Assembly (NCBI RefSeq): GCF_021028975.2
Contig: NC_059441.1
Coordinates: forward strand, 6,217,664 to 6,264,000
Length of the DNA stretch: 46,337 nucleotides
Direction of reading: 5' to 3'
Source of the DNA: Sphaerodactylus townsendi
Taxonomy: Eukaryota
Shown: positions 1 through 46,337 of the stretch, in pieces
Layout of the letters: every line of letters begins with the position of its first letter
Numbering within the stretch: the first letter of the stretch is position 1
Notes under the pieces: generated by a model
Seen by the model: only the letters and a program-made list of their open reading frames with translations
What the model was told of the DNA's origin: nothing
Databases searched by the model: none
Program-made: the position numbers and the translations under genes

Positions 1-26
1 CCCCCCCCATCACCCCCCCCCCCCCC

Positions 27-58
<32 letters not shown>

Positions 59-158
59 CCCCCCCCCCCCCCCCACCCCCCCCCCCCCCCATCCCCCCCC
101 CCCCCCACCCCCCCGATCTCCCCCCTGCCCCCTCCCCCCCCACCCCCCCCCCCCCCCA
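1..158. repeat. Poly-C low-complexity tract (possible sequencing or assembly artefact)
   Basis: Almost pure C runs interrupted by single bases, directly abutting half of a palindromic MITE. Confidence 0.8.
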
Positions 159-159
159 A

Positions 160-254
160 CAGCCCCTTCCAGCATGGCCAATTGGCCATGCTGGAAGGGG
201 CTGATGGGAATTGTAGTCCATAACATCTGGAGTGCCAAAAGTTCGCCACCATGG
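160..254. mobile_element. Palindromic hAT-type MITE, right portion only
   Basis: Near-identical to the right part of the complete copy at 14330-14475. Confidence 0.85.
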
Positions 255-329
255 CTCTAAGGTGCTACTGCTGGACTTGAGCCCCCCTCGGCGCCTGCCC
301 CAGGCCGGCCGGCCCCCGGCTCAGCGCAC

Positions 330-1178
330 CGCCCTTCCCGCCCTCGGCGGCTAAAAACCGTCCCTGCAGAAAAGTCAGCGCGGCCAGTTGTGGCTCGCCC
401 CCCCCCCCGCCCTGAGCGACTGACGACAGCTGCGGGTCTCACAGGTCTCACTGCGACGCAGCGTCTCCTGCTGCCTCCGGACGCGGGGTGGGGGGGGGGG
501 GACGGCAGCAGCAGCAGCTCCGGCGCTCTCAGGAGCCAGGCAGCGGGTGACACCCCCCCCCGCCCCGCATGCAGACGTCGCTCTCCCCCCCCCACCCCCA
601 CCCCGCGGTCCGGAGGCTCAATTCAGCCCCTTCCGCCCCCGCCCCCCCCCCGCTGCACAGGACGGCCCAGCCAGAGCGGCCCCCGCCCGGAGCCCCGCGC
701 CCGCCCGCCCGCCCATCAGGGACTCACCACCCGCCGGCGGAGGGGAGCCGCTCAGCAGAGGCCGGCGCTGGCAGGGCGTCCCGGGGCCCCGGGGGAAGCG
801 GCCCAGCGCCGCGGCATGTCGCTCGGCGGGCCCGACGAGGAAGGGCGGCTGCGGCGCTCCAGGCGCCCCCCCCCCCGCACGGCAGCCTCCTCCGGCGAGC
901 GAGCACGGACAGCCACTCACGCAGGGTTGCGTCCGGTCCCCCCGCCGCTCCGCTCGCCTGCCTGCCTGCCTGCCTGCCCGCCACCAATCAGAGCCCAGGA
1001 GGAAGTCCCGCCCCCCGCGGACTGAGGCGGTCCCCACGGCCTGCTTCCGGAAGTGCGCGTCTGGGCGGCGGAAGGGCTTCCGGGTCGGGTCAGGCGGTGT
1101 TTGTGGTGGCTGGTCGCGCTCGGTCGTTGGGGCCTCTTCCGTCGCCGCCGCCGCCTCCCCGCCGCCGCCGCCGCCGCC
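330..1178 (+). promoter_or_regulatory. CpG-island promoter and 5' UTR of MFAP1
   Basis: Very high CpG density; CCAAT at about 984; GC box at about 1008; palindromic double ETS/GABP site CTTCCGGAAGT at about 1044-1054; (GCC)n run ending in GCCGCCATG Kozak context. Confidence 0.75.
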
Positions 1179-4100
1179 ATGTCGGGCTCCAGCAGCGCCC
1201 TCATGAAGCAGCCCCCGATCCAGTCGACGGCCGGGGCCGTCCCCGTCCGCAACGAGAAGGGTAAGTGGGGGGCCGGGGCCTGGGCCTGGGCGGGGGCGGG
1301 CGGTCCCCTGGCCCCGGGGCGCCGGCATGGCTGTGCGGCCCGCCCGCCGACCGCGGCCCCCCGCTGCGCTGCTCTCCTCCCGCAGGGGAGATCTCCATGG
1401 AGAAGGTGAAGGTGAAGCGCTACGTGTCCGGCAAGCGGCCCGACTACGCGCCCATGGAGTCCTCCGACGAGGAGGACGAGGAGTTCCAGTTCATCAAGAA
1501 GGCGAAGGAGCAGGAGCTGGAGCCCGAGGAGAAGGACGAGGACCTGGCCAGCGACCCCCGCCTGCGCCGCCTGCAGAACCGCACCAGCGAGGACGTGGAG
1601 GAGAGGTCGGCCCCCGCCGGGAGGGAGGGGGGGAGGGAAGGGGGCACAGAGAGAGAGCGCGCTGGGAGCCCCCGGCAGAAGGGGGAGGGGGGAAGGGACC
1701 TCAACCCTATCACGGGGCAGCTTCTGGAGGGGCTTTGGCTTACGTCTGAGGTTGTATATTCTAGGCTGGCGAGGCACCGGAAGATCGTGGAGCCAGAAGT
1801 AGTGGGGGAGAGTGACTCAGAAGTGGAAGGCGAGGCATGGCGCATGGAACGAGAGGACACCAGCGAAGAAGAAGAGGAAGAAATTGATGATGAGGTACAG
1901 ATCTGGTTGCACTCCTCCTGGCTGTCCGTGTTCCTAGCTTTGAAGCTTGCAAGAAACAGAGTTATTCCAGAACCGTCAGAGGTTGGGCATTCATGCTGTT
2001 GCACTCATCTGAATTTCAGAGGTCTCTTTTTCTGCAGGAACAAGTTGTTCAATAACATAGCTTGTACCAAATCAGTAGCTGTCCATGGATTCTAACGGGT
2101 AGTGGTTCTCAGCACTAGGTATATGTGATCCTTGAGCTGAAGATGCTAAAGAACAATCTCAACTTTTATTTTATTGCATACATAACAAATCTCTCTTATG
2201 GAGCCACAGGGGCTTCATGCTTCACTTTCCCCTTTTGTTAGGAAATTGAGCGCCGCCGTAGCATGATGCGCCAGCGTGCACAGGAGCGGAAAAATGAGGA
2301 GATGGAAGTGATGGAGTTGGAGGACGAAGGCCGCTCTGGGGAGGAGTCAGAGTCTGAGTCGGAATATGAGGAATACACGGACAGCGAGGACGAGACTGAG
2401 CCCCGCCTTAAGCCAGTCTTTATCCGCAAGTAAGCACTGTTGTCTTTTAAGTAGCATATAACAGTCATCACCTGATTTCATTTCAGGATGGCAACAGAAG
2501 GGACAGGGAATCTGCCTCGGAAGAATTCCCTTTTTTGTAACAATAACACAGGTTTTTTTGTTGGCAGCATAGGAGGCTCTGGAATTTCCCAAAAGAGGCT
2601 GGGTGGGAAAGTAGATTGATGAACAGAATCTAGAAGACAGTTTCATTGCTGTTTTCGGGCTTAACAAGCATAGGGCTCACCAAAAATGTCTGCTGCAGGA
2701 AGGACCGAGTTACAGTCCAGGAGCGAGAGGCAGAAGCACTGAAGCAGAAAGAATTGGAGCAGGAGGCCAAGCGGATGGCTGAGGAGAGGCGCAAATACAC
2801 GCTTAAGGTAACAGTAAAATAGTGAATTCTTGCATGAGAGTGAGAGAGAAAATTGTAAGATGGATTTGTAATTGGTTGACTGACAGAACACAAAGGGTGC
2901 TCACCAAAAATTCTTCTTCATCCTGGAGAGAACTGATTAACCTTGTTTTGTTTTAAAATTTTGTCCTGTTTTATATGCCAATAAAGGCTTGTGTTTAAAA
3001 AAAACTGATTAGCAGGGTGCTACAGGATTTTGTCCTGGGCCCAGTGCTATTCTGTATTTTTATTAACAACTTGGATGATGAAATAGAGGACATACTACCG
3101 GTAATCGAATTTGCAGATGACACCAAAGTAGGAAGGGTAGCTAATGCCCCAGAGAACAGGGTTAGAATTCAAAATGACCAGGACAAATTAGAGCTGAACC
3201 TAAGCTAACAAAATTAATTTCAATAATTGTAAGATACTGAGGCAGAAAAAATGAAATGCACAGATATAGGATGGGGGCACCTGGCTTGACAACAGTACAT
3301 GCAAAAGGGTTCCAAGAGTCTTAGTAGACCGCAAACTGAACATGAATCAGCAGTTTGGTGTAGCCGCCAAGAAAGCCAATGCAATTCTGGGATGCATCAA
3401 TAGGAGTATAGTGTCTAGACCCTAGGGGCATAATATTCTGCATTGGTCAGACCTCACCTGGAATACTGCATCCAGTTTTGGACACAATTGAAGGATATTG
3501 CCAAGGTGGAGTGGGTCTAGAAGAGGGTGACCAAAATGGTAAAAGGTCTGAAATCCATGCTGTATGAGAAGAGACTTGGAAAGCTGGATATGTTTAGTCT
3601 GGAGAAGAAAGGGTTAAGGGATGACCTGATAGCCATGCTTAAATATTTGAAAGGATGTCATGTTGAAGATGGAGCAAACTTGTTTTCTGCTGCTTCAGAG
3701 ACTAGGACAAGAAGTAATGGAGACAAATTATGAGAAAAGAGGTTCTACCTAAACATTAGGAAGAATTTCCTTACAGTAAAGGAAATTCGACAGTGGAATA
3801 CAATGCCTTGGAGTGTGCTGGAGTCTCCTTGGGAGGTTTTTCAACAGAGGCTGGATGGCCATCTGTCAAGAGTGCTTTGATTGTGTCTTCCTGCACGGCA
3901 GGGGTTGGACTGGATGGCCCTTGTGGTCTTTTCCAACTCTTTGATTCTATCATTCGATTAGAAAACTCACCCTATTGCTTGGCAATGCAGATTGTAGAAG
4001 AAGAAGCCAAGAAAGAATTGGAGGAAAACAGGCGCTCCCTGGCTGCCCTCGATGCTCTGGACACCGACGATGAAAATGATGAAGAAGAATATGAGTCATG

Positions 4101-6667
4101 GAAAGTGCGGGAGTTGAAGCGCATCAAGCGAGACCGTGAGGAGCGGGAAGCGTAAGTGCACTCATCCCATGCCCTATCTGTGAAGAATGCCTTAGGGAGC
4201 TGGGGATGTTTGGTATGGAAAAGAGAAGGTTAAGGGGGAGCATGGTATCCGTGTTTAAAAATTGGAATGGATGTCATGTTGAAGAAGAAGCAAGCTTGTT
4301 TCCTTCTGCACCAGAGACTAGGGCATGGTGGCGGGCTGATGGGAATTGTAGTCCATGAACATCTGGAGAGCCGCAGGTTGCAGACCCCTGGACTAGGACA
4401 AGGACTAATGGATTCAACATGCAGGAAAAGAGATTCCACCTAAACATTAGGAAGAATTTCTTCTTGATGGTCAGGGCTGTTCGATAGTGGAATACACAGC
4501 AGCTTGTTTCTGCTGCGCCAGAGATTAGGATATGCAGACTACTAGGGCCTAGAGAAAACATTAGGAAAAACTTTCTGACAGTAAAGGTTGTTTGACACTG
4601 CCTTGGAGGGTGGTAGAGTCTCCTTCTGTGGAGGTTTTTAAACAGAGGCTGGATGGCCATCTGTCAGGAGTGCCTTGATTGTGTATTCCTGCATGGCAGG
4701 GGTTGGACTGGATGGTCCTTGTGGTCTCTTCCAACTCTGATTCTGTGAAAATAAGGGAGTAATATGTGGGGGCTGCCTTCTGGACAGGTGATATTCCGTT
4801 CATGTCATCAAAAATCTATTATGGAAAGAATATCAGTGGAGAAGTCTGATGGTGTTTGTATTTTTTTCCCCCTTTGGTCTGCTAGAGGCCAGGTTTGGCT
4901 TAAAAAGCAGGACAAAAATAGCAAGAGTGTGTTGCTTGGAAACCTTCACTTCACAACTAGATAATGCAGAAAAAAGATGCAAGTATAACCCAATTTTTAA
5001 AAAATCAAAAGCTCAGTTAACTTAATTCCATTAGTTTTTAATTTGGTTACTGTGAACATCTTTTTTTCAGCATTAAAATGTACATAAAAGCAAACATATT
5101 AATGCTGACACAGCATTTTAAATGTTAATCAGAACTTCTGTCAACATACTGAGAAAGAAGCAGGTTTTAAACGTAGAACATGTTCAGCATCCAACACGGA
5201 TGACAATAGAAGGCATATTACATCATTGTGTAAATTGCAGCAGACTATTTTTCTGCTCTCATTACCAGTCTTGCTTCTAGATAATTCTGAGTACTAATCT
5301 TTAGGCAGATAGATGTCTGATTACAGCAGAAGCTTCAGAAGCAGTTGTCAGAGCAACTGGTTGTCATGCACGCTTAGTACTCGGGAAATGCATCCATTAG
5401 TCGGAGAGCTGATTCAAGAGTGATTTTCATTGGCTTTTTCCCTTCTCGTTGGCTTTTGTAAGTCGCTCAGACCTGGCCGCAGGGGCAGGCATAGTGAGAT
5501 CGTCTACACAGACTGAAGTTTTCCTTCCTATAGGTTAGAGAAGGAAAAGGCCGAGATTGAGCGGGTACGGAACCTGACTGAGGAGGAACGTCGAGCAGAG
5601 CTCCGCGCAAACGGCAAAGTCATCACCAACAAGGCAGTCAAGGGCAAATACAAATTCCTGCAGAAGTACTACCACCGCGGGGCCTTCTTCATGGTATGCG
5701 GGGAGAGAACCCCAGACTTTGTCTACAGACAGTTCTTTCTGCTGTAACTATTCACTTTTGAAGCTTCTTGCTTCTGGAATGCGATGGGAGCTGTGTTGAG
5801 TTTGGTGTGTGCCTGATGGCTTTGCAGCTGGGTGGGAAAAGAGGGTTATCTTAAGAACTGGCCCCTGCTTGTCTAGACTAGCCGTGGGGTCACCTTCCTC
5901 CGACACCTACCTTGGAAATGAGAAAATGTGTAAAAGCAAGGCCCCCCTACTGATATCTGACTCATAATTCCCCAGGATGAAGACGAAGACGTGTACAAGA
6001 GAGACTTCAGTGCCCCAACTTTGGAGGATCATTTCAACAAGACCATCTTGCCAAAAGTCATGCAAGTGAGTGTAAAGAAAGAGCATTTCAGGGGGGAGGG
6101 AATCACTGCCTATGTTCTAACTGGGGGCTGCAGCTGACTTTTGTTTTCCCATATGTATGCATACTACACCCCCCCCCCCCCAAATGCCTGGGCCTTTACT
6201 CAAATCTTATGTGTTTATTTGACATATTAGTAGTAGTACTATTTCACAGCTGGAATCAACTGGTTTTCTGGGCTGCGTGGCTGTGGTCTGATAATTTTTC
6301 CTCATAACATTTTGCCCTCACTCATGGCTAGGATCTTCGTACTGTGACCTGCCTCTGAAGATGCCAGCCATAGACACGTGCAAAATGTTAGCAGCAAAAA
6401 CTGCTGGAGCACAGAACACCCAAGCAGGCTGTTCACTTGATCAATACTTTTCCTTTCTCTTCAAAATTCTCTTCTGCTGTCCAGGTTAAGAACTTTGGCC
6501 GTTCTGGGCGAACAAAGTACACGCACTTGGTGGACCAAGATACAACCTCCTTTGACTCTGCCTGGGGCCAGGAGAGCGCACAAAATACCAAGTTCTTCAA
6601 GCAGAAGGCGGCAGGGGTGCGAGATGTCTTTGAGAGACCTTCTGCCAAGAAACGGAAGGTTAACTGA
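1179..6667 (+). CDS. MFAP1: Microfibrillar-associated protein 1 (spliceosomal B-complex protein, Spp381 homologue), 440 aa, 9 coding exons
   Basis: Exons 1179-1260, 1386-1605, 1765-1894, 2242-2429, 2699-2807, 3991-4151, 5534-5693, 5976-6065, 6485-6667. All introns are GT-AG with consistent phases; total 1323 nt. Translation [50 protein letters not shown]...[19 protein letters not shown]...[12 protein letters not shown] is nearly identical to recalled vertebrate MFAP1. Confidence 0.97.
2893..3950 (+). mobile_element. CR1 LINE 3' fragment (degenerate RT C-terminus) in MFAP1 intron 5
   Basis: Broken reading frames [22 protein letters not shown] and [16 protein letters not shown]; typical CR1 3' end ...ttccaactctttgattctat. 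Confidence 0.9.
4175..4745 (+). mobile_element. CR1 3' fragment(s) with an internal partial duplication and an inserted half-MITE (4324-4390)
   Basis: Similar to 3550-3950; the segment gcttgtttc..ccagaga..taggaa occurs twice; the MITE half is flanked by gactagg on both sides. Confidence 0.85.
6252..6425. mobile_element. Penelope-like element fragment arranged as an inverted pair
   Basis: ggttttctgggctgcgtggctgtggtctg...ctctgaagatgccagcc; related to 8652-8742 and 32080-32172. Family assignment is from recall. Confidence 0.55.
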
Positions 6668-8179
6668 AGGGTGAAGATCCGAGTATGACATGTTGCCATG
6701 TTGGGCAAGAACTCTTCCCCTCCTTTACTTGGAGGCCAAATCTCCTTGGCTCCCTCCCTTGTAGTGGAACCACCAGTCAGCACCAGCTCAGTAGGCTCTT
6801 GGACCCCCTGCAGAAGAACTGGCGACAGGGCACGTCCTGTTCTTTGTGTGGTGTGTGGGCGCACTTTCTGGGCAGACTGTACATTATCTTCTGTTCTTTA
6901 TGTCGGGGTAATGGGGAAAAAGCAGGATGAAACCATATTAAAGTGTTTTTTTTCCTTTTACACTGCTGTTGCTGTGCTGCTTAGTGGTGGGAAAGAGGAG
7001 ATACTGCAGGAGCCGCAACTAAGGCCTGCTGGTGGCAGACGATGGTGTGACACAAGAATGATGATCTCAGTTGCTCATGTGAACACTCAGCAAGGGCAGG
7101 GAGAAATGCCCAGAAGCATTCAAGCTGACCTTCCTGAAAGGCTCAGTGACCAGAGACGGTTCCCCCTTCATTCACAGCAGGGCTGTGCTCAGTTCCATAA
7201 GTCTTCTTACAGTTAGAGAATTTTAGAGCAGGTCAATAATGAGATAAGAACGGCTACCGAATGAGAAAGTATACGTTTGTGTGACTGATATCAGAATCTC
7301 CACACACGTTAGTAGCAAAGCTGTGGGTAAAATTCAAAAATAAAAATAAAATCTGCATAATACCTTTAACTCTAGCTGCCAAAGTGACACAGCTAAATGC
7401 AAGTTGTCAAGTTCTCCTCAGCAGACTGGAAGTAATAAAAAATAATCTCAGGGAGCAAAAAAGATAAGATCTTAAGAGTTACTCCAGCCACAGTCCAGTT
7501 TAAAGGCCAAGGGTGGTTGGATCAGTGGCAAATTTCAGTACTAGAGATGAAGCAGTGCTAGAGATGGTGCAATCAGCACAAGGTTTTGCCCAAAGACCAC
7601 CAAGCGCTTCTTTGCTTTCAGGTTCCACAGGATTCAACGACCTTATACCTGATGTTGGGATCATTTGAACATCACTGCCTTTCTTTTTCCAACAGCAAGG
7701 ATACATTTTTTGCTATTTGCTCTCAGGCCAGAAGTGCACTGAACAGCAACACCATTACAAACCTCTGTTCAGCATTTTACACACAGTGTAAGACATGTCT
7801 GTCCCCACTTGATTCATTTCAATAACAAGGACCAACTCTTTGAATCATGACAACAGAAATCTACCCCAGCCTCTTCTCTCATATATATATAGTTTTTGTA
7901 ACATGCAGCCTGATTAAATTTGCACACTGTTTTGTTTTATAGTATGTTTTATTAAGCCAACAAAAAGTTATTTTGGACATTAATAAGGAGGTTCCATTAA
8001 TGTGAAAGAGATAACAGGTCTCTTTCTATCACCACTCCCGCCCTGAGAAGGGAAAGGTCACACAGTGGATCCTGTTCAATCCTGTATGAACCACATTATT
8101 CCAGTAGCTTCAAAGCAATGAGTACCACATGCTGAGAAAAGGCAAAGTTCTTTCATTTCCTCACTTTGTCAGTCAGCTC

Positions 8180-11063
8180 TCAATTGGTGAGCGTGATCAG
8201 TGCCTCCACTACGTTTCCCAAGTGCTCTCGTAAGCTGCGCTCTGCTGCTGCCCTGGATATCTCCATCTCATTCATCTATCAGGGAAATGGAAGGAAAACT
8301 GTCATTGAGGCTGCATCTGTCATGTGACGCTTGAAGAGAACTGTTCTCATGCACCACCAGCAAAACAACGACTCACAATTAGCTCCAAGTCTTCTTTCTT
8401 GATGGTAACTTTGGCCAATTCCTTCTCTCTGAAAGCAAAACAAACAAAATCTGTTTAGGGCCCCCAGATAGCATCCCACTCCACGATCAAGCAATGCAGG
8501 CCCTACAGCGATGTTTCACAGCCTCTCGTTTGCATTTGGGCTTGCAGCCCCATGAGCAGAGGCAGAATTCTGGTGCTGCACCAATGGAACTCATAGTAAG
8601 GATTTATGGCCAAAGTATGGTAGAAGGCTTTCACAACTCGAATCAACTGGATGGTGGGTTTTCCAGACTGTGTGGCCGTGGTCTGGTAGTTTTAGCTTCT
8701 TAGGAGCTAAAACTACCAGACCACAGCCGCAAAAACCCACAGCCAATTTATGGCCAGACTCATTTCTTAACATTTGAAACATGTATATCGTGCTTCTACC
8801 AGTTAAACTGGTGAAAACTGCTGCCACTTCATGAAAAATGCAAACGTTGTCTCGAACTTGGCTGTAGCTACAAGGATCTGCTTTGGTGCCAAGTCATGTT
8901 CATAGGCTGTGGCTGGCGCACCTGGCAGCTCTTACCAGGGTGGCTGAGAAAGTTGCCGACATGCCTGCTCAGTGAAAGGAAGAACTCACCGCTCCTGTTT
9001 TGCTTTCTGCTCCCTGGATCTTCGGTCTCCGATCACAGACATAGCCTATGGGGGGAGGAAATTCCAGAATGTGTTAAGAACTCAACAAGGGTCTACCAGA
9101 CAATCCACAGGAGATCTCTTAGAGGAGTCGTGGTCCATTTAGTGTAGCATCCCCTTTCCAGCAGTGGGTGCTCACAGGGAAGCCCTCAGTAGAGCCTGCC
9201 AGTTGCTCCCCAGCATGTCACAGTCAGAGGCCGGGTGCATATAAAACGGTTTGGCTACCACAGCTAACAGCCCTACGTCTACCCAACCCCCTTTTTAAAG
9301 CCCATCTCAACTAGTGGCTGTCACCTTGTTCGTGGCAACAAGCCCCACAAGTTGTGTGAAGGAGTCAGGCATCCATGTGATACACAATGACCTCCAGTTG
9401 CAAATGAAAAGTTATCTCTGTGTCTGCATCACCGTTATGTAAACATCATCACGTCACCCCCACAATTGCTGTTATTAAAACTAAAAAGCGCCAGGTAAAT
9501 TTTTCTACACTGTTTTCAGCATTCCAACACCCTTTTTAAGATATGGCACCCCAAACTGTACACAGTATTCCAAACGAGGCCTCGCCAAGGGGGGAGGGGC
9601 TGTATAAGGACAGTCGTGTACCCATGCGAACAGAAAATGACCCCCCTAAAAATATTATATACACATAATTGTAAGTTGCTTGAGAATGTGAAATGATCCC
9701 TTCTATTTTTTTAACAGCATATCTGGGGCAAAAAGTATACTTGTAGTTGAATAAATACTGCATATTTTCAAGTTTCATTATCAGTTCCTTGCCTGATGGT
9801 TCCCAGCATGGAATTTGCCTTTTTTTTATTCACAGCCGCTCACAGATAACATTTTTGTCAATCTATCCAACCACAATCACAAGGCATTTTTTTTGGTCTG
9901 TGATCACCAATTCAAATCCCACTGGTGTGTACATGAAATTCAGACTCATTGTCCCAATGTGCATCACTCTGCATAGACTTGCCCTGAATTTCATCTTCTA
10001 TTTTGTTGCCCATCCACACAATGACAAGAGTCCTTCAGCAGCTCCTCAAGATGTGTTTCCACTACCCTGAACAACTGAGTGCCAATTGTGAACTTTGCTC
10101 CCTCACTGTGTTCCATGTGCTTTATGGAAAAAACCCTAACCCACACCAGCTCCGACAGGTGTCTTTTGGGGCTCTACAGCTTGCCTCCCTCCACTATGAA
10201 AACTGTCCATTTATCTCCACCTTCTACCCCCTCTTCTATACTCAGGTACCCATTCAGGAAAGAACAAATGATCTTATCTGTGTCAAAACCTTTGGTTAGG
10301 AACCCGGCCAAACACTTTCGGAAGTCCGGGCATTCGGTGTCTCTTGGTTGCCGGCGGCACTGGAAGCACCCCAAGCAGCTGGCAGAGCAGGACTCTCCCC
10401 CCCGCCCCCCACGCCGCACAGAGGCCCAGCAGCGGCAGAGTCGCTCGTCCGGCCACCGGTCTGTCGCAATCAGCGCCTTCAGGCGGAACGGATGCGCAGC
10501 CCACGGGCGGCGGCTGCGCAGGTGCACCGGGGACGCTGCGCCGCTCTCCAGCCTTCCAGCCCTGAAGACTGGAGCGGGGCCGCCCGGCGCAGCCTCAGCA
10601 GAAGACGGACCCCTCCCGCGGGCGGGGGGGGGGGAGGGCTCCGGCTGGGCCTGGCCGGGGGGAGGGGCTGAAGAAGTGGCTGCAGCTCGGACAGGCGCCC
10701 CGCCCCCGCCGCCCCGGCCGAGACTGAAGGCTTCTGACGGGCATGAGCTGGGGGGGCGGCGGCTTCTCCCCCTCCCCTCCCCTCCCCTCCCCCCGCCGCG
10801 GCCAGAGCGGAAGCGCCCCTCCACCCCCACCCCCCGGCCGGCCGGCCGGCCCGGTCCCCTCGGGGGCGCATGCGCGCGCGCACCGTCTCCAGGTTGGAGC
10901 TCTGAATCTCCTTCTCCTCCGCGTAGTCGGTGACGCGCTCCAGGTCGGCCGCGCCGCTGTCGTGCTTCCGCGGCTTCTCGGCCGGGCGGCCCCCATCGCC
11001 GCCGCTCGCCGACCCGTTGGGCTCCGCCTCCAGCTCCAGCTCCACATCGCCCTCCGCCGCCAT
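8180..11063 (-). CDS. HYPK: Huntingtin-interacting protein K (NatA-associated regulator/chaperone), 127 aa, 4 coding exons
   Basis: Minus-strand exons 11063-10884, 9045-8990, 8428-8377, 8275-8180; GT-AG, phases consistent. Translation MAAEGDVELELE...KPRKHDSGAADLERVTDYAEEKEIQSSNLET|AMSVIGDRRSREQKAKQER|EKELAKVTIKKEDLELI|MNEMEISRAAAERSLREHLGNVVEALITLTN*. Minus-strand AATAAA at 7948-7953. Confidence 0.97.
8652..8742. mobile_element. Penelope-like inverted-repeat (hairpin) fragment in HYPK intron 2
   Basis: gtggtctggtagttttagct is followed closely by its reverse complement agctaaaactaccagaccac; the arms match the element at 32080-32172. Confidence 0.6.
9535..10330 (-). mobile_element. Old, degraded CR1/L3-like LINE fragment in HYPK intron 1
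   Basis: Reverse complement resembles the CR1 RT 3' region (ccaaactgtacacagtattccaaa; cccagcatggaatttgcc; gaatttcatc); no intact ORF. Confidence 0.55.
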
Positions 11064-11480
11064 CGCTCGCTCCGCCGGCCGCCGCTTCCGTCGCCCGCGG
11101 TGACGGACTTCCGGAAGCGCGCCTTGGACGAGGGGCTGGCCCAGGGCTCTGCAAGCCGCGGCTCGCCGGATGTTCACGGACTACAACTCCCATCAGCCCC
11201 TGCCAGCATGGCCCATTGACCGTGCTGGCAGGGGCTGATGGGAATTGTAGTCCATGAACACCTTCTGGAGAGCCGCAGGTTGCAGAGGCGCAGCAGGCCC
11301 GAAGGCGGCCGGGCTTCCTTTTCCCTGCTGGGGCTGCCGGGCGGTCGTCTGTGTGGCGCAGGGCCGAGGAGGAGAGGCTCGCGGCGACGACACGGAGCCC
11401 TGCAGGGCAGGCCGGGCCGTCCTGCTCCGCTGGTCCAATGGGATGCTCCAGCGGCGGGCAGATGTGCTGCTCTGAGAATA
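10330..11480 (-). promoter_or_regulatory. CpG island / promoter of HYPK
   Basis: CpG-dense; palindromic ETS site ACTTCCGGAAG at about 11108-11118; NRF1-type GCGCATGCGC at about 10866; ACTACAnnTCCCA motifs at 11180-11192 and 11239-11251. Confidence 0.7.
11142..11292. mobile_element. Palindromic hAT-type MITE (cagg..tctgcaa TIR subfamily) in the HYPK proximal promoter
   Basis: Same self-complementary core (ggactacaa.tcccatcagcccctgccagcatgg..) as the other copies; about 80 bp upstream of the HYPK ATG. Confidence 0.85.
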
Positions 11481-11627
11481 TGATGGGGGGGGGGGGTCTG
11501 AGGGGATAATAAAGGTGCGACCTGAATCAGTGTTTGGTAAAATTGGCTTTGCCCCGATGGTCTCGGGCTCATGTTCCTTAATAAAGACCACTGAATCAAG
11601 AACCGGAGTCTGATTATTGGACTCAGC

Positions 11628-11765
11628 CAAGGGTCTTCAAACTATGGCCCTCCAGATGTTCGTGGACAACAATTCCCATCAGCCCCTGCCAGCATGACCA
11701 AGTGGTAAGGCTCATGGGAATTGTAGTCTATGAACATCTGGAGGGCCATAGTTTGAAGACCCCTG
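11628..11765. mobile_element. Palindromic hAT-type MITE (ca.gggtcttcaaactatggccc TIR subfamily)
   Basis: TIRs gggtcttcaaactatggccctccagatgttc / gaacatctggagggccatagtttgaagaccc; shared core with a central deletion. Confidence 0.85.
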
Positions 11766-11787
11766 CTTTCCGGTTCCGAACATTGGG

Positions 11788-12918
11788 TCAGAATTCAAAA
11801 TGACCTGAACAGACGAGGGAGCTGGACCAAAGCTGACGAAATGAATCGTCTCCACCAAAAGAAGAATCACAGGAAAAGGGACAGAAAGGCTTGGGGTTCT
11901 GCATAACTCATCTTTTAAAGGACAGAGTGGAAACTGCACAGAAGTTGAAGAATTTTGTTGCAAGTCCACCCTTGTTGAGGGAAATCTTTATCAGTGCACC
12001 ATCTATTTGTACCATCTGCTCGGCAAACTGCCGGTCCTCTCCCAGGGGGAGAGGGGGTGGGAATCTTGGACACCGTCTACAATTGGGTTATGTTGCTACT
12101 GCATTTTAATGTATTTACTGTATTATTATTTGAATTATGTTGTTTGTTGTTTTGTATTGTTTGGTGGTTTTATTGTACACCCTTTGTGGGTGGGCAGTAT
12201 ACTAAGTTTAATAAATAAATATCAACAGAGATGAATGTAAGATTCTACACTTAGGCAGGAAAAATGAAATGCTCACATATAGGATGAGGGACACCTGGCT
12301 TGACAACAGTACATGCGAAAGGGATCTGGGAGTCCGAATAGACCACAAACAACATGAGTCAGCAAAGTGATGGGGCAGCCAAGAAAGCCAGTGCAATTCT
12401 GGGCTGCATCAATAAGAGGATATTATCTAGAGATTGAGGGGCGTAATAGTAGAACTCTATTCTGTGTAGGTTAGACCTCACCTGGAATCCTGTGTCCTGT
12501 TCTGGCACCACAGTTCAAGAAGAATGTTGACAAGCTGGAGTGTGTCCAGAGGAGAGCTACTGAAATGGAAAAAGGCCTGGAATCGATGTCCTACAAGGAG
12601 TAGCTTAGTGAGCTGGATATGTTGAGAGAAGAGAGGGCTAAGGTGTTGCATGATAGCCAGATTTAAATATTTGGAGGAATATCACATTGAAGAGGGAGCA
12701 AGCTGGTTTTCAACTGCTCCAGAGACTCTACGGTACAGGAAAATACCTAAACATTAGGAAGAACTTCTGGACGGTCAGGGATGTTCAACAGTGGAATACG
12801 CTGTCTCAGAGGGAGGTGGAGGTTTTTACGCAGGGCTGGATGGCCATCTGTCGGCAGTGCTTCGATTATGTGTTCCTGCATGGCAGGGGGTTGGTCTCTT
12901 CCAACTCTACGATTCCAT
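11788..12918 (+). mobile_element. CR1 LINE 3' fragment interrupted by a ~370-bp insertion (about 11848-12221) ending in (TAAA)n
   Basis: CR1 sequence tcagaattcaaaatgacc..aatgaat resumes at 12222 with tcaacagagat..; closely similar to 34870-35705. Confidence 0.85.
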
Positions 12919-13526
12919 GAAAATAAATAATTGATCACTGGCCGCAAAAAGTGAAAAATGCCAAGAAAAGTTGCTTGAGCCAAGTCAGTGTCAAAGATTT
13001 GTGGGGCCTGTTGATCTGCTTAGGGAGCCCCCCGCCCCGCCCCGTTCTCCCTCTCTTGCTCTGTGGCTTGCCTTGCATTTTCCCTCCGGGGTGACTTCAG
13101 GTCAGCAAGGCCCTCATCACCTGTGGCAGCTCAAGAGCCACCTGCCCCGAGAGGTGCTGCTGCTAAGCCCTCTATTTCTGCTGGGTAAGAGGGTTAACGG
13201 GGCAGATTTGGCTCCTGACATCATCCAGCGGAATGGCGAGTTTCACTGGGAGATCAGATGAGGGAAGGCCTCCCCCACCCTGGCCAATCGCAGGCCTGGA
13301 GAAAGCAGGAGGCGGCCGGCCACCCGCTGCCTCTCCAGCAATCTCTCTCTGCCCTCTGCCTGGAGGGCAGGGAGGTTGGGCAATGCCGCCAGGCTTCTGA
13401 TGCTCCTTCAACTGCATCGCTAGGCAGGGGCCTGGGCGACACACCCCAGAGCCAATGACGGGGGGTGCAGAGCAGCACCCCCAGGCTCTCCCCCAGGGAG
13501 CTGGGAACCTCAGGACCAGGGCAGGA

Positions 13527-16500
13527 ATGGTTCCAGCCTGCTGCGTGGCTCAGGTAAGCAAGGAGAAGGGGAGGGGGAGGGAGGCACCCAGAGCGTAGGA
13601 TGGTGTTGCTCCCTGGCCAGGGTGATTCGGTGAAGGAACCACCACCACCACGGCCAAGAGGAAGCTTGCTGAAGGAGGCCTTCCTTCCAACAGAGGCTCC
13701 AGGTTGATCGCGCCACTGCTGCTGTGAAGTCTTGGCGTGGAATCAGTGGAGGCGTGGCTTCCACGGGAGTGGGATTGGGGCCTTGGGGAGCCTGCTAGCA
13801 GGCAGAGAGGGAGTGGGTGTGACGTCTCGCGGGCCGGGCGAACCCTTCAATTGAGGCTGGATAGCAAAGATTGCCGGGGTGGCCTTGCTGGGCCAGAGCA
13901 GACTCCAGACTCCTGTCCAGCGTTCTTGCCTCCCGCTGTGGCTGGAGGAGAGCAGGAAAGGCTGGTCCTTCCCAGTGCACCCTGCAGCTACTTTTGGGGT
14001 GAGCAGCAGACGCTCAGGTGAGGCTCAGGGTCACGGCCCCCTCAGGCAAGCAACAAGGCAGCCAGTGGGTCGCATCCGTTCCCCTCCATTCACAGAACTC
14101 TCAGTCAGCAGGAAACGAAGAGCCCAGATCCTGCTTTACGCTGGTGCAGCTGACAAGGGAGCAGAGCAGCCGCGCGTCCGGAGACGAGGTTGAGCTCTGG
14201 CGATTGTTCCCACTGGATTTTCCTGTACGGGCAGGACAATCCAGGGATGAACAATCTCTGTCGTGCAATCGTTGTTTGAGATCTCATAGCAGTGTGTGGA
14301 TGGAGTTTTGACTGGTCTTGGGACTAGGGCCGTGGTGGCGAACCTTTGGCACTCCAGATGTTATGGACTACAATTCCCATCAGCCCCTTCCAGCATGGCC
14401 AATTGGCCATGCTGGCAGGGGCTCATGGGAATTGTAGTCCATAACATCTAGAGTGCCAAAGGTTCGCCACCACTGGACTAGGGTGTGGTGCGTTCCGGTG
14501 ATCTGAGGCACTTCCTTTCCTGAACTGGGGGAACTTCTCTGCCCAGCCGCTGCCCATGAAAGCTACAGCCAGGTGGGGCCCCTGATTGCTTCACTGGGGA
14601 AATCTGTGCGTACCCGAAAGAGCAGGTTCCAGGACCTGCTTCAGTGCAAGAAAGTTCTGCGCAGGAGAAGGCTGCAGCACTCACACACCAGCGTTCCAGG
14701 GCAAATTTGGGCACTTTGCGCTTGGGAGGCCCTGACTCCGAGGACTAACCTGCCAACCTGACCTGGCAAAGTATATTGGATGGTTAGAATCTCAGATGAT
14801 GCTTCCTGTTTCTTTGGCCGTTTCCCCACTTTTAAAATGACGCCCGTTTCGTCTGGTCCAGGACCTTTTTAGCGCGAGGGTCGTGTTCCCTGGGCTTCCC
14901 CACTGCCCCGCGCCCTGTGCAGGGTCATCAAAAGGCGCCGTTTTGAGCAGCGCCAGAATGACCCGTGCTGAGGGGGTGCAAGAGCAGCAGAGTCAGGGCG
15001 GCTGCCTTGTAGCCGCCCCTGTCGTGGGGAGTGCAGTTGGATCCCGCGCTACTCAGCGAGAGTAGCACGCAGCAAACAGTGAGTGGGGAAAGGGCCCTAG
15101 TCCTCCAGAGTTCCAGCATCTCTTCTCCAATCTAATGGCTGCCCCGCCCCGCCCGCCCCCGCTCAGTTTTCCCTCCGGCACTTCCTTAGCTACCCCAAGC
15201 CAGCTGCCTGCAGACAGTTGTGTCAGTGCTACTGTGCCTTGGTGTTGTTAAGTACCCCTTCCAGAGGGGCCCATCCAGATGTGCCCAACTGATGCTCTCC
15301 TGATGGATAACTGGATCCCCTCCTCCTGGGATCCCTGGGGTACTTGGGGTTTCCAGGTCATGGCTCTGCATGGGGTGGGGGTGTTGGTGTCTGTGGGGGA
15401 GGGGCTGCTTGTCCATCTTCCACGGCCACATCTGGCCAGGGCAGCAGTTAGGGTTGCACAGGGAGTGACTGCTGTGACTGGAGGGGTCAGTTTCACATTT
15501 GTCACCGTCCTGCTCAGTGGCCTGAGGCAAGCCCCTCCCTCGCAACCTCGGCCCCCACCTGCAGTATAGGGATAAAACTACCTGGTAGGGCTGGTGTGAA
15601 GATCATTTCCACAGCTAATTGAGTCATCAACTCAGGAAAGGGACACGGGTAAATTCAGATTTACCGAACTCAGGTTGGTGAATTGGGATAGTTCTCTTTT
15701 CCTCTGTTGCACCCTAACGACAATCCTGTGATGTAGGTAGGACTGGACTGAGGTTGCCCAGCAAGCTTTGTAGCAGACTATAGATTTGAACCTGAGCCTC
15801 TGCAGTCTCCCTCTAACCACTACACCACACTTGTTCCTGATTTTCTTATAAGGGCTTCCAGAGATATGAATCCCAAGCCAGTCCCCAGGAGACGTTTTGG
15901 ATGAGCCAAACCGCCCCTTTGGACTAGGATCAGAGGCTGTGTCTTCTTTTGGCTGCATTGCATCAGCATTGGGCCCCTGGCTCGAGGGCCTGGTTTTTCT
16001 CACAAGGGCCGTTAGGTCCCTGTTGCACAGTGTCCCTTCTGGGATTAGAGACCACCAGTAGGGCTGTTTTAGCCAGGGAGTCACCCAGCCCAGCATCCCT
16101 ACCGGCCCGCGATTCTGCTTCCTGACGTCTTGGATTCTGAGAGCCTTGCTGCCACCAAGCCATCTTCCCCTGCCGCCACCCCCCCAGCCTCCGTGGGCCC
16201 AATTACAGATGGCAGAGAAGGGCTCAGCTCCCCTGGAAGGAAGGCATAGGAAGACGATCACATAAGCCCATTAGCAGGGACTTAAACCCTCCTCTTGGCA
16301 GCCAGATGGGCCAGGCAAGCAGGTGGTTGAGGCCGAGCCTGTTGGGCAGGTCTGGGAATCATTGCGACGTTGGGCCTGGGTGAAAAAGAGGCATCCCAGG
16401 AACGTGTCTGATTCCAGGAAAACAGGAGGAAGAGAAGACACAAAACCTGCCAGCAGCACGGAGGAGAATAAAGCAAAGGAGTAAGAATGCGAGCGTGGGT

Positions 16501-19019
16501 CCTTTCCACGTGGCCAGGCTGGGAGGGCACGCACGGATTCCCAGCCTCTCTTTGGTCTGTTCTCTGCAAGTGAGGGCTAACAAGGTGCAACAGGCTGCTG
16601 GCGGGAAGCCGGCGGCACCCGCAGATGTCTGAGCCACGGGGCATTTTTGGAAACGGCTGACCCGCCCTCGCACTCCTTGCACTCGGGACAAATCCGTCTG
16701 CAGCAGCCTCCCCCAGGAATTGGCCTTCCCTGCAGGAGGCCTGGAATGTTTTGTGCCATTTGCCTCGTGGCCTGATGGGGCGCTGGCTCAGCCACATTCT
16801 CCTGTGGCTGTCATGGAACCCTGTGGCAATTGAAGGGGGGGGGGCTTGCCTTCCCCACCGCCCCAGCAGCAGGTGGTGGCTGAGCCTCCCAATCCTCCCC
16901 TAATCCCTGAGAAGACATAGAGTTGCTGGGCTCTCCCCCCACCATACAGGGTTATGTCCTGGAGCTTGTAGGGTGGGCTGTCGGGGGTCTTGGCCCAGGA
17001 CCTCCCGTTTCCCATCCGGGTCCACTCTCCTTTGTTCAGGTGCTGAGGCACACATTTGCTTGCAAGGTGGTGTGTTACCTAGTCAGCTGGTCTGCCTGCC
17101 TTGGGAACTGGGAGACCCGGGGGGGGGGCTTCCTGGCCCCCAAAGAAAGATCGAGCAGGACCAGCCCCCCACCCGCACAACCGGGCCTTTGTCCTTTCCC
17201 CTGCTCAGATCTGCTGCTGCTGTGGCCCCGCTCCCTGCGGCTCGTCCTGCCCCTGCTGCCGCATCAGGGTGTCCACTGGCACACGGCTGCTCTACGTGCT
17301 CTTCCACGTCTTGGCGTGCGCCGTCTGCTGCTTCATGCTCTCCCGCACTGTGGTGGAAGCCATCAAGGAGAAGGTGAGTGAGGGCAAAGGGGGGGGGCCT
17401 GAAGGGGGAGCACGGTCTCTCAAGTGCACCGGCAAGCGCCCACCGGCCCAGGGCCAGGCTGCTGCTGCTGCTCCCCCCCGGGGCGGGGGGGCTTGTCTGC
17501 TGCTGGCGGGATGACGGCATCCTCTGCTCTTCCTTGTAGCAGCGCTGAGCCCCAGCCTCCCAAGGCAGCCTTTGCCAGCCCCCCCCCCCCCGCCTGGCCC
17601 CCTTTCTGCCCAGCCGTCGGGCCCTTGGCGATCTTTGGGGCGCTGTGCAGCTGGCCTCAGGCAGCCTCTCCCCACACTCTCAGGTGCCTCTTTACGCTGT
17701 GCTGTGCGAACATCTCCCAGGGGGCAGCGACTGTGACATCCTGGTGGGCTACTCCGCCGTCTACAGAATCTGCTTCGGCACCGCCTGCTTCTACCTGGGC
17801 CAGGCGGCCCTCCTGATCAACGTCAAATCCAGCACCAACGGCCGGGCCCTGCTGCATAACGGGTGAGGGGGGACAAAAGCCCCCGGGGGTGGGGAGGGGA
17901 GGGGCCATGAGGCCTCCCGGTCCAAGGCCAGCCTGCCTGTTCATGGGCTCCGGGTCTGTTGCAGGTTCTGGTTCCTGAAGCTTCTGCTGCTGGTGGTGCT
18001 GTGGGCAGCAGCCTTCTTCATTCCCGACCAGCGCTTCATCCGAGGTACCCCCTCCCCACGTCTGCAGTGCGAGGGACACGGGCCTCATGGTAGAGAAGGC
18101 AGCCGGGCCGGGGGGGCGGGGCGGGCGGCAACAGGGAGGAGCAGCCCAGGGCAGCGGGCTCAGCTGTGTCGGGACCCTGACGCCCTCCTGTGCTTTTGCC
18201 CCTGCAGCCTGGCACTTGGTGGGCATCTGCGGGGGCTTTGCCTTCATCCTGGTGCAGCTGGTGCTGATCACAGCCTTTGCCCACACCTGGAACAAGAACT
18301 GGTGAGTTCCCGGGAGGCCCCCAAAGGAGGAGGAGGAGGAGGAGGAGGAAGCTGCTGGGCAAAGGAGGGAGGGGGTCGAGGAGCCCTCCTAACGCGAGAC
18401 TCCCCTTGCCAGGCTGACGGGCGCCTCCGGAGACAAGCGCTGGTGCCTGGCGGTGCTGCTGACCACGCTGGGCTTTTACCTCGTGGCCTCCATGGCCTAC
18501 ACCTTCCTGTACAAGTTCTACACCCACCCGGGCGGCTGCGTCCTCAACAAGGGGCTGTTGGCCTTCAACGGCTGCCTGTGCCTCCTCCTGTCCTTTGTCT
18601 CCGTCACGCCCTGCGTCCGCCTCCGTGAGTGCCGTGGGGACGGGGGGAGGGGGGTGGGTGTCCTTGTGGCCCTGCGGGGGCCACAACCTCAGACTGAGAC
18701 CTGCAGCGAGCGAAACCGGGGATGCTCCGAGAGCTCAGTTTCTGAAGGGCAAAGAGGGGTCAAGACCCCTCCTCTGCAGCTCACTCTCCCAGCAGCCAGG
18801 CCGCCACAGTGGCCGTGCTCCGAGCTGCCCCCTTCTTCGTTCAGTTCTCCTTCTACCTGCGCGTGTCGTGTGACTGAGCATCCCCCGGGGATGACCAGAC
18901 TGATCAGTTCCAAAGGCAAGACTGGGGTATATATTCTTCGACAAAGGCTGCTTCTGTAGGGAACCTCAGAGCTGGCGGGAGCAGGTAGGAACAGCTGCCC
19001 CCTGCTGTGTCCTTGTACT

Positions 19020-19073
<54 letters not shown>

Positions 19074-22000
19074 GAGCTTGGAGAGGCCTGGTGGCCTCCC
19101 ATAAGCATAAGCATTTTATTGTCATTGTGCACGCACAACGAAATTTACAGCAGCATTCCTCGATGCACACAATTTCAGACTCATACCCCGTCCTCACTTT
19201 CCCCTTCCTCCACCCACCCCTACACACATCAACACGAAGCCGCGGAGTTCAGCATAGCCACAGCTCTAGAGTAGAAGCTGTCTCTAAGCCTCTTTGTCCT
19301 AGTTTTGATAGACCTGTATCGTCTGCCGGATGGTCACAGTTCGAAAAGAGAGTGTGCTGGAGGAGACGGGTATCTCAGAATATTTTGGGAATTATAGAGT
19401 TCTTCCAAGGAGGGGAGAGGGCAGCCGATAATTCTCTAAGCAGTAGTGATCACCCTTTAGCGCCTTCCTGCCACTGGGCAACTGGAGAACCATACACGGA
19501 TGCAGTGGGTTAAGACACTCTCTATAGCACAGCGGTAAAAGGACACCAGGAGTTTTCCATTCAGTTGTTGTTTCCTTAAAAGTCTCAGATAGTACAGTCT
19601 TTGCCCCTCCTTTGGTCTGACTCCAAGAGGAAAGCCCCAGGAGGTCCACAAGGCACACTCCACGTGAGTTTACAGGACGTTCTCACCTCCGGGGGGGGGG
19701 GGTCTTCCACGAGAGATCTCTGTGTGGAAGTGACGGTGGGAAAGGCCTGAGTCAAAGATGATGGACAGCGTGAGAGTTGGGCAGAACATTCAGGAGGCCT
19801 CCAGGCACTCCTCTGTGATGGATCTGGTTGCAAACGTTGTCTTATTTTGCTGTGTGTCTCTGGCTAGCAGGTGGGGTGAGAAGAGAAGGTCGGCAGCGGG
19901 CGTCCGGATTAGCAGCACACATTCTCAACAGTCAAGTCTGTTGAGGAAAAACAAGCAATATGCGCCAGAAAGCTCTTGTTGGTTTTCTGATTATTTTGAT
20001 TAAATTGTAGGTATATCAGAGCAAATCCAATCAGCCATCAACAATATGCATGAAGAAAAAGAGAAAACAAATACACATGTTCATAACATGTAGAAGACAA
20101 TGACACCCACACACCCACACACCCACATTTCACTGCTTTCTGTGAGAAGAAATCTCTTTCTGGCCCAGGGAACAGCTGGGGGGGGGGCAGGAGAGGCTCT
20201 TGGGGAGGGGCTGTGCAGCTGGGGTTGCATTCCAGAAGAGGTACCCCGTGGCTGCGGAGACCAAGGGGGGGGGGGGCGAGGGCTGGGACTTCTTGCCACG
20301 CCTGCTTCAGGCTAAAGCCCCTTCTTCAGACGTTTGCAGGGTGCCTCTTGACGGCCCCGTGGGCGGGTGGGGGGCGGGGGCTTGACTCTTTCCCTCTCTG
20401 CTCCCAGGACCATCCAGTTCTGGTCCCCTGCAGGCCTCCATCATCTGCTGCTACATCATGTACCTGACCTTCTCCGCCCTCTCCAGCCGGCCTCCGGAGA
20501 AAGGTCCGTGTCGCCCCCCCCCTCCCCGCTTTGCCTCCCGGGGGAGCTTCGAGGGGCGAGACCCTCAGAACTGCTCACGGTTCCTGTTTTTCGCCCACAG
20601 TGCAGTACCAGGGCCAAAATGTCACCATTTGCTTCCCCAGCATCGGCAAGGACGGGATGCAGACGGAAGACACGGTGGTGGCGGTGCTGGGGGCAGGAGT
20701 CATGTACGTCTGTGTCCTCTTTGCCTGGTGGGTACTGGCTGCGTTTCCTGGAGGGCTCTGATCACCAGGGAGAAGGGCCAGAGGTGGCCGGATGGGGGGC
20801 TGGATGAAGAATCCGTAGCCATCTCTCCCCACCCCCACCGTCACTCCACAGCATGAGGGAGAGGGAGGGAGGAGGCAGGGCGGAGTCCTCCCCCTGGAGA
20901 GGGGCTCCCTTGCACTACCCACTGCCGTCCCCACCAGGGCTGCGTTTTCAGTCTGGGAACATCTGCAGAACTGACCCCTACCCCGCCCCCTTGCTGGGCG
21001 GCCTGCTGAGCTGCAGAGAGGCCGGCCAGCTGGGAAACCTGTCGGAACGAGCTCTGACGGGATGCTGGAGTCCTGGAGCAGGGGGCAGGAAGGTCCTTGT
21101 GCCAAGTCGCGCAGTGGTGGGGGTGAGGGGGAGGCTTTGCGCGCCTGTGGCTGCTGCCGCCACCGTCTTCATGTTCCCCCTCCTTCTTCTCTGGCTGCAG
21201 CAACGAAGCGTCTCTCCTGGCAGAGATATTTGGGCCTCTGTGGATGATCAAGATCTACAGCGTGGAATTTAAGGTGAGCTGTGGGTGAGGTCAGCAGTTC
21301 CTGTTTGGGAAATACCCCAAATGTTGGGGGCGGAGCCTGAGGAGAGTGGGGGTTGGGGAAGGGAGGGGAGGGGAAGGTGCGGCATAATGCCACAGAGGTC
21401 ACCTTCCAATGTGGCTGTTTGACCTTTGTCACCCGGAGAGCAGCTGTAAAAGCACGAGAACTCCAGCCACTACCTGGAGGTTGGCAACGGTGTACAATAG
21501 CCACTGTCTTCTTTGGCGTAGGGCGGGAAGGTCCTCCTGGAGCTGCCTGCTGGTCTTTGTGGTTGATGCCGGAGGGTTTAGGGTCCAAGGCAGCGCCTGG
21601 AGCTGCTTCTGCGACCTTTATTTTCATCCATGTGGATAATGTGTGGATCCCCCTGAATTAAACTTGCCAATGGCTCCTTCCGCACATGCAGAATAATGCA
21701 CTTTCAAACTGCTTTCAATGCTCTTTGAAGCTGTGCGGAATAGCAAAATCCACTTGCAAACAGTTGTGAAAGTGGTTTGAAAACGCATTATTCTGCGTGT
21801 GCGAAAGGGGCCAATGTGGGTCGAATCCTGCATCCCTCGCCGTTTGCACAGATGGTTCAAAATGGGGATGTGTCATTGTACCAGCCAAAAACTGGCGCCT
21901 GGTTTCCTTGGCTCCCAGAACAAGCGCTGCTCCCCGCGGGGTTGAGCCCCATCCTGGCCCCACCTGTTGCTGCCCTGAGCCGTGCTCTCTCTTCCTTGCA

Positions 22001-22758
22001 GAACCCCTCCTGCTTTTTCTGTTGCCAGGACCGGACGGAAGAGGATCTGGCAGGTGAGGCCCTGTGAGTCCCGGAGGAGCCAGCCAGGCTTTCCCTTCTG
22101 CAGGCGAAGGAGCCGCCGTGCGCGCCCTCTCTCCCCCGGAGACTCTGCTCCCTTTTCCTGGCCCCGGGGCAAGATTCCTCCCTGCCCGAAATGAGGCACC
22201 CACGAGAGCCAGGCCGGCTGGCCGGCTGGGAGTCCTCTGAGACTGGATCTGTGTGATGCGGAGGTGGCTTTTTTGTCCCTGGTACAGAGTCTGCAGGGTC
22301 TTCTGGGGGCCACAACGAATCCGACCGCGTCATCTACAGCTACTCAGCCTTCCACTTTGTGTTCTTCCTGGCCTCGCTGTATGTCATGATGACCCTCACC
22401 AACTGGTTCAGGTAGGGGCGCCTCCTGCCCACTTCCCCCCCTGTGCAGCCAAGCCCCTCTGCAGTGGGCTTCCTGTGCTCCGGCCTTCGGCTGCACACCT
22501 GCCCAGGAAGGCTGCTGTAGCTCTAGCTCTCTCTGCAGCTATGAGGATGCGGAGCTGGAAACCACCTTCACGCACGGCAGCTGGTCGACCTTCTGGGTCA
22601 AGGTGGCATCTGGCTGGGCCTGCATCCTGCTCTACTTCTGGCTTCTCCTGGCTCCTCTCTGCCTTCCGGGCTCCCACCAGCGCCACCCCAACAACCCTGC
22701 GCAGCGCATCGTACGGAGGCGGCGGCGTGCGCTCCACCGTGTCAGCGTGGCTACGTAG
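13527..22758 (+). CDS. SERINC4: Serine incorporator 4 (SERINC/TDE membrane protein), about 482 aa, 12 coding exons
   Basis: Exons 13527-13553 (MVPACCVAQ, Kozak GGAATGG, donor CAG|GTAAGC; less certain than the rest), 17209-17373, 17684-17862, 17965-18044, 18208-18301, 18413-18624, 20408-20503, 20601-20727, 21201-21273, 22002-22053, 22288-22411, 22539-22758; phases consistent. Motifs [70 protein letters not shown]. Head-to-head with HYPK as in human. AATAAA at 23306-23311. Confidence 0.93.
14330..14475. mobile_element. Complete 146-bp palindromic hAT MITE with 8-bp TSD, in SERINC4 intron 1
   Basis: Near-perfect inverted repeat over its whole length, centred on tggccaattggcca; TSD gactaggg at 14322-14329 and 14476-14483. 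Confidence 0.93.
15690..15830 (-). mobile_element. Degraded tRNA-derived SINE
   Basis: caatcctgtgatgtaggt...gatttgaacc...ctaaccactacacc resembles the SINE at 43582-43960. Confidence 0.55.
19021..19070. repeat. (CT)n microsatellite, about 25 units
   Basis: Read directly from the sequence. Confidence 0.97.
19101..19980 (-). mobile_element. Rex1/Babar-type non-LTR retrotransposon fragment (internally deleted) in SERINC4 intron 6
   Basis: Minus frame [40 protein letters not shown] is the typical Rex-Babar RT C-terminal motif; short tandem tail ataagcataagcattttatt at the left boundary. Right boundary is approximate. Confidence 0.75.
21672..21812. mobile_element. 141-bp MITE with ~28-bp TIRs and 3-bp TSD (PIF/Harbinger-like)
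   Basis: ggctccttccgcacatgcagaataatgc ... gcattattctgcgtgtgcgaaaggggcc, flanked by aat at 21669-21671 and 21813-21815. Confidence 0.8.
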
Positions 22759-24333
22759 CCTCGGGCTGGAGGCCATTGTCCGTGCCACGCTCTGCCGTGG
22801 GCTGACCCCCTGACCGGATTGCCTGAGGCAGACATCGAGAGAGGTGCCGGGGAGAGACCGATCCCCAAAGGGTTTCTACCGGATGGGCTTGGCAGCGCCA
22901 CCAGTGTCTGCCAGGGACACGGATGTTGCCCCCCACGGGGCTCCTGGTCACAGCGAGAGGAGCCAGCAAAACGTGCCGGGATGGTGAGGAGGGACGTGGC
23001 TGGGGTGGGGAGTGACTCCGGAGCTGCTGGAGCAAGGAAAGTCGGACTGATGCGGCGCCTGGAGCGAGGGCAAGGGCTGCGTGCAGAGCCACCAGAGCAG
23101 GAGCACTGTCTTCCACCACGAGCCGGCCTCTTCAGTGAGGGGGACGGGGCCCGGTTGAGGGACGGCCGTCTTCTTCCACCCAGGAGCACTTGTGCTGGTG
23201 GAAGGCCCATCCTGCCTCGCGGAGAAGCAGAGTGCAGAACCGGACCCCTGATCTGCAGGAGAGGGAGGCCGGAGGCTGCCTGGGACGGGGTGTGCTGGTC
23301 ACGCCAATAAAGGCTTGCTCTGTTCTCCTGCTCCGGAATGTCTCCTCTTCCATCTTTCCCCTGGTGCCTGGAGCGGAGGGGGTGGCTTCCCAGCATCCAT
23401 GGGTCCACGGGTCCACTCGCCTCGTCATCCTGCCCCACAGCAGAGTCTATTATTTGGGGCTCCCCAGGGTTTTATGGTCTGGCGGGCAGGGTCCTTCCGA
23501 CAATCCAAGCAAAGGGAGACAGGGAAAACCTGAGGCTAGTCAGAGAGGGCCGGGGCCCCCTTCCCAGCTCTGGCAACCTCTCAGGGCAGCAGGGGGAGGG
23601 GGCAGATAAGCGGGCTCACTTGGCTTCCTGGGGCAGGGAGGGCCTAATCCTATCAGGGCATTAAGTAACACCACAAAGCTCCAGGCCGTCTGCTCCAAGC
23701 CAATTAGCTCCAAGCGGATTCTCTGCTGCTTCTGTTTCAAAGCCAGCCTGCTTCTTCCCATTTCACTGTTCCCGTTTCCCCAAAGAACCCTCGAAACAGA
23801 AGCCGTGAAAAGCATCTGGACATGACGTCTTCACTGGGTTACAGTTTCTGACCAGCTGGATGAGCTTACCAAGGAGGGGGCAGGCGGATGGGTCAGAGCT
23901 GCACTTGTTGCCCTGGCTGGCCACGGGGCACAGGGAGGGAGGGTCTTCCCGCAGTCCCTCCCAAAGCATTGGCAGCAGAGCCCTTCACGGGATTCCCTTC
24001 TGGAGGGGCTGCAGCCCTCTTCCTTGGGAGGAGCGAGTCCCTTGACCGGAACATGGTGGTGGAGGGATAGGAATCATTGGAGAAAAACCAAAAGGCTCAA
24101 AGAGGAGGTGGAGTGCAGCCGGACGTGAGAAGAGAGTTTGTTGTCAGAAAATACTGGAGGAGGAAGAGGAGGAGGAGGAGGAGGGGGAGGAGGGTGGTGA
24201 CGGCCCAGTGGGAAGTATCTGGCTGAGGTTTTGTGATTGGAATCTATAGACCTGCCGTCCTGGGTGAGCAGGAGGATGCTGCCTCCTTGAACAGCCTGGC
24301 GGGATCCAAACCACAGGCCCTGGAGTGCCTAGA

Positions 24334-24479
24334 TGGTGGTGGCGAACCTTTGGCACTCCAGATGTTATGGACTACAATTCCCATCAGCCCCTGCCAGCAT
24401 GGCCAATTGGTCATGCTGGCAGGGGCTGATGGGAATTGTAGTCCATAACATCTGGAGTGCCAAAGGTTCGCCACCATGG
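24334..24479. mobile_element. Complete palindromic hAT MITE
   Basis: Near-identical to 14330-14475; flanked by gcctag on both sides. Confidence 0.92.
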
Positions 24480-26343
24480 GCCTAGGAGACTTCAGTTTCC
24501 CTGACTTGGGTGTCCACAGTCACAAAAGTTCCTGACCTGCGTGGCTGACAGCTTCGTTCACCAAATGGTGGAGGAAGCCACGAGAGGCTCAGCCCTACTT
24601 GGCTCACTATTGACCAGCAGGCAAGAGACTGTCGATGGGGTGAAGGAAGGTGTGGGGGGGGGACCTTAGGGGGAAGTGACCAAGTCCTCCTAGAAATCCT
24701 TTTACGGTGGGGCCCAAGGACATTTGAAGTCACGCTTGTCTGTTAGATTTTAGTCGGGCAGACTGTAATGAACCCCGAGGCACAATGCGAGTCATTGCGT
24801 GGGCAAGACTGCTGGAAGGGGGAGGGGGGCCTCTCCTAAAACAAGAGCTCTCCCAAGCTCAAGGCATCGCTCTTCCAACAAGACAGGGACATGGCATACT
24901 CTGTCTTAGAAAAAGATGTTAGTAGGATCAGCTGAGGTGCAGCAGTTGAGAAAATTGTATGCTACTCCATTCAAATATTGTCCCAAACAAAGATGAGAAT
25001 TGTCATACATTTTTACACACTTGCTTTGTCAAAACCAATATTTTGTGCATTGTTGGTACTTTGATACAAGAGCATTTATAAACTGAATGCCAAAATGTAT
25101 TTTCTAGTTTCAAACGGACAGGGGAAGTAGGCCTAGGTAGGCACTGGGACCCAGCTGGAGCAGTCCACAACAAGGGGTCTGAATGCCGTTTCCCTGACCA
25201 AACACTACCCTGCTTCTGCTGCTCATTAAGGACTTTCTAGCAAGGGGGAGGTGTTCACAAGCTGGATCTGAGGGAAGCCTATTACGGGGGTCTGGATCCA
25301 GGATGGGGATGAGTGTGTGGATGGGGTATTGGTTTAACACAAGAGACTCCGTAGGAGCATATACAGTTAATAGGGTCAGTATTTACCAAATGGCGGAACA
25401 GTGCTCTGCGTGTTTGTGATGAGGGATTCCATGTATATCTCCACCAAGAATCTACGTTGTGCTTAACCCAGTCACAAGTTGGGTCATGGGTATTTGGGAC
25501 CTTTTAAAATTGTACGTGTCACCAATCTGTGGGCAGCTCAGGGATCATGGCGCAGTGGCTTGAGGTGTGTGTTCACTTAGAAAAGAATCCTACTCACAGT
25601 CTTTTACTATGCATTTTATTCATTGTATAGTCCACCTTTCTCAGTGAGACTCAAAAGAGATTTCACAGCGTAAATCAATCACTCAATCAGATGAGATATC
25701 TAATAAACAATGTGATAACACTAGGATCATAGCGATTTGAAACAGCAAAAATTATACAATATTTCAAATGCAAAAAATGCTATTACAAAGGTAGATACAG
25801 TAAGATAAAACATAACAGATAATGCATAACATACAGTGATATAATCCACAATTCTGTTGCTTTTATCAAAGCGCCTTCCTGAATCATTCCATGATCATGC
25901 AGCTCGACTGTCTTCATAAAATGCCCTCTTGGGCCACTCTGTTTTACAGAGTGAGCAGAATGACACAAGTGAGGAGCCCTTCGGACATGCTCAGAATGGT
26001 CACAGAAATTGCGTGCTCCCCCTGCCTGTGAGATGATGACCCTCACTTGTTTGCTGGGGGTGGAGAGAGACCTCAGCTTAACCCATCAGCGTCAGGAGAA
26101 AAAGCCCCCCCCCCCCAGCACAGAAGAAAACAGCTGCTGGGCTTGCCGCTCATTCTCAGGGGTCAAAAGGGCAACGGGGGGACCGCACGGGCTGCCACTT
26201 GAACGATGAGGGCTGCAAAGGGACACGCCCAATGCCTTTGCTCAGTGGTGGCCACAGGCACTCCGGACCGTCCAGGGGTGCTTTGCCGCTGCGTGTATCT
26301 GCAGGCATGACGAGCAGAGGCCGCCTTTGGAGTCCTCTTCCTT

Positions 26344-28971
26344 TCAGGGGAAACTCAGATGAGGAGCAACAGACAGGCTCAGCTGTGGCTGCCTCAAAGC
26401 AGAGAGGCCAGAAACTGCTGCCGCCTTCCCAGCAGCTGCGCAGGCAACTCCCTCATCTGGAACACAAGCGGCGGCCACAGGATTTTGGGGCGACAGGGAA
26501 GTGCGCGCCTGGTCTGGGCCTGCTGGCGAGTGGCTGAGGGGTCCTCCTGGCACGTCCCCTCCGGGCTCTGGCTGGCCTCTCTGCCGCCTGGCCATCCGGG
26601 AGAGCTCTGCATGAATGGCCTAAGAGAGAGGATGGGGCCCTGCTGGTCAAGTCCTTCTCCAGGCCCTTCCCCCGACCTCTTGACAGCTCTATCCATGGGG
26701 GGGGGGGTTGATTCCCCTGGCTGTTCCCCTTTTCTCTTGGAGGGGGCCAGGTCGATTTGCCTGAGCCCGGCTGGCTGACTGGCCCAGGTGAGCAACTAGG
26801 GTTGGGTGAGGCTGCAATGCTGGTTCCGCCCTGGCCCTGTCCAAGGGCCGTGCTGCTCACCTTTGCGGTGGGTTCCAGCTGGAGGGCTCTCTTCAGCAGC
26901 TTGGCCGCGGCCTGGTCCTGGCCCAGCTCGGCCAGTAGCTGAAGGAGGGAAGGAGGGAGCGCGTGAGTGGGGGGTTGGCGGGCGGTCCGGCTCTTTTCAC
27001 GATGGACCCTCCAACCTCCCTCCCTCCCGCTCGCTGCCCTAGTCACAGAGCAGGAGGAGGAGGAGGCGGCAGCACTGGTGTATCAATAGAAAATTGAGTC
27101 CGGGGCAAGAACCACCCCCCACAATGGGCGGCCACCCTGCCCCGCCCCCTCACATCCCCCTCTTTCATCCTCCCAGCCCTCCTCTGCATGCACGCCCCCC
27201 CTCCAGCCAACTAGTGCCCTGCCCCCTTCTTATTCTACGGGCCCAGCCCATCTCCATGCCGGCCCGCTTCTGCCCAGCCCCCACCCCTGGCTTCCTCCTC
27301 AGGCCTGCTGGCTTGCCCAGGGCCACGGGGCTCTTGCAGTTCACGCCTGAGCCGCCCATTGAGGGACCGCTCAGTGCCGAGCAATGTGCCATGGCCGCGT
27401 GCCCCCTGCCCTTGCGCACTACCTCCACTCATGGATAGCCCTCTGGCTGGGGGGAGGTTGCTGGGGAGCTGGGGAGGGGCAGCTGGGCGAGTCTGAGGTG
27501 GGGGTCAACCCCAGACTCCAATACGGCGGAGGGGTGGGGGGTGATTGCCCACCCCCCACATGACTAAACGGCTGCTGCCCAGGGACGTTTGGCCCCATAT
27601 GTCCCCCTGGGCAGTACGCCCCTGGGAGGAGGCGCGCCTACCTTGCCTTTCCAGTAGAGGGCCTGGGCGTCATCGGGTTCTAGGCGCTCCGCCTCATGGC
27701 AGAAGTCCAGCGCTGCCTCCCGCCGGCCCAGCTTCAGCTGTGCGGCGGCGCAGCTGGTGAGGCACTTGAGCCGCAGCTGCCGCAGCTCGACCTCCTGCTC
27801 CTCAACCTCCTGGTCCTGGGGGCCGTCTGTGGGGAAGAAGCTGACCGCTCAGTGCCCCCCGCCCCACCCGGCCTTGGGCGCCTGCTTCCCGGCCCTCACC
27901 CTGTGTCCAAGGTCTCTTACCGGCGGCAGCAGGCGAGGAGGGCAGGAGGCGCAGTGCCCGCTGGTAGGAGCGCAGGGCCAGCTGGTAATCCTGGCGCTCG
28001 AAGTGGAAGCGGCCCTGCTCTCGTGCCCGGTCGGCCAGGCCCAGACGTTGCGGGGCCGCCAGGAGCGCCAGATCAGGACTCTCCCGCACCTGCAGCAGCG
28101 TCACCTGGTAGAGCAGCGGGGCTTCCGCAGGTATGTCGGGCTGTCTGCGGGGTTGCGGAGAAGAAAGGCTGCCTGGGTGGCCCCCTCGGTGGCCGGTGAG
28201 CCAGGCCTCATCGCCCGCCCGGGTTCCAACTTTGGCCCTCAGAGCAGCAACGCTTGGCCGGACCTACCTGCCCAGGCGGCCGTAGGCATAGGCTGGCCTG
28301 GTGAGGATCAGGGCCACTTCTCCCGGCCGCATGGACAGAACTGCCAGATCCAAGGCCTAGGAGGGGCAGAAACAGGCCGGGCCCATCAATGCCCAAGTGG
28401 GCGCCACCAGCGCAGGGGGAGGGCGAGCCCCGGCAGCCACGAGGGGAGCCTCTGGCTGCAGCTGGGGGGGGGGGATGTGGCAAAGAGCCACCGGGGCCCT
28501 CCTTGGCACCGCCGCCAACGCAGCCAGCCAGCTGAGGGGCCCGGCTCAGCAGAGGACCCCCCCCCCATTCTAAAGGCCAAGGCAAGATCCAGACCCACCC
28601 CCACCGCCGCCAAACACATCTGACCTGAACGGCCTCCCCCTGGCCCAGAACGAAGGTCAGCCGGGGGTCCTTCTCCACCAGGCTCTGGTCCTGCAGGGCT
28701 CCCAGGAGCTTGACCGTGACCTCCTGGCCCGGCTGTGGCCCACGGGCCTGGCCCTGGCCGCCTCTGACCCGCAGCTTCCTCACACTCTTCTCTTCTGAAG
28801 GGCCAAGGAAGAGGGGGGGCTGCTCTCCTGCTGATCCCCCCTCCCCCCACGGTCTGGCCCTCTTTCCAGAGAGGACCGGCCAGGCTGAGACAAGGGTCCG
28901 CTGGGTTGGGCAGGTGCGTTTGAGCTTGTGCCCGTCCTGGCCACAGGGAGCTGTTTTGTGCAACCAACCAG

Positions 28972-29003
<32 letters not shown>

Positions 29004-30164
29004 TTGCGCGGGGGGGGAGCTTTCCCAGGAGAGGGGGCCTCCCATACTTCCCTCCTCTGAGCCAGAATGAAAACCTCCACTTTCCGTGAGCCCTTTTCTC
29101 ACCTTTTCTTCCAAATCCAAATCCAAAAACCTTTATTAGGCATAAAACCAGTGCCAAGAATTTCAAATACAATTTCTTCCCCCACCAGAGTGGCAGAGCA
29201 GGAGCAGCAGAGGGGTCATGCGGCTCTTCCCCAGGGATGCCCCCCTGCCCCCTCGCCGGCTGGCTGGGACCCCACCCAAAATAGCCCTGGAAGCGAGGCC
29301 CTTTTCTCAGGGAGAGTTTCCCACCAGCCTCTTTCCTCCCCGAGCACTTCTCCGTCATCCCCCACCCACCCACCCGTCTGTCCCCTGGCTCAACGTCCTG
29401 GGGGCACCGGATCCTTCACCAACAGCAGCTGCTTCTGACACCAGCCAGCCCAGCTGCTGCCCTGTGGCTGAGGGCAACCCCCACCGGTGACCCTCCGCGG
29501 CCAAGGGGCTCAGAGCAGCCGGGGGGGAGTCGAGCGATGCCCAGAAGGGGGTGGGGAAGCTACTGATAGGTGCAAAGGCTGCCGAAGCAACACTCCACAC
29601 GGAAAAGCTGTGTTGGGAAAGACTGACGCGCACCCCCCCCCACCACGCACACACGGGTGCCACAGATTTGCCTGGGCTACATCCAGGCCAGATACAAGCC
29701 GTCCAGCTGCTATCTCTCCGACTCATTGCTGGGCTTGCTAGAGGACGCCAGGCTGCCCAGATGATCGAGCAGCAGCCAGCCAGCCTAGCATCAGTGGGGC
29801 ACTGGGCCTGCCTCCCACCCCCCCCCCACCCCCGCTGCTGAGAAGCGTCCAGCCACACTGTCTGGCTTTCTGACACTCTCCCCCTCCCCAACAACTCACC
29901 GAGCAAGTCCTCCCAGCCGTCAGCAGCAAAGAGCCCCTCAAAGTTGCCTTCCAAAGTTGCCCCCAGCAAGTGCTCCACAGACTGGTGGAAGGCCTTCTCT
30001 TCTTGCTGGGGTGGGGGCTCTTGAATAGTCACAGGCGGCAGCAGGAACTGGACTCTGCGCCTCAGGCGTGGGCCACGGCATCCCTCCTCCTCCTCCTCAG
30101 CTACCTCTGGCAACTGGGGCCCAAGGCTGGCCCTTGTCATTTCTCCTTCCTGAACCCAGGACAT
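26344..30164 (-). CDS. FKBP8/FKBP38-like immunophilin paralogue (FKBP domain + 3 TPR), about 428 aa from the ATG at 30164; true N-terminus uncertain; possibly the orthologue of fish fkbp16
   Basis: Minus-strand exons 30164-29900, 28794-28625, 28356-28268, 28144-27921, 27826-27642, 26938-26861, 26619-26344; GT-AG, phases consistent, no internal stops. Sequence GWEDLL..VRKLRVRGG..PQPGQEVTVKL..LTFVLGQGEAVQALDLAVLSMRPGEVA..YAYGRLGRQPDIPAEAPLLYQVTL..PDL..KCLTSCAAAQLKL..ALYWKGKLLAELG..ALQLEPTAKAIHAELSRM aligns collinearly with recalled FKBP8 (EWLDILG..DVIQALDLSV..PYIPPHAAL..KCLNNLAASQLKL..ALKLEPSNKTIHAELSKL). Confidence 0.88.
28973..29001. repeat. (TG)n microsatellite
   Basis: Read directly from the sequence. 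Confidence 0.95.
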
Positions 30165-30413
30165 CAACCGCCAGTGAGCATCGGAACCCCGCTCTGCTGC
30201 GGAGAGCAGCTAGGTGGGCAGGCGGACAGGCACCGTCAGCTGTGAGGGCACTAATTCCCTGATTGCATCTAGGGTGTGATTAGGGTAAGCCCTGCAGCTT
30301 GCTTCCCTGTACACGTGCAGAAGGCTGCAGCCGGCTCCCGCCAGTCCTGTCAATCATGCAAATACCGTGCCTCTGATTCTCTGTTCAGAATAAAAGAAAA
30401 ATTACCATTTGAT

Positions 30414-30590
30414 GAAGAAGAGTTTGGATTCATCCCATAAGGAGGCTCAAGGTGGCTGACAAGCTCCTTTCCCTTCCTCTCCCCACAACAGACACCTTGC
30501 GAGGCAGGTGAGGCTGAGAGTTCCGAAGAACTGTGACTAGCCCAAGGCCACCCAGCAGGAACGTAGGAGTGCGGAAACACATCTGGTCCA
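30414..30590 (-). mobile_element. tRNA-derived SINE, 3' part
   Basis: gaagaagagtttggatt tail and cacaacagacaccttgcgaggcagg core match the reverse complement of 41004-41303. Confidence 0.8.
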
Positions 30591-30997
30591 CGAAGACATT
30601 CCTGACACTTTGCCTGGAAATCTGAAAGAATGCTGATCAAAGATTTCTTGCACACAGGGAGGACTGTGCTCTGGTTCACCTGCCCACACACACACACTCT
30701 TAAAGGCACAGGCAGGGGCATTGGCACGCTTTCCCCTTCTGCCAGCCATCACTTGCCCATGCCTTTGTATTTACACTTTTATAGTGAGATCGCTGCTGTC
30801 AATAGAGTACAGCATGGGGGGGGGGGGGCGGTGTGTGTGTGTGGAAGGGAGGTACTTGTTGGTCTTTTCATTGATATGTGTAAGTCCAGGTGGGCCAGAG
30901 GCCCGCCCTCCCTCAGAGCAGGAGGAGCCTTCAGGGCAAGCAAGGTCTGGAGGTCCATCCTCACTCTGTGGTGGGGTGGGGATGGGCTGCGAAGTGG

Positions 30998-31103
30998 CTC
31001 ACAGGGTGTTTGTTGTGAGGGGGGAAGGGCAAGGAGATTGTAAGCCCCTTTGAGTCTCCTGCAGGAGAGAAAGGGGGAATATAAATCCAAACTCTTCTTC
31101 TTC
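30998..31103 (+). mobile_element. 5'-truncated SINE/LINE tail with (TTC)n end
   Basis: Nearly identical to 41197-41303. Confidence 0.85.
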
Positions 31104-32079
31104 CTCTTCCATCTTCTCTTCTGAACTGTCGCCTTTTTCTTCTTCCTCGTCCAAGTTTTGTTTCTCTCCAAGCAGCTTCCCTCCTTCCAAGGATATCCGC
31201 CGGGTGGGCTCTGAACCCCACTGGCCTTCTGGGGGCTGTGGCACAAGCCGCATAGGGCATGATGTCCAGAGGCATCTGCCGTGAAGGGCGCTGCGCCCTT
31301 TGCACTCTGCTCATGCCCACCAGAACTAGGCAACTGTCAGGTGAAGCTAGCCGAGTAAGACCAGGCAGTAGAGGCTCTTGTTATTAGAACTGCGACATCA
31401 GGGACTCCTGAGGACCCCGGCTGAGGCTTCGTGGGCTTCTTGGGGCAGTGAAGTCCGGCTTCCTGTCCAGGGTGTCCTCGATAGCGCCCGTGACATCTGC
31501 AGGTAGCAAGTCAGCAAGCCTGCTGTGGGAGCATCTTCGGTTCAAAAGCTGGGCTTTCCAGGTGGTCTAATTCCTTGGCTGCATCGGGAAATTGCCCATT
31601 GGACACAGGTTGGGTGAGCTGTTCAGTGTTCCAGAAGGGGCCCTGACTTCTCTGCTGAAGTGGTGCCGGGGGGCGGGGGGGAATCCCTGGAGCTCTCCAG
31701 AGGTTCACCCTTGTTCTCCTCGGGCAACTTGAGGGCAGTTATAACTTTTGCTAATAGGGATTGGAAATCCTCCCCATCGAAAAGTCTCCCTTCGGCAGAG
31801 AGTCCTCACTAAGCCCCTCTCCCTGTCTGAGGAAGGAAACTAGACTGGCTAACAACAGACCAACAGGGGGTTAAATAGCAGCAGCCGACTTCCTGAGCCA
31901 CCAAGATGCCCTCCCGCCCTTCAGAGGAAGAACAGGAAACTGCTGTTTTTTTGTATTGTCCTTTTCTTTTCCATCTTTTATCCTTTTTCTTTCATCCCTC
32001 CTGAACCACCTTCTCCTTAAGTCTTTCCGCCCCAGCATACTGTGTCCAGACTTCTGTTATAACAGACTTCCCTCTGTGA

Positions 32080-32172
32080 TACACCTCTGAAGATACCAGC
32101 CACGGATGCAGGCGAAACATTAGGAACAAGATCTACCAGACCACGGCCACACAGCCCGGAAAACCCACCAAA
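32080..32172. mobile_element. Penelope-like element terminal fragment
   Basis: cctctgaagataccagccacggatgcaggcgaaacattagg..ccagaccacggccacacagcccggaaaacccac; related to the copies at 6252 and 8652. Confidence 0.6.
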
Positions 32173-32594
32173 ACCCGTTCTGCGCTCAGATTCACGTATT
32201 TCCTCACACGTGTCCCCCTTCTTGACATGCAATGTGGCTCCCTCTCCCGCTCTGTCTATGCCTTCAGCGTGCTGCTCTCGTTACGGGGGTTTCAGCGGCA
32301 CCATAAAGCAAAGCCATTCTTGGGACGGGGGGTGTTTTATTGTTTCACTCCTCCAAATGTACAAAACATTAGAAAACAAGCCCCCGCCCCCACCCCCCCA
32401 AACATCAACCAGTCCAGGGCATCCGTGGCCAGTGCAGCTAAGAGAAGAGGGAGCAGAAAATTAAATAGAATGGCAGCAGTTGGGTCCCTTCTGATCCACG
32501 TGGCTTCTTCACCTTCCAAGAGCTTCTGCTGCACGATCGGTCTGCCCATGTGGGCCAGCGGCTTCCTCCGCAGGCAAGTGGGTGCCCAGACCTC

Positions 32595-40321
<7,727 letters not shown>

Positions 40322-40486
40322 CGGGCCCCGGGCGGGCAAGGCAAGGCAGGGCGGGCGGGCGGGCGGAGGGGTCGCGGCGGCGGCGGAGCGGGAGCCGGAG
40401 GGCGTCTGCGGGTCTCGCTCTCCCTCACGCTCGCCTCAGCGGGAAGCTAAAGGGGAGACGGAAGTCCCGCCCCTCTGCTCGAACAG

Positions 40487-40505
40487 TGTGGCAGGCGCTC
40501 ATTGG
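40487..40505 (-). promoter_or_regulatory. ER stress response element (ERSE-like, CCAAT-N9-CCACA)
   Basis: Minus strand reads CCAAT gagcgcctg CCACA, with exact 9-nt spacing, about 170 bp upstream of the PDIA3 ATG; matches the NF-Y/ATF6 ERSE consensus CCAAT-N9-CCAC(G/A). Confidence 0.65.
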
Positions 40506-41003
40506 TCCGCGCCTGCTGACGAGGCCCAATGGGGAAGGATCAAAGAGGCGGGACCTTGCGTCGGGCGCCCCGCCTCCGCGTCGCTATGACGACCGCGCGG
40601 CTTCACCTGCGCGGCGCTGCGGTCCGGCGGCACCCCTCGGCTCTCCCAGGACGCATGCGCAGGAAAGGGGCGGGGCCCTTGTCTCGAGTGGGGGCTTCGC
40701 GGCGGTTCCTGTGGCGCAAAGTGCGGAATCCCACGAGGAACCCCCCGGGGTGGGGTGGGGTGGGGTGGGGAGGGAGGGAGGGAGGGTGTCCCGAGTCGGA
40801 ACTCACATCTGGGGCCGGGAGCTGCGATTCTCCCTTATTGGACCCGAAGAGGGCGCGGGGCTGGAATTCCCCCCCCCCCTCCGCCACGGGCCACCCTCTT
40901 AAACTCGCACAAAATGCAGCCCTTGATGGCTCTCAAGTGAGACACAACAGCGTTGACATGAAGTACTGGAGCTCTTCTCCAGCTATAGGTGCAACAGGCC
41001 AGA

Positions 41004-41303
41004 GGAGCAGCAGTGGCGTAGGAGGTTAAGAGCTCGTGTCTCTAATCTGGAGGAACCGGGCTTGATTCCCGGCTCTGCCGCCTGAGCTGTGGAGGCTTGT
41101 CTGGGGAATTCAGATTAGCCTGGGCACTCCCACACACGCCAGCTGGGTGCCCTGGGGCTAGTCACAGCTTCTCGGAGCTCTCTCAGCCCCACCTACCTCA
41201 CAGGGTGTTTGTTGTGAGGGGAGAAGGGCAAGGAGATTGTCAGCCCCTTTGAGTCTCCTGCAGGAGAGAAAGGGGGGATATAAATCCAAACTCTTCTTCT
41301 TCT
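41004..41303 (+). mobile_element. Full-length tRNA-derived SINE (about 300 bp)
   Basis: Pol III A-box-like tggcgtaggagg, B-box-like ggcttgattccc, MIR/CORE-like cctacctcacagggtgtttgttgtgag segment, (TTC)n tail; several related copies in the window. Confidence 0.85.
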
Positions 41304-41910
41304 TAAAAGCTGGCCAGAGACATGAATGCCTTTGCGCACTCGCACAAGACAGGCGGTGGACACGTCGCTCAGTGTTTGCTGCCTGGGAGGTGGAGAAACC
41401 AGATGAAGGCAGAAAACGCCTCTTGTGGCAACGAACACATATTGGTGCTGTCATGGGAAGGCTGGCGGGCTAAACTTTGGAATACTGAAAAGAGTGAACA
41501 AACCCACAGTGTCGTCACACTTGATATGCTTGAAAATATTGTATAAAGCTCAGAAAGTAATCATCTAATGCTGTAAAGTGTCATCTTCCCAAAATTTCTT
41601 TTTTTTACATTCTCGAACAGACTCCCCCAGTCTTTGTTTCTTTACCCCCAACTTTACCAGCAGCCTCGGTGCTTAGGAGAGGAGAAGTGATGAGCAGCGC
41701 TCTGTAGCAGCAGCAGCCGCCATGTGTTTCGTCTCAGCAGACGGCGCGGCACCGTCTGCTCCTGGGCCAGCAACGCTCCCTTTCCCGTTTCCTGGAGACC
41801 TGGCTTAACACTGACTTCCTGGCCTTGGGCTGACAGAAGGAGAACATTGGCCCGACCTGTGGCAGCAGCCAGAGCACCTGTGCTGAAGACATGTCGCCGA
41901 CACCTCCCGT

Positions 41911-41924
41911 CCAGCAGGGGGCGC
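41911..41924 (+). promoter_or_regulatory. Candidate CTCF binding site
   Basis: CCAGCAGGGGGCGC matches the CTCF core consensus, in apparently unique intergenic sequence. Motif evidence only. Confidence 0.45.
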
Positions 41925-42159
41925 TGCAGCTCCACCTGGCACCGAGACCTGCCTGAAGCTTTCTCGCCCTTCTCCAGCTACCCAGCAAGGCTGCAAACTT
42001 GGCACTTTCCGCAGGGGCTGGGAGGAGCAACCACGTCATTCAGCTTTGCCCCTTGCTGAAAGTGCAGAACTACACCTGAAGTGCTGATATTAAGCAGGGA
42101 AGATATCTGAGCAGATTTTAAAGAGGTCAGCCTGCCAGCATCTGAAGGACAACTTGGTG

Positions 42160-43580
42160 ACCCCGGGAAGCCAGCATGAATTTATCCTACCAGACCAATC
42201 CACTCTCCTCCTTCGATCGAGTGACAAGCTTGCTGGATCTGTATCATGGGAAGGCCACCCTCGGCGCTGTTTTCACTGATTTCAGTAAAGCTTTTGACAG
42301 GGTTCCACACAATGTCCTAATGAGTAAACTAGACAACTGTGGACTGGACTCTAGGGCAGTCAGGTGGATGAGGTACAGGTGGGAGAACCACACCCAAAGA
42401 ATAATTCTCAGTGACATTTCAGCTGCTCAGAGGGAGGTGGCCAGTGGGGGTGGGGAGAGTCCAGTGGGCTCAATATTTGTATAAATGATCTAAATGAGGG
42501 GGTAGAAGGACTACTTAAATTTGCAGATGACGCCAAATTGGGAGGAGTGGCAAAAACCTCCAAAGATAAAGTCAGAATTCAATTAAATCTGAATGGACTG
42601 GGTGAGCGGGCAGATGTGAACACAATGCAGTTCAACAGAGACAAAACTAGAGTCCTACATCTGGGTAACAAAAATTAGATGTACCATCCTGGATCGGGGA
42701 TACACTTCTGGGAAACACTGTGTGAACGAGATCTAGGGTTACACGAGAACTGTAAACTGAACATGAATAGTCAGTGTGATGCAGCAACAAAAATGGCTAA
42801 TGTGTTCTTAGGGTGCTCCAACAGAGGCATAACATCCAAACTGCCCGATGTTGTAATCCTGCTGTACACTGCATTGGTTAGGCCGCATTTTTGGAAGATG
42901 TGGACAGAATTGTGCAGGTGCAAAGGAGAGCGATTAGGACAGTGATGGCGAACCTTTTCAAGACCGAGTGCCCAAATTGCAACCCAAAACCCACTTATTT
43001 ATCGCCAAGTGCTGACACGGCCGTTTAACCTGAATACTGAGGTTTTAGTTTAGAAAAAATGGTTGGCTCCGAGGCGTGCGTTACTCGGGAGTAAGCTTGG
43101 TGGTAGTCATTAGCTTTGCTTTGAAGCAACCATGCAACTCTTCAAACCGGTGAATCACGACCGTAGGAGGGTTTACTCAGAAGCAAGCCCCATTGCCAGC
43201 AACCGAGCTTAATCCCATGTAAAGGATGGCGCTTTAGTTCTTTGCATGAGAATCAGTGGGGATTAACAGCGCTTAACAGGGTTACTTACACTGATTCCCC
43301 AAAACTAGGTTTTAGGTTTAATGCCAATAATCGAGCCCAGTGGCCCAGGCCAGCCTAGATGTGTCAGGAGGGGGGCGATTCCCCCCCACATGATGAACTC
43401 TGTGCGTGAGTGCCCACAGAGAGGGCTCCGAGTGCCACCTCTGGCACCCGTGCCATAGGTTCGCCACCACTGGATTAGGATGATCAGGGGGCCCTTCAAG
43501 AAAAGGCTGAGGGACTTGGGAATGTTCAGTCTGGAGAAGAGGAGGTTGGTGGCTCTCTTTAAAGTATCTGAAGGGCTGTC
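42160..43580 (+). mobile_element. Degenerate CR1 LINE RT fragment, split by a hAT element
   Basis: QTNPLSSFDRVT..DFSKAFDRVPH..KFADDAKLG..LYTALVRPH..[insertion]..RLRDLGMFSLEKRRL. Confidence 0.9.
42940..43472. mobile_element. 533-bp non-autonomous hAT DNA transposon with perfect 8-bp TSD
   Basis: TIRs cagtgatggcgaacc / ggttcgccaccactg; TSD gattagga at 42932-42939 and 43473-43480. Confidence 0.92.
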
Positions 43581-43581
43581 A

Positions 43582-43960
43582 GAAGAATTTGGATTTATAC
43601 CCCCTTTTCCCTCCTGCAAGGAGACTCAAAGGGGCTCATCAGCTCCTTTCCCTTCCTCTCCCCACAACAGTCACCTTGTGAGGTAGCTGGGGCTGTGAGA
43701 GTTCTGAGAGAACCTTGACTGGCCCAAGGTCACCCAGCAGGAATGTAGGAGTGGGAAAACATCTGGTTCACCAGATAAGACTCTGTAGCTCATGTGGAGG
43801 AGTGAGGAATCAAACCAGGTTCTCCATAGTCTACTGCCGTGGTGGCGAACCTTTGGCACTCCAGATGTTATGGACTACAATTCCCATCAGTCCATAACAT
43901 CTGGAGTGCCAAAGGTTTGCCACCACTGGTCTACTTGCTCTTAACCACTACACATCACTG
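43582..43960 (-). mobile_element. tRNA-derived SINE interrupted by an internally deleted palindromic MITE (43837-43928)
   Basis: SINE sequence resumes after the MITE (..gctcttaaccactacac); MITE flanked by gtctactg / gtctactt. Confidence 0.85.
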
Positions 43961-45131
43961 GGCAGGGAGCTGTTCCTGTCTGCAGCAGAGCAGAGAACAC
44001 ACAATTATGGGTATAAAATTGCACGTGGAAAGAACAGTAGGGATTTTTTGTGTTTGCAGTGAAAGTAGTTCAGCCTTGGTATCAGCTACCGATGGAGGTG
44101 GGGAGCTCCCCCTCTCTGGCTGTTCACAAGTAGCTGCTGGACAAATAGCAGCTGGTCAGGGTTGTTCTAGGACCAGATTCATCCAGCACTGAGCTGGGAA
44201 GGTTGGACTCTTCCTGTAGAGGACATATGCCGGGCGGCCACCTGGTCATCCATCTGAACATTTATCAGACATTACAGAATCCAGTCCCTTGCAGCCACCG
44301 AGACCGCGTTTGGCAGAAGGGTTTTGGAACATATTTTTGGAGACTGAACAGATCCCACCCATTTTGGGGACACTGCTCGGGGAGGTTCCATCCAAGATGC
44401 CCTCAGTTGCCTCCAGGAGAATGGTCCATTGGTCACTTACGATGAAGGGGCCTTCTCCTTGTGGGCGACGAGGGCATCTTGGCCCTCCCTGATGCTTAGT
44501 CAGTCTCAAATTCTCTACAGTCTACGCACTAGTTAGTCATAACTGTATTGTGTTTCAACTTGAGGTTTAGTTATCATGGGGTTTATGCTAACATTAGCCT
44601 TGTTACTTCCTGTTTGTTGTCTTGTTGGAAAAGTTTTTATACACTGCTTTGTCAGTCATTTTACTGGAGCAGGAGATGGACGCCCAAGCCTTCCACAGGA
44701 AATAGCAAGTTTTAGTTCCTGCCTCCCTGAGAAAGGGTTGGGAAATGATGGCCCGTATAGCTCTTTCCAACTCCACGGCTCTATGTGGTGGGAGGGATGG
44801 GACAGCAAATCATAGAGACTCCAATTTCCAAACTGTCACAAAGCAGGAAGATAGTTTTAATAAAATCACTGAAGGACACAACAGTCCCTCCCCCCTTTAT
44901 AATAACTTCTTATAATTTGCTCCCTTTCCTGGGCAGTGCCCCCCCCCCCCCATACACATTCCAAACTGCTGGCTGAGCTTGCAGCCAGGATGGAGTAGCC
45001 CAAAGGATGGAAAACGACGTGAAAAAGAGGCCTTTGAGTGGAAGCTGTTGGAGGCAGCCTATGTAGAAATAAAAATATGAGGGGTCTGTATTAAAAGCAA
45101 TCCCCGCGCCCACCGGGGTCCCTGGGCAGCC

Positions 45132-46301
45132 TCAGGCCAGCAGGCGCAGGCCGACCATGCCCGAAAAGCCCAACAGCACAGCCAGCACTTTGGGCAGGCG
45201 GTTGGCGGGAGAGCCGAGCTCCTGGGGCAGGATCTCCAGGAAGGTGATGTACATGAAGGTTCCGGCCGCCACGCCTTGCAGCAGGCTCCGAGCAGTGGTG
45301 TTGCCGTCGCCGCCAGAGCTCTGGGTCAGAGCCATGCCCAGGCCGACGCCCAGCGGAGAGGTGAGCACGAAGGCGCCCAGAGCGGCCGCCAGCCACCGGA
45401 GCGGGAGGGGGCTCTGGAGCAGCAGGAGGCCCAGGCTGGCAGCCACGACGCTCTTGTGCAGCAGGACAGCCCCCGCCAGCTGCAGCACTCTGCTCGGCGT
45501 GTCCTGCAGGCCCACGGACAGGCCCTCGAAGACGGAGTGCAGGCACAGCGCCAGCGTCAGCACCAGGGAGCGGAAGCGAGAAGCGCGGCGCCGGGGGGCC
45601 TGGTGGTGGTGGTGCTGCTGCTGCTCCTCAGGGCCGGCCTGCCCGGGGCAGGGGGGCAGCAGCAGCGAGGCTTCGTCTCCGCCGGGCTCGCTGCAGTCCA
45701 AGGCCACGTGTTCGACCACCAGCACCAGCAGGAAGCCCACGGCCAGGACCAGCTCCGGCACCGGGAAGTCCAGCTGCAGCCCGAGAGAAAGCAGGAGAAA
45801 GGGCTTGGCTTCAGAGACCCCTCCCCCCCGCCTGCCTTGACCCTAACCCCAGCCCACTCCCACCCCCCACCCGGCAACACGTCCCTTGCCCAAAGCAAAG
45901 TGTCTACCTGGGAGGTTAGGCAGACCGCAGGCAGCCACCCTCTGGCCAACATAGCCTGCAGGGCGAGTGCAGAACGCCCCGGCTGTGTCGAGGCACTGCT
46001 CCTGCAGCTGGCGGCTCGACGGCCCGTTCGCAGCCGAGAGCAAGACCTCGCTCCCCTCCCAAGACCCGCCTCCCCACTCCAGCAGCCGCCGCGCCACCGG
46101 CGGGCCCTCCTCCTCCGACCGTCCTGGCCGAGGCCTCCCCCCAGCCCCCGCGTGCGCCCCGGCCCGGTACCGAGAGCCTCTGCCGGCGCAGCTCCTCCCG
46201 CAGGTCGCGCAGCGAGTCGGGCACCACGTCCAGCAGGCAAGTGGCCAGGAAGACGCCGCCGGCCGCGCAGCTCGCCAGGCTCCGCCAGCGCTGCGCGGCC
46301 C
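45132..46301 (-). CDS. ZIP1-like zinc transporter (SLC39A subfamily II), last two coding exons; 5' end lies beyond the window
   Basis: Minus-strand exons 46301-46171 (SLASCAAGGVFLATCLLDVVPD) and 45773-45132 (LDFPVPELVLAVGFLLVLVVEH..LALCLHSVFEGLSVGLQ..LLHKSVV..GTFMYITFLEILPQEL..*). The HSVFEG TM4 and HK TM5 metal-site motifs and the exon junction resemble recalled SLC39A1. Orthology to SLC39A1 versus a paralogue is unresolved. Confidence 0.92.
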
Positions 46302-46337
46302 CTGCGCCGGGGGGTGGGGGGAGGAAACGAGGCGGTC

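Follow-up and report, generated by a model that had tools for sequence, protein, structure and literature searches.

A Gecko FKBP16 with an Eroded Hsp90 Clamp and a Conserved, Predicted PP1-Docking Motif

Introduction

The closest described system to the gene considered here is FKBP8 (FKBP38; PDB 5MGX), the best solved match to its product by sequence (E 7.5e-54) and by fold (E 2e-22). FKBP8 has an intact clamp for the Hsp90 MEEVD tail, binds Hsp90, and carries a membrane anchor; the tail is essential for that binding, the Kd for the Hsp90 C-terminal domain is low micromolar (2-8 uM), the single change K307E abolishes binding, and full Hsp90 is bound ~20-fold more tightly than the peptide, which implies extra contacts (PMC5344419). 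AIPL1 K265A is a second mutant precedent for lost MEEVD binding (PMC9313453), and single changes at the last clamp Arg are tolerated by plant Hop and CHIP (PMC2939883). Two further systems enter the discussion below: PP5, a clamp co-chaperone (PMC2939883), and RVxF-type PP1 regulators such as RepoMan and PNUTS (PMC6363451). Passages of PMC8467178 add nothing further on FKBP16, clamp loss, or the motif. In the open-access literature we found nothing on vertebrate FKBP16 or on clamp loss in a gecko, and no link between an FKBP8-type protein and PP1 via RVxF.

The window (the whole 46,337-nucleotide stretch of Sphaerodactylus townsendi DNA that was analyzed) contains a gene that we call FKBP16. 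Its product has the same build of an FKBP domain and three TPRs, and the same N-terminal V-x-F motif, as fkbp16 of fishes and the FKBP8-like proteins of tetrapods, but it keeps one of the five clamp residues where nearly all of these relatives keep five. In contrast to FKBP8, it has neither an intact clamp nor a membrane anchor, and the other squamate and bird models tested lack the anchor too. As in RepoMan and PNUTS, its RVxF-type motif fits the consensus, sits in a likely disordered setting, and is followed by a hydrophobic pair that contacts PP1 in a model; unlike theirs, it is joined to an FKBP-TPR body, and PP1 binding is predicted. Judged from its sequence, gecko FKBP16 works like an FKBP8-type immunophilin but falls outside the clamp-type co-chaperones by their defining pattern, K5 N9 - N6 - K2 R6, against which it reads R, R, S, Q, W (1/5).

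Gene, Fold, and Membrane Anchor

The original prediction concerned positions 27642..28030, which are exons 4 and 5 of a seven-exon, minus-strand gene that starts at 30164 or 30140 and ends at 26344 (Table 1). Each of its six introns is bounded by AG/GT, and the reading frame stays open for 420 or 428 amino acids. The 420-residue model, which starts at 30140 and supplies the residue numbering throughout, is letter for letter the UniRef entry of S. townsendi (P0001); the NCBI model (P0109, 428 aa, ATG 30164) has eight extra N-terminal residues. Marks of a pseudogene are absent: the frame is free of stops and frameshifts, and none of the 12 internal splice ends is broken. Splicing at the predicted ends, with CT..AC, is seen for three of the six introns in contigs of sequencing run X5, and for none in three other runs compared; given the low depth of X5 (3.5-7.7, one contig per joint) and a library kind that is not on record, the joints speak to splicing and not to the level of expression.

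Pfam places FKBP_C at residues 99-184 and matches TPRs as well, giving one FKBP domain and then three TPRs, and only FKBP-TPR clusters were among the ESM Atlas matches. On sequence grounds, the gene is the gecko orthologue of fish fkbp16. Over the core, the protein is 57-67% identical to reptile records, while its identity to full-length fish FKBP16 is 43-48% and that to human FKBP8 only 40%; its fish relatives go by the name FKBP prolyl isomerase 16, and those of amphibians, reptiles, and birds by FKBP8-like; and in a tree of 44 chosen orthologues, built without an FKBP8 outgroup, the protein pairs with that of Gekko kuhli (support 100) inside the squamates (support 99). The true FKBP8 of the same genome is a separate gene on contig C5, where FKBP16 exon 1 has no match, and its clamp is intact (5/5). 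A second functional copy with an intact clamp was ruled out by genome searches with exons 1, 2, 4, and 5, which returned only FKBP16, FKBP8, and one dead fragment, copy counts from such searches being lower bounds.

Table 1. Features of FKBP16 and a neighboring gene (positions in the window)
Feature	Position	Strand	Remarks
Exon 1	29900..30164	-	ATG 30164 or 30140; GT donor after 29900
RVxF-type motif RRVQF and downstream hydrophobic pair (residues 28-41)	30018..30059	-	predicted PP1 docking
Exon 2, first half of FKBP domain	28625..28794	-	AG/GT ends
Exon 3, FKBP domain	28268..28356	-	joint 28355/28624 with CT..AC ends in run X5
Exon 4, end of FKBP domain and TPR1	27921..28144	-	clamp codons R208, R212
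Clamp codon R208, kept	28023-28021	-	exon 4
Clamp codon R212, Asn in orthologues	28011-28009	-	exon 4
Exon 5, TPR2 and start of TPR3	27642..27826	-	joint 26938/27642 in X5
Clamp codon S266	27755-27753	-	exon 5
Clamp codon Q296	27665-27663	-	exon 5
Clamp codon W300	27653-27651	-	exon 5
Exon 6, TPR3 second helix	26861..26938	-	joined at either end in X5
Exon 7, capping helix, then disordered tail without membrane anchor	26344..26619	-	TGA stop
PDIA3-like neighbor	32600-40450	-	thioredoxin domain confirmed (Pfam)

In the AlphaFold model, whose alignment was built from intact-clamp orthologues, pLDDT is mostly >85 over residues 71-340, and helices span 197-342; the three-TPR fold and its capping helix are present, as is the helix after TPR3, a feature that bears on calcium/calmodulin activation of the FKBP8/FKBP38 type, with a TM-score of 0.86 to 5mgx by target length. 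The isomerase pocket is degenerate by alignment, of the FKBP8/FKBP38 type. Against FKBP4, Tyr and Trp align to Leu and Asp to Glu at what we take to be isomerase pocket residues, and an Arg (R167) stands at the H87-equivalent position, as in FKBP8, and is invariant among the FKBP16 orthologues compared.

The membrane anchor is absent, the best 19-residue hydropathy being 1.38 versus 2.08-2.96 in 11 anchored orthologues. Could an anchor exon be hidden downstream? An X5 contig reads unspliced through exon 7 to 26200, and tblastn gave no match to such an exon among the matches listed. The hydrophobic tail is missing in 11/11 squamate and 6/6 bird models and present in 11/11 turtle, crocodilian, amphibian, and fish models tested; these 28 are a selection out of 203, and the tail is likewise lacking in several further turtle and frog models, so gene models vary.

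The Clamp and Its Distribution

Aligned to human FKBP8 chain 5mgx_E in the numbering of PMC5344419, the clamp residues R225, N229, N277, K307, and R311 become R208, R212, S266, Q296, and W300. The first is kept and four of five are changed, exactly as had been claimed from the motifs REQGR (28023-28009), CLTSCAA (27764-27744), and AQALYWKGK (27668-27642), all on the minus strand. Further groove changes had been missed, namely, N265T, N294D, V295A, and T328A, so that exon 5 carries T265, D294, and A295 in addition to three of the clamp codons. Still kept are R208, K262, K303, E325, I331, and much of the Met pocket. Summed across the 18 contact positions, the net basic charge is down to +1 from an earlier +3 or +4. 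Assembly error was ruled out as a source of these changes: a contig from run X4 (another study) covers 27636-28074 with a single difference, which is intronic, and X5 contigs cover 27642-27856 and 27999-28355 with none.

Because four clamp residues and their neighbors are gone, where K307E alone suffices in FKBP8, we consider it very probable, by analogy with that mutant, that gecko FKBP16 does not bind MEEVD. To this extent the predicted Hsp90 independence is well grounded; as a property of an FKBP8 paralogue, however, it does not hold.

The survey of orthologues makes the point. Among 201 other records, five were dropped as truncated, fused, or not FKBP16; in the remaining 196, with isoforms of one species counted separately, the clamp reads RNNKR in 133, RNNRR in 59, RNNTR in 3, and RNNKW in one (Gekko kuhli). 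All five positions are thus kept in 192/196 (K/R allowed), from sharks to birds, which rules out clamp loss as a family trait and makes it a gecko event; the orthologue alignment that the original prediction had proposed dates the loss to the gecko lineage. Gecko sampling consists of two gecko proteins and one related run set, and G. kuhli shares with S. townsendi only W300 and A295 among the groove changes. No other gecko, snake, or mammal record was among the matches listed (107 and 120, with 136 more outside the listing), which, the search being word limited, is weak evidence of absence. The RNNTR records are two galliform birds and one further record (P0178, P0182, and P0183), which also have Gln at the K314 equivalent; the Thr at the K307 equivalent together with this Gln is a possible independent weakening of the clamp.

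Groove versus the Rest of the Protein

Is the damage focused on the groove, or is the whole protein drifting? We took the 18 contact positions from the FKBP8 crystal paper (PMC5344419). At sites at least 90% conserved in non-gecko taxa, 5/8 contact versus 6/74 other sites are changed (Fisher p=7.7e-4, a value uncorrected for the genome-wide look from which the original prediction had picked FKBP16), and each of the non-gecko taxa (n=42) has at most one contact site changed. Against a nine-lizard consensus, the counts are 8/16 contact versus 32/172 other sites (p=0.007); at Asn/Lys sites alone, they are 5/7 versus 1/8 (p=0.035); and among invariant non-contact TPR sites, 0/21 are changed. The GC3 of the gene is 0.83. 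GC pressure alone was ruled out as a sufficient cause, given that ten sampled birds are equally GC shifted (20-28 FYMINK residues versus 26 in the gecko) and yet keep 4-6 Asn in the core versus 0 in the gecko.

The rest of the protein has also changed, at 17/80 other TPR and 15/92 FKBP sites versus 3-16 and 4-13 in nine lizards, and its root-to-tip distance of 0.62 (versus 0.35-0.57) is the longest among 11 squamates. The original prediction had named private substitutions in a gene relaxed throughout as the outcome that would count against it. Half of this is seen: the gene is accelerated, but it does not look neutral, and its damage is concentrated in the groove.

Order and Rate of Loss

A close relative, organism C, differs from S. 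townsendi in exons 3-5 at 17/498 exon versus 15/196 intron bases (p=0.025), with no exon indel; the 17 exon differences are ten replacements and seven silent changes. The exons alone give a dN/dS of 0.52, which does not differ significantly from 1 (p=0.18); with introns pooled, the replacement/neutral ratio is 0.41 (95% CI, 0.17-0.91). Within this wide interval, the comparison suggests a fast-evolving gene that is still under residual purifying selection. In exon 7, 9/10 changed codons listed for organism C are replacements.

In the groove, organism C shares R212, T265, D294, A295, Q296, and W300 (no difference is listed there) but keeps N266 and has Q at 208 instead of Arg, so each lineage has lost a different remaining clamp residue; contact codons differ at 2/13 versus 7/153 other codons (p=0.15; small numbers). 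C6 carries, at about 98975500-98975950, a dead and incomplete duplicate that covers exons 4-5 and pieces of intron (76-83% identical, with deletions); it has Q296 and W300 but also N294 and H212, the latter of which may be either an intermediate or later decay. With two differing contact codons in organism C (Q208 and N266) and H212/N294 in the duplicate, no new groove signature has been fixed, and the suggestion that the groove was repurposed for another ligand finds no support here.

Single-site comparison with relatives, rather than reconstructed ancestors, suggests an order for these changes. R300W and V295A, common to G. kuhli, would have come first; K296Q and the change at 212, a position also altered in the dead duplicate, would have followed; N294D and N265T would come third; and the last steps would be N266S in the S. 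townsendi lineage and R208Q in that of organism C. We infer that, along the gecko lineage, the protein was freed from selection on Hsp90 binding and that GC-biased substitution probably hastened the loss of Asn and Lys codons once these were freed. Layered, still-shifting changes fit a site freed from selection, whereas repurposing should show a burst and then stasis; on these sequences, a release of constraint is the better fit, ahead of a groove reshaped to take a new ligand.

An N-Terminal RVxF Motif and PP1

Exon 1 encodes a disordered N-terminus, the RVxF motif, and a conserved helix. The N-terminus is otherwise variable, and its constant part is a basic-V-x-F motif, then L-P and a hydrophobic pair. 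RRVQF, at residues 28-32, is the only [KR][KR][VI]x[FW] match in the protein and is likely disordered (pLDDT 45-60). V30 and F32 are present in 41/43 other taxa, from sharks to birds, the two exceptions having truncated or different N-termini; the loose form of the motif occurs in 42/44 taxa and the strict two-basic form in 15/44, with chances in shuffled sequences of 4% and 0.2%, respectively. The stretch is intact in both geckos, S. townsendi and G. kuhli. Position 4 of the consensus we read as an excluded set. RRVQF fits the PP1-binding RVxF consensus (PMC6363451).

Residues 18-72 modeled with the PP1 catalytic domain scored 0.89 versus 0.17 for the best control. The mark applied was reached by 51/78 solved versus 2/108 mismatched microbial pairs and, in a eukaryotic calibration, by 71/105 solved versus 2/126 unrelated pairs, a calibration that does not extend to peptides and disordered chains. 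At least 64% of contacts recur between runs, and the partner pLDDT is 46 or higher. Residues 1-300 of record P0343 stood in for PP1; this chain is identical to the PP1 of this genome over the 79 residues compared. In the model, residues 28-34, 36-39, and 41 contact PP1, and V30 and F32 touch PP1 residues 169, 242-243, 261, and 288-292, which we take to be the RVxF pocket. Similar RVxF-PP1 complexes have already been solved, so the model's pass shows likeness and not binding; with this in mind, we regard docking of PP1 by FKBP16 via the RVxF motif as probable.

Two other features lie nearby. Fish and amphibian orthologues have a conserved basic-x-P-S-F/V-G-K stretch just upstream of the motif, which, from its sequence, could be a phosphorylation switch for PP1 docking; most amniotes lack its Ser. 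A conserved helical segment (residues about 46-76; 29960-30015 and 29900-29945), with F51, F67, L70, F71, and W76 and a modeled pLDDT of about 80, separates the motif from the FKBP domain.

A Model and Its Alternatives

Taken together, we favor, at slightly better than even odds (about 0.55), a model in which the FKBP16 of most vertebrates likely connects PP1 with Hsp90, while the gecko form likely retains its PP1 arm together with a groove that is folded but no longer used. In other vertebrates, FKBP16 would link PP1, at its N-terminus, to Hsp90, at its TPRs, and in fishes, amphibians, turtles, and crocodilians this link would sit at the membrane. In S. townsendi, the PP1 arm and the fold would remain and the Hsp90 arm would be gone, leaving a soluble adaptor. 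PP5 offers an analogy: an intact FKBP16 would likewise bring a Ser/Thr phosphatase to Hsp90 via a clamp-type TPR, but PP5 carries its own catalytic domain, whereas FKBP16 would recruit PP1 in trans. This PP5-like link to Hsp90 is exactly what the gecko form would have lost. More speculatively, and with somewhat less than even confidence, FKBP16 could be an unrecognized PP1-targeting subunit of vertebrates, a two-piece counterpart of PP5 that delivers PP1 to the clients of Hsp90, with squamates having lost the anchor and geckos now dismantling the clamp one residue at a time, the PP1 site being kept, toward an Hsp90-free PP1 adaptor.

Might FKBP16 instead be dispensable in geckos and on its way to becoming a pseudogene, with the GC-exposed Asn/Lys clamp codons the first to show it? 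Such decay of the whole gene would account for the longest root-to-tip distance among the squamates, for non-groove changes that match or exceed the lizard maximum, for the high GC3, for an exon-only dN/dS not significantly <1, and for exon 7 tail changes that are nearly all replacements among the codons listed; the lack of other gecko, snake, or mammal records among the matches listed would agree, weakly. Yet the frame and its splice ends are intact although the erosion predates the split from Gekko, and the dead duplicate meanwhile fell to its present identity and acquired deletions. Exons differ less than introns, contact enrichment persists within Asn/Lys sites, the invariant non-contact TPR sites are untouched, and the RVxF stretch survives in both geckos. 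We therefore consider wholesale decay unlikely. A groove rebuilt around R212, Q296, W300, T265, and D294 as a site for a different peptide ligand would explain why the changes are concentrated there, why six of them (R212, T265, D294, A295, Q296, and W300) are common to organism C, why N212R required two base changes, and why the fold is kept. Against this, the contact codons of close relatives continue to diverge at roughly the rate expected in the absence of selection (2/13; small numbers), the changes built up in layers and not in one burst, there is no candidate ligand, and an intron divergence of 7% is too recent for shared residues to reveal constraint; we regard such repurposing as quite improbable. 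That Hsp90 binding persists, weaker or through contacts outside the clamp, so that the protein is still a co-chaperone, seems to us more doubtful still. R208, K262, K303, and much of the Met pocket could allow weak binding, E325 and I331 are also kept, FKBP8 holds full Hsp90 far more tightly than the peptide (PMC5344419), and some co-chaperones tolerate one radical clamp change (PMC2939883); but the tail is essential and K307E abolished binding in FKBP8 (PMC5344419), every Asn holding the terminal carboxylate is gone, and the basic charge of the contact positions is much reduced.

A five-residue site kept from sharks to birds has been caught decaying in one lineage, with intermediates in living relatives. 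These intermediates amount to a ready-made allelic series from which the contribution of each clamp residue to Hsp90 binding, and the role of an immunophilin that lacks Hsp90, could be worked out, and the conserved RVxF motif gives FKBP16 a testable function. The reach of the finding is limited, as no mammalian record was among the matches listed and the clamp loss may be a simple release of constraint in a few geckos.

Neighborhood and Minor Observations

FKBP16 lies between a thioredoxin-domain gene, presumably PDIA3, and a Serinc gene (Pfam). Judging by their translations, 45081-46337 (minus strand) looks like a ZIP-type zinc transporter and 10479-11180 (minus strand) like HYPK. Three bird FKBP16 gene models are named for or carry SERF2, a neighbor of this gene cluster in humans. 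SERF2 was not found beside FKBP16 (22900-26300 in the window), the two genome matches of its family being on C9 and C7, and it may have been lost or moved in S. townsendi.

In run X4, alleles common to organism C at 80% likeness are gone at 90% over 27636-28362 and so likely come from paralogous fragments. Three further organism-C-like alleles, at 28706, 28717, and 29949 in exons 1-2, stand at about half depth in X4; a second copy of exons 1-2 that would explain them was not found in this assembly. An acidic-looking open frame upstream of FKBP16 (30999-31310 and 41158-41469), with no Pfam match, is repeat derived and matches the 43581-43738 region and repeats on C6. High-copy repeats also lie in introns 5 (27552-27625) and 1 (29077-29213), and organism C contigs either bypass the first stretch of intron 5 or have other sequence in its place.
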